Below, one piece after another: positions 1 to 64,000 of a DNA stretch of 64,000 bases. Every line of letters begins with the position of its first letter. The stretch's first letter is position 1. Both the position numbers and the translations under genes were made by a program. The DNA is taken from NCBI GenBank assembly GCA_963665845.2, contig OY762492.1, positions 2,144,001 to 2,208,000 of the forward strand. Direction: 5' to 3'. The notes below the pieces were generated by a model. It had not been told where the DNA came from, made no database searches, and saw only the letters and a list, made by a program, of their open reading frames with translations. The DNA is from Candidatus Poribacteria bacterium (lineage in GTDB: Bacteria; Poribacteria; WGA-4E; GCA-2687025).

Positions 1-1107
1 CGAGACGAACTCCGCCGCGCCGCCGCTGTTCGCGTCCCCGCCGAGAGCCTCCCGCGCCACCTCCGCGGTGATCGGAACGCGCAGCAGCCGCGCATGTTGA
101 AATGCGGTCATCAGGGAGCCTTCCAGCTCGCGGATGTTGGAGGTGATGCGCTCGGCGAGATACTCCGCCGCCTCGTCCTCCATATCCACCGCGCCGATGT
201 CCGCCGCTTTGCGTTTTAAAATGGCGACGCGCGTCTCATATTCCGGCGGGTAGATGCGCGCCGTCACCCCCCACAGAAACCGCGTTTTGATCCGCTCCTC
301 GATCTCCGACATGTCGTTCGGCGCGTCGTCGCTGGCGAGAACAATCAGCTTGTTCGCGTTGTAAAGGTCGTTGAAAGTATGCAGGAACTCGATCTGGGTC
401 TGCTCCTTTTTCTGAAGAATCTGGACATCGTCCATGAGCAGAACGTCGTTCGTGCGGTATTTATCGCGGACGAGCTGCGTTTGCGAGTTTCCGATCGCGA
501 TGATCGTGTCGTTCAAAAACGTTTCGGCGGAGACGTAAAGCGTTTTGAGCTGCGCGCCCGATTCGACGATCGCGTTTCCGATGGCGTGGAGCAGGTGCGT
601 CTTGCCGAGTCCGCTTCCGCCGGAGAGAAACAGCAGGTTGCATTGCCCGTTCACGGGGCGCTCCGCGACGCTCATGGCGGTGGCGGCGGCGAGTCGGTTG
701 CTGGAGCCGATGATGAACCGCTCGAAGATGTATTGCGGGTTCAGTCCGCTGGGGCGGTCTTTTCCGATGGGGACGACGGCGGGCTGGCGCCGCCGAACCG
801 GCAGGGGCGGCGCGATTTCGGTCGCGTCGTCTAGGGCGCGGGCGGGTCGGGGCGAGCCGCTTTCCGGCGCCGCGACATACTCCAGCTCAATCGGCTGGTT
901 CGGATACAGCCGCTGGAGTATCGCTTTCATGGCGGGTGTGTGGCGCCGCTGTATGGCGTCGCGCGCCCAGGTGGAGGAGGTGATGATTCGGAGAAGGTTC
1001 TGTTCGGGTATGAATTCGCCGTCGGCCGGTTCCAGATACACGCACCGGCTGCCGTTCAGCGTTTCCTCGACAAAGTCGCGCCAAACAAAGCTGTTGGAGT
1101 CCGCCAT
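1..1107 (-). CDS. dnaA: Chromosomal replication initiator DnaA (3' end runs off the window)
   Basis: Manual minus-strand translation from ATG at 1107 (not in the ORF track) gives LNPQYIFERFIIGSSNRLA, Walker A GGSGLGKTHLLHAIGN, Walker B LLMDDVQ, EFLHTFNDLY, PPEYETRVAIL, ITSNIRELEGSL. Confidence 0.96.
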   Translation of the reverse strand, partial: MADSNSFVWRDFVEETLNGSRCVYLEPADGEFIPEQNLLRIITSSTWARDAIQRRHTPAMKAILQRLYPNQPIELEYVAAPESGSPRPARALDDATEIAPPLPVRRRQPAVVPIGKDRPSGLNPQYIFERFIIGSSNRLAAATAMSVAERPVNGQCNLLFLSGGSGLGKTHLLHAIGNAIVESGAQLKTLYVSAETFLNDTIIAIGNSQTQLVRDKYRTNDVLLMDDVQILQKKEQTQIEFLHTFNDLYNANKLIVLASDDAPNDMSEIEERIKTRFLWGVTARIYPPEYETRVAILKRKAADIGAVDMEDEAAEYLAERITSNIRELEGSLMTAFQHARLLRVPITAEVAREALGGDANSGGAAEFVS

Positions 1108-1259
1108 TTTCGCTCAACCTTCCGATGTTTCAATGGATATACGATTCTGCATAGGGCATGGTTGCGATTATCGTTTGCGCAGACGCCCTTCGTGCAGGTT
1201 AACGAACCAACCGCCCGCTTCACAACGTAAAAATGCTTCGCGCCCGACTTTGCGGTCAA

Positions 1260-1720
1260 GCGCGCGGGAATCTTAGGCGGCGCAGATCCCGTTCGCATTC
1301 GCCGAAACCGTCATCCTGCCAGACGTCATTCCCGCGCAAGCGGGAATCCAGAGGCAGACCCGAAACCGTCCGCGTTCGAGATTTGGCGTCAATTTCCGTT
1401 TCCGTTTGAACTAAGATTTTCAAGATTGGAAAGATTTCCATGATCGGCGTCATGCTGAAAATGGGCGACCCGACCCGATACGCCGCGCTCCACGTTCAAA
1501 CGGCTTACCGCGCCGCCCTGCGCAGTAGTACTTCCATACAGGGATATTCGCGGCGCGGCGCGCCCGATTCCCCCCTTGAAAAGGGGGGCTAGGGGGTTTA
1601 AAAGACGGGCGCGGCGACTGCGATGCCTTAAGATTCCCGCTTACGCGGGAATGACGTCAGGCGGCGCCGACGCTTTAGGGTCAAAATGAAATTCATCGTA
1701 TGAGCGTACTGCCCCTGCGC
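1260..1720. repeat. Intergenic mosaic: dRS3-like palindromes (1325-1348, ~1632-1655), half TGAACTAAGAT element (1407), CCCCCTTGAAAAGGGGG hairpin (~1571-1598)
   Basis: The same modules recur in many other intergenic regions; ~1520-1615 resembles an inverted copy of ~12545-12710. Confidence 0.85.
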
Positions 1721-1728
1721 AGTGGGGC

Positions 1729-1757
1729 TTGACATTTTAGCGTTTTGGACGCATACT
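1729..1757 (+). promoter_or_regulatory. Putative sigma70 promoter
   Basis: TTGACA-17 bp-CATACT upstream of the ferritin-like gene. Confidence 0.5.
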
Positions 1758-1828
1758 ATATTAAAGAAATGACGCGCCCCGCGCCGCCGCTTTTTAAACA
1801 AAAAACAGAAACGGAAAAACCGCCTGAC

Positions 1829-2380
1829 ATGATCACCGTCCGAGAACTGTTCGAAGCGTGCATCGAATACGAGCTGACGAACGCCCGCGTCTATGCCGCC
1901 TTCATGATACGCCTCGGCGTTGACGACGAACGCGCCGCGCAATTCTGGGAAGAGATGAGCTCCGAAGAATGGGAACATTACATCATACTGAACTTCGGAC
2001 GAAGCCTGTGCGAACGCGCCGGCATGATGGGCGAACCCGCCCGAAACGTACAACCTGAAACGCTTGAAAAACTGAACGCGCTCGTCTCCCAAAGCGAAGA
2101 ACGCGCCGCAGGAGGACGCTACACGCTCAAAGAGGCGTTTCAGATCGCCATCGCCCTAGAATCCAGCGAAGTGGACTACCTGTTCTTGAACCTGATTCGC
2201 GTCATCCGTCAAGCGATCAACCGCCTCGGCGAATACCATCTCGAAAAACGCATCCAGGAAGCGAGCGGCGACATGCGCCATCATCTCGACAGCCTCGTCG
2301 CCGCCATCCGCCGCCTGGGGAACGACCCTGAACTGGTGCGCGAAGCGCGCGACGCCTTCTCCGCCGCGCCCGCGCGGTAG
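1829..2380 (+). CDS. Ferritin/rubrerythrin-like four-helix protein
   Basis: Likely start MITVRELFEACIEYE; carboxylate/His pattern E..E..Y, EEWEH, then a second half AIALES..HH typical of rubrerythrin-like folds. Confidence 0.65.
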   Translation: MITVRELFEACIEYELTNARVYAAFMIRLGVDDERAAQFWEEMSSEEWEHYIILNFGRSLCERAGMMGEPARNVQPETLEKLNALVSQSEERAAGGRYTLKEAFQIAIALESSEVDYLFLNLIRVIRQAINRLGEYHLEKRIQEASGDMRHHLDSLVAAIRRLGNDPELVREARDAFSAAPAR

Positions 2381-2388
2381 ACTTCAGC

Positions 2389-2592
2389 CGCCCTTTTCAA
2401 GGGCGGAAACCCCCCCTGCCCCCCTTTTCAAGGGGGGAGTTTATGGCGCTCGGTCTACGTTCCCCCCTTTTCAAGGGGGGTTAGGGGGGTTTTAGCCGCT
2501 CGGTCTACGTTCCCCCCTTTTCAAGGGGGTTAGGGGGGTTTTAGCCGCGCGGTAAAACGGCGGATAAGATTCCCGTTTTCACGGGAATGACG
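2389..2592. repeat. Tandem CCCCCTTTTCAAGGGGG hairpin units plus a dRS3-like palindrome between convergent genes
   Basis: Repeated cccccttttcaagggg and a duplicated gctcggtctacgttcccccc unit; gattcccgttttcacgggaatgac at the end. Confidence 0.85.
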
Positions 2593-2600
2593 GATCTGGG

Positions 2601-3911
2601 TCAGCCCTGAACCTGCGCCTCTGCCTCGTCCGCCTCTTTAGGTATGCCCGCTGTCAGGTTCTCATGCCCGTCCGCCGTAATGTGAACATCGTCCTCGATG
2701 CGGACGCCGACGCCGCGGTACGCCTCTGGGACGCTCTCGTCGTCTTCCGACACATACAGCCCAGGCTCTATCGTGAAGACGGCGCCCTCGCCCAGCAGAA
2801 ACGGCTCGCCGTCGATCTCCGCCGGGCCGGGGTCATGCACATCCAAGCCGAGATGATGCCCCGACCCGTGCATGTAGTATTGGCGGTAGGTTTTCTCTTC
2901 GATATGAGCGTCCACGCCGCGCCCGTCCAGCCAGCCCATCTCCACCATCGATTCGGTCAGCATTTTCACCGACATTTCATGGAGCTGTTTGAGCGGTATG
3001 CCGGGGCGCGCCGCTTCGATCATCGCCTTCTGGGCGCGCAGAACCGCCTCGTACATCTCGCGCTGGGCGGAGGAGAATTTGCCGTTGATCGGATAGGTCC
3101 GCGTCACATCGGAGGCGTAATGCCCGCGCATGGCGCCCGCGTCGATGAGCAGGACATCGCCGCCGCGCAGCGGGTCGTTGTTGTCGATGTAATGGAGGCA
3201 GGTGGAGTTGTTGCCGCCGCCGACGATGCTGGTATAGGCGGGTCCGTCGCCGCCTTTTTTTCTGAAGGCGCCGTCCAGCGCCGCTTCGATCTCGTATTCC
3301 CATCCGCCGGGGCGTATTTGCGGTACCGCTTCGGCGTACGCCTGTCGGGTGATTTCAGCCGCGCTGCGGATCATGTCGACCTCTTCGGGCGTTTTATGGA
3401 CGCGCAGGTTGGCGAGAAACCAGTCCAGGTCGCAGAATTCCAGCGCGCCGCGCCCCGACCTTCCGCTGGAGGTTGCCGATTCTCGGCATAGGCGGTGGAG
3501 CGTCTGTCCGCGCCGCGAGCTCATATCGGCGCGGAGGTAGATGCGCCATGCCAGATCGACAAGCGGCTTCAGTTTTTCTTCCAGTTCGTCTATGGGATGG
3601 GCGCTGTCGGCGTTGTATTCGTTGAGCGCGCCTTCGACGCCGGCGCGTTTTCCGTCCCACCGCTCGCTGACAGGGTCTTTCGGCGGGACGAAGAGCGTAT
3701 AGGAGCGTTCGCCGTTGTGTGAAAGCAGGACGGCGGCGGCGTTCGGTTCAGGAAAGCCTGTTAGGTAGAAAAAGCCGCTGTCTTGTCGAAACTTGACATG
3801 GTTTGGGGTTGTCGGTCCGGCGGAGACGATGAGGGCGGCGTTCTCGCCCATTTCGTCGAACGCTTTGCCGCGCCGCCCCGCAAAGAATTCAGATGTCAGT
3901 TTCGCGTTCAT
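2601..3911 (-). CDS. pepP: Xaa-Pro aminopeptidase (M24B)
   Basis: FRQDSGFFYLTGFPEP N-domain; LHY, LIDAG, ASDVTRT, HGSGHHLGLDVHD, TIEPGLY, GVRIEDDV. Confidence 0.93.
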   Translation of the reverse strand: MNAKLTSEFFAGRRGKAFDEMGENAALIVSAGPTTPNHVKFRQDSGFFYLTGFPEPNAAAVLLSHNGERSYTLFVPPKDPVSERWDGKRAGVEGALNEYNADSAHPIDELEEKLKPLVDLAWRIYLRADMSSRRGQTLHRLCRESATSSGRSGRGALEFCDLDWFLANLRVHKTPEEVDMIRSAAEITRQAYAEAVPQIRPGGWEYEIEAALDGAFRKKGGDGPAYTSIVGGGNNSTCLHYIDNNDPLRGGDVLLIDAGAMRGHYASDVTRTYPINGKFSSAQREMYEAVLRAQKAMIEAARPGIPLKQLHEMSVKMLTESMVEMGWLDGRGVDAHIEEKTYRQYYMHGSGHHLGLDVHDPGPAEIDGEPFLLGEGAVFTIEPGLYVSEDDESVPEAYRGVGVRIEDDVHITADGHENLTAGIPKEADEAEAQVQG

Positions 3912-4015
3912 GGTGGATTCCTTAGCCCGTGTTGGATGCGCTTTTGCTCAAGGCGCGCTGGGGGCATTATGCGCCATTTCGCCGGCGCATACAACGGCTT
4001 TCCGTATTTTTGCGT

Positions 4016-4290
4016 CGTTTTCTGTCATTCCCGCGCCGTTTTCTGTCATTCCCGCGCCGTTTTCTGTCATTCCCGCGTAAGCGGGAATCTTAGCGTCCGC
4101 CGTTGTCGTCTGAACTAGGATTGTCAAGATTGAAAAGATTGCCAAGAGATTCCCGCGCGCGGCGCTCTTGGCCATCTTAATCATCCTTCCATCCTAGTTC
4201 AAAACCAAGCGCAACCCGCGCTCAAAACCCCCCCTGCCCCCCTTTTCAAGGGGGGAGAGGAACGGAATCCCGCTTTTCAAGGGGGAATCG
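4016..4290. repeat. Mosaic: 21-bp tandem (x3) of a palindrome half, full dRS3-like palindrome, 91-bp TGAACTAGGAT element (4111-4201), CCCCC/GGGGG hairpins
   Basis: cgttttctgtcattcccgcgc x3; inverted ends TGAACTAGGAT / ATCCTAGTTCA. Confidence 0.88.
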
Positions 4291-4390
4291 GACGCGCGGC
4301 TCCGATTCCGCAAATGCCCGCCAAGCTCCCATGTTGCATGTTCGATCTGTATGATGTATCCTATACGTATGAAGGTCAGGGGATAGAGCG

Positions 4391-5272
4391 ATGCGGTTGA
4401 TGGCGGTGTGTTGCGCGGCGGTTTTCGCGTTGGCGGGATGCGTTTCGAACCCAAACAGGGGTCTGTCTCGGACGACGCTTGAGAACCGCGCCAAGATGAA
4501 AGAGAAGATGCCCTCCTACCAGATACTGGAGGGGAATCTCGGCGTCTCTGGGGAGGGGTTTGTTTTTGAAAACCAACGCTTCCGCTTTGAATTTAAAAAA
4601 GAGCTGACGGAGGTGGACGGTTACCGGACGGAAGAGGATCGGCGCGCCCGCGGGCTGACAGCGAGCAAGGAGTTGAACAGCAGCTACGATTTTGTGCGTC
4701 AACTTTTCGGCGTCGCCGCGCCGGACACGATCCGCGTCGTCATCCAAGAAAAATGGCCCAGCCCCTCCACCCCCGCGTACGTTTCATGGAGCTCCGTTGA
4801 CGGCATCGTCATGTATTTCGGGGTCGACTCCTTTCAAGACCGCTCCATTCTGGCGCATGAGATGGCGCACGCGCTGATCAGCCGCTTTCAGATACCGACC
4901 TGGCTGAACGAAGGCATCGCGACGCTGGTTGAAGTTGACCATGCCAAAAGCAAGCGGGAAGACATGAAGCTGCCGTCGCCGCTGCTGCTGGATTCGAACG
5001 GGTATAACGCCGTTCAAACATGGCGGTCGCACGAGGCGGAGGAGAATCAGTATTCCGAGATTGCAATGTACCGCGCTTCTTATAGTATTATAAAGGACGC
5101 GCTGCGCCGTTTTGGGAACGATGTTTTTTTGAAGTTCTTTCAGCGGCTGGACGCGGAAAAGCGCGGGCTGGGCGAATTGACGCTGCAGGAGATCATAGAG
5201 CGCATCGACCGCGTGACCGGACGACAGGACGCGCAGGCATTTTTTGAAGAACTCAAGTTCAGGATCGAGTAA
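4391..5272 (+). CDS. Putative lipoprotein zinc metallopeptidase (gluzincin/peptidase MA-like)
   Basis: Lipobox ALAGC; HEMAH followed by PTWLNEGIA. Confidence 0.75.
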   Translation: MRLMAVCCAAVFALAGCVSNPNRGLSRTTLENRAKMKEKMPSYQILEGNLGVSGEGFVFENQRFRFEFKKELTEVDGYRTEEDRRARGLTASKELNSSYDFVRQLFGVAAPDTIRVVIQEKWPSPSTPAYVSWSSVDGIVMYFGVDSFQDRSILAHEMAHALISRFQIPTWLNEGIATLVEVDHAKSKREDMKLPSPLLLDSNGYNAVQTWRSHEAEENQYSEIAMYRASYSIIKDALRRFGNDVFLKFFQRLDAEKRGLGELTLQEIIERIDRVTGRQDAQAFFEELKFRIE

Positions 5273-5289
5273 CGAAAAGAGGAGGAACC

Positions 5290-6393
5290 ATGAAACACAC
5301 CATCGCATGGACTGCAGCCGCCGCCCTGCTCATCGGGGCTGTCGGATGCGCGCAACTGATCGGACCGCAGGCGCTGAGCGACAATTACGCGCTGATGGCG
5401 GGCGCCGAGTCGAACCGACCCGCTTTCATTGACGGAGACCGCAGCTCCGCCGCCGACACCGTCTTCCCGGCCGGCTCGTCGTCCCAGGGTGGACTTAGCC
5501 GGTCGCCGGCGAGCGAGGCGTATATCACTCTCCCGGTCGCCAAAACGATCAACCGCGTCAAGATCTATTCGGAGGAGCTGCTCGGAATCGATCTGTACGT
5601 GGAGGATCCGAAGCAAGGCTGGAAGCTGGAAGGCAGATACGACGGGCTGAAAGGTCCGGTTGTCGATCTCAAGCTGAAAGGCATTGTGCATACGAGCGGC
5701 GTCAAGGTGCGCGTCCGGCGCGCCGCGCATGACGCGCGCGCCTACCGCGAAAACACGGAATCGCGGGGCGGAACGGTCTACATTTCGGGGCGGACGCGCG
5801 CCGCCGCCAAAATTTATGAGATTGAGCTGTACGGGCCGGCAGGCTCCTCAGGGGGCGACGATGTGATCGAAGCGACGGCGAACGCCGACGTCGCGCTGAA
5901 GCTGGAAGGCATGGAGGACATGACGCCGGCGGAGCCGCAGCTTGCTCCAAAGCCCACAACGGAGCTCGGAGCCGCCCCGAACTTCACCCTGCCGAAACTG
6001 GACGGAACGAACCTGTCGCTGTCCGATTACAAAGGGCGCGTCGTCCTGGTCAACTTCTGGGCGACCTGGTGTCCGCCGTGCGTCGCTGAAATGCCCGATC
6101 TGCAGGCGGTGCGGGACGAGCTGAATCCGCGCGGCTTTGAGGTGATCGCCATCTCGCTTGACAGCGGGGCGGGCTTCAAAGAGAAGGTGAAAAATTTCGT
6201 GAGAGATCATGGCATCACCTTCCCTGTCGTGTTTACGGACGGTTCGGTCAGCGGACAATACGGCGGAGTGCCCAACATACCGACCACCTTCATCGTGGAC
6301 GCGAACGGCAACATCGTCAGCAAGCTTGTCGGAGGGAGAAACTACGGGCAGTTCAAAAAAGCCGTAGAAGAGGCATACGGCCCGCTTGAGTGA
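5290..6393 (+). CDS. Lipoprotein with N-terminal beta-sandwich (discoidin-like) region and C-terminal TlpA/ResA thioredoxin domain
   Basis: SD GGAGGA; lipobox AVGC; APNFTL..LSDYKGRVVLVNFWATWCPPCVAEMP..IPTTFIVD. Confidence 0.82.
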   Translation: MKHTIAWTAAAALLIGAVGCAQLIGPQALSDNYALMAGAESNRPAFIDGDRSSAADTVFPAGSSSQGGLSRSPASEAYITLPVAKTINRVKIYSEELLGIDLYVEDPKQGWKLEGRYDGLKGPVVDLKLKGIVHTSGVKVRVRRAAHDARAYRENTESRGGTVYISGRTRAAAKIYEIELYGPAGSSGGDDVIEATANADVALKLEGMEDMTPAEPQLAPKPTTELGAAPNFTLPKLDGTNLSLSDYKGRVVLVNFWATWCPPCVAEMPDLQAVRDELNPRGFEVIAISLDSGAGFKEKVKNFVRDHGITFPVVFTDGSVSGQYGGVPNIPTTFIVDANGNIVSKLVGGRNYGQFKKAVEEAYGPLE

Positions 6394-7666
6394 TCAACGG
6401 CTCAAACGGGAGGTCGGCGCCGGCGGCGCTGTACTTCTCGGTCTCGGTTCGATGGTCGGCGCCGGCGTTTTTGTAAGCGTCGGCGTCGCTATCGACATCG
6501 CCGGTCCCTCGGCATGCTTAGCGGTCGCGTTGGCGGCGCTGCTGGCGTTATGCAACGGGCTTAGTTCGGCGCAGCTGGCCGCGGCGCATCCTGTGAGCGG
6601 CGGTACCTACGAATACGGGTACCGCCAGCTGAACCCATGGTGGGGCTTTTCGGCGGGCTGGCTGTTTTTATGCGCAAAAAGCGCCTCCGCGGCGACCGCG
6701 GCGATCGGCTTTGCGCATTACGCTTTCCCCAGCTACCCGACGCTGATTCCCGCCGCGGCGACCGTCGCTGTTCTCACGGCGATTACCTTAACAGGGCTGC
6801 GCAGGTCCAACCGCGTGAACGCCGTTCTGGTCTCGCTGGTCATAGCGGGTTTGCTTGGATTTGCGGCGGTTGGGCTATACAGGTCGGGCGGCGGCGCGTT
6901 TTCGTTGACGCCGTTTTTTGCCTCGCCCGACGGCGATCCCGTTGCCATAAAAGGCTTTCTGGAAGCGGCGGCGCTCATGTTTGTCGCCTACACCGGCTAT
7001 GGGCGCGTCGCCACGCTCGGCGAAGAGATACGCGACCCGCGCCGCTCGATTCCGCGCGCCATCATCGCGGTCATGGCGGTCACGATGGCGCTCTATACGC
7101 TCGTGACGATCGTCGCGGCGGGATACGGCGGCGGCTCGTCCGAGGCGGAAGGCGGGCTGCTGTCGGCAATCGCGCGCGGCTTCGGGTCGCCGGCGCTTGC
7201 TACGGCGTTGACAGGCGCGGCGGCGGTCGCGCTGCTCGGCGTTCTGTTGAACCTCATTCTCGGCTTGTCGCGCGTCATGCTCGCTATGGGCAGGCGCGGC
7301 GACATACCCTCCGTCTTTGCGCGCGTTGAAAAAAGCGGAACGACGCCTGCGCCCGCTGTCATTGCGTCCGGGCTGCTCATCGCGGCGCTGACGCTGATCG
7401 GCGATGTGAAGGCGGCATGGTCGTTCAGCGCGTTCACCGTGCTGGGTTACTATTCGGTGACGAACCTGTCGGCGCTGCGCCTGCCGGCTGAAAAGCGGCT
7501 CTACCCGCGTTTCATTTCATACGGCGGGCTGGCGGGCTGCGCGTTTTTGGCGTTCTGGGTGGAGCCGATCTACCTGCTGATCGGGTCGGGCGTTATCGGC
7601 GCGGGGTTCATCTGGAAAGCGGCAGCCAACCTGTTCAACAAACCTGCAGAGACGGACGATGGATAG
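6386..7666 (+). CDS. APC family amino acid permease
   Basis: GSMVGAGVF, SSAQLAAAHPVSGGTYEYG, FVAYTGYGRVATLGEEIRDP; multiple TM helices. Confidence 0.92.
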   Translation: MSDQRLKREVGAGGAVLLGLGSMVGAGVFVSVGVAIDIAGPSACLAVALAALLALCNGLSSAQLAAAHPVSGGTYEYGYRQLNPWWGFSAGWLFLCAKSASAATAAIGFAHYAFPSYPTLIPAAATVAVLTAITLTGLRRSNRVNAVLVSLVIAGLLGFAAVGLYRSGGGAFSLTPFFASPDGDPVAIKGFLEAAALMFVAYTGYGRVATLGEEIRDPRRSIPRAIIAVMAVTMALYTLVTIVAAGYGGGSSEAEGGLLSAIARGFGSPALATALTGAAAVALLGVLLNLILGLSRVMLAMGRRGDIPSVFARVEKSGTTPAPAVIASGLLIAALTLIGDVKAAWSFSAFTVLGYYSVTNLSALRLPAEKRLYPRFISYGGLAGCAFLAFWVEPIYLLIGSGVIGAGFIWKAAANLFNKPAETDDG

Positions 7667-8333
7667 CGCCGAACGCAAATCCTCCTGTTTAGGGCGTCTG
7701 TTTCTGGTCTGTTTAGGGGCGGCGCTCGCGCTCGGCGCCGTTTATTATGCGAATCGGCAGGGCTGGTTCGACAGGGTCGGCGCGCCGTTGGACGAGGCGG
7801 TCTCGCCGGCGGCGCGAAAGAAAGCGGTCTCGCTCGCTTCAAAACCGCTGCGCCGCTCTTACCATGCGGCGGCTCTCGGCGACGCGCAGGTGTACGACGG
7901 CGACACCTTGACCGACATTCTGATACGCATCGGCGACGCGCCGGCGGGGGCGGGCGAGTCGGAGCGGCTCTGGCTCTCCGCGCTGACCATCGACGGCGGG
8001 CTGTATATTCAGGCGAATGTGCGTATCAATGGAATCGACGCGGCGGAGATGCGCCCGTCGCTCAAAAACAGCGCGGGAGAGGCGCGTTCCGAAGCGGAGC
8101 GGGCGGCGGAAAAAGCGGCGGCGGTCCGCGCGCGGGACGCCCTCGCCGAGCTGCTGCGCCAGAACAATTACGAGCTGACGCTGAAGAACATTGAGGCGGA
8201 CAAATACGGCGGGCGCATCGTCGCGGACGCGCTCATCGGCGGCATTGACGCGGCGCAGTATCTCATACAGAAGCGGTTGGCGGTCCCCTACGACGGCGGA
8301 ACGAAACAGGAGGTGGACTGGGGGCGGTTTTAG
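7659..8333 (+). CDS. Membrane-anchored thermonuclease (SNase) family protein
   Basis: N-terminal TM; VYDGDTL, VRINGIDAAE, DKYGGRIVA, LAVPYDGG. Confidence 0.85.
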   Translation: MDSAERKSSCLGRLFLVCLGAALALGAVYYANRQGWFDRVGAPLDEAVSPAARKKAVSLASKPLRRSYHAAALGDAQVYDGDTLTDILIRIGDAPAGAGESERLWLSALTIDGGLYIQANVRINGIDAAEMRPSLKNSAGEARSEAERAAEKAAAVRARDALAELLRQNNYELTLKNIEADKYGGRIVADALIGGIDAAQYLIQKRLAVPYDGGTKQEVDWGRF

Positions 8334-8380
8334 CCGAAACGGCGCCGCGCCCCTCATAGCCTGCCCCCGTGAAAACGGGG

Positions 8381-8745
8381 GTCATTCCCGCGTAAGCGGG
8401 AATCTAGAGGCGCCGGCGAAACCGTCCGCGTTCACCTCAAGCGTCCGGCGGCCCAATTCGTCATTCCCGCGTAAGCGGGAATCCAGAGGCGCCGCCGAAA
8501 CCGTCCGCGTTCACCTCAAGCGTCCGGCGGCCCAATTCGTCATTCCCGCGTAAGCGGGAATCTAGAGGCGAACCCGAAACCGTCCGCGTTCACCTCAAGC
8601 GTCCGGCGGCCCAATTCGTCATTCCCGCGTAAGCGGGAATCTAGAGGCGAACCCGAAACCGTCCGCGTTCACCTCAAGCGTCCGGCGGCCCAATTCGTCA
8701 TTCCCGCGTAAGCGGGAATCTAGAGGCGAACCCGAAACCGTCCGC
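8381..8745. repeat. 79-bp tandem repeat (4 full copies + partial) built on the dRS3-like palindrome
   Basis: Units begin at 8381, 8460, 8539, 8618, 8697 and are nearly identical. Confidence 0.95.
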
Positions 8746-8749
8746 TGTC

Positions 8750-8840
8750 TGAACTAGGATTGCCAAGATTGAAAAGATTGCCAAGAAATTTTCATGGTCG
8801 GCTATCTTGTGAATCTTACTAATCCTTTCATCCTAGTTCA
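8750..8840. repeat. 91-bp element with terminal inverted repeats TGAACTAGGAT/ATCCTAGTTCA
   Basis: Same family as 4111-4201, 18149-18271 and 51506-51598; internal AAGATT / ATCTT short repeats. Confidence 0.9.
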
Positions 8841-8865
8841 GATCTAAGCGCAACCCGCGCGCCCT

Positions 8866-9065
8866 CGGAAACCCCCCCTGCCCCCCTTTTCAAGGGGGGA
8901 GTTTAGCCGCCGCCGCGGAAACCCCCCCTGCCCCCCTTTTCAAGGGGGGAGTTTAGCCGCCGCCGCGGAAACCCCCCCTGCCCCCCTTTTCAAGGGGGGA
9001 GTTTAGCCGCCGCCGCGGAAACCCCCCCTGCCCCCTTTTCAAGGGGGGAGTTTAGCCGCCGCCGC
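8866..9065. repeat. 50-bp tandem repeat x4 containing the CCCCCTTTTCAAGGGGG hairpin
   Basis: Units at 8866, 8916, 8966, 9016. Confidence 0.95.
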
Positions 9066-9186
9066 GTTCAAACCCCCTTTTCAGTGGAGAGTTGGGATTC
9101 TCGCATGTATCGCCGCGTCTTGACGTTGCTAATCATGCGCGCGCGCGCTATCATCTTCAGAGCGGGTTGAATGAAACGGAGAAGAT

Positions 9187-9972
9187 ATGCTCAAGACGCT
9201 TTTTATTGGCGACATCTTTGCAAGACCAGGGCGGCGCGCTATTGAGGCGCTGGTTCCGCAGCTGCGCAATGAGTATAACTTGGACATTGTGATCGCCAAC
9301 GCGGAAAACGCGGCTGCAGGGCGCGGCGTCACACAAAAAATCGCCCAGCAGATGACGAACGCCGGCGTCGACTTTATGACGACCGGCAACCATGTCTGGG
9401 ACCAGCGCCAGTTTCTAGACGAAATCGAATGCGTCCCCAACATCGTCCGGCCCGCCAATGTCCCAAAAGGAACGCCAGGGCGCGGATGCGCCTTCGCGCA
9501 AGCGAGGGACGGAACGAAGGTCGCCGTCATGAACCTGTGCGGCAAGGTGTTCATGCCTTACGACTGCCCGTTTGTAGTCGCCAAACCGATGGCGGAACGG
9601 CTGCTCCAAGAAACGCCCGTCCTGATTGTCGACATCCACGCCGAGGCGACCTCCGAAAAAATCGCCATGGGGCTGCATCTGGACGGGCTTGCCTCGCTTG
9701 TCGTCGGGACGCACACGCATGTGCAGACCGCCGATGAAACGGTGCTGCCAGGCGGAACCGCCTACATCACCGATGTCGGCATGACGGGCGCGCATGACGG
9801 CGTGATCGGCCTTGATCCGTATTACGGCGTGGAGCGGTTTTTGACGCAGCTTCCCCCCAATTACGCCGCCGCAAAACATGACCCGCGCCTGTCCGCCGTC
9901 TATGTGGAGATCGACCCTGAAACGGGGAGCGCCTCCTGCATTGAGCGGCTCAACGTTCCGACGCCGAGCTGA
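9187..9972 (+). CDS. ymdB: YmdB-family metallophosphoesterase (TIGR00282-type)
   Basis: LFIGDI..PGR, NAENAAAGRG, TTGNHVWD, DIHAEATSEK, GTHTHVQTAD, TDVGMTG. Confidence 0.93.
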   Translation: MLKTLFIGDIFARPGRRAIEALVPQLRNEYNLDIVIANAENAAAGRGVTQKIAQQMTNAGVDFMTTGNHVWDQRQFLDEIECVPNIVRPANVPKGTPGRGCAFAQARDGTKVAVMNLCGKVFMPYDCPFVVAKPMAERLLQETPVLIVDIHAEATSEKIAMGLHLDGLASLVVGTHTHVQTADETVLPGGTAYITDVGMTGAHDGVIGLDPYYGVERFLTQLPPNYAAAKHDPRLSAVYVEIDPETGSASCIERLNVPTPS

Positions 9973-9975
9973 CGC

Positions 9976-11193
9976 ATGGAGGAGCCGATCTATTCCGTTC
10001 GCCAGGTCACGCAGGCGCTTCAAGAGCTTCTCGAAGAGGCGGTTCCGCCGCTCTGGGTGGAGGGGGAGGTTTCCAACTTCCGCGCCTCGCGCGCCGGGCA
10101 TTGGTATTTCACGCTGATAGACGCCCACGCGCAGCTGCCGGTCGTCATGTGGCGGCTCGCGGCGATGCGAAATCAGCATGTCCGCCCGGAAGACGGCGCG
10201 CTCATACGCGCGCGCGGCGCGCTGAATGTGTATCAACAGGGCGGCAACTATCAGCTGCAGGCGGAGCGGGTTCTGCCGGTCGGCAAAGGCGCTGTCGTCT
10301 CCGCGCTGGAACATCTGCGCGAGGCGCTGCGCAAGGAGGGGTTGTTCAGCGAGAAACGCAAGAAGCCGCTGCCCCCCTTTCCGTCCGTCGTCGGCGTCAT
10401 CACCTCGCCCAGAGGCGCCGCCGTTCAGGACATCTTAGCGATCGTCGGCGAACGTTACCCGATCGCGCGGGTCGTTCTCTATCCGGTCGTCGTTCAGGGG
10501 GAGAACGCGCCGCGCGAAATCGTCCATGCGCTGCGGATGCTGAACCTTCTGGACGCCGCGGATGTGGTCGTCATCGGCCGGGGCGGCGGTTCGTCGGAGG
10601 ATCTGTCCGCTTTTAACGACGAGGCGGTCGTACGCGCGGTCGCCGAGTCGAGACTGCCGGTCGTTTCGGCGGTCGGGCATGAGACCGACATCACGTTGAC
10701 GGACCTTGCCGCGGACGCGCGCGCGGCGACGCCTTCCGCCGCGGCGGAGCGTGTCGTCCCCGACAAAGAGGCGCTTTTAAACGAACTGGATGTCTGCGCG
10801 GGGCGTATGGCAAAGGCGATGCGCAGGCGGATCGAATCGTCGCGTCAGAAACTGGCGGAGCTGAAGCGCGCCGTCTCGCCGAAGCGTCAGCGCGACGCCC
10901 TGCAGAACCGCATGCAGCGCGTGGACGAACTCGCGTGGCGGCTGGAATCGGCGGTGAAGGCGCAGGCGCTTCAAAAGCAAAACAGGCTGCAGACGCTGGC
11001 GGGAACCCTGAACGCGCTAAGCCCGCTTGCCGTCTTGGAGCGCGGGTACAGCGTCTGCTTCAACGAAAACGGAACGCCAATACGTACCGCCGAGACGGTG
11101 AAACCGGGCGACCCGCTGCGCATCAAACTGCGGCGGGGAGAGATTCTGGCGAACGCGTTAGCCGTACGAAAGGAAGAAGATGACGGAGAATGA
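9976..11193 (+). CDS. xseA: Exodeoxyribonuclease VII large subunit
   Basis: WVEGEVSNF, GHWYFTL, GVITSPRGAAVQDI, GRGGGSSEDL, SAVGHETD, TPSAAAE, LSPLAVLERGYS. Confidence 0.96.
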   Translation: MEEPIYSVRQVTQALQELLEEAVPPLWVEGEVSNFRASRAGHWYFTLIDAHAQLPVVMWRLAAMRNQHVRPEDGALIRARGALNVYQQGGNYQLQAERVLPVGKGAVVSALEHLREALRKEGLFSEKRKKPLPPFPSVVGVITSPRGAAVQDILAIVGERYPIARVVLYPVVVQGENAPREIVHALRMLNLLDAADVVVIGRGGGSSEDLSAFNDEAVVRAVAESRLPVVSAVGHETDITLTDLAADARAATPSAAAERVVPDKEALLNELDVCAGRMAKAMRRRIESSRQKLAELKRAVSPKRQRDALQNRMQRVDELAWRLESAVKAQALQKQNRLQTLAGTLNALSPLAVLERGYSVCFNENGTPIRTAETVKPGDPLRIKLRRGEILANALAVRKEEDDGE

Positions 11194-11449
11194 GAACGGG
11201 TTTGAAGAGAAATTGAAGGAGCTGGAAGCGATCGTGAACCGGCTGGAGAGCGCCGATCAGCCGCTCGAAGAGTCGCTGCGCGATTTTGAACGCGGCATTG
11301 AGTTGGCGCGTGAATGCTCGCATGCGCTCAACAACATGCAGCTGCGCATTGAACAGCTGACCGTCAGCGCGGAGGGCGAGGTTCTGCGGACGCCGATGGA
11401 GCCGCAGGAGCTGAACGCGGACAGCGGAGACAGGGGCGAACCCGAATGA
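11180..11449 (+). CDS. xseB: Exodeoxyribonuclease VII small subunit
   Basis: FEEKLKELEAIVNRLES..PLEESLRDFERGIEL; overlaps xseA. Confidence 0.93.
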   Translation: MTENENGFEEKLKELEAIVNRLESADQPLEESLRDFERGIELARECSHALNNMQLRIEQLTVSAEGEVLRTPMEPQELNADSGDRGEPE

Positions 11450-12534
11450 TCCAGTACGACGACTTTATGCGCGCGCTCGCGGAGCGTAAAAAGATCGTGT
11501 ACGAGTATCTGTACAGGGAGGAGTTTTCAAGCCGCTTTCATCCGCAGCATATTCGGGACGCCATCTACGCTTATATGGAAAACGGCGGAAAGTCGCTTCG
11601 CCCCGCGGCGTTGATGTTCGCATGCGGCGCCGTCGGCGGAGACGAACGCAAGGCGGTTCCAGCCGCGGCCGCCATCGAAATCTTTCACACATGGACGCTG
11701 GTGCATGACGACATCATCGACCGCGACTCAAAACGCCGCGGCGGTCCCACCGTCCATGAGGCGTTTCGTCAACGCGCCATACGCGAATTCGGATACAACG
11801 AAGAGGACGCCGCCCACTACGGACTCTCCATCGCCATTCTCGCCGGCGACATGCAGCAGGGATGGGCGGTCTCCATTTTAACAAAACTGGCGGAGCAGGA
11901 AGGCATCGACCCGCGCATACCGCTTTATCTCATCAAGGACGCGGAAATGCGCGTCTTGAGCCTGCTGATCGACGGCGAGATGCGCGACGTTCAATTTTCT
12001 AAAACAAACATTCATGATGTGTCCGAGGCGGATGTCCTGGATATGCTGTCTAAAAAAACAGGCGTTCTTTATGAATTTGCGGGCAAAGCGGGCGCCATGA
12101 TCGGCCTCAACACGCCCGACCCCGACCATCCGCTCGCGGCGGCGGTGAGCGCCTTTGCGGCCGACTGCGGCGCCGCGTTTCAGCTTCAGGACGACATACT
12201 GGGCGTCGTCGGCGACGAGGAGACGCTCGGAAAGCCGGTCGGTTCCGACATACGCGAGGGCAAACGCACCACCATCGCGCTCCAAGCGTATCGAAACGGC
12301 AGCGAAGAGCAGCGCGAACTTCTCATGTCGGTCCTCGGAAATCCGAACGCGGATGCGGAGAGCCTGAAAAAAGCCGCCGAGCTGATGCGCGAGCTTGGCG
12401 GAATCGACTATACGGCAAACCTGGCAAAGCGGCATATTGAGCGGGCGTTGGAACGGCTAGAGCCGCTCCCGCCCTCCGAATACCGCGACCTGCTTCATTT
12501 TTGGGCGGACTATATGATTCAGCGCACGTTTTAA
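11446..12534 (+). CDS. Polyprenyl synthetase (likely GGPP synthase)
   Basis: GGKSLRP, FARM HDDIIDRDSKRRG, KKTG, SARM FQLQDDILG, GKPVGSDIREGKRT. Confidence 0.92.
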   Translation: MIQYDDFMRALAERKKIVYEYLYREEFSSRFHPQHIRDAIYAYMENGGKSLRPAALMFACGAVGGDERKAVPAAAAIEIFHTWTLVHDDIIDRDSKRRGGPTVHEAFRQRAIREFGYNEEDAAHYGLSIAILAGDMQQGWAVSILTKLAEQEGIDPRIPLYLIKDAEMRVLSLLIDGEMRDVQFSKTNIHDVSEADVLDMLSKKTGVLYEFAGKAGAMIGLNTPDPDHPLAAAVSAFAADCGAAFQLQDDILGVVGDEETLGKPVGSDIREGKRTTIALQAYRNGSEEQRELLMSVLGNPNADAESLKKAAELMRELGGIDYTANLAKRHIERALERLEPLPPSEYRDLLHFWADYMIQRTF

Positions 12535-12544
12535 TTTTAAAGCG

Positions 12545-12712
12545 TTCGCGCCCGTCCTTTAAACCCCCCTAGCCCCCCTTTTCAAGGGGGGAATCGGATG
12601 CGGCGCCTTCAAGGGGGAATCGGATGCGGCGCCTTCAAGGGGGAATCGGATGCGGCGCCTTCAAGGGGGAATCGAACGCGGCGCCGCGAATATCTCGTAT
12701 GAGCGTACTGCC
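12545..12712. repeat. CCCCC/GGGGG hairpin followed by ~26-bp tandem units (tcaagggggaatcggatgcggcgcct)
   Basis: Direct reading; inverted relative of the block near 1520-1615. Confidence 0.85.
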
Positions 12713-12854
12713 CGACCTCATGCAGAAAGTTGGGACATTTGAACGAACAAAGCCTTTATTCATGGGGAAAAGGCGTTGCCAACCAGTTCGTCATTCCCGC
12801 GCAAGCGGGAATCCAGAGGCGCCGCAGAAGACGTCCGCATTCTCCAGAAGGTCA
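12713..12854 (+). mobile_element. Shortened copy of the ~165-bp MITE-like element
   Basis: CGACCTCATGCAGAAAGTTGGGACA ... dRS3-like palindrome ... AAGGTCA. Confidence 0.7.
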
Positions 12855-12899
12855 GTACTGCCAACGCGACGCTGAAGAGCGATACGAAAGAAAGCGCGT

Positions 12900-12986
12900 A
12901 TGATTGAAGTTTGGACCATCGTTGGACTAGTGGCGCTCGCGTTCATCCTTTTTGCGGTGATCGACGCCTTCTTTTCCGGCGGCTAA
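12900..12986 (+). CDS. Putative 28-aa single-pass membrane protein
   Basis: MIEVWTIVGLVALAFILFAVIDAFFSGG*; purine-rich GAAAGAAAG upstream; stop overlaps the stop of the convergent aldo/keto reductase. Confidence 0.5.
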   Translation: MIEVWTIVGLVALAFILFAVIDAFFSGG

Positions 12987-13921
12987 CGATCCACCCCCGC
13001 TTCAAAATGCTGGATAAGCGGCTCCAGATCGTCCCAGAAGTCGTCTGGAACGGCAACCTGTCCAGCGATGCCGTTGGAGCGCGCCTCTTCTGGAGTCCGC
13101 GCGCCCGGTATCGCCGCGGCAAAGGGCGCGCGCCGAACGCACCACTGCAGCGACGCCGCCGCCAGCGGAATCTCATACCGTTCGCAGAGCCGCTGTATCG
13201 CTTTAACCTGCTCAATGCAGCGTTCAGAAAAACGGCGCGCCATATAATCTTCGCCCTCAACCGGACCTGTAGCGAGAATGCCGCGTTCCAGAGGCGTCGC
13301 GCAGATGAGACCGACGTTGTGTTTTTCGGCGGCGGGAAGAAGGCGCTCCTCGGCGTATTGGTTCAGCAGGCTCCACGCTTCCGGCACAACGGCGGCGTCA
13401 AATTCGCCGGTCGCAATATACTCCGCATTCGGATCGGGATCGTTCAGCGCGCAGCCGACATGCCGCACGATTCCCTCCTTCTGAAGCCGGCGCAGCGCGC
13501 CGAGGGCGTATCGCTCTCCCAAAACCTGCTCTTTTGGAACGCCCATCGCGTCATGAATAAAGACGATTTCGATCCGCTCCATGCCCAGCTTTTCTAGGCT
13601 CTCTTCGATGCTGCGGCGTATCGCGTCCGCTTCATAGTTGTATCCGCGCGGCTGCCGTCCGCATTTTGTTGTTACAACCGCGTTCCGCGCCAGGTCGGGG
13701 CGCTGCCGAAGCGCGGCGCCGATGATGCGTTCGCTGGCGCCGCCGCCGTACAGCTGCGCCGTGTCGATCAGCGTACATCCTTCTTCCAGCGCCGCGTGTA
13801 CGGTCGCCGCGCCCAGCTCTTCGTCTAACGGTCCGCCGCCGCGCCGATGTCCAAGCCATGCGGCGCCGAGTCCGACGATGCCGACCTGAATGCCTGTGCG
13901 TCCGAGCGTCTGCGTTTTCAT
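12983..13921 (-). CDS. Aldo/keto reductase
   Basis: Start MKTQTLGRTGIQV (ATGA overlap with the upstream gene); IDTAQLYGGGASERIIG, TKCG, SLEKLG..IHD, IPGARTPEE. Confidence 0.92.
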   Translation of the reverse strand: MKTQTLGRTGIQVGIVGLGAAWLGHRRGGGPLDEELGAATVHAALEEGCTLIDTAQLYGGGASERIIGAALRQRPDLARNAVVTTKCGRQPRGYNYEADAIRRSIEESLEKLGMERIEIVFIHDAMGVPKEQVLGERYALGALRRLQKEGIVRHVGCALNDPDPNAEYIATGEFDAAVVPEAWSLLNQYAEERLLPAAEKHNVGLICATPLERGILATGPVEGEDYMARRFSERCIEQVKAIQRLCERYEIPLAAASLQWCVRRAPFAAAIPGARTPEEARSNGIAGQVAVPDDFWDDLEPLIQHFEAGVDR

Positions 13922-14862
13922 TGCTCCGCCAGCGCCAGTCCGCGCACTTCGCCGAATTCCCATGCCAGTTTCGCCCAGTTTTCGCCGCTGTCGACGCTTC
14001 GGAAGGCTTGTCCAAGTACGGTCGCCGCCGCCATCCATTCGCCGGCGGAGGCGAACTGCCAGACGGTGCTGTTCGCCGGCGCGTTGAGCGGGACCCGCTC
14101 CCATGAGCCGCCCTTGTCGCGCGTTCGGTACATGGCGCCGACGCTTCCAGGGGGGCCGTCGCCGTTGCCGACATAAAGCGCGTCCGAACCGTCCGGCGCG
14201 GCTCCCATCCCTCGACAGTAGGCGTTTTCAAAACGCTCTTTGATGTGGAGCGGCTCCCAGTTTTGCCCTTCGCCGCCGCTGCGGTACACCTCGTTGTTGG
14301 CTGAAGCGAACAGCGTCCCGCAGCTGAGCATCTTCATGTCATGAACGTCCACATCGGGCAGCCCGAGTCGGCGCCATGTTTTGCCTCGGTCGTCGGAGAC
14401 GCGGGGTCCGTCCACCTCAATGCCGGCAAACAGGACGTTCGGTTTCGTCGGATGCGGCAGGATGGAGGTGACGCGCGTTTTCATGGCTCCGCCGAAGCAG
14501 TCCTGCGCGATCTCCTGCTTGCCTAAGAACCAGCTGGCGCCGCCATCCTCGGACACATACAGCGCCGCCGGGCAGGTTCCCGCAATGAGCAGGTTCGGGT
14601 CATGGGGCGACGCTCCGACGCTCCATATCTCTTTACCGGCGAGTTCGCCGCCGAGGCGCGTCCATTCATCCCCGCCGTTCTCCGTTTTAAACACGCCGTC
14701 CTCCGACCCGGCATACAGCGTCCGGCTGTCATGCGGGCTAAGCGTCAGCGCGCGGATGTCGCTTTCTGACCACATGCCCTTGGACGCCCTATGAAACGAG
14801 GCGCCGCCGTCCCTGCTGCGCCACACGCTTTGACCGACCGACCCGACGTAGATGGTTGGCAT
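13918..14862 (-). CDS. BNR/Asp-box beta-propeller protein (YCF48/sialidase-like)
   Basis: Repeated SxDGGxxW boxes (SRDGGASF, SEDGGASW, SDDRGKTW, TRDKGGSW, SVDSGENW). Confidence 0.85.
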   Translation of the reverse strand: MPTIYVGSVGQSVWRSRDGGASFHRASKGMWSESDIRALTLSPHDSRTLYAGSEDGVFKTENGGDEWTRLGGELAGKEIWSVGASPHDPNLLIAGTCPAALYVSEDGGASWFLGKQEIAQDCFGGAMKTRVTSILPHPTKPNVLFAGIEVDGPRVSDDRGKTWRRLGLPDVDVHDMKMLSCGTLFASANNEVYRSGGEGQNWEPLHIKERFENAYCRGMGAAPDGSDALYVGNGDGPPGSVGAMYRTRDKGGSWERVPLNAPANSTVWQFASAGEWMAAATVLGQAFRSVDSGENWAKLAWEFGEVRGLALAEQ

Positions 14863-14905
14863 CGTTCATTCTCCTCATACAGATACCGTTTGACCGACGC
14901 GGGTT

Positions 14906-14934
14906 AGAATACGCAAAGCGGCGCGCCGTGTCAA
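14906..14934 (-). promoter_or_regulatory. Putative sigma70 promoter
   Basis: Minus strand TTGACA-17 bp-TATTCT upstream of the BNR gene. Confidence 0.55.
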
Positions 14935-15019
14935 CCTGCGCCGCCGCGAGGTAGTCTCTACAGGCGATGATGACGAAAATACCGTTTGAGTTGTGCTAAT
15001 CGTGATTCCGCGCACGGAA

Positions 15020-15193
15020 CTAAAACCCCCCCAGCCCCCCTTTTCAAGGGGGGAGTCCAGAAACCGCGCCCCAACCGCTGTTATTGGGCTATTCGTCATT
15101 CCCGCGTAAGCGGGAATCCAGAGTTTTCCCAGACAGCCTCCGCATTCCAAAACGACTCTCTAAAATCAAGATCATCGTCTATAGAGACTGCCC
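15020..15193. repeat. Mosaic: CCCCC/GGGGG hairpin, dRS3-like palindrome, and the GAGTTTTCCCAGAC..TCTAAAATCAAGATCATCGT..GAGACTG module
   Basis: The last module recurs at ~25473-25546, inverted at ~51055-51128, and partly at ~45500-45535. Confidence 0.85.
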
Positions 15194-15266
15194 GCGCTTG
15201 ACAAGGCGCGAACGGCGTAGCATGATGTTGTATGCGCGGCGGTTCTTATCATCAACGGGCGGATGA

Positions 15267-16736
15267 ATGCGGTACCAAAACCTGAGCGATTTTGCGGCGG
15301 ACTTAGAAAAAAAAGGGCAGCTGATGCGGATAAAGGCGGAGGTTTCCCCCTATCTTGAAATCTCTGAAATCGCCGACAGGACGACGAAAGCGGGCGGACC
15401 GGCGCTTCTTTTTGAAAATGTGCGCGGCTCCGAGTTTCCGCTGATCATCAACACATACGGAACGATGGAGCGGCTCTGCATGGCGCTGGGCGTCGAGAAC
15501 ATTGAGGAGATTGCCGGCGAAATCGCCGAGATGATCCACATGGCGCCGCCCGAAGGGCTGATGGACAAGGTGAAAACGGCGGCAAGGCTCGCTAAAGTGG
15601 CCAAGTTTCCTCCCAAAACGATCCGCTCCGGTCCGTGTCAAGAGGCGGTCTCCACGGGGGAAGATGTCGATCTAAACGCGCTCCCGATCATCACCTGCTG
15701 GCCGCTGGACGCCGGCCCGTATATCACCTTCGGGCAGGTTTTCACAAAAAGCCTGCATACAGGGTCGCGCAATGTCGGCCTCTACCGCGTTCAGATTTTT
15801 TCCAAAAATGAAGCGGCGATGCACTGGCATATGCACCATGACGGCGCCGGGCATTACCGCGAATACGCCGCCGCGGGCAAACGCATGCCGCTCGCGGTCG
15901 CTGTCGGGGGCGATCCTGTTCTGCCGTATGCCGCGACGGCTCCGCTGCCGCATGCAATCGATGAGCTGCTGTTCGCCGGCTTTTTAAAGAAAGACCATGT
16001 TAAGCTTGTCAAGGCGAAGACGCTGACAACCGAACACGGCTACGACCATGACATTGAGGTTCCCGCCGAAGCCGACTTCGTCATTGAAGGGTATCTGGAG
16101 CCGGACGAGCTGGTCATGGAGGGTCCGTTTGGCGACCATACAGGCTTTTACTCGCTGGCGGATCTGTACCCGAAGTTTCATATTACGGCAATCACGCGGC
16201 GCAAAAACCCGATCTATCAGACGATCATCGTCGGAAAGCCGCCGCAGGAGGATCTTTCTCTCGGCAAGGCGACGGAGCGCATCTTTTTGCCGCTGCTGCG
16301 CACGCAGGTTCCGGAGATTGTCGACATGAACCTGCCCATCTTCGGCATCTTTCATAACTTCGTTTTTCTTGCCATCGACAAGCAATATCCGTGGCACGCC
16401 CGCAAGGTCATGAGCTCCGTCTGGGGCTTGGGTCAGATGATGTTCTCCAAGATCATCGTCGTCGTTGACAAGCATGTGAATGTTCAAAACGCGGACGAGG
16501 TCTGGTTCTATGTCGGCAGCAATGTGGACCCGAAGCGCGATATTATGTTTGTGGACGGACCGATCGACATTTTAGACCATGCCTCCGTCGGTCTCGGCTA
16601 CGGTTCCAAGATGGGCATCGACGCGACGAAAAAATGGGAGTCGGAAGGGTTCCGCCGCGAATGGCCCGACGAGATCGAAATGACGGAGGAGATCAAGCGC
16701 CAGGTGGACGAGCGCTGGAAAGAGTACGGATTTTGA
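15267..16736 (+). CDS. UbiD-family menaquinone biosynthesis decarboxylase (MqnL-type)
   Basis: LEISEIADR, GPALLFENV, WPLDAGPYIT, RNVGLYRVQ, EGPFGDHTGFY, GKPPQED, WGLGQMMFSK, KMGIDAT. Confidence 0.92.
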   Translation: MRYQNLSDFAADLEKKGQLMRIKAEVSPYLEISEIADRTTKAGGPALLFENVRGSEFPLIINTYGTMERLCMALGVENIEEIAGEIAEMIHMAPPEGLMDKVKTAARLAKVAKFPPKTIRSGPCQEAVSTGEDVDLNALPIITCWPLDAGPYITFGQVFTKSLHTGSRNVGLYRVQIFSKNEAAMHWHMHHDGAGHYREYAAAGKRMPLAVAVGGDPVLPYAATAPLPHAIDELLFAGFLKKDHVKLVKAKTLTTEHGYDHDIEVPAEADFVIEGYLEPDELVMEGPFGDHTGFYSLADLYPKFHITAITRRKNPIYQTIIVGKPPQEDLSLGKATERIFLPLLRTQVPEIVDMNLPIFGIFHNFVFLAIDKQYPWHARKVMSSVWGLGQMMFSKIIVVVDKHVNVQNADEVWFYVGSNVDPKRDIMFVDGPIDILDHASVGLGYGSKMGIDATKKWESEGFRREWPDEIEMTEEIKRQVDERWKEYGF

Positions 16737-17455
16737 CGCAGGAGCTGCCGACCGAGGAGGAGAAAAGCCGTTATATTCGGCGCATGTTTGCCGGCATCGC
16801 GCCGCGGTACGATCTTCTGAATCGGCTGTTGAGTTTGGGCATTGACCAGCGGTGGCGGAACTTCACGGCAAAGATGGCGGTGGACAATCCGCGCGGGCGT
16901 TATCTGGACGTCTGCTGCGGGACGGGCGATCTGGCTTTAGCGGTGCGCAAACGCGCCCCTGAAGCGTCCGTTATCGGCTCCGATTTTGTGATGGAGATGG
17001 TTGAGCGGGGGCGGGCGAAATCGGAGAAGCGGCGCGGGAACGGGTTCGCGCCTCTCCTGGCGGACGCGCTTCAGCTGCCGTTCGCGGACGATTCATTTGA
17101 CGGGGTGACGGTCGGTTTCGGCATTCGCAATGTGGCGAATGTAGAGCGCGGGATCGCCGAGATGGCGCGCGTGACGAAGCCCGGCGGGCGCGTCGCCGTT
17201 TTAGAATTCACGCAGCCGAAGGGGGCTTTATTGCGGAAGATGTATCTGTTGTATTTCACGCAGGCGCTGCCGCGCATCGGCAACGCGGTCTCCAAAAGCG
17301 ACATGAAAGCGTATTCGTATCTGCCGGCGTCTGTGGCGGCGTTTCCAGACGCGGAGGGGCTGGCGGAGATCATGCGCGCCGCGGGCCTCCCGGAGACGCG
17401 GTATTATCTGCGGACGTTCGGCATCGCCGCGGCGCATATCGGGGTGAAGGCATGA
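16733..17455 (+). CDS. ubiE: Menaquinone/ubiquinone C-methyltransferase UbiE/MenG
   Basis: TTG start overlapping the UbiD stop; MFAGIAPRYDLLNRLLSLGIDQRWR, LDVCCGTGD, GFGIRNV, AYSYLPASV. Confidence 0.92.
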   Translation: MTQELPTEEEKSRYIRRMFAGIAPRYDLLNRLLSLGIDQRWRNFTAKMAVDNPRGRYLDVCCGTGDLALAVRKRAPEASVIGSDFVMEMVERGRAKSEKRRGNGFAPLLADALQLPFADDSFDGVTVGFGIRNVANVERGIAEMARVTKPGGRVAVLEFTQPKGALLRKMYLLYFTQALPRIGNAVSKSDMKAYSYLPASVAAFPDAEGLAEIMRAAGLPETRYYLRTFGIAAAHIGVKA

Positions 17456-18048
17456 GCGAACCGAAGCGGATCATCGTCGGCGTCACCGGGGCGAGCGGAG
17501 CGGTCTACGCCGAGCGCGCCCTGCAGATTCTGGCGAAGTCGGAGATCGAGACGCATCTGGCGGTTTCGTCCGCCGCGCGGTTGACCTTTTTAAAGGAGCG
17601 CGGGCGGGCGATTGATCCTGAACGTCTCGACATTGAGCAGATGATCGGAACGCCCGCGCCGAACATCGTCGTTCATGACACGCGCAATATCGGCGCCTCG
17701 ATTGCCAGCGGCAGCTTCAGGACGATGGGCATGGCCGTTTTGCCGTGCAGCATGGGTACGGTCGGCGCGCTGGCGGCGGGCTTGTCGTTGAACTTGATAC
17801 ACCGCGCCGCGTCGGTTTGTCTCAAGGAGCGGCGGAAGCTGGTCATTGTGCCGCGCGAGACGCCGTTGAGTACGATTCATCTGGAGAATATGACGCGGCT
17901 GTCGCGCATGGGCGCGACCGTTTTGCCGGCGATGCCCGGCTTTTACCATCAACCGAAAACGCTGGACGATCAGATCGACTTTGTTCTGGCAAGGCTGTTT
18001 GATCAGTTCGACCTGGATTTTGACCTGATGAGACGGTGGGAAGGTTAG
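17452..18048 (+). CDS. ubiX: Flavin prenyltransferase UbiX
   Basis: GVTGASGAVY, IASGSF, PCSMGT, LKERRKLVIVPRETP, PAMPGFYHQP. Confidence 0.95.
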   Translation: MSEPKRIIVGVTGASGAVYAERALQILAKSEIETHLAVSSAARLTFLKERGRAIDPERLDIEQMIGTPAPNIVVHDTRNIGASIASGSFRTMGMAVLPCSMGTVGALAAGLSLNLIHRAASVCLKERRKLVIVPRETPLSTIHLENMTRLSRMGATVLPAMPGFYHQPKTLDDQIDFVLARLFDQFDLDFDLMRRWEG

Positions 18049-18049
18049 C

Positions 18050-18400
18050 CGCCCCATAGCCCTCCCCCGCGTCCGCGAGGACATGCATTCCCGCCCTTGC
18101 GGTAAAACGTGCGGGAATCCAGAGGCGAACCCGAAACCATTTGCTGTCTGAACTAAGATTTGCATGATTGAAAAGATTGTCAGGAAAATTGCCGAAAACC
18201 GACACGCCGTCCACGAAATGCCCGCATCTCCAAATCTTGAAAATCCTATAAATCCTGAAAATCTTAGTTCAAAACCCAGCGCAACCAGCGCCGCTCCCTC
18301 TCCTCGTTCCCCGCTTCCGCGAGGACATGCATTCCCGCGCAAGCGGGAATCAGAAGTCTAGGCCGCTTCTGATTCCCGCCGCAAAAGCGGGATCTCCCGC
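18050..18400. repeat. Mosaic: expanded-loop palindrome (18087-18119), 123-bp TGAACTAAGAT/ATCTTAGTTCA element (18149-18271), further dRS3-like hairpins
   Basis: Direct reading of inverted ends and palindromes. Confidence 0.85.
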
Positions 18401-19636
18401 TTAAAAAAGAAGTCGTCCGCCCGCCAAGAAGCGATGCCCCGTCCGCGATTCGTTCAGGTCGTCGCCGCTGCGCTCCCATGCGCTGAACTCGTACGCCAGA
18501 TCCAAAAAGGCGGCGCGCCCCATCGGAAGGCCCGCCCCCATCGACAGCGCCAGCGGCGCCCTGTCATACGATTTCCAGTCGGACGACAACTTCGGCGACC
18601 CGAAGCGCAAGCCGCCCCGCAGCGCGATGTCGTTTTCAAACCAATGCTCCGCGCCCAGCTTCAGCTCCGTCTCGTTCTGATACAGCGTCTCGAACTGATC
18701 CGCGTCCACATCCTTAGCGGGGGCGGTGGAGTAGCGCGCGTCTGTCCAGCGCGCATGCCGTATCGCGCCCGAAATGCGCCAGCGGTACAGTTTCAGCGCC
18801 GATCCGATCTCGATCTCAAGCGGGATATGGAAATCGTACTTGATAAGCCCGCTGTTTCCGGAGCCGGCGTTGTCCCTGTCTCTGGATCGGTCCACCTGCG
18901 ACCAGTCTTCGCGTATGTCGACATCCGCCGGCAGATGCGCCGACGCGCCAAACAGGATGATCGGCGTCAAGCCGACTTCGGCGCCCAGTTTGAGCCGCGT
19001 CGCTGAAATATCGCGGCGTATGTCGTCCAGGTAGGTGTCGCCCGCTTCATAGCGGATATGCCGATCCCGCGCCCCGTCCCATTGGTTGAGCGCGATGCCG
19101 ACCCGAACGCCCCTTGCCACCTCAAACCCGGCGCCGAGCGAGAGCGCATGCACATTGCCGTCCGTCTCGATCTCTTCCCGTATCGCCGACCCGGCGAGCT
19201 GCCCAAGCGTTTCGACGCCTTCAACAAGCGAACGCCCCGAAAGACCGCGCGAATGCTGATAAGACGCCGCGACGCCGAGCCACGGAAACTCATAAAACCG
19301 ATGCGCGATTCCGATATGTCCAAAACGAACGTCCGACCAGGACGAGGACGCTGTCGGACTGGTTCCGAGCTGCGTTTCCAGACTGCCGCCGTTGTAAAAA
19401 AGGGAGCCTGAAACCTCCGAATAAGCGAGCGCCGCCAGTCCCGCGGGGTTGGTCGACAGCGCGTCCAGCCCCCTCGCCCGCGCGACGGTGGAGCCTGCGA
19501 GCGCGGCAGACCGCACATCGATGGTTCGCCCGTCCGCCGCTAGATTTTCCTCCAAAGGTACCGATTCCGCCGAAGCCCCGACCGCCAACGCCCATGCCGC
19601 CAGCGCCGCCGCGCACATCCTTGCCGCTTTATGCAT
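18401..19636 (-). CDS. Outer-membrane beta-barrel protein (FadL/PorV-like)
   Basis: Signal peptide; RSAALAG..ALSTNPAGLA N-terminal hatch motif; alternating beta-strands; terminal Phe. Confidence 0.7.
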   Translation of the reverse strand: MHKAARMCAAALAAWALAVGASAESVPLEENLAADGRTIDVRSAALAGSTVARARGLDALSTNPAGLAALAYSEVSGSLFYNGGSLETQLGTSPTASSSWSDVRFGHIGIAHRFYEFPWLGVAASYQHSRGLSGRSLVEGVETLGQLAGSAIREEIETDGNVHALSLGAGFEVARGVRVGIALNQWDGARDRHIRYEAGDTYLDDIRRDISATRLKLGAEVGLTPIILFGASAHLPADVDIREDWSQVDRSRDRDNAGSGNSGLIKYDFHIPLEIEIGSALKLYRWRISGAIRHARWTDARYSTAPAKDVDADQFETLYQNETELKLGAEHWFENDIALRGGLRFGSPKLSSDWKSYDRAPLALSMGAGLPMGRAAFLDLAYEFSAWERSGDDLNESRTGHRFLAGGRLLF

Positions 19637-19766
19637 ATGCCGCCTCCCGCCATGTTGACCGCTTCCGTTCCGATTGCCATTATAACGTTTTACCGCGCAG
19701 AATTGTTTACAAACGCGCTTTCGGATATGATACTCATGAGCGGGCGGCGCGGAAATCCCTTGAAGC

Positions 19767-19930
19767 TGACCTTAAGGCTTTAGTTGGGACATTCCGCCTG
19801 GCGAACGCGGACCTTGTTTGCGGCGCCTCTAGATTCCCGCTTACGCGGGAATGACGTCTGGTTTGGCGGCGCCTTTTCCCAAGAGTAAAGCTTTGTTTGT
19901 TCAACTGTTCCAACTTTAGGCATGAGGTCG
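19767..19930 (-). mobile_element. ~164-bp MITE-like element directly upstream of the kinase-Dna2 gene
   Basis: Ends TGACCTTAAGGCTTTAGTTGGGACA / TGTTCCAACTTTAGGCATGAGGTCG with an internal dRS3-like palindrome. Confidence 0.75.
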
Positions 19931-19942
19931 GTTGGAGGTTTT

Positions 19943-22900
19943 ATGAAACGAGCCAGAGGCGAATGGCTCAAAAGCGGACGGCTGCAGCTGGAGGCGCCGC
20001 TGGGCGAAGGCGCCTTCGGCGAAGTGTGGAAAGCGGTCGAGTATATCGGCTTCGGGCAGCGGGGCGAACTGGTGCGCCTTCGGGAAGCCGCCGTCAAATG
20101 CCTTCCGCCGCTGCATGACGAACGGGACGGCCCGCGCGTCATACAGGAGGCGCAGGGGCTGGCGGAACTTCAACATGAATCGATCCTTCGGCTTTACGAC
20201 GCCTTCGCCGACGCGGACGGAACCTATCTCGTTACCGAGCTGGCGACGGAGGGGCATCTCTGGCAGCACTTCGACGGCTCCGTTCCGACCGAGTCGGAGC
20301 TTCGGGAGCTGCTGTTTGCGGTCGGGCGCGGGCTGAATTATCTCCATGAGCAGGGGTATGTGCATGGCGATCTGAAGCCTGAAAACATTTTGGTCTCGGA
20401 GGGGCAGGATTACCAGCCGCGGTATCTGATTGCCGATTTTGGGCTGCGTTCGCTGATCGGAAGCCGGCATTTTCAAGGCACGGCGCCGTATATCGCCCCG
20501 GAGGCGTACTCCGCCAACGCGGGAGTCTTCACCGAACGCTCCGATGTGTACGCGCTCGGCGTCCTGCTGTATGAGGTTGCCAGCGGGTCGCGCCTCGCCG
20601 ACGCGCTTTCCGACAGCGAATTCGACGCCCTGCGCCAACGCAAACCGAACATGGACATCTTCAACGCGGCGATGGAACGCATCCGCGGGACGGTTCAAAA
20701 GATGCAGTGGCGCTCGCTGCAGCTGCCCTCCTTCTTGGGAACGATCCTGCAGTTTTGCCTGGACCCCAACCCGGATCGGCGCCCGTCGGCATGGGGGCTG
20801 ATGGAGCTGTGGGCGGCGTTCAGCAGGTCGCAAAGCGGCGTTCTGCAGATTGATCAAGAAGGCTCCGTTCAAAAGCCGGCGACCTACAAGGCTCCGTTCG
20901 CGCGCGTCGTCGACATCGAAGAAGACCTGACGAACCCGTATGGAACGGAGGCATGCGCCGCGCGGCTTGCCGCCGAAGACGGAGAATTCATGACCGTCTC
21001 CATCGACCGCGGCGTCAACCTGCCGATGTTTCAGGCGGTGGAACAGCTTAAAAACAGGGTGTCGGAACGCCCCGCTCTCGTATCGTTTTACAATCTGGAG
21101 CCGCTGGACATTGACCAGATGCGCTTCTCGGCGACGCGCAGCAGCTACGCCGTTGTGGAGCCGCTGCGCCTCATCGACGTGACCGAATTGAGCCAGAGCG
21201 CTTTTTGCCACCGCTCCTCGCTTCACCGCATTGCGGGGACGGGCGTTCAGTTGAGCGAGCCTCTCATGCGCGGTCAGGTTGCGCATGCGCTTTTTGCGGA
21301 CATGCTGCTGAATGCGCGGGTCGATTTTGACGAGGCATGGGAGGCGCGCCGCCCTGGCTGGAGCCTCGACTTTGCCTATCTGTTTGAAGACGACGCGCAG
21401 CTGGAGCGGTTTAAAAAGGAGGCGCGCCGCCATTTTGACAACATCAAAAAGGCGCTGCATGAGGAGCCAGCCTGGTACAGCCCGCGCCGTCATGTGGAGT
21501 CGATGCGCTGGTCGGCGGAGTTGGGTTTGCTGGGTCGGGTGGACGCTTTTTTCTTGGCTGAAGGCGGACGCGCGGCGGTGTATGAGCTGAAGGCGGGGCG
21601 CGTCGACAGCGGGGATGTGTTTCAGCTGCAGGCGTACGCGGCGATGTTGAGCGAGGATATGCGCGCCGCCGGGCGCCGTCCAGGAGAAACGGCGTCTCTT
21701 CGCGCGCGTCTTCTGTCGAGCGCGGACGGGCGCATGCGCGGCGCCTCTCCCGCGCCGAGGGCGAAGCTTGCCGCCGCTCGAAATCAAGCCGCGCATCTGC
21801 GCGAGCAGCTGATGGAGCCGCGACGCGCGGACGATCCTCTCCCGCCCGACTACCCGTTTTTCGGATACCATCCCGCAAAATGCAGCCACTGCTCAACCCA
21901 TTACCGGTTTCTTCATCAGGCATGCGAACGTTCAACGGCGCTGTTCGGCGAACGCGGCGACCTGGACAAGCCCGCCTTGACTCCCCTTGAACAGGACTAT
22001 TTCTGGCATGGCATCCGTCTCGCTCTCATCGAAGAGGAGGCGGTGCGGCGTCAGTATCTGCAGCCGCTTTTGAGCGCCATGCAGGCGCCCGGCAGCTTGA
22101 TGGAGGTAGAGATTCCGCGCGGAGAGCGGCGCATCGAAGGGGCGCGCCTGGCGAACCGCCAAGACTCGCGGCTTGAGTTTCAGTTTGAACCGGGCATGGC
22201 GGAATTCAAGGAGGGGGACGAGGCGATTGCGCACCGCGGCGACCTTCGCCGCTGGCATGAAACGATGCGCGGCACGGTCGCCGAGGCGTCCGGCGGGACG
22301 CTGGTCGTTGAAACGCATGAAGCGCGCGCCTTTCAAGACGCCGCCGACCTGCCGAAAGACGGCTGGGTCGTGGAACGGTTCCCGCGCTTCTACCGCTCCG
22401 ATCTGCTCCGCCGGGCGCTTTATCGGTTCATATCGTCGCGCAACGAGGCGATGAAAACGCTCGTTCTGGAGGGGCTTATGCCGAAGCGTCAGGGGCTGCT
22501 TTTCTCGGCGGCAAAGCCGGACGCCCTGCGCCTTTCGATGAAAAACCGCCTGAACGCGCAGCAGAGCGCCGCCCTGTTGAGCGGACTGGACGAGAACGGC
22601 TTTTTGTCGATCACCGGACCGCCCGGAACCGGCAAAACGATGACGATACACGCCATCATCGAGACGCATGTTCGGCAGAACGCGCGCGTCCTCGCCGCCG
22701 CCGTGACAAACAACGCCATCGACAACATCGTGGAGCGGTGGATCGAAAGCGGGCATGGCGCCGCCGGTTTTGAGCCGTTTTTCCGCTTTGGGCTTCACTC
22801 CTCTATGACCGATCAATTCAAAGAAAGCTTGAAACGGCTCAACGTTGACGGACGGCGCATGTTTGCGAAGGAGGCGGGCGCCGCGTTTGACAGCCTCGCC

Positions 22901-23902
22901 GAACTGCGCGCGCATTTAGAGTCGACGCGGCTGCTTCTCGGCACGGCGCATTCGCTGCTGGAGTCGCCATGGGTCGCTCAAGAAAACCCGGACGGCTCCC
23001 CCCCGTTCGACCTTGTCATCGTGGACGAGGCGACGCAGATGCCCGAGCCGCTCGCGGCGGCGCTGTTGACGCTCGGCAAAAAGGCGATCCTGGTCGGCGA
23101 CGAGGAGCAGCTCGGGCCGGTCTGCCTTTCGTCGTTTGACGCGCGGCATGCGGAGATGCCGGAGTCGCTGCGGGAAATCGGAATATCGGGGCTGGACAAG
23201 TCGCTGTTTGAGCGGTTGAACGCGCTTTTGAAGGAGCGCGGCGGCGAGGAGGGGCTGGTCTTTCTCTCGCGCCAGTATCGAATGCATCCCGCTATCAGCG
23301 AGTGGGCGTCCGAACAGTTTTACGGCGGACGCCTGGAGACCGCGGACGAAGCGCAAGCCCGCCTCCCAGAGCTGGAACGGGCGGCGGAGCAGCCGGGGTG
23401 GGAACTCCTGGCGCGCGTCTTGGACCCGTCCAGCCCGTTCGTGTTTTTAGACATACCGGGCGGAAGCGGGGACATCCCCAACATGAACAAAAAAGAGGCG
23501 GAGATTGCCGCCCTGCTGACGCTCGCCATGTCGCGCCTCGGCATGAACGATGTCGGATGCATCACGCCGTACCGGAACCAGCAGGCGGAACTGCGCCGTC
23601 AGCTGCGCCGTTTCAACCTGTCCGCGGAATGCGGCACGGTGGACGCTTTCCAGGGGCGTGAAAAGACGGTGGTTATTTTGTCAACAGCGCGGCGCGACAG
23701 GCTCACCTCTTTTCTGGGCGAAAGGCGGCGGCTGAATGTGAGCGTCACCCGCGCGCGCCGAAAATGCGTCATACTCGGAAGCCTCGCCGTCTTGAGAGAC
23801 CACCCGCTGCTATGGCGGCTCGCCGAAAGGGAAGATTGCCGGCGCGAACGGGCGGAGCCGTCCGACCTGCGCCGAGAACTTGGACTGGAGCCGAACGCAT
23901 GA
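19943..23902 (+). CDS. Ser/Thr protein kinase fused to a Dna2-like Fe-S nuclease and SF1 (UPF1/Dna2-type) helicase
   Basis: SD GGAGG before ATG 19943. Kinase: LGEGAFGEVW, AAVK, HGDLKPEN, DFG, GTAPYIAPE, SDVYALG. Nuclease: FCHRS, RGQVAHALF, WSAELGLLGRVD, ELKAG, QLQAY, CSHC..C. Helicase: GPPGTGKT, TNNAIDN, DEATQ, GDEEQLGP, QYRMHP, TPYRNQ, TVDAFQGREK, RLNVSVTRAR. Confidence 0.9.
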   Translation: MKRARGEWLKSGRLQLEAPLGEGAFGEVWKAVEYIGFGQRGELVRLREAAVKCLPPLHDERDGPRVIQEAQGLAELQHESILRLYDAFADADGTYLVTELATEGHLWQHFDGSVPTESELRELLFAVGRGLNYLHEQGYVHGDLKPENILVSEGQDYQPRYLIADFGLRSLIGSRHFQGTAPYIAPEAYSANAGVFTERSDVYALGVLLYEVASGSRLADALSDSEFDALRQRKPNMDIFNAAMERIRGTVQKMQWRSLQLPSFLGTILQFCLDPNPDRRPSAWGLMELWAAFSRSQSGVLQIDQEGSVQKPATYKAPFARVVDIEEDLTNPYGTEACAARLAAEDGEFMTVSIDRGVNLPMFQAVEQLKNRVSERPALVSFYNLEPLDIDQMRFSATRSSYAVVEPLRLIDVTELSQSAFCHRSSLHRIAGTGVQLSEPLMRGQVAHALFADMLLNARVDFDEAWEARRPGWSLDFAYLFEDDAQLERFKKEARRHFDNIKKALHEEPAWYSPRRHVESMRWSAELGLLGRVDAFFLAEGGRAAVYELKAGRVDSGDVFQLQAYAAMLSEDMRAAGRRPGETASLRARLLSSADGRMRGASPAPRAKLAAARNQAAHLREQLMEPRRADDPLPPDYPFFGYHPAKCSHCSTHYRFLHQACERSTALFGERGDLDKPALTPLEQDYFWHGIRLALIEEEAVRRQYLQPLLSAMQAPGSLMEVEIPRGERRIEGARLANRQDSRLEFQFEPGMAEFKEGDEAIAHRGDLRRWHETMRGTVAEASGGTLVVETHEARAFQDAADLPKDGWVVERFPRFYRSDLLRRALYRFISSRNEAMKTLVLEGLMPKRQGLLFSAAKPDALRLSMKNRLNAQQSAALLSGLDENGFLSITGPPGTGKTMTIHAIIETHVRQNARVLAAAVTNNAIDNIVERWIESGHGAAGFEPFFRFGLHSSMTDQFKESLKRLNVDGRRMFAKEAGAAFDSLAELRAHLESTRLLLGTAHSLLESPWVAQENPDGSPPFDLVIVDEATQMPEPLAAALLTLGKKAILVGDEEQLGPVCLSSFDARHAEMPESLREIGISGLDKSLFERLNALLKERGGEEGLVFLSRQYRMHPAISEWASEQFYGGRLETADEAQARLPELERAAEQPGWELLARVLDPSSPFVFLDIPGGSGDIPNMNKKEAEIAALLTLAMSRLGMNDVGCITPYRNQQAELRRQLRRFNLSAECGTVDAFQGREKTVVILSTARRDRLTSFLGERRRLNVSVTRARRKCVILGSLAVLRDHPLLWRLAEREDCRRERAEPSDLRRELGLEPNA

Positions 23903-24411
23903 CGAAGTGGTGGATTCTGCTGGCGGCGGCCGCTGTCGCCGAGATCTCCTTCGGCGTCTATATCTGGTCGTACCGCCCCGCGCCGCCGACCGAAGCGGTT
24001 TATGCGTCCATGGAGGCGGCGCAGGAGTCGGACCTGGACGCGCTGGACGCCGTTCTCCGCGCGAGAGGCGCCGCGTCCAACCCGCGCGCCGTCTGGACAT
24101 CCTATATCGGCGCGTTATACATGGAAGAATATGAGGCGGCGTACAGCATGTTGTCGCGGCGTTCGCGGGCGGCGTTTGAGGCGGCGGGCGGTGTTGACCT
24201 GTTTAAAAAAACGCGCCGCGCCGACCCGACCCGCTTCGATCTCGGCAAAACATTGACGCTGGCGCAGGAGGAGAAAACGGCGCTCATCGCCGCGCGTGAG
24301 TATGATTCCCATGCATGGATCAAGGCGCGCCTGCGGCAAGAAGGCGGACAATGGCGCATCGAAACGCGCCCCTCGCCCGACAAGAAGCGCGCCGTTTATC
24401 CTTACCGCTAA
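23899..24411 (+). CDS. Hypothetical membrane-anchored protein (possible NTF2-like/DUF4878-like fold)
   Basis: ATGA overlap with the kinase-helicase stop; N-terminal hydrophobic helix; YEAAYSMLS and LRQEGGQWRI patterns. Confidence 0.65.
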   Translation: MTKWWILLAAAAVAEISFGVYIWSYRPAPPTEAVYASMEAAQESDLDALDAVLRARGAASNPRAVWTSYIGALYMEEYEAAYSMLSRRSRAAFEAAGGVDLFKKTRRADPTRFDLGKTLTLAQEEKTALIAAREYDSHAWIKARLRQEGGQWRIETRPSPDKKRAVYPYR

Positions 24412-24424
24412 AACGCCCGCCGAC

Positions 24425-25261
24425 TCACAGACTTAGACGCTCGCCGCATTTTAAGACGCGGTACGGCTGCCCGATGCGTTCGCATTCGTCCGCGAATTTG
24501 CTAGGCGAAACCGTATTGAACTCAAACATATCGTAATGGCATGGGACGGCGAGCGACGCGCCCGTCTCTCGGCTAAGGCGCGCCGCCTCGACGCCGGACA
24601 GGTTCCCGGCGACGCGCCGAGCAGGGTTCCTCCCGTTGATGGGGAGCAGCGCCGCGTCGATACGCCAACCGCTGAGCCAATCAAGCATGCCGTCGTATAG
24701 AACCGTGTCGCCGCTGTGGTAGACAACTTTGCCGCCCGCTTCGATCACATAGCCCAGATGCGTATATCTGCCGTCCGCGTCCGTTTCGAGCGTCTCATGG
24801 GCGGCGGGGACGGCGTGTATTCGGAAGCCCGCCGCGTCCGCTGTTTTGCCGGCGTCGATGCCTGTTAGCCGTTCGGGCGGGCATTGAAGCCGTTCGGCGG
24901 CGAAGGCGCGGTTCGCTTCAGGGACGATGACGCGCAGCCCCGCGTTGACGCGCATGAGCGGCAGAAGCGTCTCCGCGTCCAGATGGTCGGTGTGGTTATG
25001 GCTGGATGTTACGGCGTCGATGAAGTTGAGCCGCGCGGGGTTGATAGCCCGCTCGGTCATGCGGACATGCGGCTTGTCGGTCTGGGCGTATTTTTTGGTG
25101 AGCGAGTCGGACAGGTACGGGTCGATGAGCAGGCGCGATCCGCCCGCTTGGAGCAGATACCCGCTCTGCCCAAGCCACCACAGGTGGAGGTTGCCGCCGC
25201 CGCGGTTCGCGTCTCGTATGTCGTTTAAAAGGGCGTCGTCTTTCAGATGCGGCTTGATCAT
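24425..25261 (-). CDS. MBL-fold metallo-hydrolase (UlaG-like)
   Basis: SD GGAGG before MIKPHL; WWLGQSGY, IDPYLSDS, SHNHTDHLD, YHSGDT, LLPING, PCHYDMF. Confidence 0.9.
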   Translation of the reverse strand: MIKPHLKDDALLNDIRDANRGGGNLHLWWLGQSGYLLQAGGSRLLIDPYLSDSLTKKYAQTDKPHVRMTERAINPARLNFIDAVTSSHNHTDHLDAETLLPLMRVNAGLRVIVPEANRAFAAERLQCPPERLTGIDAGKTADAAGFRIHAVPAAHETLETDADGRYTHLGYVIEAGGKVVYHSGDTVLYDGMLDWLSGWRIDAALLPINGRNPARRVAGNLSGVEAARLSRETGASLAVPCHYDMFEFNTVSPSKFADECERIGQPYRVLKCGERLSL

Positions 25262-25309
25262 ACAGCCTCCTGTTGACGGGCATGTTACAGGACGCCGCCC
25301 CTGTCCGCA

Positions 25310-25546
25310 ACGAACAAAGTTTTTATTTATGGGAAAGGCTTCGCCAACCAGATCGTCATTCCCGCGCAAGCGGGAATCTTAAGGCATCGTCACAGCCGCC
25401 CCGCGCGGCTAAAACCCCCCCAGCCCCCCTTTTCAAGGGGGAGTTCAGAAATCCCGCGCAAGCGGGAATGCAGAGTTTTCCCAGACCGCGTCCGCATTCC
25501 AAAACGGAACCCTCTAAAATCAAAATCATCGTATAGAGAGACTGTC
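25310..25546. repeat. Mosaic: partial MITE interior, palindromes, CCCCC/GGGGG hairpin, GAGTTTTCCCAGAC module
   Basis: Matches modules at 15020-15193 and the MITE family. Confidence 0.82.
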
Positions 25547-25561
25547 CGCTTCGCGCCTATA

Positions 25562-25590
25562 TTGACGCGCATTCAGCGATCCTTTACAAT
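25562..25590 (+). promoter_or_regulatory. Putative sigma70 promoter
   Basis: TTGACG-17 bp-TACAAT. Confidence 0.6.
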
Positions 25591-25609
25591 GCGTTGGAGA
25601 GGACATGAT

Positions 25610-26719
25610 ATGCTAAAGATTCGATTCGCCGCTTTTATGACAGCCGCCTCGCTGCTGCTCTGCGCAAGTATGCTGTCGGCGCATGCTGTCCTGCCCCTGC
25701 CGAAACCGAAAGAGGATGTTACGAAGCTGGACAAGCCGACCATCGCCTACCTTACGCCTGAAGGGTTTGAGATTCGCCTCATGGATTGGGACGGCGGGAA
25801 CGACCGACTCTGGATGGGCGACGGAAAGGCAAGGTTTTCAGGCAGCGCTTACTGGTCGCCCGACGGAAAGCGCGCCGCCGTGGTTGTGTACGACATCAAT
25901 GACGGGACATACACCACCTATCTGCTGGATCTGAGGACCGGCGGCGTCCAGAACCTGCTGGAATGGCTTCCTGAAGGCGGAGTGGGGCATCATTTCACAG
26001 ATCCCTTCTGGTCGCCCGACGGGAAATGGGTTGGAATTACCGAAGGATGGTACGTCACAGGCGTCGTCTTTGGGGCGAACATCTACAAGGTGAATGTCTA
26101 CAACGAAAAACATGTACAATTGACCGATTTTCCGTTTCGGAATCCGGCGTTTGGTACCCCGTCATGGTCTTCGGACGGTCAAAAAATCGTTTTCGGAATG
26201 CTGGACAAGCCGAGGTTGAGAGACGACGCAAAAGTCATCAACGATATCTATGTCATGAACGCCGACGGATCGAATATCGTCAATCTCACGAACCATCCAA
26301 AGGCGGATGCTTACCCGTCTTGGTCGCCGGACGGACAGAAGATCGGATTTGAAACCTTACGCGACGATCCACGCGACGCGGTATTGTACATGATGAACTC
26401 GGACGGATCCGGCGCGGAGCGTTTCATAGAGAACGGGAGCTATATCGGCCATTTATATTGGTCGCCCGATTCGAAATGGATCGTCTACTTCGGTGGGTCT
26501 ATTGATCCGAACGATCCAAAGCCGCTTGGCGTTTATCTGGCGCATGTCGCGGCGCGAAAGGAGAAGCTGATCAAGCCTGACGGCGATTCTCCGACATGGG
26601 TTTTGGCGGGCAAGAGCCGTTTTCTTTCCATCGATCTCTCCGGCAAGAAGCATGAGCAGTGGGGCGACATCAAGGAGACAGAGGCGGAGGCGCCGGAAGA
26701 GAACGCCTCTGAAGAATGA
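25610..26719 (+). CDS. Secreted TolB-like (PD40) beta-propeller with conserved C-terminal motif
   Basis: Signal peptide; repeated WSPDG; IYVMNADGSNIVNLT; C-terminus WVLAGKSRFLSIDLSGKKHEQWGDIK. Confidence 0.85.
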   Translation: MLKIRFAAFMTAASLLLCASMLSAHAVLPLPKPKEDVTKLDKPTIAYLTPEGFEIRLMDWDGGNDRLWMGDGKARFSGSAYWSPDGKRAAVVVYDINDGTYTTYLLDLRTGGVQNLLEWLPEGGVGHHFTDPFWSPDGKWVGITEGWYVTGVVFGANIYKVNVYNEKHVQLTDFPFRNPAFGTPSWSSDGQKIVFGMLDKPRLRDDAKVINDIYVMNADGSNIVNLTNHPKADAYPSWSPDGQKIGFETLRDDPRDAVLYMMNSDGSGAERFIENGSYIGHLYWSPDSKWIVYFGGSIDPNDPKPLGVYLAHVAARKEKLIKPDGDSPTWVLAGKSRFLSIDLSGKKHEQWGDIKETEAEAPEENASEE

Positions 26720-26854
26720 GCGGCGCACAATACGGCGGCTTGTCCGAAATGCGCGCGCGATTGTCGGCGGCGATCCATAGGGACGTTATTTCTTGCGCCG
26801 AGCCGCAAACGGCGCTATGCTTCCCAGAACGTTCAACGTTCAAGGAGCGGGCAT

Positions 26855-28609
26855 ATCGGGAATCTTCGCGCGCTGGCGCCTTATCTGCGGCGGTACAAAA
26901 AAGCGCTGATCGGAAGCGCCGCCTTTCTGATCTTCGGCGAACTCCTCGCGTTCTTCGCCACCATTCTTGTGCGCGACGCCATCGACAGCCTCAACCCTGA
27001 CATAGAGACGCTTTTCAGCGTCAAAACATACGCCGCGCTCATCCTTGGCGCCGCCTGCCTCCAATCAGGCTCCCGCTTCGTCTCCCGCTATATGATGGGA
27101 TGGAGCTCAAGCCGCATCGAATACGAGATGCGCAACCGGTTCTTTGAGCATCTTTTGACCTTAGACAACGCCTACTTCGCGCGTCAAAATGTAGGCGACC
27201 TGCTCGCCCGCGCGGTGAACGACCTGAACGCGGTGCGCAACATGCTCGGACGGACGCTCATGTTTGCCGCCTCCGCCGCGCTGCGTTTGCCGATCGGGCT
27301 GGCGTTTCTGTTCGTCATCGACTGGCGGCTCGCTCTTGCGTCGCTGGCGCCGTTTGCCGCGCTTCCGCCGGTGATGGCGCGCATGTCGACGCGCATCCAT
27401 ACCTTTTTTGAGCAGATACAGGAGCAGTTTGCGCAGATGAACTCCATGACGCGGGAGAGCTTCACAGGCGTTCGAATCGTGAAAGCGTATCTGCGCGAGG
27501 AGAGCGAATCGCGCCGTTTTTCCGAGATGAACGATGTGTATGTGAAACGCAACCAGCGGCTTATTCAATTCGAGTCGCTCATCTTTCCGATCATTCTGTT
27601 CATACCAGGTGTGAGCGCCGCGGTGTCGCTCTGGCTGGGCGGCTGGGGCGTCGCGTCGGACGCGATCACCTTCGGGCAGTTCACGCAGTTCAACTTCATT
27701 CTGATGATGCTCACCTTTCCGATGGCGATCTTCGGGTTCACATGGAGCGGGGCGCAGCGCGCCGCCGCCTCCATGGGACGGCTCAGCGAGATCTTGTCCG
27801 CAAGCCCGACAGTAACCGACGCCGAGCCGATGCCGCTGCCGGAACCGTCCATTCGGGGCGAGATCGCTTTCCGAAACCTCACCTTCCGATACGACGAGGA
27901 GGATGAACGACCGCCGGCGCTGCTAGATGTGAGCCTGCGCATACCGGCGGGGACGACGGCGGCGGTCGTCGGACCGACCGGCAGCGGCAAAAGCTCGCTT
28001 GTCAGCCTGATTCCGCGCCTGCGCCAGGCGGAGGAAGGCTCCGTTCTCATTGACGGGCGCGATGTGCGCTCCTATTCGCTTGAGCATCTGCGTTCGCATA
28101 TCGGTTTTGTTCAACAGGAGGCGTTTCTGTTTTCAGACAGCGTCGCCGACAACCTGCGCTTCGGCGACCCTGAAGCGGACCGGGAAGCGATGATAAACGC
28201 GGCGGAAACGGCGCATCTGCTTCAAGAAATCGAAGGCTTTGCGGACGGGTTCGACACGGAGCTGGGCGAGCGCGGCGCGACCGTCTCCGGCGGACAGCGG
28301 CAGCGAACCTCCATCGCCCGCGCGTTGCTGCGCAAGCCGCGCATACTCATTCTGGACGACGCCTTCGCCTCGGTCGACACGCACACCGAAGAGGCGATCC
28401 TGCATAACCTGCGCGGCGGGCTTGCCGACACAACGGTGGTCATGATCTCGCACCGCGTCTCGACGGTCAAGGACGCCGACAAGATCTTCGTCCTGGACGA
28501 AGGGCGTTTGGTCGAAGAAGGAACGCATGAGGAGCTGATCGCGCAGGGCGGTTTCTACGCCAACCTGCATGAAAAGCAACGGCTGCAGGATGAGCTGGCG
28601 GAGCTGTAA
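26855..28609 (+). CDS. ABC exporter, fused permease/ATPase (MsbA/MdlA-like)
   Basis: GDLLARAVNDL, GPTGSGKS, GERGATVSGGQRQR, LILDDAFASVD, ISHR. The frame extends upstream of GTG 26969 to an ATC preceded by AAGGAG. Confidence 0.92.
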   Translation: MGNLRALAPYLRRYKKALIGSAAFLIFGELLAFFATILVRDAIDSLNPDIETLFSVKTYAALILGAACLQSGSRFVSRYMMGWSSSRIEYEMRNRFFEHLLTLDNAYFARQNVGDLLARAVNDLNAVRNMLGRTLMFAASAALRLPIGLAFLFVIDWRLALASLAPFAALPPVMARMSTRIHTFFEQIQEQFAQMNSMTRESFTGVRIVKAYLREESESRRFSEMNDVYVKRNQRLIQFESLIFPIILFIPGVSAAVSLWLGGWGVASDAITFGQFTQFNFILMMLTFPMAIFGFTWSGAQRAAASMGRLSEILSASPTVTDAEPMPLPEPSIRGEIAFRNLTFRYDEEDERPPALLDVSLRIPAGTTAAVVGPTGSGKSSLVSLIPRLRQAEEGSVLIDGRDVRSYSLEHLRSHIGFVQQEAFLFSDSVADNLRFGDPEADREAMINAAETAHLLQEIEGFADGFDTELGERGATVSGGQRQRTSIARALLRKPRILILDDAFASVDTHTEEAILHNLRGGLADTTVVMISHRVSTVKDADKIFVLDEGRLVEEGTHEELIAQGGFYANLHEKQRLQDELAEL

Positions 28610-28628
28610 AGCCGATCGGCGGCGCCTG

Positions 28629-29723
28629 TTATTCTTCAGCGGGGGCGTTCTCCTCCTTCGGCGGCTCCGCCTCTTTTATCTTGCCCCATTGCGAATGCTT
28701 TTTGCCCGCCGGATCAACGGAGAGGAAGCGGCTCTTGCCCGCCAACACCCAGGACGCGGATCCGACGTATGCGCCATGGGTGATGCGAACAATCTCCTTC
28801 GTATCCGCATGGACGCGGTAAAGATCAATGACGCCTTTATCCTCCATCCTAAACAGCAGCCATTTGCTGTCGGGAGACCATCTGTCTAAAGAGATCACCT
28901 GTTCATCCCGATCGAACACGAGCGGCTCCCAGTTCGTTCCGTCAGCGTTCATGACATGGATTTCTCTCTTATAAGTCTCCGTTCCGTCCGGCTGGGCGAC
29001 TCGCATGTTCACCCTGAACGCGATCCTTTTGCCGTCCGGCGACCATTCAGGCTTTCTTTCATGCAGGCGGGTGTTCGTGAGGTTCACAATGCCGCTTCCG
29101 TCGGCGTTCATGGAGTAGATTTCGTCCGGCGTAAGCGGGTTGTATTTCCCGTCCGGCGTGTCCTCTTCAGCATAGAACGCGATCTTCTTGCCGTCTCCGG
29201 AGACCGACGCCCAACCCTCAAGTTTCTCAGGCGATTTGGTGATATTGACGAGCGTCAGCTTTTCTAGATGAAGAATGTAGATGTCGGAAAGAGTTGAAAG
29301 ATCCGCAGTAGTGAAACCGCGGCATGCAAACTGCCTCCCGTTCGGGAACCACCAGGCGGCGGAATAGTAGATGCGGATGCCTTTCACCCTGAGCCGCTCC
29401 GTGATGTTCGTCATGCGCCCTGTTTCCAGATCCAGGATGTAATGCGTGTAGCCGTTTCCTACGAGCATGGAGGCGCGACGGCCGTCTCGACTCCATTGAG
29501 CAGGTAAATTGAAGTCGCCCTTGATCCAGAGCCGTTCGTTTTGTCCGTCCCAGTCGATCAGATACAGCCCTTCTGCGGCACGGTAACAGACGGTCGGTTT
29601 TGTCAGCTTCGTCACATCTTCGAGCGGCTCAAGATCGTTTCCGACAGCGGCGGCGGAGAGCAGAGCGAACAGGCTGATCGCCGCAAAAACAGCGCGCGGC
29701 TTTGAGAAATTAAAGAATGTCAT
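28629..29723 (-). CDS. Secreted TolB-like (PD40) beta-propeller, paralog of 25610-26719
   Basis: Signal peptide; EDVTKLTKPT shared with the paralog; WSPDG repeats; C-terminus WVLAGKSRFLSVDPAGKKHSQWGKIK. Confidence 0.87.
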   Translation of the reverse strand: MTFFNFSKPRAVFAAISLFALLSAAAVGNDLEPLEDVTKLTKPTVCYRAAEGLYLIDWDGQNERLWIKGDFNLPAQWSRDGRRASMLVGNGYTHYILDLETGRMTNITERLRVKGIRIYYSAAWWFPNGRQFACRGFTTADLSTLSDIYILHLEKLTLVNITKSPEKLEGWASVSGDGKKIAFYAEEDTPDGKYNPLTPDEIYSMNADGSGIVNLTNTRLHERKPEWSPDGKRIAFRVNMRVAQPDGTETYKREIHVMNADGTNWEPLVFDRDEQVISLDRWSPDSKWLLFRMEDKGVIDLYRVHADTKEIVRITHGAYVGSASWVLAGKSRFLSVDPAGKKHSQWGKIKEAEPPKEENAPAEE

Positions 29724-29777
29724 GTCATGCTCCTTTCTGCAGAAGCGGGGCGTTCGCGCCGAACACGCATGTCTCGG

Positions 29778-32700
29778 CTAAGGCGCTTCATCCTCCGCCG
29801 CGCCGTCGTCCTGCGATCCGCCCGTTGACCCGCCCGTTGACCCGCTGAGGGCGCGGTAGTAGGCGCGTATGAGGCGGCGGAACCGGTCGGGCGTTTCGAT
29901 CTCGCTCATCTCGCGCATGGCGCCTTCAAACGTCTCGGCGATCTTGTCCCAGTCGTCCCGCTCCGCGCCTTCTTGACCGCCGAAGACGCGCTCCGCGACA
30001 GACGCTTTTCGGTTCTCGCCCTCCTGCCGCTTCTCTAGCGACTTGGCGCTCTCCAGCATGCGCGTCTCGATGCGCCGCATTCGTTCCAACACCTCTTGAT
30101 TCAGCTCGCCCGACTCGATGCGGCTCTGGACATCCTTCATCTCATCCCCGACGCCGCCGAGGCTCTCCGCCATTTGTCCGTACCGCTCCATCCGCTCCTC
30201 AAGCCGCTCAAACGCCTCCCGTATGAGAGACTGCTCAAACGCAAGCCGCTCCATCGTCTGCTGTCCGCTCGGCGTCTGCCCCTGTTCGCGCATCATCTGC
30301 TCAATCTGCTCCGCAAGGTCGTTCACGTCGCCCTGCCCCTCCGCCAGCTGCTGCAGCTGGTCAAGCATGCTCTGCGCGCCGGAGTTCTGCATCTGCGCGT
30401 TCAGCGCGTCCAGCGTTTTCAACATCGCCAGCGCCGCCGCGTTGACGCGCCCCATCGTTTCGCGCTGAATCGGGATCGCCATGTCCAGTTCGTTGTCGGC
30501 AAACGCGGCGGAGCTTCTTTCGGCGGCGTATTGGGCGTCCTGCAGTTTCCAGAACAGCTCCAGCGGTATCTGCGTCTCTTCGGAGCTGAGCGCCTGCAGC
30601 TCCTCGGCGACGGCGCCGACCCCGTCGGCAAGTATCTTTTCGTCCAGCGCCAGATCGTTGTAGTCGGCGGCGTAGGGACGAATGCGGCGCGCCTCCGCCG
30701 CCTGTTCAATCAGCGTTTCCTGATCGCTGGACAGGCTGATCGCCTGCCGAAGCGCGCCGCGCAGCGCTTTCAAGATCTCCTCGCCCCCCTCGCCGTCCAT
30801 ATACGCCAGCGCGTTGTCTAAGTCCTGCTCCATGCGGCGCAGTTCGCCCAGCGCCTCGGAGGCGGGGCTTTGCGCCTCCTGCGGCTTCGCCTCTTCAAGA
30901 CGCTCCTGCGCTTCCGACAGATTCGCCGACAGACCCCGCTCCTCCGCTTCGCGCATGGAGCGGCGTATATCCTCGGCGATCTCCTCGGTCGATTCCTCCT
31001 CCGCTAAGCCGTCCGCCGCTTTTGTCATCTGCGTCAACAGCTCTTTAGAGTCGTCCCCAATCTGCTGTTCCTGTTTTGCGAGCCGATCTGTCGTTTGCCG
31101 TTCCGTCTCTTGGTCGCCTTCGTTTTGGCGCGCCGCCTCTTCGGTTTGTTCAACCACCGTCTCTTGACGCTCCACAAGGTCTTCAGCCATGCGGCGCGCC
31201 TTCTCCAGCTCCTGTCGGGTCTGCATCTTTTCCAAGGCGCGTATCATCTGTTCGATCCGCTCCTCAAACTTTTGCTGGTCAAAATTTGCCGCCATCATCT
31301 GCTGCTGACGCTCTTCAAACGGGCGTTTTTCCAGCGCCTGCTGCAGCTTCTGCATCGCCGCTTTCAGCTCTTCGGTCGCCACCTGCTCCATGAGACGCTG
31401 CATTTCCGCCACCTTTTCCAGAGCTTCCATGCTCAACAGCTCGTTCTTTTCCGCCTCTTGGATCGTTTCCTGCATCTCTTCAACGAGACGCGCCCTGTCC
31501 TCCTCCACCTGATTCTGAAGCTCCAGCGCTTGCTGCAGCTCTTTTTCGTCCTGAAGCGTCAACTTCTTTTCGGCGCGCGACCGCTCAATGACGCCGTCGA
31601 CAAGGCTGTTCGCTTCCTCCTGCGCGTCCCGCATTGACTGCAGCAGATCCGCCTGCGTTTGACGGCTTTGCGAGACCGCGTTGAACATTTCCGCCATGGA
31701 CGGCAAGCGAATCGTCCGCGTCGGTGAGACAGCGCGTTTCGGTCCGTTCACCGTGTCGTTGTCGAACGCCTCGATGTAGTACGAAACGACATCGCCGGGG
31801 AACAGATCCAACGCGGACAAATCCCACAGATGCGAAGCGCGGACGATCGGCTCCGCCTTATCATAACGCCCCAGCGAAACCGTTCCGCTTGTCTCTCCGC
31901 GCGTGTACTGTAGACGTATGAGCGAGACGCCGAAATCGTCCGACGCTTCCGCTTCCAGCTGAACCGTCATCGTTCTGTCCAGGTCCGCGTTTTTTCCAGG
32001 GCGAAGGTCCAGAACGGACGGGTATTCGTCCTTGACAGCGTAGACGATGAATTCAGGCGGGTTTGCGTTTTCCGTTTCCTGTTGGTCTTTTAAAAGAATG
32101 CGGTACCGGTCGCTCTCTTCCACGATGAATTGTCCGCTGAAGTTTTGTCCGTCGATCTTGAGCGGCAGCGGTTCTCCCTGTTGAAACTCAAGCGAGGCGG
32201 AGGAGAGATCGGCGGAGGCTTCGCCGCGCATCTCGACGCGCGAGCCGACCAGCGCCGCGATGTCGCCCTGATCAGTTTCCAACGTTTTGACGCCCAGCCC
32301 GCTGTAAGACGGAAAATGAATCGAGGCGGAGAGGCGGTCTACGGCGGGCGGGTTCAACAGCTCAATGGCGTAGGTCTCCGACGCTTCATCTCCGACGCGG
32401 GCGCGGTATTCCATCCGGTCGGCGACGCCGCGTATGACCGCCGCGTATTTTCCGGCGGGCGCCGCGTTCATCGGCTCTGTCGGGACGGTCAGCCATGCCC
32501 CCGCTTCGCCGTCTGCGCCTGCCGCGCGCGTCTCCACAACGGGGCTTTCAGGCGCGTTGCCGGTCAGCTGAACATAAACGTTCACATCCTCCCCGCGCGC
32601 CGCGGATGTGTTGCCAGGCTCAATCGATTCAAACTCCCAGCTGAACGCTTCGGCGGGCGAGAACATCCACTCTCCCGCGTCGGAGAGCGCCGCCAGACCG

Positions 32701-33230
32701 AGCGCCAACGCGAGAGCCGTCAAAACCGACGCGCCGCCCGCCCATGCCAGCCCGACCAAAGCGCGCCGCCGCTCCTTCGCCCAAACGACGCCGGAACGAA
32801 CGCCTTCAAACGCCGCAAACCCTTTTTCAATGGAAAGGCGCGTCAAGCCCTCGTCGTAGCCGAGGCTGCGCATCTTCTCGCGTCGGTTATGCAGCTGCAG
32901 CGCGCCGAGAAAATGCGTCCGCGCGGACGGATACGCATCCTCCACATGCCCGGCGACATCCTCCTCGGACATGCGGCGTATGCTGGATCGGCGCCATTCG
33001 CGCCGGGCGTAAAAAACCTGCGCCGCCGTCCATAAAAGCAGCAGCGCGATGCGAAACTGCCATGGCGCATGGGACAGCGCATGCGCGTTTATCCAGACCG
33101 CCGCGAGACCGGACGCGAGCAAAAAAGCGCCGAAACGCAGCGCGAAACCGCCCAGCGTGTAAAGCGAGCGCGCCCGCTTCAATCGTTTCAAACGGGTCTG
33201 AATTCTTGCGTCGTTCTGCGGCGTATTCAT
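29778..33230 (-). CDS. DUF4175-like membrane protein with Ig-like domains and a long Gln/Glu-rich coiled coil
   Basis: Three N-terminal TM segments; PSYSGL, ASDDFGVS, PGDVVSYYIEAFDND; C-terminus FRRLIRAYYRAL. Confidence 0.75.
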   Translation of the reverse strand: MNTPQNDARIQTRLKRLKRARSLYTLGGFALRFGAFLLASGLAAVWINAHALSHAPWQFRIALLLLWTAAQVFYARREWRRSSIRRMSEEDVAGHVEDAYPSARTHFLGALQLHNRREKMRSLGYDEGLTRLSIEKGFAAFEGVRSGVVWAKERRRALVGLAWAGGASVLTALALALGLAALSDAGEWMFSPAEAFSWEFESIEPGNTSAARGEDVNVYVQLTGNAPESPVVETRAAGADGEAGAWLTVPTEPMNAAPAGKYAAVIRGVADRMEYRARVGDEASETYAIELLNPPAVDRLSASIHFPSYSGLGVKTLETDQGDIAALVGSRVEMRGEASADLSSASLEFQQGEPLPLKIDGQNFSGQFIVEESDRYRILLKDQQETENANPPEFIVYAVKDEYPSVLDLRPGKNADLDRTMTVQLEAEASDDFGVSLIRLQYTRGETSGTVSLGRYDKAEPIVRASHLWDLSALDLFPGDVVSYYIEAFDNDTVNGPKRAVSPTRTIRLPSMAEMFNAVSQSRQTQADLLQSMRDAQEEANSLVDGVIERSRAEKKLTLQDEKELQQALELQNQVEEDRARLVEEMQETIQEAEKNELLSMEALEKVAEMQRLMEQVATEELKAAMQKLQQALEKRPFEERQQQMMAANFDQQKFEERIEQMIRALEKMQTRQELEKARRMAEDLVERQETVVEQTEEAARQNEGDQETERQTTDRLAKQEQQIGDDSKELLTQMTKAADGLAEEESTEEIAEDIRRSMREAEERGLSANLSEAQERLEEAKPQEAQSPASEALGELRRMEQDLDNALAYMDGEGGEEILKALRGALRQAISLSSDQETLIEQAAEARRIRPYAADYNDLALDEKILADGVGAVAEELQALSSEETQIPLELFWKLQDAQYAAERSSAAFADNELDMAIPIQRETMGRVNAAALAMLKTLDALNAQMQNSGAQSMLDQLQQLAEGQGDVNDLAEQIEQMMREQGQTPSGQQTMERLAFEQSLIREAFERLEERMERYGQMAESLGGVGDEMKDVQSRIESGELNQEVLERMRRIETRMLESAKSLEKRQEGENRKASVAERVFGGQEGAERDDWDKIAETFEGAMREMSEIETPDRFRRLIRAYYRALSGSTGGSTGGSQDDGAAEDEAP

Positions 33231-33240
33231 AGCGGGAACC

Positions 33241-33894
33241 TTATCGTGTGAGGGCGTAGACAGCGATGTTGACCGCCATCTTGACGGCGTATTCTCGGAT
33301 GTCGGGCGGGTCGTTATGGACATCGCCCGCCTCTAATCCGTCTCCGATGTCGGCGCTCCAGGCGTAAAAAACGGCGAGCCGTCCGTCCACAAAGACGCCG
33401 AATCCTTGGGCGGGGTCGCCGTCATGTTCGTGTACTTTTGGGAGTCCCGGCAAGCTGTAAAAGGCGCGGTAGATCGGATGGGAGGCAGGTATCGGTTGAA
33501 GAGGGCGGCGGGGAAAGACGCGCGCGATCTCCCGGCGGAAGCTGGCGTCCAAGCCGTAGTCGTCGTTCACAAACAGGAATCCGCCCGCCAAGATATGCAG
33601 GCGCAGCGCTTCCGCTTCGGCGTCCGTGAAACGTATGTTTCCGTGTCCGTTGATATACAGAAACGGGGTTTTGTACAGCTCTCGGTCGGCGAGGCGGACG
33701 GGGCGCGCCTCTTTTTCTACAGGAATGCGGACGCGCGCCCCGATCTCGCGCAGCCAGTTGGAGATGGAGGTTCGGCTGGAGTACCAGTCGCCTCCGCCGC
33801 CGTAATGCACCTGTCCGATCGCAAACGGCTGCTGCGCCGCCGCCGTCCAACAGAACCCTAAAACGGCAACCGTCAACCCAATCCGAATTCTCAT
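33241..33894 (-). CDS. DUF4159 domain protein
   Basis: YGGGGDWY, PFLYINGHGN, GGFLFVNDDYGLD, GLPKVHEHDG, DIGDG, NIAVYAL. Confidence 0.85.
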   Translation of the reverse strand: MRIRIGLTVAVLGFCWTAAAQQPFAIGQVHYGGGGDWYSSRTSISNWLREIGARVRIPVEKEARPVRLADRELYKTPFLYINGHGNIRFTDAEAEALRLHILAGGFLFVNDDYGLDASFRREIARVFPRRPLQPIPASHPIYRAFYSLPGLPKVHEHDGDPAQGFGVFVDGRLAVFYAWSADIGDGLEAGDVHNDPPDIREYAVKMAVNIAVYALTR

Positions 33895-36086
33895 GCCAGC
33901 CCCTTTCGTTTTCGCAAAGCCCATTCCGCCGACAGCAGCCCGACGATGAGCAGCAGCGCAAACGGGTTGTCCCATACTGATTCGCGGTAACGTATCTCGC
34001 GCGTTTCGCTTTTTTCTTTTAAAAGCGGAAGGATCGAGTCGATCTGTTGAATGTCCACATAGGCGCCGCCTGTAGAGTCGGCTAACGCCTGTAAAAACGG
34101 TTCGTCCCGATACGCCCGTTCAAACTCGATCTGGGGGGCGGCGGCGTTGAACGACGCCTCGTCCTCTCCGAGGGCGGTTCCGCCGGCGGAGGCGGACGCC
34201 GCGACCCGGTATTCGCCAGGGTCGGAGGCGCGGACAAAGGTTTCAAACACTCCAGGTTCGCTCTCGGAGGCGGAGACCGGCAGCGAGGAAGGGCGTCCGT
34301 TCGGGTCGATAACGGTCGCGTCCACGGCGGCGTTCGGGGCGGGTTGAAAGCCCGGCAGATAGGCGCGTATTTCGATGCGCGCCGTTTCGCCGGCTTCGTA
34401 GGCGCGCCGTTCAGGCGAGACGACCACCTGCCGCGCCGACGCAGGCGTCGCAAGCCAGCGGGCAGCCAACGCCCAGAACTGGTCAAACAGCCGCTCTTCG
34501 CCGCTTTCCGCCGGCGCCGCCATGCCCCATACCCATGTGGAATCGGAGCCGACGAACAGCGACTTCCCCGCGCCGACGCGCTGCGCCGCCAGAACAGGCG
34601 TCAAGGAGCGGGTCGACTCGACAAGCGTCTCGGCGCCCGGTTTTGCCGTTAAGCCGGTGTAAAGGCGCGTCCAGAGCGGCATGCGGCTCCATGCCCGGTC
34701 GTTTTCCGAGAGGACGGGAGCCAGCTGCGTCGCGGGATGGCGGCGCCCCGCCTCGGTCAGGCGCGGCATGAAGTCGGACGAATCGGGGCGTACCGGCAGC
34801 GCGCCTGTTGAAACGGGCAGCATCGGCTCCAGCGGACTCATCGGCAGGGACGGGTTCAGCCACGCCTCCTCGGCGAGCCATGCGACGCCCGCCCCGCGCT
34901 CCTCCACCGCCTCGATCAGCGCCGCATGAAAACCGGCGGGCAGCTGCGCCAGCGATACGCCGCCGATAATGAACAGATCGTAACGGGAGAGCGCGTCCGG
35001 TTCCAACGAGACCGACTCGGAGCCGAAAAGCGGGTACCTGCCGGTCTGCGCCGGCAGCGATTCAGGAGAAAGAGACGCGGGCGGCGCCAGCAAAACGGCG
35101 CTAAGGTCGATGTTCGGAACGCGGCTAAGCGCCCGGCGGACAGCGGCAAACTCATGGCGCGGTTTTCCGTCAATGAAAAGGGCGCGGATGCGTCCGCGCA
35201 TGACGCTCACCGACGCCGCGCTTTCGTTGTTCACTTCGGTCAATTCGCCCTCCGCCGGCGACACGCGCGCCGCGTATCGAACATCGCCCTCCTTTGCCGG
35301 TACGTCTTTAAAAACAAGCTGAAACGTTTCCGACTCGGAGGCGGGAACGATCTTTTGCGATCCAATCAGCGCATTTCCGCGAAAAAGGCTGACAAGCGTT
35401 TCGCGCCCCGCATAGCCATGGATGGAGCCTTCCACCGTCAAAACCGCCTCTTCCTCGACAAACATGACCGGGGGCGCCTGCACAGAGGAGACGGCGATGT
35501 CGCGCGGGGGCGTTGGGCTGCCGACTCCGACCGTAAAGACGGAAACGCCCGATTCTTCAGCCAAGCGGCGCGCCGGTCCGGCGTTTTGTCCGCCGTCGCT
35601 GATGAGAACCGCGCCGGCAGACGGGTAACCCATCGCCGCGGCGCCCGCCTCTTCAACCGCCGTCAAAATGTCGGTGGAGCGTCCGTTTGGGCTGCCGAGG
35701 CGTTCGATGTCGACCCGATGGAGCCTGTCGGAGAACGCATAGACGCGCAGGTCGAACCGCTCCTCAAGGCGCGGGGCGATCCGTTGGGCGGCTTCCGCCG
35801 CGGCGCTCCATCGGGTTTGCCCCTGTTCATCCTGTATCGACATGCTTTGGGAGGCGTCGATGAGCAGCAGCGCGAGCGGGCGGATGCGCTCCAGCTGAAC
35901 GGCGGCGCGCGTCGGGTTGAGCAGGCACAGGATGAGCAGCGCCGCCGCCGAAGCGCGCAGCCCGATCATCCACGCAAGGGCGCCTGGCGCGACGCGCCGG
36001 CGCGAGCGCAGATACGCCGCCGCCGACACCGCCGCCGCAACAGCCGCCGCCGCAAGATACGCCCAAGAGGTTCCGCCAAAATTCAT
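33891..36086 (-). CDS. Membrane protein with vWA domain and glutamine-amidotransferase-like domain
   Basis: MIDAS-like IDASQSMS, LISDGGQN; GAGKSLFVG..TWVW; C-terminus LLSAEWALRKRKGLA. Confidence 0.8.
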   Translation of the reverse strand: MNFGGTSWAYLAAAAVAAAVSAAAYLRSRRRVAPGALAWMIGLRASAAALLILCLLNPTRAAVQLERIRPLALLLIDASQSMSIQDEQGQTRWSAAAEAAQRIAPRLEERFDLRVYAFSDRLHRVDIERLGSPNGRSTDILTAVEEAGAAAMGYPSAGAVLISDGGQNAGPARRLAEESGVSVFTVGVGSPTPPRDIAVSSVQAPPVMFVEEEAVLTVEGSIHGYAGRETLVSLFRGNALIGSQKIVPASESETFQLVFKDVPAKEGDVRYAARVSPAEGELTEVNNESAASVSVMRGRIRALFIDGKPRHEFAAVRRALSRVPNIDLSAVLLAPPASLSPESLPAQTGRYPLFGSESVSLEPDALSRYDLFIIGGVSLAQLPAGFHAALIEAVEERGAGVAWLAEEAWLNPSLPMSPLEPMLPVSTGALPVRPDSSDFMPRLTEAGRRHPATQLAPVLSENDRAWSRMPLWTRLYTGLTAKPGAETLVESTRSLTPVLAAQRVGAGKSLFVGSDSTWVWGMAAPAESGEERLFDQFWALAARWLATPASARQVVVSPERRAYEAGETARIEIRAYLPGFQPAPNAAVDATVIDPNGRPSSLPVSASESEPGVFETFVRASDPGEYRVAASASAGGTALGEDEASFNAAAPQIEFERAYRDEPFLQALADSTGGAYVDIQQIDSILPLLKEKSETREIRYRESVWDNPFALLLIVGLLSAEWALRKRKGLA

Positions 36087-36356
36087 AAAGCGCCCTGTGA
36101 AGTCGCCGCGCGATGCGCAGTATGCATAAGTATAACGAAGCGCGCCTGTTTTGGCAAAGCGCGCCTCTCACCTTACGTCTATAGTTGGGACACGGCGGCG
36201 GGCGAACGCGGACGTCTTCATCGCCGCCTCTAGATTCCCGCTTGCGCGGGAATGACACGGAGAGGGCGCGGGAATGATGCTCCGCTTGCGTTAAGCCTGA
36301 AACGCGGTATCATGCCCCTTGCGCAAACGGAACGGCGAAGATGAAAGGAGCGGCGC

Positions 36357-37259
36357 ATGAAGGTACTGATCACCGGCGCGAGCGGGCGCCTAGGTCCGTA
36401 TGTGATACGGGAATTGCGGGAGCGTTACGAACTTGTGTTGACATCGCGCCGCCCGCCGGACGAGGAGTTCTCCGACCTGCCATGGATAAAGGCGGACCTG
36501 AACTCGTACGAAGACTGCCAAAAAGCGGTCAAGGGCGTTCAGGCGATTCAGCATCTCGGCGCGCAGCCGAACCCTGTCGATCACCCGAACATACGCCCCC
36601 GCGCCGAAGACCAGGGCGTCCGGTTCGACGCCACCTTCCGCACCAACATGCTCGGAACCTACTATCTCATGCAGGCGGCGGTTGACGAGGGGGTCTCGCG
36701 CGTCGTTTTATGCGGAAGCAATTGCGCCCTAGGGCATGGATTCCGCATCAGCGACAGCCCATTTCCGATCGACTATCTGCCGATCGACGAGAACCATCCA
36801 TGTTACCCTGAAGATTCGTACAGCTACTCCAAAAACGCCGGCGAGGATCTGATGGCGATGTACGCCCGCGCCTACGGCATCCGCACCAGCGTCACGCGCC
36901 CCGCCGGCATCTGCCCCCCTGAACGGCGCGCCCAGATGAACGCCAACGCGCGCCCGGCAGGCGGATGGACGCCATGGCTCTATTGCTGGGTCGGCAGCGA
37001 GGATGTTGCCTCCGCCCACCGGCTGCTCATGGAGGCGGCTGATGAACTGCCCCCTTACGGCGCCTACTTTGTGAACGCGGACGACACCTCCGCCCTAGAG
37101 CCGTCCGCCGAGCTGGTGGAACGGTTCAACCCAGAACTAGCGCCGCTCGCCCGGCATATGGAGGGGCATGAGTCGTTCATCAAATGCGATCTCATCAAGC
37201 GAATGACCGGATGGACGCATACGACCTCATGGCGCGGCGCGCAGGGAACGGCGGAATGA
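36357..37259 (+). CDS. NAD-dependent epimerase/dehydratase
   Basis: SD AAGGAG; LITGASGRLG; YSYSK catalytic YxxxK. Confidence 0.88.
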   Translation: MKVLITGASGRLGPYVIRELRERYELVLTSRRPPDEEFSDLPWIKADLNSYEDCQKAVKGVQAIQHLGAQPNPVDHPNIRPRAEDQGVRFDATFRTNMLGTYYLMQAAVDEGVSRVVLCGSNCALGHGFRISDSPFPIDYLPIDENHPCYPEDSYSYSKNAGEDLMAMYARAYGIRTSVTRPAGICPPERRAQMNANARPAGGWTPWLYCWVGSEDVASAHRLLMEAADELPPYGAYFVNADDTSALEPSAELVERFNPELAPLARHMEGHESFIKCDLIKRMTGWTHTTSWRGAQGTAE

Positions 37260-38371
37260 AACCGCTGCGCTTCGGAGTTGTCGGGACGGGAAGCGTCGCG
37301 CTGCGCGGCATTCTTCCGCATGTGACGCAGGCGGATGTTCAGGACAGGCTCCGTTTGACCGCCGTTTGCGACGTCGTTGAGGAGCGCGCCGAAGCCGCGG
37401 CGCTCAAATTCGGCGCGGAACGTTCCTTTGCCGATTTTGAAGCGATGCTGGACGCGGATGTTGTGGACGCGGTCTCCCTCGCCTCTCCCATCGGCGTCCA
37501 TTTTGAGCAGGGGATGCTGGCGGTTCAGCGCGGCGTCCATGTCCATTTCAACAAGAGCATGACGACGACAACGGACGAGGCGGACGCTCTCATCGCCGAG
37601 GCGGAGAAGCGGGGCGTCAAGCTGGTCGCGTCGCCGGGCGAGATGCTGCGTCCAAAGAATCAGGCGGCGCGCCGTTTTATTTTAGACGGCGGACTCGGCC
37701 GCGTCGTCTGGGCGGCTACAGGCGCCGCGTTCGGGGCATACCACGAAAACGAAGCGGTGCGCCAAGGGAGCGATCCGCTCACCAACATCAACCCTGCCTG
37801 GTACTATAAGCGGCCGGGCGGCGGTCCGCTTTACGATATGACCGTTTACGGACTTCATACGTTGACCGGCATTTTGGGACCGGCGAAGCGGGTCACGGCG
37901 TTTTCAGGCATGCGCATTCCTGAACGCGAATTCCGCGGCGAACGCATCCAAACCGAAATGGACGACAACACCTTCATCACGGTCGATTTTGGGGAGGCGC
38001 TGTTTGCGTTTGTGTACGGCTCGGCGGCGGGCGGGTTGAATGTCGGACGCGCGCCTATCTTCGGAACGCGCGGGAAAGTCAGCGACGGGAAATTCAACGG
38101 AACCCCTATCGAATACCCAGGGCGCGAAGAGATCGAAAGCCGGGCGGGGCAGGGCGAACTGCCGCATGTAACGGGCGTTCACCGAGAGCTGCCGGAGGCG
38201 CATGTGTTTGAGGACATCATGCAGCTGGTCGACTGGATTCGAGAGGGAAAGCCGACCATCGTCACGGCGGAGCATGCGCGGCATGTGGTGGAGATTTTTG
38301 ACGCGGGTTACCGTTCCGCGCGGGAAGGATGCGCCATCGATCTCCGCACCTCCTTTGAGCCTGTCTTTTAG
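37256..38371 (+). CDS. Gfo/Idh/MocA oxidoreductase
   Basis: ATGA overlap; FGVVGTG, SPIGVH, GGGPLYDMTVY, HARHVVEI. Confidence 0.88.
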   Translation: MKPLRFGVVGTGSVALRGILPHVTQADVQDRLRLTAVCDVVEERAEAAALKFGAERSFADFEAMLDADVVDAVSLASPIGVHFEQGMLAVQRGVHVHFNKSMTTTTDEADALIAEAEKRGVKLVASPGEMLRPKNQAARRFILDGGLGRVVWAATGAAFGAYHENEAVRQGSDPLTNINPAWYYKRPGGGPLYDMTVYGLHTLTGILGPAKRVTAFSGMRIPEREFRGERIQTEMDDNTFITVDFGEALFAFVYGSAAGGLNVGRAPIFGTRGKVSDGKFNGTPIEYPGREEIESRAGQGELPHVTGVHRELPEAHVFEDIMQLVDWIREGKPTIVTAEHARHVVEIFDAGYRSAREGCAIDLRTSFEPVF

Positions 38372-38373
38372 GC

Positions 38374-38560
38374 TGACCTCATGCCTAAAGTTGTGACCAT
38401 TGAACGACCAAAGCCTTTATTCATGGGAAAAAGGCGTCGCTAACCAGACCGTTCCCCGCTTCCGCGAGGACATGCATTCCCGCGTAAGCGGGAATCTAGA
38501 GGCGCCGCAGAAACCGTCCGCGTTCAACAGCCCGTCATTCCCGCGTAAGCGGGAATCTTA
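38374..38560. repeat. Partial MITE (left end) plus two dRS3-like palindromes
   Basis: TGACCTCATGCCTAAAGTTG.. immediately after the stop codon of the oxidoreductase. Confidence 0.8.
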
Positions 38561-38685
38561 GGCGCCGCAGGCGCCGTCAAGTCCGCATGCAGAATTGTCC
38601 TAACGCAAGAGAGCAGTCCAAAAAATGCAAAATAGCGGTAAAATATCCCATCCCCGATCATCATATCAGGGAAAGGGAGGCATGT

Positions 38686-40452
38686 ATGCCAAACGGACGC
38701 GACAGGTTCCAATTTGACGAGGCGGCGCTCGGTCAAATCGAGAACATACGCCGCATCGGGCTGCGCAGGCTGCGCAACAAGAACGAGATCGACGATTTTG
38801 TTCAAGAAACGCTGCTGCGGGCGTTCTCAAAGCGGAGCCAGCTGCGCGACGAGGCGAAGTTTGAGGCATGGATCGCCGCCATCGCCCGCAATCTCGCGCG
38901 TGAATGGAACCGCGCCTACTACCGCAGAAAACGCGCCGAGGCGGACAGCAGGACAGCAGAAGCGGTCGACTCCAGAAACCCGCTGGACGCCCTTGAAAAG
39001 GCGGAGGAGCGGGAGCTTCTGAAACAGGCGGTGGCGCGCCTGAACAAGAGCGACCGCGAGATTCTACGCGCCCGCTATGTGGACGACGCGTCTTACGCCG
39101 AGCTGCAGGAGCGTTACGGCTTATCCTATTCGGCGGTCGGGCTGCGCCTTCACCGCGCGAAAAAACGGCTGCGCAAGATCTACCTGTCGGTTGGCGCCGC
39201 GCTCTCCCTTTTCTTTGGAAGTTTCAAACATACGGCATGGGGAGGAGCGGTACTGCTCATGAATAAAACGAAAGTTGCGGTTGGAATCGCAGCGGTTTTC
39301 GGGGTCGCGGCAACAACAGGAGTTTATGTTGCGAAAAAACATACGCCCATCCCGCCGTCGGATTCACTGACAACCCATCAACAAGCGCCAACGCCTTCCG
39401 GCGCAACATCGGAGGCGGCAGTGGATGACAACAGGCATGAGGACGGGCATGAGGAAACGGGCGGCATTGTTCGCGTTCTTGACAGCGCGGAGGGCAAAAT
39501 AACGGTAACGGTACTTCCTCTTCAGATTTACGTTCCTGACGCCGATGAGCCGCTTGTGTACCGCCTCTTTTGGCAGGAGGTCGGGGAGCAAATGACCGTG
39601 GAAGAGATGCAGAGCGACCCTGAAGGCGCCAAGAAAACGCTGCGCGCCATCGCCGAAAAGCATGGGGGCGGCAACCGCGACCTGGCAGAGGTTCTCTATC
39701 TTGACGCAGAATTTAAAATGGACTTGAAAGAATCCGGCGTCCGCGACCAAGACGAGAGCCTGGCGTTTTTTGAGCTGAAAGAAAAAACTTTGGGGTTAGA
39801 CGACTGGGAGTCGGGCGAGCTGACTCATTTCCGCTACATGCGGAAGTACAACAATGAGGATGGCGACGAAGTCATGCGTCAAACGAAGTCGGTCAACGAG
39901 GCGTTTATATGGATGAAAACGCATGCTCCTGGCGAATACGAAAATGCCAAGGACGTTTACTATGATGCGCTGGGCAAGCTCCAGAACGACTATCCTCTCG
40001 ACAATCCGCAGGCGCCGCCCCGTTACACGCATGAGAATTTCCCATCAATAGAGGATCGGGCGAGAACCAGATACATGGCTCTATTTGAAGCGCTTGGGCA
40101 TTTGCCGGACGATTCGAAGGTGTTCACCGAATACTTTGCGTCGTCTTCCGCCCCTTTCAGCGATGTTCAAGCGCCGGCAATGGAAGAAGCCGACGCAAGA
40201 CCAACTTTCATCGAAGCGCCGCCCGCTGAATTGCCCCGCCGTCAAAATGCGCCTCCTCCAGAGAAGCGTCCGACTGCTCCAGACGAAGCTGCCGCCGTTG
40301 AAGCCGCGTTTGAGCAGGCGGTACAAGATTCGATACGCCAATACGGTCCTGAAGAAGGGCTGCGGCGGTTGATCATGTCGGATCAGGAGTGGATCGAACG
40401 GATTGGACGCTTGCAAGAGCGTCGGCAAGGCGCCCCTCCTCCGCCTGACTGA
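38686..40452 (+). CDS. ECF sigma factor with TM segments and a large C-terminal extension
   Basis: SD GGAGG; region 2 DDFVQETLLRAF..FEAWIAAIARN; region 4 SYAELQERYGLSYSAVGLRLHRAKKRL; hydrophobic segments, then a Pro-rich extension. Confidence 0.85.
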   Translation: MPNGRDRFQFDEAALGQIENIRRIGLRRLRNKNEIDDFVQETLLRAFSKRSQLRDEAKFEAWIAAIARNLAREWNRAYYRRKRAEADSRTAEAVDSRNPLDALEKAEERELLKQAVARLNKSDREILRARYVDDASYAELQERYGLSYSAVGLRLHRAKKRLRKIYLSVGAALSLFFGSFKHTAWGGAVLLMNKTKVAVGIAAVFGVAATTGVYVAKKHTPIPPSDSLTTHQQAPTPSGATSEAAVDDNRHEDGHEETGGIVRVLDSAEGKITVTVLPLQIYVPDADEPLVYRLFWQEVGEQMTVEEMQSDPEGAKKTLRAIAEKHGGGNRDLAEVLYLDAEFKMDLKESGVRDQDESLAFFELKEKTLGLDDWESGELTHFRYMRKYNNEDGDEVMRQTKSVNEAFIWMKTHAPGEYENAKDVYYDALGKLQNDYPLDNPQAPPRYTHENFPSIEDRARTRYMALFEALGHLPDDSKVFTEYFASSSAPFSDVQAPAMEEADARPTFIEAPPAELPRRQNAPPPEKRPTAPDEAAAVEAAFEQAVQDSIRQYGPEEGLRRLIMSDQEWIERIGRLQERRQGAPPPPD

Positions 40453-40610
40453 AACTGCATAAGAAGCGCGCTATGATCGCTCATTTCAAGGCGGCGGTTT
40501 CGTTTTAGCCGCCGCCGACGGCTCCCTCTGCGTTTTTTGCGCCATACCCCGCCAACGTTCGCTATAATTACCCAAAACGAGAGTCTAACGCCACTAAAGA
40601 AAACGCAGAT

Positions 40611-41771
40611 ATGAATGTTCACGAATACCAAGCGAAAGAGATTCTGAGACGATACGGAGTTCCCGTTCAAAACGGCGAAGCCGTCTCGTCCGTTGAAGAG
40701 GCGGTCGAAGCGGCAAAGCGGCTCAACGGCGATACGTTTGTCGCCAAGGCGCAGATACACGCCGGCGGACGCGGCAAGGGCGGCGGCGTCCAACTGGCGC
40801 ATTCCGTTCAAGAGGTGAAAGAAGCCGCCGCCGAAATGCTCGGAATGAACCTCATCACCCATCAAACAGGACCGGAAGGCAGGCGCGTCGACAAGATACT
40901 GATCACCGAAGCGGCGGAGATTGAGCGGGAGCTGTATCTCGGCTTGACGCTGGACCGCGCCGCCTCGCGCATCGGCGTCATCGCATGCGCGGAGGGCGGC
41001 GTTGAAATAGAAACGGTCGCGGCGGAGAACCCGAGCGCCATCATTGAGGAGCAGATCGATCCCGCTGTCGGGTTGATGCCGTTTCAAGCGAACCGCATCG
41101 CCTACGCGCTTGAACTTCCGCCGGCGCAGGCGCGTCAGTTTGTCGACATCGCCCAGAAGCTCGCCGCGGCGTTCGTTGACGCGGACGCTTCGCTGATCGA
41201 GATCAACCCGCTCGCGGTTCTGGACGACGGCAAACTGCTCGCTCTGGACGCAAAGATGAGCTTCGACGACAACGCCCTTTTTCGGCAAAAAGAGATTGGC
41301 GAGATGCGCGATCCTGCCGAAGAAGACCCGCGCGAACTGGAAGCGAAACGGCATGAGTTGAGCTATGTGAGCCTAGACGGAAACATCGGATGCATGGTGA
41401 ACGGCGCGGGGCTGGCGATGGCGACGATGGACATCATACAGCACTACGGCGCCAAGCCCGCCAACTTTTTGGATGTCGGCGGAAGGGCGAACGCGGAACG
41501 AGTCGCCGCCGCGTTCAACCTAATTCTCTCGGATGAAAACGTGAAGGCGATTCTTGTCAATATCTTTGGCGGCATCGTCCACTGCGACCTGATCGCCGAG
41601 GGCATTTTGAGCGCGGCGGCGCAGACGAACCTGCGGCTGCCTCTCATCGTGCGGCTCGAAGGAACAAATGTGGAGGAAGGGCGCGCTCTCTTGCAGCGGT
41701 CGGGGCTGGACATCATCTCCGCAAACAGCCTGGACGAAGCGGCGCAAAAAGCGGTCGCCGCGTGCGCATAA
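40611..41771 (+). CDS. sucC: Succinyl-CoA ligase beta subunit
   Basis: [49 protein letters not shown]. Confidence 0.97.
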
Positions 41772-41795
41772 ACACAGGAAACAGGACTACTCAAC

Positions 41796-42680
41796 ATGAG
41801 CATTCTCGTTGATCGAAACACGCGCGTTCTTGTGCAGGGCGTCACGGGCGCGATGGGATCGCTTCACGCCGCGCAGATGCTGAAATACGGCACGCAGATT
41901 GTCGGGGGGACGCGCCCTGGGCTGGGCGGAACGACCATATCGCTCAACGGCTCCGATCTGCCGGTTTTCAACGCGGTATCGGACGCTGTCGAGGCTACAG
42001 GCGCGGACGCCTCCGTCATTTATGTACCCGCGCCCTTCGCCGCGGACGCCGCGATGGAGGCGGCGGACGCCGGCTTGCGCCTCATCGTTCTCATCACCGA
42101 AGGCATCCCGATTTTGGATATGGTGAAGGTGAAGCGGTATCTGGAGGGGCGTTCGTCTCGGCTTGTCGGTCCCAACTGCCCTGGAGTCATCGCGCCCGGG
42201 CAATGTAAAATCGGCATTATGCCGGGGTATATTCATTCGCCTGGGAAGGTCGGCGTCATCTCGCGCAGCGGCACGCTCACCTATGAAGCGGTCTACCAGA
42301 CGACGCAGGCGGGACTCGGTCAGTCGACATGCGTCGGCATCGGCGGCGACCCTGTGAACGGCACCAGCTTTGTCGATCTGCTGGAGATGTTTCAGGAGGA
42401 CGACGGAACGGAAGCGGTCGTTCTGATAGGGGAGATTGGCGGGTCGGCGGAAGAGGAGGCGGCGCAGTTTGTGAAGGAGCATATGACGAAGCCGGTCGTC
42501 GGGTTCATCGCGGGGGCGTCCGCGCCGAAGGGGAAGCGCATGGGGCATGCGGGCGCCGTCATCGCCGGCGGATCGGGAGCCGCCGCGGACAAGATTGCGG
42601 CGTTTAAAGAGGCGGGCATCGCCGTCTGTCCGACCGCGTCGACGATCGGCGCCGAGACGGTCAAGGCGCTCGGCGGATAA
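41796..42680 (+). CDS. sucD: Succinyl-CoA ligase alpha subunit
   Basis: [36 protein letters not shown]. Confidence 0.97.
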
Positions 42681-42684
42681 CGGT

Positions 42685-43467
42685 ATGCGCGATTACAACG
42701 AGATCGTCCAGCGGATTCAACATGTTTTACCGCAGAAAGAGCGCGCCGAGATCATCGGACGCGCGGACGGGTTTGACATCTATTCAGCGAAAATCGGGCA
42801 TGCGGACGGGTTCCCGCGCCTGCTTGTCATCGGTGGAACGCACGGAGACGAGCCGGCGGGCGTCGAGGCGGCGCTGCGGATTCTGGAAGCGGAACCGCCC
42901 CTCTCAACCGACGCGCGCATACAGGTTCTGCCGTGCGTCAACCCGCATGGATACACGCGCAATGAGCGGCTCAACCGCGCGGGAGTCGACCTGAACTGGT
43001 CGTTCCACCGCCCGGAGCTGCCGGAGATTGCGGCAGTTCGGCGGGCTATCGACAGGCGGCGGTACGACGCCGTTCTGGATCTGCATGAGGATTGGGAAAG
43101 CCCAGGGTTTTACATGTACGAGGTGTCGCGGCGGGGTTATATCGGCGAGGCGGTCGCGCGCGCCGTCTCCAAAGTATGCCCGATCAACCAGAGCGGCGTC
43201 ATCGAGGGAGACGCGGCAAGCGGCGGCATTCTGCGTCCAGACCCGCATGCGCCGAGGCGGGAAGCGCGCGGATACGGCATTCCGATCGCGCTGTATGACC
43301 GGCACACCGACCTTTACATCACAACCGAGACGCCGACCGGGGCGGCGATGGCGGTTCGCGTGGAGGCGCATCTGGTCGCGGCGCAGACGGTACTTCAGGA
43401 GCTTTCAAAAGAGCGGACGGAGCGCAAAACGGAGCGTAAAAAGCGCGGCGACAGCGGCAATCGCTAA
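42685..43467 (+). CDS. M14 family metallocarboxypeptidase (succinylglutamate desuccinylase/aspartoacylase-like)
   Basis: GGTHGDEPAG, PCVNPHGY, DLNWSF, DLHED, TTETP. Confidence 0.85.
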   Translation: MRDYNEIVQRIQHVLPQKERAEIIGRADGFDIYSAKIGHADGFPRLLVIGGTHGDEPAGVEAALRILEAEPPLSTDARIQVLPCVNPHGYTRNERLNRAGVDLNWSFHRPELPEIAAVRRAIDRRRYDAVLDLHEDWESPGFYMYEVSRRGYIGEAVARAVSKVCPINQSGVIEGDAASGGILRPDPHAPRREARGYGIPIALYDRHTDLYITTETPTGAAMAVRVEAHLVAAQTVLQELSKERTERKTERKKRGDSGNR

Positions 43468-44001
43468 AAACGTCCGCCGTTCGACGTAGAGCGCGCGGCG
43501 CAGGGACGGCTTCACCCGCGCGGCGTCCGGCGGCGGCTTCACAAAACGCGGAAACCAGCGCGGCGTTCGGGCGCAGTATTGTTCATACGCGCCGCCGAAT
43601 GCGTCGCGCATGCGGGACTCCTCCCAGCGAACGACAGGGATATACTGCGCGAAAAACAGCGCCGCCGCGACCGCCAAAAGCCAGAGACGCCCGCTCATCC
43701 ATGCCGCGCCGAGCGTCAAAAACAGGTTGCCGATATACAGCGGGTTGCGCATATGCGCGAACGGACCGGAGACGATGAGACGGGCGCCGGGCTGGTCGCC
43801 GCGCGTCCTTGAAATTCCGCCGATATGCGCGTTCGCCCAGATGCGCAGCGCCTCGCCGAGGCACATCAGGACAGCGCCGGTCAGCAGGGAAGCGGCGGTC
43901 GGACGCGCGAGCAGCAGAAAAAGCAGTATCGGCGGCCATGGCGTCCAGCTGCGTCGGCGGAAGAGAAAACCGCCGACCGTTTCGATGAAGGCGGGGGGCA
44001 T
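43405..44001 (-). CDS. Isoprenylcysteine carboxylmethyltransferase/PEMT family membrane protein
   Basis: GEALRIWA, GPFAHMRNPLYIGN, EESRMRDAFGGAYEQY..PRWFP. Confidence 0.85.
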   Translation of the reverse strand: MPPAFIETVGGFLFRRRSWTPWPPILLFLLLARPTAASLLTGAVLMCLGEALRIWANAHIGGISRTRGDQPGARLIVSGPFAHMRNPLYIGNLFLTLGAAWMSGRLWLLAVAAALFFAQYIPVVRWEESRMRDAFGGAYEQYCARTPRWFPRFVKPPPDAARVKPSLRRALYVERRTFLAIAAVAALFTLRFALRPLF

Positions 44002-44059
44002 GCGGACGGCTCCATTTTTCTAGGTAAAATAAATGTAGCGCGCCGAATGCTGAAGGCAA

Positions 44060-44315
44060 AGCGGGTTTGCGCTGCCATTCCCGCGCTTAAACCCCCCTTC
44101 CCCCCTTACAAAGGGGGGAGTCCAGAAAGCCCCCCTTGAAAAGGGGGGTTTGGGGGGTTTTCCGCGCCACCGAAACCGTCCGCGTTCACCATAAGCGTCC
44201 AGCAGCACAATTCGTCATTCCCGCGCAAGCGGGAATCTTAGGCGCCGCAGAAAACGTCCGCCCTTGCGGTAAGACGCCATGCCGGCATGCCCCAACTCAA
44301 GCGCCGACATCAGAC
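44060..44315. repeat. Mosaic: CCCCC/GGGGG hairpins, a 79-bp-unit relative, dRS3-like palindrome, degenerate MITE right end
   Basis: gaaaccgtccgcgttcacc..caattcgtcattcccgcgcaagcgggaatc matches the 8381 array unit. Confidence 0.82.
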
Positions 44316-44332
44316 TCGCCAGACGCTTTCTT

Positions 44333-45235
44333 TTAATCGCCTTCTTCATTTACAGAAAAATAGTCTCGGTTTATCTGCTTAATGTCGTAAGATTTTTGCG
44401 TCTGAACGCCAATGCCGTTCTCGATCATCAGCTTCACAAGTTGCTTGCCGTCAATAAGGACGATCCTTTTATCGCTTCGTTTCGCTTCTTCTCTACATTG
44501 TTTGGAGAAGTTTGCTGTTGTGATAAAAAAGCCCTTTTGCGCGCCCTGGACGCCCAAGGATCCCGCAAACTCTCGAACAAGTTTGGGGCTAACGGTCGCG
44601 TCTTGCCGCTTTGCTTGAACATAAATCATGTCGAGACCCAGTTTGTCCTCTTTGATGGTCCCGTCAATTCCGCCGTCGCCGCTGCGCCCTACGGCTTCAG
44701 CGTCCGCTCGAGAGCCGCCGTACCCAAGTTCCACCAGCACATCCAAAACCAGCTCTTCAAAAAATTCTGGGGGATTGTCCATAATGCGCTGTAAAAGTTC
44801 CGTTTCAAGCCGTTCTTGAATCGTTCGATAACTGCGCTCAATCGCAACTTCAGGCGCTTCAGCCGACTGCGATTCTTCAGGCGCTTCATCGGGCAACGAT
44901 TCTTCAGAATCTGCCGATTCTAGAACGGGCGAATCGATTTTGGCGACCACTCCGGGCTTGATTTTCAGAAGACGCCCCGACTTAACCAACCGATAGGCAA
45001 CGTCATAGACAACCATTTTCCAAACAAGGCTACCGCTTTTATATTTGGCATTTCGCTGCTCATCTGTCAGGCTGAATCGATCTGCAAATTGATCCGCAAT
45101 GTCCTTGGTATGAATGCCGGCGGCAGGATAATTAAAATCGATCAAAGCTTGTTCCACGACAGAATTCGCCGGGAATTCCATCGGTTCTTCTTCATTCGTG
45201 TCTGGGTTGAAGATCCTTCGCGTCGTCGTATCCAT
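44333..45235 (-). CDS. mrr: Mrr-family (type IV) restriction endonuclease
   Basis: N-terminal winged-helix-like region (FSLTDEQRN); FFEELVLDVLVELGYGG, SGDGGIDG, DKLGLDMIYVQAKR, KGFFITTANFS, IVLIDG; visibly more AT-rich. Confidence 0.9.
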   Translation of the reverse strand: MDTTTRRIFNPDTNEEEPMEFPANSVVEQALIDFNYPAAGIHTKDIADQFADRFSLTDEQRNAKYKSGSLVWKMVVYDVAYRLVKSGRLLKIKPGVVAKIDSPVLESADSEESLPDEAPEESQSAEAPEVAIERSYRTIQERLETELLQRIMDNPPEFFEELVLDVLVELGYGGSRADAEAVGRSGDGGIDGTIKEDKLGLDMIYVQAKRQDATVSPKLVREFAGSLGVQGAQKGFFITTANFSKQCREEAKRSDKRIVLIDGKQLVKLMIENGIGVQTQKSYDIKQINRDYFSVNEEGD

Positions 45236-45307
45236 ATGCTCTTTCCCTGTCGCTTTACTCGCTTAATATGATTGGCAAATTCAGCGCGCTTGTCAAGTAT
45301 GATGCTC

Positions 45308-45495
45308 TGACCTTAGCGCTTTAGTTGGGACATGCCGTCTGGGGAACGAGGACGGTTTCTGCGGCGCCTCTAGATTCCCGCTTACGCGGGAATGCATGCC
45401 CTCGCGTAAGCGGGGGACGACCTGGTTGATGACGCTTTTTTCCCATGAATAGCGCGGTTATTCGTTTAAATGTCCCGACTTTCAGCATGAGGTCA
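45308..45495 (-). mobile_element. MITE-like element (188 bp, with internal insert)
   Basis: TGACCTTAGCGCTTTAGTTGGGACA ... TGTCCCGACTTTCAGCATGAGGTCA; followed by another partial copy to ~45637. Confidence 0.75.
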
Positions 45496-45733
45496 GGGCT
45501 GTTTTGGAATGCGGAGGTTGTCTAGGAAAACTCTGGATTCCCGCTTGCGCGGGAATGACGATTTGGTTGGCGAAGCCTTTTTCCCATGAATAGAGGCTTT
45601 GTTCGTTCAGATGTGCCTATTTTCTGCAGGAGGTCGGGTCCCGCGCTTGACGCGCCCGCCGCCGCATGCCAAAATAAAACCGCCGCAAAGAAAAAGCGGC
45701 AAACCGACTGAACCAAAACGGAGGCGAAGAAAC

Positions 45734-46876
45734 ATGCGGCGCGTTCTCATCGCGTTGTGGGCTGCGGCGGCGCTGATCGGGTGCAATCAACTTCAAGACA
45801 TCCTTGACCCGTCGGACGGCTCCGACGCGGTCAAAATCGGCTTCCTCGTCTCTGGGGAGCGGGATGAGTATTTGAACGGGGCGCAGCTCGCCGCCGCTGA
45901 AATCAACCAAAACGGCGGGCTGCTCGGACGGCGGGTCGAACTGGACGCGCAGCTCCGCATCGATACGGCAGACGCCGCCGTCGAAGCCGCTTCGCGCATG
46001 ATACAGGAGGGCGCCGTTGCGCTCATCGGTCCGAACCGTTCGACGCATGCGGTTCCGGTCGGCGAGCTGGCGCAAGCGCATCGAATCCCGATGATCGCGA
46101 CGACAGCGACAAACCCGAACGTGACGAACGCGGGCGATTTTGTGTTTATGGCGGCCTTCACGGACGCTTTTCAGGGCGGCGCGATGGCGCAGTTTGCCAG
46201 AGAGACGCTGAATATCGGCTCCGCCGCGGTCATCGCGCGCAGCGGCGATCTTTACACGGAGGGGGTGTCCGAGTTTTTTGCCGACCATTTCCGCGCGCTC
46301 GGCGGAGAGATTGCGGCGCATGAATTCCATGAACCGGACGCGGACGACTTCTCGGCGCCGTTGAGCGTTATCGCCGCGGCGTCGCCGGACGCGCTTTTCA
46401 TCGCCGGCTTTATCGGCGATGTCGCGCGCGTCACCCGTCAGGCGCGGGAGACGCCGATTCAAAACGCGCAGGGCGAACCGACCGTCTTTCTCGGCGCCGA
46501 CTCATGGGACAATGAGCAGCTGTTCAACGACGAAAACGCCAAGCTCGAAGGCAGTTACTTCAGCGGACATTTTTCAGCGGATACGGATGAGCCGACCGCG
46601 CGCGCCTTCGTGGAGGCGTATGAGGCGGTCTACGGCGAAAAGCCGATCGGGGGCGTCGCCGTCAGTTATGACGCCGTCAAGCTGTTTGCCGAGGCGGCGG
46701 AGCGCGCCGGCAGTTTCGACCCTGTCAAGATCCGCGGTCAGATCGCCGCAACGGAGAATTACATGGGCGGAACGATCATCGCGCGGTACAACGAAAACCG
46801 CCATCCGACGAAGAGCGCCGTCGTCTTCACGATACGCGGCGGCGACAAAGAGTTTCTGCGGCAGATCAACCCTTGA
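45734..46876 (+). CDS. ABC transporter substrate-binding lipoprotein (branched-chain amino acid/LivJ-like)
   Basis: Lipobox LIGC; GAQLAAAEINQNGGLLGR, ATNPNVT..FTDAFQG, LGADSWD, YDAV. Confidence 0.88.
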   Translation: MRRVLIALWAAAALIGCNQLQDILDPSDGSDAVKIGFLVSGERDEYLNGAQLAAAEINQNGGLLGRRVELDAQLRIDTADAAVEAASRMIQEGAVALIGPNRSTHAVPVGELAQAHRIPMIATTATNPNVTNAGDFVFMAAFTDAFQGGAMAQFARETLNIGSAAVIARSGDLYTEGVSEFFADHFRALGGEIAAHEFHEPDADDFSAPLSVIAAASPDALFIAGFIGDVARVTRQARETPIQNAQGEPTVFLGADSWDNEQLFNDENAKLEGSYFSGHFSADTDEPTARAFVEAYEAVYGEKPIGGVAVSYDAVKLFAEAAERAGSFDPVKIRGQIAATENYMGGTIIARYNENRHPTKSAVVFTIRGGDKEFLRQINP

Positions 46877-46956
46877 GGAGCGCGCGGCGACTCGGTCAAG
46901 GGCGCGTTCATGACCCCCGTTTTCACAGGGGCAGGCTCATGGGGCGGCGGGATCGT

Positions 46957-47655
46957 CTAGCGGAGCGTGTAGCGCAAAAACAGGTCGTCTCCAGCGATGC
47001 GCACCGAGGCGAGCTTTAGCTGAACAAGCTTTTCAAGCGGCAGCCCCTGTCCGCCGACGGGCGTCGGCAGCTGTCCGCCGATGAGGCATGGCGACACGGT
47101 CAGCAGAACTTCATCCACGCAGCCCGCCTCCAAAAACGCGCCGTTCAGTTGCGCCCCGCCTTCCAGCAGGATGCGCCGCGCCCCGTATTCTTGACGCAGA
47201 ATTTCTACGGCGCGGCGCGGGTTGACGGAACGCTCCCCCGTCCGACGAACCTGCGCGACCGCCTTCAAAGCGCGCTCCCGTTCGGGATCGATGATGTCTG
47301 CGCAGAAGACGACGGCGGGCGATTCATGTCCAAAAAAAAGGCGCGCGTCGGGCGGAACATTCCCTCTCCCGCTGACGACCGCCCGGAGCGGCGTCGCCCA
47401 TCGACCGGCGCGCCGCCGTTTTTCTTTTATGCTTTTGGGCAGCCAGAACGCCGGGTTGTCGTCCGCCGCGGTTCCGGCGCCGATGAGTACCGCGTCCGCG
47501 TCGGCGCGCATTTGGCGCAGAAGCGCCTTGTCGTTGTCGGAGGCGAAGCGCGGGCCGGCGTTGTCGGCGGTTGTGATCTTGCCGTCAACGCTTGCAACGG
47601 CAATCAGAACAACCCGCGCGGGCGCGGCGGCGGAGCCGGTTCGTTCCATACGCAT
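46957..47655 (-). CDS. RibD C-terminal reductase domain protein
   Basis: ASVDGKI, RADADAVLIGAGT..DNP, ILLEGGAQLN, VDEVLLTVSP. Confidence 0.85.
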   Translation of the reverse strand: MRMERTGSAAAPARVVLIAVASVDGKITTADNAGPRFASDNDKALLRQMRADADAVLIGAGTAADDNPAFWLPKSIKEKRRRAGRWATPLRAVVSGRGNVPPDARLFFGHESPAVVFCADIIDPERERALKAVAQVRRTGERSVNPRRAVEILRQEYGARRILLEGGAQLNGAFLEAGCVDEVLLTVSPCLIGGQLPTPVGGQGLPLEKLVQLKLASVRIAGDDLFLRYTLR

Positions 47656-48008
47656 CTCAGCTGGTCGTTTTGCGCGATCATGGCGCGCATGCGGGCGCGC
47701 GGCTTGTCGGCGCCGTTCCAATACACAAGGATGTCTTCGCCGGCGGGTTCCAGGAGCTGCCGTTTGGCGAGCGTCTCCAGTTCGTCCAGCGAGGCGATGC
47801 GGCGCCGGGGCGCGTTCCGCCGTTCGCTGTCGATCCAGATGTAGCGCAGCCCGCCCTGCGCGTCGGGGCGTATTTCAAGGCGCATCCAGAGCCGCCCGTC
47901 GATCTCCCAGCGCATGTCAACCCGCCCCGCCGCCTCGTCTCCGAGCCATGCGCGGAAGCGGCTGTCCATTTCGATCAGTCCGTCTGTCGGGGGGCGCGTT
48001 GAGAGCAT
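47604..48008 (-). CDS. Hypothetical protein
   Basis: ORF fills the gap upstream of the RibD-like gene on the same strand; no recognisable motif; start uncertain. Confidence 0.45.
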   Translation of the reverse strand: MLSTRPPTDGLIEMDSRFRAWLGDEAAGRVDMRWEIDGRLWMRLEIRPDAQGGLRYIWIDSERRNAPRRRIASLDELETLAKRQLLEPAGEDILVYWNGADKPRARMRAMIAQNDQLRCVWNEPAPPPRPRGLF

Positions 48009-48149
48009 CGTTCGTTTCCGTGTTTGGGGCGCGTTGATATTCATGATAATGCAGTTTGGGCTGCGTGTCGAGTTTTCAACTTGCGGATTGGACGCATTCG
48101 GCGTATGATACGGATGTCAGGGCAGCGGATGATCGATACATTTCATACC

Positions 48150-50045
48150 ATGAAGGGCGCGCTTGTGCAAAAAGTTGCCGCAGGATGGAGCGTTTTACTG
48201 TTGATCGGCTGGGCGGCGTTTGCTGTCAGCCAGGAGAGCGGAGACGAGAGCGGAGACAAGAACGGCGAGGTTCCCGTCTACCGCTCGCATGCGATCGCGA
48301 TGCATGGATCGCCCAAATACCCCGCCGGCTTCGCCTACTTTGATTATGTGAGTCCGAGCGCGCCGGTCGGCGGCAGCATCACATTGAGCGCATACGGCGC
48401 TTACAACAGCTTCAACCCGTATATCTTGAAAGGCAGACCGCCCGCCGCGGGCATCGGGCGTCTGTTTGAATCGCTCACCGTCTCATCCAGCGACGAGCCG
48501 TTCACCGAATACGGACTGCTGGCGGAGACGATTGAATGGCCTGAAGACCGCTCCTGGGTCGCCTACACGCTCCGCCCCGAAGCGCGCTGGCATGACGGCA
48601 AGCCTGTCACGGTGGAGGATGTGATCTGGACGCTGGAGATCTTTAAAACAAAGGCGCATCCGTTCTACCGAACCTATTTTGGCGCGATCGCTTCAGCCGA
48701 AAAAACGGGCGACCGCAAGGTTCTCTTCAAGTTCCAAGGTCCGCCGAACCCCGAACTCCCGCTCATCGCAGGGCAGATGTCCATACTGCCGAAGCATTAC
48801 TGGGAGACGCGCGACTTTGAAGAGCCGCTGAAGGAGCCGCCCCTCGGAAGCGGACCGTATAAGATCAAGCAGTTCGACTTCGGCGCCTCCGTCACCTATG
48901 AGCGCGTGGACGATTACTGGGGATGGAACGTTCCCGCGCAGGTCGGGCAGCACAACTTCCAAGAGATACAGTATGTGTATTTTCGAGAAGAAAATGTGAT
49001 GCGGGAAAGCCTAAGAGCCGGCAACATCGACTTCTTTTTAGAAAACACCTCGAAAGAGTGGTCGACAGGGTACGACATCCCCGCCGTGAAAGAAGGCAGG
49101 CTTGTCAAGCGTTTCATTCCGAACGATCTGCCGCAGGGGATGCAGTCGTATGCGTTCAATACGCGCCGAGAGATCTTCGCAGACGCAAAGACGCGGGAAG
49201 CGCTCGCTTACGCCTTCGATTTTGAGTGGACGAACGCGAACCTGTTTTACGACGCCTACACCCGCTCGCGCAGCTATTTCTCCAACACGGAGCTGGCGAG
49301 CGATGGCTTGCCGACCGGCGAGGAGCTGAAGATCTTGGAGGGCATGAGGGACAAGATACCGCCGCGCGTCTTCACGGAGACCTACGCGCCGCCTGTTACG
49401 GACGGGTCGGGCAACCTGCGCGGCAATCTGCGGACGGCGCTGCGCCTGCTGCGCGAGGCGGGCTGGCAGATCGTGGACGGCGTCTTGACGCATCCAGAAA
49501 AAGGGCTGGAGATGGAGTTTGAAATCTTGCTGGTGAGCGAGGGGTTTGAGCGCATCTCCCTTCCGTTTGCGGCAAATCTGGAAAAGCTGGGCGTCAAGGC
49601 GACCGTGCGGACCGTCGACACGGCGCAGTACCAGAACCGCATGGACGAGTTCGACTACGACATGGCGGTCGGCTCTTGGGGGCAGTCGTTGTCGCCGGGG
49701 AATGAGCAGCGGTCGATGTGGCATTCGTCGCAGGCGGATGTGCCGGGGTCGCGCAATCTGGTCGGCATACGCAATCCGGCGGTGGATGAGCTGGTGGAGC
49801 TGGTCATCACGGCGCCGAATCGGGAGAGCCTGGTGGCGCGGACGCGCGCCCTAGACCGCGTTCTGTTATGGAACCATTATGTGATTCCGCAGTGGCATAT
49901 CACGGCGTTTCGAGTCCTGTATTGGGACAAGTTCGGCATGCCGGAGATGCGCCCAAAATACGCCCTCGGCTTCGATGCTTGGTGGATCGACGCGGCGCGG
50001 GAGACCGCCCTGAACGGCGGAAAAACGGCGCCGACAGAGCCATAA
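48150..50045 (+). CDS. Extracellular solute-binding protein family 5 (YejA-like)
   Basis: HAIAMHGSPKYP, YGLLAE, ARWHDGKPVT, PLGSGPY, QSLSPGNEQ, RALDRVLLW; start uncertain (48150 or 48165). Confidence 0.9.
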   Translation: MKGALVQKVAAGWSVLLLIGWAAFAVSQESGDESGDKNGEVPVYRSHAIAMHGSPKYPAGFAYFDYVSPSAPVGGSITLSAYGAYNSFNPYILKGRPPAAGIGRLFESLTVSSSDEPFTEYGLLAETIEWPEDRSWVAYTLRPEARWHDGKPVTVEDVIWTLEIFKTKAHPFYRTYFGAIASAEKTGDRKVLFKFQGPPNPELPLIAGQMSILPKHYWETRDFEEPLKEPPLGSGPYKIKQFDFGASVTYERVDDYWGWNVPAQVGQHNFQEIQYVYFREENVMRESLRAGNIDFFLENTSKEWSTGYDIPAVKEGRLVKRFIPNDLPQGMQSYAFNTRREIFADAKTREALAYAFDFEWTNANLFYDAYTRSRSYFSNTELASDGLPTGEELKILEGMRDKIPPRVFTETYAPPVTDGSGNLRGNLRTALRLLREAGWQIVDGVLTHPEKGLEMEFEILLVSEGFERISLPFAANLEKLGVKATVRTVDTAQYQNRMDEFDYDMAVGSWGQSLSPGNEQRSMWHSSQADVPGSRNLVGIRNPAVDELVELVITAPNRESLVARTRALDRVLLWNHYVIPQWHITAFRVLYWDKFGMPEMRPKYALGFDAWWIDAARETALNGGKTAPTEP

Positions 50046-50054
50046 GAAGCCGCC

Positions 50055-50942
50055 ATGGGAAACCTTTGGCAGCAGCTGAAAGACCTTAAGTTTCAGATAC
50101 CGCTGGGCGGCGATAACAGCGTCGGCGTGTTGAACCTGCTCGGCGCGGCGCTCATTCTGTTCCTGGCGTATCTGTTGTCGCGTCTGGCGCGTCGGGCGAT
50201 TCGGCGCGGGCTGGCGCGCGTGGAGGAACACCGCCGCTTTCTGATACAGCGCGCGGCGCACTGGGCGATACTGGCGCTGAGCGCGCTGGTCGCGTTCAAC
50301 ATTCTCGGTTTGAACCTGACGAGCCTGATGGTGGTACTCGGCGGGTTGAGCCTCGGCATCGGACTCGGTTTGCAGAACGCCGCGTCGAACCTGATCGGAG
50401 GCGTCATCTTGATTCTGGAGCGCCCGTTCAAGATCGGCGACCTGATCGAGGCGGAGCTGCCGAACGGGAGCGTCTTCGGGCGCGTTGCGCATATCGGGCT
50501 GCGGTCGACGGTGATTGCGGCGCTGGACGCCAAGGAGCTGATCATTCCAAACTCGAAGCTGCTGTCGGAGACGATTCACAACTTGACGCATGCGGATCGA
50601 TATTTTCGCGTTCAGATACTGGTCGGGGCGGCGTACGGCTCCGACGTTCAGCTGGTGAAACAGACGCTGCTGGAAGCGGCGGCTGAGAATCCAGACGTCG
50701 TTCAAGAGATGCCCGCGGATGTGGAAAACAATCAGATCGCGCCGCCGCTGGTGCGGTTCGCGGCGTTTGGGGAGTCGTCGCTTCAGTTTGAGCTGCTGGT
50801 CTGGATCGCCGATTCGTTCAAGCGTTTTGACATTGCGAGCGACCTGCATTTTTCGATACTGGAGCGGTTTCGGGAGCGGGGGATTGAGATACCGTTTCCG
50901 CAGCGGGTTGTGCATCTGCCTTCAACATACGAATCCGAATGA
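50055..50942 (+). CDS. Small-conductance mechanosensitive channel (MscS family)
   Basis: GIGLGLQNAASNLIGG, ERPFKIGD, IGLRST, IIPNS, GIEIPFPQR. Confidence 0.92.
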   Translation: MGNLWQQLKDLKFQIPLGGDNSVGVLNLLGAALILFLAYLLSRLARRAIRRGLARVEEHRRFLIQRAAHWAILALSALVAFNILGLNLTSLMVVLGGLSLGIGLGLQNAASNLIGGVILILERPFKIGDLIEAELPNGSVFGRVAHIGLRSTVIAALDAKELIIPNSKLLSETIHNLTHADRYFRVQILVGAAYGSDVQLVKQTLLEAAAENPDVVQEMPADVENNQIAPPLVRFAAFGESSLQFELLVWIADSFKRFDIASDLHFSILERFRERGIEIPFPQRVVHLPSTYESE

Positions 50943-50965
50943 CGTTTTAGCGGCGTTTCTATACT

Positions 50966-51670
50966 CTCCCCCTTGAAAAAGGGGCGGGGTTTGGCGCGCG
51001 GGTTGGAGCTGGTTTGAACTAGGATTTTCAGGATGGATAAGATGAAAGGATTTTGGGCAGTCTCTATAGGCGATGATTTCGATTTTTAGAGCGGCGTTTA
51101 GAATGCGGAGGCTGTCTGGAAGAACTCTGGATTCCCGTTTTCACGGGGGCAGGCTATGGGGGAGCGGGGGCTTTCTGAACTCCCCCCTTGAAAAGGGGGG
51201 CTGGGGGGGTTTCGCCGACGCGAACAGCGTCGGCGGCGCCCCTGGATTCCCGCGCGTTTTATCGCAGGGGCGGGAATGACGATCTGACAGGCGGAGCCTT
51301 AGACATTCGCTGACATCATGCAGAAAGTTGGGACATTTGAACCGACGATCTCTCTATTCATGGGAAAAAGGCGCCGCCAACCAGACCGTCATTCCCGCGT
51401 AAGCGGGAATCTAGAGTCTACCCCGAAACCGTTCGCGTTCACAACCAGAATTGTCCCGACTCTAAGGGTGAGGTCAGGGTTTTCAGCGCTGGTTGAGGTC
51501 TGTTTTGAACTAGGATTGAAGGATGATTAAGATTGCCAAGATGAGCGGGGCGCAGGAATTTTCTTGGCAATCTTTTCAATCTTGGCAATCCTAGTTCAGA
51601 CAACAACAGCGGTTAAGATTCCTGCGCGTTTCACCGCACGGGCGGGAATGACGGTTTGGTTGGCGGCGCG
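50966..51670. repeat. ~700-bp mosaic containing all module types, including a full MITE (51311-51476) and a TGAACTAGGAT element (51506-51598)
   Basis: Direct reading; modules match copies elsewhere in both orientations. Confidence 0.88.
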
Positions 51671-51696
51671 GACGCTTCAGGGTTAAAACATGGCGC

Positions 51697-51724
51697 TTGA
51701 CACGCCGCGCGTTGATGTTATATT
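51697..51724 (+). promoter_or_regulatory. Putative sigma70 promoter
   Basis: TTGACA-16 bp-TATATT with TG extended -10. Confidence 0.55.
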
Positions 51725-51757
51725 ACGTGCAGTAACAGGCAATAAACGGGAAGCTCT

Positions 51758-52630
51758 ATGGAGGAATCCTACCGACAGCATCTTGTGAACGGGGAGCGGG
51801 CGGGCGCGCGGTATGTGTTGAACGCGCCGCGCATCGTCCCGTTGGGCGCCGCCGGCGACCAGCTCGCCAAACGGGCGGGCAGCTCCTTGGAGTTCATCGA
51901 CCGGCGCGAATATCAGCCCGGCGACGATCTGCGCGCCATCGACTGGAGCGGATTCGCCCGAAGCGACAAGCTGATTGTGAAACTGTACCGGGACGAGGTC
52001 TCCCCCCACGCGGACATCATTCTAGACGGCTCCCGCTCCATGAACTTAGAAGGGACGCGCAAGGCGGAAGCGGCGCTCGGCTTGTCCGCGGCGTTTGCGG
52101 CGGCGGCTTTCAACGCCGGCTACTCCGCCTCGGCATGGGTCGCCGCGAACGGGTACCGCCCTGTTGAAAACGGCTCTTCCCGCCCGTCCATCTGGGACGG
52201 CATCGACTTCGACTATGACGGCAGCCCCGCCGATTCGTTTCGGCGCGCCGCCCCCAGATGGCGACCCTACGGCATTCGCATACTGATCAGCGACCTGCTC
52301 TGGCTCGGCGACCCGATGGAGACCTTGAGCCGCATCGCCGAGCGGGCGTCCGCGGTGGTCGTCGTTCAAACGCTGGCGGAGAGCGACATCGCCACGCCGG
52401 AGCGCGGCAATGTGCGCTTTGTCGACTCCGAAACGGGAGAGATGCAGGAAATTTTTCTAGACGCGGGCGCGTTGGCGCGCTACCGTAACGCCCTTGCGCG
52501 TCATCAGGAGCGGTGGCATACTGCTTGCCGTCAGGCGGGCGCTGTCATGACGACTGCAACCGCCGAAGAGACCGCTTCCGAATGGAAACTGGACGCTCTC
52601 GTCAAAGCGGAGGTTCTCCAAGTTGCATAA
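51758..52630 (+). CDS. DUF58 domain protein (MoxR-associated vWA-like)
   Basis: GSSLEFIDRREYQPGDDLRAIDW, LDGSRSM, ILISDLL, FVDSETGE. Confidence 0.9.
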   Translation: MEESYRQHLVNGERAGARYVLNAPRIVPLGAAGDQLAKRAGSSLEFIDRREYQPGDDLRAIDWSGFARSDKLIVKLYRDEVSPHADIILDGSRSMNLEGTRKAEAALGLSAAFAAAAFNAGYSASAWVAANGYRPVENGSSRPSIWDGIDFDYDGSPADSFRRAAPRWRPYGIRILISDLLWLGDPMETLSRIAERASAVVVVQTLAESDIATPERGNVRFVDSETGEMQEIFLDAGALARYRNALARHQERWHTACRQAGAVMTTATAEETASEWKLDALVKAEVLQVA

Positions 52631-52681
52631 CGCATTCAACCATTCAAGGCGCTTTTGAAGTCCATCAAGAAAGGACGCTAC

Positions 52682-55543
52682 ATGATACGACACATCGCCA
52701 CGATTTTTGTTGCCGCGTCGTTTACGGCGGCCGCCTGGGCAGGTCCCGCTATCGGCTCGTCGGGCATTTCGCCCGGCGCGGTCTCTTCCAGCGGGCTTCT
52801 GTTCAGCGTACTCGCCGGCGCCAACGGCGTAACGGTACTGAACGGTCTTCCGCTCTCCGCCTATATCATCGCGGCGGGTCATCTGCCGTGCGAACAACCG
52901 TCTGAAGGACACGCCGACGAAGCGGAAGAGGCGGAAGAGGCGCATGCCGAAGAAGAGGCGAAGTCAGGCTCTTCCGACATTGAACTGGAAAAGGTGTCGG
53001 TGACCGCCTCCCGCCGACCCGAAAAGGTGATTGAGGCGCCCGCTTCCATCGCTGTCATTGAGGGCAGTCAGCTGCGCGCGCAGGTTGCCGTCAACCCGGC
53101 GGAAAGGTTCCGCCATCTGCCCGCCGTCGATGTCGCATCCTCCGGCATCGTTCAAGCGAACGCCGTTGTGCGCGGTTTCAACAACGTCTTCTCAGGAACG
53201 CTTTTGACGCTTGTCGACAACCGTTACGCCCGCGTTCCGTCCCTGCGTCTGAACGCCTACTCCTTCATCCCTACGACGGACGATGACATTGAGCGGATTG
53301 AGGTGGTGCTGGGTCCAGGCTCCGCGCTTTACGGACCGAACAGCGCCAACGGCGTTCTGCATATGCTGACCCGCTCGCCGTTCGCCTCGCAAGGGACCGA
53401 CATTTCGGTCGGCGGAGGGGAACGCGGCATTCTCACAAGTTCGCTGCGCCACGCGGGAGTCGTCAACGAGCAGCTCGGCTACAAGCTGTCTGCGCAGTAC
53501 TACCAGGGCGACGACTGGGAACTCGACTTCGAAGAAGGCGAGGTTTCACAGCAGGTACTCAATGAGCAGATGGCGCGTCAGAAGCTGGTTGACGAAGGCA
53601 ACAGCCCGTACAAAGTGAGCAAATTGAGCGCCGACGCGCGAGTCGACTACCGCCTCAGCGACGAAGCGACTGCCATTCTCTCCGGCGGGTTCACCCAAGC
53701 AAGTCAGATTGAGCTGACCGGCGTCGGCGCTTCTGTCGCGGACGGCTGGACGTACAGCTATGTACAGGGCAGGCTCTCGGCGGGCGACCTGTTCGCGCAG
53801 GCGTTCATCAATATGAGCGACGCGGGCGACAGCTTCCTGTTGAGCGACGGAGAACCGGTCGTCGATAAATCGCAGGTGATGGTCGCGCAGATTCAGCATG
53901 GAACTTCCCTCGGCGAGCGCGAGCGGTTGACCTACGGGGTTGACGCGCTGTTGACCCGCCCCGACACGGAAGGCACCATCAACGGCATCAACGAAGAGGA
54001 CGACACGATCAACGAAATCGGCCTCTATCTGCAGTCGGAAACCGATTTGACCGAGCAGCTGAAGCTGGTCGCGGCGGCGCGCGTGGACGACCACAGCCGG
54101 CTGGCGGATCTGATCTTCTCGCCGCGCGCCGGGCTGGTCTTTAGTCCAACCGCCACCGACAATCTGCGCCTCACCTACAACAGGGCGTACAGCACCCCCA
54201 GCACGAACAACCTGTTTTTAGACATCCGCGTCGCGCCGGACGCCTTCGGCATCGGGGGGGCGTTTCAAGACGCGCTCGGCTTCGCGCCGGCGATTGACAT
54301 CCGCGGTTCCGGCGTTCCGGAATCGGGCTTCACTTTCACGCGCAGCGAAAATGGACGCCCGATGTTCAGGTCGCCGTTTGCGCCTCTTGCGCAGGGGGCA
54401 GGGTTGACGCCGGAATCGCACATACCGCTGGACGATCCTCTGTTCACCAATGTGATGTGGGGAGCCGGGCGGGCGGCGGTCATGGCGTCGGTCGTGCCGC
54501 TTTTCCAGAACGTCGTGAAACAGACGCTTTCCGCGCAGGGGCTGCCGGACGATATCGTGGACGCGCAGGTGGGCGTGTTGACGCAGGCGTTCGACTCCGT
54601 GATTCCGTCCCAGGTTGCCGGGGTGAAGAACAACCTGATGGCGCTGGACCCTGTGACGCAGGAGTTCAACCCTGTCGCCGATGTGTATGACGTCGACCCG
54701 CTGGAGCCGACCATCACCCAGACCGCCGAGCTGGGTTACAAGGGCGCGCTCTTCAATATGCTGGTGGTCGCCGCCGATTTCTACCATACCAACATCACGA
54801 ACTTTGTCGGTCCGATCACCGTTGAAACGCCGAATGTGTTTCTGGACGGCGAAACGCTGGCGGCGTCCGTCGGACAGCAGATCGGGGAAGCGTTGAGCGA
54901 TCCGGCGATGGCGCAGTTGAATCAGGCGCTGCTCGCGCTGGACGACCCGGCGACCGGCTTCGGCGGAAACGGCAACGGCTCCGCCGTCGACGAGCTGACG
55001 AACCTGTTTGTGCGGGGTACCGACAGCAACGGCCCCGCCTTCATTCCGTTCGGAACGGTGACGCCTAACGAAGCGTCCGACCCGGCCGCTGTCATGACAA
55101 CCTACCGCAACTACGGCGACATCTCGCTGATAGGGGCGGACCTGAACCTGAACCTTTTCCTGAACGAGAACTGGATCGTCGGCGGGACCTACTCGTTCGT
55201 CAGCGAAAACCTGTTTGAGCTGGAGGAAGACCCGCATGATGTGTCGCTGAACGCGCCGAAGCATAAGTTTGGGGCGCGCCTTCAGTATATGAACGCCGAT
55301 CTAGGCGACCTGGCGGCGGAGCTGCGCCTGCGTTATGTGGACGAGTTCCCTGTCAATTCGGGCGTCTATCAGGGCGTTGTGGAGCAGTACCAGACGCTCG
55401 ACTTGAGCGCGGGGTACAGCGTTCTAGACACGACGCGCCTGTCGGTGTCTGTTCAGAACATTCTGGACGACAAGCATATCGAGTTTGTCGGCGCGCCTGA
55501 ACTGGGGCGGCTGGCGATTGTTCGATTGGCGCAGTCGTTCTAA
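52682..55543 (+). CDS. TonB-dependent receptor
   Basis: Signal peptide; VSVTASRRPE, RGFN, IERIEVVLGPGSALYGPNSANGV plug; NILDDKHIEFVGAP; terminal Phe. Confidence 0.92.
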   Translation: MIRHIATIFVAASFTAAAWAGPAIGSSGISPGAVSSSGLLFSVLAGANGVTVLNGLPLSAYIIAAGHLPCEQPSEGHADEAEEAEEAHAEEEAKSGSSDIELEKVSVTASRRPEKVIEAPASIAVIEGSQLRAQVAVNPAERFRHLPAVDVASSGIVQANAVVRGFNNVFSGTLLTLVDNRYARVPSLRLNAYSFIPTTDDDIERIEVVLGPGSALYGPNSANGVLHMLTRSPFASQGTDISVGGGERGILTSSLRHAGVVNEQLGYKLSAQYYQGDDWELDFEEGEVSQQVLNEQMARQKLVDEGNSPYKVSKLSADARVDYRLSDEATAILSGGFTQASQIELTGVGASVADGWTYSYVQGRLSAGDLFAQAFINMSDAGDSFLLSDGEPVVDKSQVMVAQIQHGTSLGERERLTYGVDALLTRPDTEGTINGINEEDDTINEIGLYLQSETDLTEQLKLVAAARVDDHSRLADLIFSPRAGLVFSPTATDNLRLTYNRAYSTPSTNNLFLDIRVAPDAFGIGGAFQDALGFAPAIDIRGSGVPESGFTFTRSENGRPMFRSPFAPLAQGAGLTPESHIPLDDPLFTNVMWGAGRAAVMASVVPLFQNVVKQTLSAQGLPDDIVDAQVGVLTQAFDSVIPSQVAGVKNNLMALDPVTQEFNPVADVYDVDPLEPTITQTAELGYKGALFNMLVVAADFYHTNITNFVGPITVETPNVFLDGETLAASVGQQIGEALSDPAMAQLNQALLALDDPATGFGGNGNGSAVDELTNLFVRGTDSNGPAFIPFGTVTPNEASDPAAVMTTYRNYGDISLIGADLNLNLFLNENWIVGGTYSFVSENLFELEEDPHDVSLNAPKHKFGARLQYMNADLGDLAAELRLRYVDEFPVNSGVYQGVVEQYQTLDLSAGYSVLDTTRLSVSVQNILDDKHIEFVGAPELGRLAIVRLAQSF

Positions 55544-55558
55544 ATCAGCATGAGAACG

Positions 55559-55598
55559 GGCGCGGGCGGGCTTTTAAAAAAACCTGCCCGCGCCTTTC
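55559..55598 (+). terminator. Putative hairpin terminator
   Basis: GGCGCGGGCGGG..CCTGCCCGCGCC followed by TTT after the receptor stop. Confidence 0.5.
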
Positions 55599-55614
55599 CA
55601 GCGGAGAACGCAAC

Positions 55615-55860
55615 ATGCCGATGCGAAAAATACTTGAGATCGCGACGCAGATCATCGGCGTCTATCTGATGTTGACAGCCATACCCGGTCTGATCGGATC
55701 GCTCATCATCGGATGCATCGCGGCGGGCGAGATGGAGTCGTTGAACATGAGGGTATTTATGTCGGGCATTGCGGCGCCGTTCCTTCAATTATGCATAGGG
55801 CTTTGGGCGGCTTTTGCGGCGGAAGCGATTTCGCGCACTTTCCGCTCGGACGACGACTAA
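55615..55860 (+). CDS. Small two-TM membrane protein
   Basis: SD GGAG; two hydrophobic segments. Confidence 0.6.
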   Translation: MPMRKILEIATQIIGVYLMLTAIPGLIGSLIIGCIAAGEMESLNMRVFMSGIAAPFLQLCIGLWAAFAAEAISRTFRSDDD

Positions 55861-56191
55861 TTGGGAAAAACGCGCCGCTGAACGACCAAAGCATTTATTC
55901 ATGGGAAAAAGGCATCGCGAACCAAATCGTCATTCCCGCGTAAGCGGGAATCTAGAGGCGCCGTTGAAGACGTCCGCGTTTGCCAAGCGGCATGTCCCAA
56001 CTAAAGATGTAAGATCAGGAAAAGCTGACCTCATGCATAAAGTTGGGACATTTGAACTGACGATCGCTCTATTCATGGGAAAAAGGCTCCGCCAACCAAA
56101 TCGTCATTCCCGCGTAAGCGGGAATCTAGAGGCGACGCAGAAAACGCCCGCATTCGCCAGGCGGAATGCCCCAACTAGAGCGCGAAGGTCA
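55860..56191 (+). mobile_element. Two tandem MITE-like copies (55860-56017 with degenerate left end; 56026-56191 complete)
   Basis: TGACCTCATGCATAAAGTTGGGACA ... TGCCCCAACTAGAGCGCGAAGGTCA. Confidence 0.78.
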
Positions 56192-56279
56192 GAGACCAAA
56201 GCGGTTGACAAAGGCGCGCTCATGGTTGGACAATGTTATGTAAAGCTGTACGCCCGCTTTTTTAGGATGATTCATCTCC

Positions 56280-58115
56280 ATGCCTATCTTTGCCCTGCCC
56301 GCCGCATTTTTTGCGCTTGCCGCGATACCGGGTCTTGCCGCCATCTACTGGCTGCGGACGCGCTCGCGCCGCGTCACGGTGTCCAGCCTAGCGCTCTGGG
56401 TTGACCAACGGCGCGCCCGGCAGGGCGGAACGCGCATCGAACGGTTTCAGATGCCGCTTCTGCTGATCCTTGAAATATTGGCGATTCTGGCGTTGACGCT
56501 GGCGGCGGCGTCTCCGCTTTTTTTGATGGACGCGGACGCGCCGACGCTTTACGTTGTCCTGGACGACTCCTTCTCCATGCGCGCGGACGGCGGCAACAGC
56601 CCCCGCGAACGCGCCGCCGACGCCGTCCGCTCCGAACTCGGCATCGACACGCGCAACCCGTTCGCCAAGCCGCGGTATGAAGCGCGCTACATTGTCGCCG
56701 GACAGAAGCCGCGCCTCGCCGAAACGGACGGCGGCATTCCCGACGAAAACGAATGGAGCTGCCGGTCGCCGGTCGCCGACATCGCCGGCGCGGTCGCTCT
56801 CGCCGAGGAGTTGAGTCAAGAGGCGGCGCTGATCTTGGTCGTTTCCGACGAGCCGCCCGTTGCCGAAATTCAAAACGACCGGCTCAAATGGCGCGCCTTC
56901 GGACGCGCGAAGCCGAACGCCGCCATCGTGAACGCGACTCGGTCTCCCGCCGAAACGGGCGAACGGTGCCTCCTGGAGATCGCCAACCTATCGAAAGAAC
57001 CGTATCGCGCAACGCTGGTCATCGAAGAGCTGCCTGAACCGGACGCGGGAGAGGAAGCCGCCGCGCCCGCCGTCCTGCGCGAGGAGGAGTTGACGCTGGA
57101 CCCTGAAGAGACGCGCCGCCTCATTTTCAGCCTGCCTGAAGGAACGCCGGGCGTCCTGGCGCGCATCGGCGCGGACGCGCTCAACATCGACAACGAGGCG
57201 TATCTGCTGCCTGAGGAGAAGAAACCGGCGCGCGTTCAGCTGGACATTCAAAACGACTCGCTCCGCCGGCGCGTTCGTTCGGGCTTGGAGTCGACAGGCG
57301 CGGTACTTTTTACCAATCTGCGCCCCGAATTGCTGTTGACAGACGCGGCGTTCGAAGGTTTGCCCGCTTCGCCGCAGATATGGCGCGTGTTGTTTGACGC
57401 GCCTGACGAGGCCGCGGCGTATGTCGGTCCCTTTGTGGTTGACCAGACGCATCCGCTGGCGGAGGGCGCGGGTTTGGACGGCGTCGTCTGGGCGGCGGGC
57501 GAGGCGGAAGAGTATGCCGGCATGCCTGTAGTGACGGCGGGAAATGTGCCGCTCATCGTGGATACGGAGCGCTCCGACGGCGGACGCGACCTGAAATGGA
57601 GCCTGCGCATCGACCTTTCCAACCTGCAGGACTCGACTGCGTGGCCCATTTTCATGTGGAACTTGGCGCAGTGGCGCGTCTCCGAGACGCCGGGGCTGCG
57701 CCGTTTCAACTACCGCCTCGGCGAGGATGTGAGCCTGACGGTCAACCCTCCGCCGCCCGAAGACGTTGAAGAGACGGAAACGGCGAGAATCGTCTCGCCC
57801 GATGGAGTCGTCCGCGACCTGCCGCCGCCGCAGGAGGGGGTGTATGCGCTGGCTGAAGAAACGGGCGTCTACCGCATCGAAGCGGGCGGCGGCGAATATC
57901 GGTTCGCCGTCAGCGCTTTTTCAAAAAACGAATCGAGCCTGCTCAACAAGGCGCGCGGAGAATGGGGCGGCTGGGCGGGAGCCGAACTGCTGGAAAGAGG
58001 CTATAGAGACATGGGCTGGGCGTTTATACTGCTTGCCGTTCTGATCTTGACGGCGCATCTGATTCTTGCCGCCTCCGAGCGCGGAACGGCGCGCCCATCG
58101 GGAGCCGCCGCATGA
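56280..58115 (+). CDS. BatA-domain/vWA membrane protein
   Basis: IPGLAAIYWLR..VSSLALW..LLLILEILA BatA N-terminus; VVLDDSFSM; C-terminal TM. Confidence 0.85.
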   Translation: MPIFALPAAFFALAAIPGLAAIYWLRTRSRRVTVSSLALWVDQRRARQGGTRIERFQMPLLLILEILAILALTLAAASPLFLMDADAPTLYVVLDDSFSMRADGGNSPRERAADAVRSELGIDTRNPFAKPRYEARYIVAGQKPRLAETDGGIPDENEWSCRSPVADIAGAVALAEELSQEAALILVVSDEPPVAEIQNDRLKWRAFGRAKPNAAIVNATRSPAETGERCLLEIANLSKEPYRATLVIEELPEPDAGEEAAAPAVLREEELTLDPEETRRLIFSLPEGTPGVLARIGADALNIDNEAYLLPEEKKPARVQLDIQNDSLRRRVRSGLESTGAVLFTNLRPELLLTDAAFEGLPASPQIWRVLFDAPDEAAAYVGPFVVDQTHPLAEGAGLDGVVWAAGEAEEYAGMPVVTAGNVPLIVDTERSDGGRDLKWSLRIDLSNLQDSTAWPIFMWNLAQWRVSETPGLRRFNYRLGEDVSLTVNPPPPEDVEETETARIVSPDGVVRDLPPPQEGVYALAEETGVYRIEAGGGEYRFAVSAFSKNESSLLNKARGEWGGWAGAELLERGYRDMGWAFILLAVLILTAHLILAASERGTARPSGAAA

Positions 58116-60910
58116 CGTTTCTGTATCCGATCTGGCTGCTGCTGCTGATACCGCTCATCGCGTCCATGCGTTTCTGGCGCCTTCCGTCGCGCCTGCTCAT
58201 CGCGCTTCGTTTCATCTCCGTTCTGTTGATTGTTCTGGCGCTGGCGGGCTTGTCGTTAAAAATACCGAGCCGAGCGGGCGTCGCGGCGGTCGTTGCGGAC
58301 CGGAGCCTCTCGATGCCGGGCGGCAGCGAGGCGCTGCAGCTGGAAGCGGTCGCGCTCATTCAGGAGGCGCAGAAGCAGGACTCGCGCCTAGCCGTCGTCG
58401 CGTTTGGACAAAAAAGCGCCATCGAACAGGGTCCGAGTACGGACAAGTTCGGCGGCTTTATGAATGAGGTGAAAGGCGACGCTTCCAACATGCATGACGC
58501 GCTTGAAACGGCGCTCTCGCTCATACCGGCAAACTCGCCAGGGCGAATCATCCTGCTCTCCGACGGCAGATGGACAGGCAAAGACCCGACCGAAGCGGCC
58601 GTTCAAGCCGCGGCGCGCGGCATCCCCATCGATTACAGGGCGATACGCCGCTCCACCGCAAACGACGCCGCCATTGAACGGATCAACGCGCCGCAGTCGG
58701 TTCGCCCCGGCGAGTCGTTCATGATCGCCGGCTGGGTTCGCGCGCCCGTTTCAACCGAGATCACATACCGGCTCACGCGCGGCGGAGAGACCTTGTCCAG
58801 CGGGACGCGCTCCGTTCCGTCGGGTCTCTCGCGTCTGCTTTTCCGCGACACGGCGTACCAACCCGGCGTCCAGAGCTACACGCTGGAGATCAACGGCGGC
58901 GGGGGCGACCCTGTGCCGGAAAACAACAAGGCGAAACTGCTTGTCGGCGTGGAAGGCGAACGCCCGATACTGCATCTCGCCAACGACGCCGAGTCGGGTC
59001 TTGGAGATTTTCTGCGCCGCGGGCAGCTGAATGTGCAGACGCGGACGCCGCGGCAGATACGCTGGTCGCTGGACGAGCTGGGCGGCTATTCGGCGCTTCT
59101 GATCGAGAACGCGCCGGCGAACCATATCGGAACGCGCGGCATGGAAAACATCGCCAACTGGGTGAAGGAGACGGGCGCGGGCATTATGATGACCGGCGGC
59201 AGATCCTCCTACGGACCCGGCGGCTATTTCAAATCCCCCCTAGAGCCGATCATGCCGGTCTCCATGGAGCTGCGGCAGGAACACCGCAAGATGGCGGTCG
59301 CCATTGCGATTGCGATGGACAGGTCGGGAAGCATGGGCATGCCGGTCGCGGACGGGCGAATGAAGATGGATCTGGCAAATTTAGCGGCGGCGGGGGTGTG
59401 GGACATGCTCAACCCGGCGGATCAATTTGGCGCCATCGCCGTCGACAGCCAAGCGCATATCATCGCCGAACTAGCGCATGTTGATCATGACAATTCCGAA
59501 GCGCGCCATCGGGTCATGCAGATCAGCCCTGGGGGAGGGGGGATTTTTGTTTTCAACGCCCTGGAAGCGGCTGTGCGGATGCTCGAAGGCGCGGCGGCGC
59601 AGACGCGCCATGTGATCCTGCTGGCGGACGCCGCCGACTCTGAGCAGCCCTATAGAGAATCGACCGTCCCTGGGCAGCCGCATACCTATGAGCAGCTGAT
59701 ACAGGTTTCGCGCGAGGCGGGCATCACCTTCAGCGTCGTCGGCCTCGGCAGCGACATGGACCAGGACGCCGAGTTTTTGAAAGACATTGCCCGGCGCGGC
59801 GAGGGGCGCATCTTTTTCACCAACGACGCCGAAGACCTGCCGACGCTCTTCGCCCAGGACACGATCAACGTCGCGCGCAGCTCCTTCATCAATGAGCCTG
59901 TCAACGTCAACACAACGGGCGAACTGCTCACCCTTGTCGGCAAAAAACATGAGATACCTTACGCAATCGGCGGGTATAACCTGTGCTATGCGCGCCCTGA
60001 AGCGAATTTGGCGACCGTTTCGGTGGACGAATACGAGGCTCCGATCATCGCCGCATGGCAGGCGGGGCTGGGGCGCGCGCTCGCTTACACGGCTGAAGCG
60101 AGCGGAAAACATACCGGGCAGATCGCCAACTGGGACGAATACGGCGACCTGGTCGCAGGGATGGCAAGATGGACGGCGGGCGACCGCCAGAACCTGCCGG
60201 ACGGAATGGTCTTGACGCAGGATGTCCAGAGCGGCGTTCAGCGCATCGACCTTCACCTGGACCCTGAACGGGAGGGCGCGGGCGTCTTTGACCCGCCGAC
60301 CGTTTCCGTTTTAAGGGGCGTCCCTGGACGCCCGCCCGCCGCCGAAAAGATCGCTATGGAGTGGACATCCGCGGACACGATCACGGCGCATGTGCCGCTT
60401 CGGGGCAGCGAGACGGTCATTTCAACGGTTGATTTGGGGGAAGACGGCTCCGCGTCGTTTCCGCCGGTCAGTTTGCCGTACTCGCCGGAATATCTGCCGG
60501 AGCGGGAAGGCGCCGGCTTGCAGGCGCTTCAGCAGGCGTCGCTCATCACGGGCGGAAAGGCGCGGGTGAACCTCGCCGAAGTGTGGCGCGACCTTGAGCG
60601 GTTTCCGCGGTATGTGCCGCTGGCGGTATGGCTGCTGTGCGGGGCGGCGGCGCTGCTGCTGTTGGAGGTGTTGGAGCGGCGGACGGGACTCATCGCCGCG
60701 CGTCCGCCGAGGCGTAAGAAAGAGAAGGCGGAGCGGCGCATGCGCATACCGAGAAGAAGACGGCGCCAAGCTCCCAAAGAAGACGAAACGCCGATAGATG
60801 AGCCGATAGAGGAACCTGTTCCCCCGCCCGTTGAGGAGCCGACCGGACAGCCGGCGTACAGCGCCCTCCGCCAGGCGCGCCGACGCGCCCGCAACCGCAT
60901 CGGCGATTAG
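58112..60910 (+). CDS. Double-vWA membrane protein with glutamine-amidotransferase-like domain
   Basis: DRSLSM, LLSDG, GGRSSYGPGGY..PIMPV, DRSGSM, GGGGIFV, WQAGLGR. Confidence 0.85.
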   Translation: MTFLYPIWLLLLIPLIASMRFWRLPSRLLIALRFISVLLIVLALAGLSLKIPSRAGVAAVVADRSLSMPGGSEALQLEAVALIQEAQKQDSRLAVVAFGQKSAIEQGPSTDKFGGFMNEVKGDASNMHDALETALSLIPANSPGRIILLSDGRWTGKDPTEAAVQAAARGIPIDYRAIRRSTANDAAIERINAPQSVRPGESFMIAGWVRAPVSTEITYRLTRGGETLSSGTRSVPSGLSRLLFRDTAYQPGVQSYTLEINGGGGDPVPENNKAKLLVGVEGERPILHLANDAESGLGDFLRRGQLNVQTRTPRQIRWSLDELGGYSALLIENAPANHIGTRGMENIANWVKETGAGIMMTGGRSSYGPGGYFKSPLEPIMPVSMELRQEHRKMAVAIAIAMDRSGSMGMPVADGRMKMDLANLAAAGVWDMLNPADQFGAIAVDSQAHIIAELAHVDHDNSEARHRVMQISPGGGGIFVFNALEAAVRMLEGAAAQTRHVILLADAADSEQPYRESTVPGQPHTYEQLIQVSREAGITFSVVGLGSDMDQDAEFLKDIARRGEGRIFFTNDAEDLPTLFAQDTINVARSSFINEPVNVNTTGELLTLVGKKHEIPYAIGGYNLCYARPEANLATVSVDEYEAPIIAAWQAGLGRALAYTAEASGKHTGQIANWDEYGDLVAGMARWTAGDRQNLPDGMVLTQDVQSGVQRIDLHLDPEREGAGVFDPPTVSVLRGVPGRPPAAEKIAMEWTSADTITAHVPLRGSETVISTVDLGEDGSASFPPVSLPYSPEYLPEREGAGLQALQQASLITGGKARVNLAEVWRDLERFPRYVPLAVWLLCGAAALLLLEVLERRTGLIAARPPRRKKEKAERRMRIPRRRRRQAPKEDETPIDEPIEEPVPPPVEEPTGQPAYSALRQARRRARNRIGD

Positions 60911-60917
60911 CGGACGC

Positions 60918-61228
60918 GCTCTTTCCCTGTCATTTCCGCGCCCTTTTCCCTGTCATTTCCGCGCCCTTTTCCCTGTCATTTCCGCGCCCTTTTCCCTGTC
61001 ATTCCCGCGTAAGCGGGAATCTTAAGCGCCGTCGCCGCAGTCCGCGCCCGCGGAAACCCCCCTATCCCCCCTTTTCAAGGGGGAATCCGAGGCGCCGTCG
61101 CCGCAGTCCGCGCCCTCGGAAACCCCCCTATCCCCCCTTTTCAAGGGGGAATCTGAGGCGTCGTCGCCGCAGTCCGCGCCCTCGGAAACCCCCCTATCCC
61201 CCCTTTTCAAGGGGGGAATCCGAGGCGC
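60918..61228. repeat. 23-bp tandem (x4) ending in a dRS3-like palindrome, then a ~66-bp tandem (x3) with the CCCCCTTTTCAAGGGGG hairpin
   Basis: cttttccctgtcatttccgcgcc repeats; gcgccgtcgccgcagtccgcgccc..caagggggaatc repeats. Confidence 0.92.
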
Positions 61229-61232
61229 AGTG

Positions 61233-61261
61233 TTGACACAGCGAAACAACGTCGGCATAAT
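61233..61261 (+). promoter_or_regulatory. Putative sigma70 promoter
   Basis: TTGACA-17 bp-CATAAT. Confidence 0.6.
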
Positions 61262-61288
61262 AGCGGAACGGATTGGCGGAGATTTCTT

Positions 61289-61579
61289 GTGAACGCGGTA
61301 CCGGAGCGCATTTCCGCGCAGCTCAAAGGGCTTGAAGAACGGGCGGACCGAATGCAGGCGGTCATTGCGTCGCTGCGCAGAACGGCGGCAAAGGCGCTGT
61401 CGGAACGCGCCGCGCTCGCCCAGCAGAACGAAGAAATGCTCGCCCGCGTCAAACAGCTGGAAGAGGAGAACGAAAGCCTGCGCAGCGAACTGCAATCCTC
61501 CCGCCATCTCCCGCCCGAGAAAAAAGAGGAGGTTCAACGGCTTCTCGCGGCGCTCGCCGCCGCTTTAGAGGATGCTTAA
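61289..61579 (+). CDS. Small coiled-coil protein (ZapB-like)
   Basis: SD GGAG before GTG; continuous heptad pattern over ~90 aa. Confidence 0.55.
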   Translation: MNAVPERISAQLKGLEERADRMQAVIASLRRTAAKALSERAALAQQNEEMLARVKQLEEENESLRSELQSSRHLPPEKKEEVQRLLAALAAALEDA

Positions 61580-63591
61580 ACGGCGGCGCTGGCAGGAGCT
61601 GTCCCCAAAGAAAAAGATTGCCTCAGTAATGCCTATTTTCTGGGCGATCGTTTTCATGTTGCTGTTCGGCTTTCTATTTTATTACGGCGGTCAGTTTTTT
61701 CGAGATCGGGCGGCGGACCGGCTCGCGCGGGCGCAGTTGCCCGACGGCGCCAAAATGCGCATCGGCATGGGAACGGTCAACTCCATCGCCTACTCCCCTG
61801 ACGGCAAGCGGATCGCGGCGGCGGGAAGCGTCGGCGTCTGGATCTACAAAGGACACAAAGGACGAAAGACAAGGCTGATTCGCGGACATACAAAGCCTGT
61901 CCACTCGGCGGCGTATTCTCCTGACGGCAAGCGTATCGCCAGCGCATCCCAAGACCGAACGGTTCGCGTCTGGGACGCCGAGACGGGCGCGCCGCTCAAA
62001 ACGCTGGAGGGGCATGCCGATTCGGTCAAGTCGGCGGTCTATTCGCCGGACGGGAAGCGCATCGCCAGCGCGGGTCTGGACAGGACGGTTTGCGTTTGGG
62101 ACTCTGAAACGGGCGCGCTTCTCAAAACGCTGTCGGGGCATACGGAGCCTGTCAACTCGGCGGCGTTTTCTCCCGACGGCAAGCGTATTGCCAGCGCGTC
62201 TCAAGACCGAACGGTTCGCGTCTGGGACTCTCAAACCGGCGCGCTTCTCAAAACGCTGGAAGGGCATCTCTTCGTCGTCAACTCGGCGGTCTATTCGCCG
62301 AACGGAAAGCGCATCGCCAGCGCGGGCGGCGATCAAACGGTTCGCCTATGGGACTCTGAAACGGGCGCGCTTCTTCACACACTTTCAGGACCGGCGGCGC
62401 CCATCAAAACGGCGGCGTATTCTCCGGACGGCAAACTGATCGCGGGCGCGTCCAGCGCGGAAGCGGCGCTGTGGAACGCCGAGACGAACGCGCCTGTTCG
62501 GCCGATTTACGCATCCAGCGACGTTTTGGACGCAGCGTTTTCGCCGGACGGGCATAGCATAGCGATCCTTGGAAAAGGGGGTCTCAGCATCAGCATTTGG
62601 AACATCCGTATTCGCGCCGCGGTTCATGCAGTTGGCTGGTCTACAGGCAGATTGAAGTTTGCCGCGTTGTCGCCGGACGGAACGATGATCGCCGTTGTCC
62701 GTCAGGGAGGCGGATTTGGGGCTTATGACGCGAAGAGCGGCTGGTTTCTTTATGGAACCCCTGACGCGCATACGATCGCGTTGTCGCCGGACGGAAAGAC
62801 GATCGCCGTTGTCAAAGAAGATTTTACGATAGCGATGGTAGACGCCAGAGCGCGAGAGAGGCGCAGCAAGCTCGCTGGACATCGGACAAGGATCCACTCA
62901 GCGGCGTTTTCGCCGGACGGCAAGACGCTCGCCAGCGCCTCCATGACGATCCGCGTCTGGGACGCCGAGACGGGGCGTCTTCTTAAAAATTTCAAAGCGG
63001 CTGCGGAACCGATCCATCGCGTATTCATCGGACGGCAAGCGTATTGTCAGCATGGGCTGGGGCAAGACGGTTCGTGTCTGGGATGTCAAGGCGGGGTCGC
63101 TTCTCCATACATTGTCGGGGCATACGGAGCCTGTCCTCTCGGCGGCTCTTTCTCCCGACGGAAAGCGGATCGCAAGCGCGTCTCAAGACAAGACGATTCG
63201 CGTTTGGGACGCCGAGACCGGCGCGTTTCTCCATACGTTGTCGGGGCATACGGAGCAGGTCCATTCGGCGGCGTTTTCTCCCGACGGAACGAACATCGCC
63301 AGCTGCGGCAAGGATCGAACCGTGCGCGTTTGGGACGCCGAGACGGGGGCGCTTCTCCATACATTTGAAACGCCGGACGAGCAGAATTGGACAGGATATG
63401 CGCCGGACGGCAAGACGTTCGCCGGCGCCGGCTGGAACGGCGCGATACGCATATGGGGCGGCGCGCTGCTCAAAACGTTTGAAGGGCATACCGGCGGCAT
63501 GAATTCAGCGGGCTATGCGCCGGACGGCAAGACGTTCTGGAGCGCCGGCAACGACGGAACCGTCCTTTTTTGGGACATCTCCGACATTTAG
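61572..63591 (+). pseudogene. Membrane-anchored WD40-repeat protein, frameshifted near 63012-63018
   Basis: TM, then LPDGAKMRIGMG and GH..V.SAA(Y/F)SPDGKRIASA..D.TVRVWD repeats; the repeats continue in the +1 frame (SIAYSSDGKRIVSMGWGKTVRVWD ... DGTVLFWDI). Confidence 0.8.
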
Positions 63592-63689
63592 GCGGAGGCG
63601 GCGTTTAAGGTCAGCTGAAATGTTTGCGCCCGCCTCCCCGCTTTGCTATACTGGGCGCATAAACCTACGACACACACGGAGAAATGTAG

Positions 63690-64000
63690 ATGGCGCGGCT
63701 GGATATAGATTTAAAGAAAATATCAGGTAAAATTGAAGAGAAGCTGGCGGATATTTTTTCTGAAGAGCTGGTTTCAGGATTAGCGGCGCGCGAGGATTCC
63801 CGCGCTTTTGGCGCGATGGTGGAAGAAAAGATTGCAAATAACTGGCAACAAGTATGTTCGGATCTTGGATATACGCCGCTAGAACGTCCAGGGAAACGCA
63901 GTATTTTTGATTTCGCGTTTCAAACTAACGACACAATTGTTGGCATTGACATCAAAACAAAAGATTTGGATTCTACTCGTTATTCTGACGGCGGGATATG
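63690..64000 (+). CDS. Putative type II restriction endonuclease (PD-(D/E)xK), truncated by the window end
   Basis: Manual translation MARLDIDLKK..SRAFGAMVEEKI..RSIFDFAF..IVGIDIKTKD; AT-rich; SD GGAG. Confidence 0.6.
   Translation, partial: MARLDIDLKKISGKIEEKLADIFSEELVSGLAAREDSRAFGAMVEEKIANNWQQVCSDLGYTPLERPGKRSIFDFAFQTNDTIVGIDIKTKDLDSTRYSDGGI

Follow-up and report, generated by a model that had tools for sequence, protein, structure and literature searches.

The coupling of a protein kinase to a Dna2-type nuclease-helicase in one bacterial gene raises the question of whether the product serves the upkeep of the cell's own DNA, defence against foreign DNA, or two unconnected tasks. The window analysed here is a stretch of 64,000 nucleotides of a Candidatus Poribacteria genome (contig OY762492.1, positions 2,144,001 to 2,208,000). 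The favoured reading, to which a probability of about one half is given, is that the fusion, which includes a complete Dna2-type nuclease-helicase and is kept as a single-copy gene in one Poribacteria family, is a core enzyme of DNA maintenance that signals through its own kinase. The gene (19943..23902, plus strand) is one unbroken ORF running from ATG 19943 to TGA 23902, and its 1319 aa comprise, in order, a kinase, an OB fold, an Fe-S nuclease, a stalk and barrel, and an SF1B helicase. A contig from run X1, which may be the window's own source, covers positions 19827-24500 with 0 differences, and one from run X5, of another study, shows 200 substitutions but no gap over 19932-24500. These spanning contigs, together with full-length fusions found in more than one genus, rule out a misassembly at the fusion. 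The single uninterrupted frame proposed in the initial annotation of this DNA was thereby borne out, and neither the misassembly nor the absence from relatives that it had allowed for was encountered.

The N-terminal module (aa 12-295; 19976..20827, plus strand) was assigned by Pfam and alignment to the Hanks-type protein kinases of the non-RD (HGD) type, with a Pkinase match over aa 17-285 (E 3e-39). Its motifs GEGAFG, AAVK52, HGD143LKPEN148, D165FG and APE187 complete the residue set of an active Hanks-type kinase (beta3 Lys, alphaC Glu, catalytic Asp, Lys and Asn, DFG, APE, subdomain IX Asp and subdomain XI Arg), and K52, E69, D143, K145, N148, D165, E187, D201 and R280 were invariant in all eight aligned homologs. 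Judged by these residues the kinase looks intact and may be active, with K145 presumably indicating specificity for Ser/Thr over Tyr. The kinase region has no annotated transmembrane or sensor domain. The dN/dS of the kinase was 0.155 and 0.072 in two genome pairs, with values of 0.09-0.20 for the other domains in the same pairs, so that the whole fusion, kinase included, is under purifying selection. Relaxed selection on the kinase, which had been named at the outset as a possible objection, is ruled out by these values. It should also be noted that the fusion is one of just two Pkinase genes in six of the seven family genomes having any.

The remainder of the chain was found to resemble Dna2 throughout. 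An OB fold (aa ~315-405; 20885..21157, plus strand), the least conserved module of the fusion, lies in the predicted model where Dna2 has its OB domain (PMC4716839). It is followed by a PD-(D/E)xK nuclease with a four-cysteine iron-staple layout (aa 406-672; 21158..21958, plus strand), seen by alignment and family profile, by a predicted helical stalk and beta-barrel as in Dna2, Upf1 and IGHMBP2 (aa ~681-843; 21983..22471, plus strand), and by an SF1B helicase of the Upf1/Dna2 family with two RecA domains and intact motifs (aa 870-1300; 22550..23842, plus strand). Pfam detected Dna2 at aa 399-503 (28.1 bits against a cut-off of 22.4) and AAA_11 and AAA_12 in the helicase region. The nuclease residues are C422, H448, D534, E548/K550, Q561xxxY565 and C647-x2-C650-x10-C661; H448, D534, K550, Q561 and the four cysteines were invariant in 8/8 sequences and E548 in 7/8, with Asp in the remaining one. 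In the family-profile alignment H448, D534, E548, K550 and Q561 match H164, D278, E299, K301 and Q314 of mouse Dna2 (PMC4716839). The helicase retains Walker A K898 and DE1028-1029. The top PDB match of the family profile was mouse Dna2 (535 bits, against 342 for IGHMBP2), and the predicted model (pLDDT 89.9) also gave mouse Dna2 as the top Foldseek match (TM 0.70), with 886/1014 residues aligned at an rmsd of 4.8 and a Z of 24.5. By VIA-align, helicase-only structures reached a higher Z (33) than Dna2 (24.5), with Dna2 alone covering the nuclease; the middle region by itself had no significant PDB match in sequence searches. As modelled, the full Dna2 layout of OB fold, nuclease, stalk/barrel and SF1B helicase is present in one chain. 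All the catalytic motifs named in the initial annotation for kinase, nuclease and helicase were recovered intact, and its three modules stand, although it had overlooked the OB fold and the stalk/barrel. Mouse Dna2 (PDB 5EAN/5EAW/5EAX) has the same modules around a four-cysteine nuclease in identical order (PMC4716839); the fusion differs in being bacterial, about 20% identical and lineage-restricted, in its cysteine spacing of C-x2-C-x10-C, and in carrying an N-terminal kinase where Dna2 has an RPA-binding helix.

The fusion was found as a single copy in 7/8 genomes of one Poribacteria family. The sole family genome lacking it (G002) is 64% complete and is likewise missing rpoB and the PknB-like kinase. 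It was absent from the 146 other genomes of the phylum that were searched, which argues against a universal repair need. The fusion tree of six genomes has the same unrooted topology as the rpoB tree, RpoB being only 69-97% identical among them, and the two genes correlate with a Spearman coefficient of 0.92 over 15 non-independent pairs. Within this family the fusion is vertically inherited like a core gene. Replacement of RecBCD/AddAB by the fusion finds no support, as a RecB/AddA-type nuclease gene (about 1070-1160 aa) exists in 7/8 family genomes, with a shorter open frame in G002; RecA was found in 5/5 genomes. The presence of both weighs somewhat against a maintenance role of the fusion.

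The initial annotation had advised a search of other genomes for the architecture, and apart from the seven family genomes this revealed a second clade of 44 clusters, labelled Myxococcales and Bradymonadia, with identical architecture and an RD kinase. The kinase-dead relatives of this RD clade are the NCBIfam family NF040671 PLuB_AAA ("PLuB system helicase-like protein"), which has the same body as the fusion; its above-cut-off members have a degenerate kinase-like N-terminus, whereas the kinase of the fusion is catalytically complete. The window protein scored 354 against NF040671, below the cut-off of 999 and within the 204-389 of kinase-less Dna2-like proteins, and its profile matched that of the wider PLuB clade over 1209 columns. 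The family name cites neither kinase, nuclease nor any function, the two accessions next to NF040671 are unrelated families, and no paper on PLuB_AAA was found in the literature search. The DLHK pseudokinases of bacteria are reported to link a kinase fold without a transmembrane region to "DEAD-like helicase and DNA2" domains; the beta3 lysine is missing from all of them, and most are proteobacterial (PMC12599244; 10.1101/2025.01.12.632604). The fusion, with invariant K52 and D165-F-G and with N148 present, falls outside this pseudokinase definition. We take "DNA2" to be what CDD calls COG1112 for short, a helicase-only family, in which case the DLHK label need not include a nuclease. That the architecture is undescribed, as had been suggested, still holds in that no description of a kinase-Dna2 fusion was found in the literature covered; it fails in that a second clade has the architecture and the kinase-dead form has its own NCBIfam model.

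Bacterial Dna2-like bodies are sporadic across phyla and bear at their N-terminus no module, a NERD domain (five proteins in a Dna2-like tree), a kinase or a dead kinase. In a kinase tree the window, RD and P0108 kinases fall apart; an AU test did not reject window and RD kinases as a single clade (p 0.64, the constrained tree scoring higher). No PLuB/RD-type gene was obtained from 401 genomes of the phylum of two Myxococcus-labelled records, in a search that scored two candidates per genome and in which no positive control responded, so that this negative carries no weight. Pattern scans of genomes and metagenomes with generic helicase and kinase motifs gave no fusion locus among the matches listed, L063 being rejected as its kinase and helicase are separate, and atlas searches gave Dna2-like or kinase-plus-helicase clusters only. 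Among four loci of kinase-less relatives, two (L040 and L043) place the gene directly upstream of polA and cinA and count as one event because their gene order is identical; metabolic genes surround the other two.

Could the fusion instead be a vertically kept, single-gene system against phages or plasmids, similar to type I Mokosh with a built-in nuclease? On this view, phage replication intermediates would be the target of the helicase and the substrate of the Dna2 nuclease, and the kinase would serve to arm the enzyme or to halt the cell. Such a system is a real possibility, with the odds leaning against it. The best PADLOC match of the fusion was MkoA (PDLC03920, 300 bits, in two stretches), which is a Ser/Thr kinase joined to an Upf1-like (COG1112) helicase in one chain, as here, with tested defence activity (10.1101/2022.05.11.491447). 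The same source gives Mokosh a PLD nuclease, encoded by its own gene in type I and placed at the C-terminus in type II, whereas the fusion has an Fe-S PD-(D/E)xK nuclease between kinase and helicase, a region matched by no PADLOC model, and no adjoining MkoB. MkoB (PDLC03922) was matched nowhere in G000 (90% complete) or G001, and PLD domains gave just weak matches, on other contigs, in 6/8 family genomes. The analogy first drawn with PglW of BREX/Pgl fared worse than that with MkoA, since NF033442 matched the kinase part only, at 48.8 bits against a cut-off of 990, and there is no pgl/brx operon. Non-RD kinases are associated with immune receptors in eukaryotes, and swapping of N-terminal modules, as on these sporadic bodies, is typical of conflict systems; both points favour defence. 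So does Bad of Geobacillus, a sporadic bacterial DNA2-like Fe-S nuclease and SF1B helicase of no known physiological role, which adjoins a methyltransferase and was proposed as a restriction subunit, according to the text available (PMC7430649). Compared with Bad by description, the fusion can be aligned to Dna2 over the full body and lacks a neighbouring DNA methylase, whereas that text gives Bad an extra central domain and mentions no kinase (PMC7430649). Against defence stand the near-universal, single-copy and rpoB-congruent occurrence in the family, and the context. The flanking genes are housekeeping ones, namely ubiD/ubiE/ubiX, nuo, ctaA, ABC transporters and a TPR-peptidase; UbiE accounts for the methyltransferase close by, and neither a DNA methylase nor a PLD partner was found among the flanking genes scanned. 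PADLOC gave five generic matches for 18 flanking proteins (methyltransferase, ABC-ATPase, HTH and TPR domains), none resembling a system partner, and of the 33 window ORFs scanned just one is of defence type, a lone Mrr 20 kb away. A defence island, for which the initial annotation had proposed to look, is ruled out for G000 and the flanks examined in six relatives. Searches of 72,556 plasmids, 50,697 phages and viral contigs gave no match to the fusion, and the defence role first suggested draws no support from this context.

It is improbable that kinase and Dna2 body are merely tethered, with the kinase answering another cue, or the helicase acting on RNA or R-loops like Upf1/IGHMBP2, and no DNA-triggered phosphorylation. 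In favour of tethering, the helicase fold is closest to IGHMBP2/Upf1 by Z-score, and kinase-less and kinase-dead relatives retain all nuclease and helicase residues. Against this, both active sites are invariant in the two distant lineages that retain the fusion, and the kinase subfamily of the fusion was not found as a stand-alone protein (one close match of 71, probably truncated on a contig of 1.3 kb; 0/53 other genomes of the class). The nuclease and helicase residues stay where PLuB kinases have lost theirs, so the nuclease-helicase probably needs no phosphotransfer, and the kinase, judged from these relatives, is probably a regulatory or output module and not the engine.

Damage signalling by a DNA-maintenance enzyme fits the context and the vertical inheritance better than defence does. 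By analogy with the biochemistry of Dna2 and Bad, the body would carry an Fe-S cluster, have ssDNA-dependent ATPase activity and translocate 5'-3', threading and trimming free 5' single-stranded ends or flaps. The kinase, if active and switched by DNA, would convert this engagement into a phosphorylation signal, its targets being the enzyme itself or proteins of replication, repair or division, and control might run in either direction. Rather doubtful is the further step to a putative one-protein DNA-structure checkpoint, in which Dna2 loading on a 5' flap or resected end would turn on its own kinase and lead to phosphorylation of replication or division proteins. The N-terminus of yeast Dna2 activates the checkpoint kinase Mec1/ATR, which such a checkpoint would parallel. 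We know of no bacterial kinase that directly senses DNA structure in the manner of eukaryotic checkpoint kinases, and of no physiological role for bacterial Dna2-like enzymes. Were the checkpoint real, it would use one of just two Hanks kinases of these cells, and Bradymonadia/Myxococcota and a third lineage would share it or have evolved it anew; were the fusion defensive, it would resemble Mokosh condensed into one gene, but with another nuclease and an unusual, core-gene inheritance. The chain is presumably soluble, with three separable active sites, which opens the sensing of DNA structure to direct testing in vitro and in E. coli, and together with its relatives it offers a comparison series on one body, the N-terminus bearing an intact-looking kinase (non-RD or RD), a dead kinase, NERD or no module.

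Upstream of the gene, the start at ATG 19943 is preceded by a GGAGG ribosome site and is also used by the G001 homolog; it was preferred to ATG 19922, the start given by the ORF finder, which falls within a 172-bp high-copy repeat element (19760..19931, no strand assigned). This repeat is missing from close relatives and is no part of the kinase-Dna2 system. An Rfam search of the window gave zero matches. Membership of an SOS regulon was rejected on a crude test, a simple exact-match count, in which the upstream regions of the fusion, recA and lexA had no palindrome in common, the lexA-like gene of G000 itself scoring below the family cut-off. Contigs of one metatranscriptome covered 20/30 bins at low depth, which is not evidence of expression because a silent-region control was absent. 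On the far side of the repeat from the start codon, three overlapping sigma70-like promoter matches (19655..19734, plus strand), consensus matches only, were found where 0.1 would be expected.

The gene at 19943–23902 of the window (forward strand) is a single ORF of 1319 amino acids with Pfam matches to Pkinase (residues 17–285), Dna2 (399–503, above the cut-off) and, in the C-terminal part, AAA_11/AAA_12, and all of the motifs named in the initial annotation were located in it. The possibility of a misjoin, also raised there, was answered by a contig of run X5, a sponge metagenome from a second study, which crosses the whole gene with 200 substitutions and no gaps. A contig of run X1, possibly the source of the window itself, covers it without any change. 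Records of the relatives' fusion proteins are labelled 'Candidatus Poribacteria bacterium', with the product names being only 'protein kinase', 'AAA domain-containing protein', 'hypothetical protein' or 'Dna2' (JGI). In one window-type fragment (P0006), probably a chimeric assembly, the sequence is interrupted partway through the nuclease and fibronectin-III-like repeats follow.

The structure predicted for residues 306–1319, built from 65 sequences (pLDDT 89.9, pTM 0.92), was ranked by Foldseek closest to mouse Dna2 (E 6e-46, TM 0.70), with IGHMBP2 and Upf1 below it (TM about 0.43). VIA-align scored helicase-only chains (Z 33) above Dna2 (Z 24.5), Dna2 being the only match to extend over all of the model, with an rmsd of 4.8 across 886 residues. 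A 130-sequence family profile gave 535 bits for Dna2 versus 342 bits for IGHMBP2, and its alignment equates H448, D534, E548, K550 and Q561 with mouse Dna2 H164, D278, E299, K301 and Q314, which are active-site residues according to the accessible text of PMC4716839. Across eight aligned homologs there was no variation in the four cysteines, in the motifs of the helicase or in any catalytic residue of the kinase, which is of the non-RD type; E548 was replaced by D in one of the eight. By its architecture and residues, the protein is classed as a member of the Dna2 family.

The fusion was found in the genome of the window and in six of seven other genomes of its family (47–94% identity; 41 genomes searched). 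One copy is divided between two contigs and another, in G004, is frameshifted once within a run of G where the kinase Gly loop is encoded (L024, about 3130–3150), the gene being otherwise intact; this is either an assembly error or a recent loss. The family genome without the fusion, which is 64% complete, likewise has neither rpoB nor a Pkinase gene. The 33 other genomes of the class gave single-domain matches and no complete fusion. A profile of the middle region of the protein matched 5 of 151 genomes of the phylum, and a kinase profile 7 of 61 of the class, in both cases only within this family. Exactly two Pkinase proteins, a PknB-like protein and the fusion, are encoded in six of the seven genomes having any, and a search for a free-standing version of the fusion's kinase found none. 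The fusion tree agrees with that of rpoB (six genomes), and GC and GC3 resemble those of neighbouring core genes. In two genome pairs dN/dS was 0.07–0.20 across all domains, with 0.155 and 0.072 for the kinase, so that the relaxed selection considered initially is not seen there.

The flanking genes vary by genus, yet are housekeeping throughout: ubiD/ubiE/ubiX, an outer-membrane barrel gene and a metallo-beta-lactamase-fold gene in the window's genome, and ctaA, an ABC transporter, nuo and a TPR-peptidase in other genera. Four genomes (G003, G005, G006 and G007) have in common a membrane gene upstream and the TPR-peptidase downstream, an arrangement suggesting that the position is old and fixed. 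The suggested defence-island setting was not borne out: PADLOC found generic domain matches in 5 of 18 flanking proteins and nothing beyond, and the sole defence-type gene among 33 window ORFs scanned was a lone Mrr-type restriction endonuclease gene 20 kb away (44333–45235, in a lower-GC stretch). Searches for the fusion on plasmids, phages or viral contigs gave no match. A 170-aa ORF with a hydrophobic N-terminus (23899–24411) overlaps the fusion stop codon and had no Pfam, NCBIfam or PADLOC match; its homolog adjoins the fusion in G001, lies 2 kb off on the opposite strand in G004, and was not seen beside it in the remaining genera. An unannotated membrane protein with a CC...CxxC motif at its C-terminal end lies immediately 5' of the fusion in two genera (L025, 7209–7961; L022, 7241–7921), its homolog in the window's genome being elsewhere.

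A search of 1.84 billion proteins with the middle-region profile gave 526 matches, of which the best 150 were taken. In a comparison set of 120 proteins, each 900 aa or longer, an HGD kinase of the window type was present in 4 and an intact HRD kinase in 12; other relatives carried a NERD domain or a degenerate form of the kinase, or had neither. The NERD nuclease-related domain is N-terminal in P0071, P0103, P0110, P0116, P0138 and P0109. A further query was built by aligning 21 proteins that have an RD or a degenerate kinase, and 44 of the 50 matches listed were full-length Pkinase, PDDEXK_1 and AAA_11/12 proteins (10 already in the query), with kinase, nuclease, four-cysteine and helicase residues invariant or almost so; two matches carried Myxococcales or Bradymonadia labels. 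The cut-off of NF040671 (PLuB_AAA, perhaps for Persicimonas, Lujinxingia, Bradymonas) was passed by 6 of 28 proteins scanned; in the consensus of these six the beta3 lysine and the catalytic aspartate are missing, and the nuclease and helicase residues are kept.

In a quick tree of the Dna2 body (81 rows, with 15 of 59 similar ~1110-aa proteins retained), the window clade formed a single long starred branch and the RD and dead-kinase proteins another. The kinase fusion P0108 was placed inside the NERD clade with five of the six NERD-fused proteins, P0072 carrying the same kinase, and is a probable separate fusion event. The window, RD and P0108 kinases come apart in the kinase tree; a single window and RD clade was not rejected by a topology test, and an insertion after strand beta2, between A-x-E and L-R-x-V-A-x-K, is common to both and hints at a single origin. 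A kinase-less member of a neighbouring clade, 44% identical to P0029, occurs in one gene order at two deltaproteobacterial loci (regions L043, 7770–14794, and L040, 7686–14936), directly 5' of polA and cinA and 3' of radical SAM and TIM-barrel genes, and offers a clue to a possible involvement of bacterial Dna2 in replication or repair. Two more kinase-less loci are surrounded by metabolic genes.

Among known systems, PglW was rejected as an identity for the fusion, as was PLuB_AAA by its cut-off. Mokosh differs, the fusion having no PLD partner, as judged from the accessible parts of 10.1101/2022.05.11.491447 and 10.1101/2022.12.12.520048; MkoB was looked for beside the fusion and not found. 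The DLHK pseudokinases were likewise rejected, and the available text on them, in which a kinase fold is connected with a domain labelled 'DNA2' (PMC12599244; 10.1101/2025.01.12.632604), is the nearest printed statement in the literature found. The available portions of PMC5704561, PMC11090510 and PMC12191111 hold no kinase-Dna2 fusion, and the open literature searched, judged mostly from titles and abstract openings, yielded no account of a complete Dna2 with an active kinase joined to it; the arrangement is apparently undescribed.

The fusion is taken to be a real, conserved Dna2-family variant of two or three bacterial lineages with a predicted function. It may work like Dna2 and the Geobacillus helicase-nuclease Bad: by homology, free ssDNA ends would be threaded into the tunnel of the nuclease and trimmed by the body, the helicase serving as a motor of 5'-3' polarity, in line with the accessible text of PMC4716839 and PMC7430649. 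The kinase is joined N-terminally to the OB domain, which in Dna2 adjoins the tunnel entrance, and DNA engagement would govern it. Its output would be regulatory, as a complete nuclease-helicase persists in relatives whose kinase is dead or missing.

A role in genome maintenance is favoured (probability about 0.5) because of the core-gene pattern, even though most Poribacteria searched lack the fusion, a RecB/AddA-type gene and RecA are both present, a search for an SOS-like box found none, and the nearest tested bacterial architecture is a defence protein. That same pattern places it above stand-alone defence, a tentative second reading, and above a mere tethering of kinase and body, which is unlikely.

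It should also be noted that a 172-bp repeat with terminal inverted arms and an internal palindrome (19760–19931) is inserted between promoter-like sites and the gene. It had no Rfam match (folding z −4.1) and is absent from the corresponding place in G001 and runs X5 and X6. The repeat is a miniature mobile element, with 137 copies that are 140 bp or longer and 849 blastn matches overall in the genome of the window.
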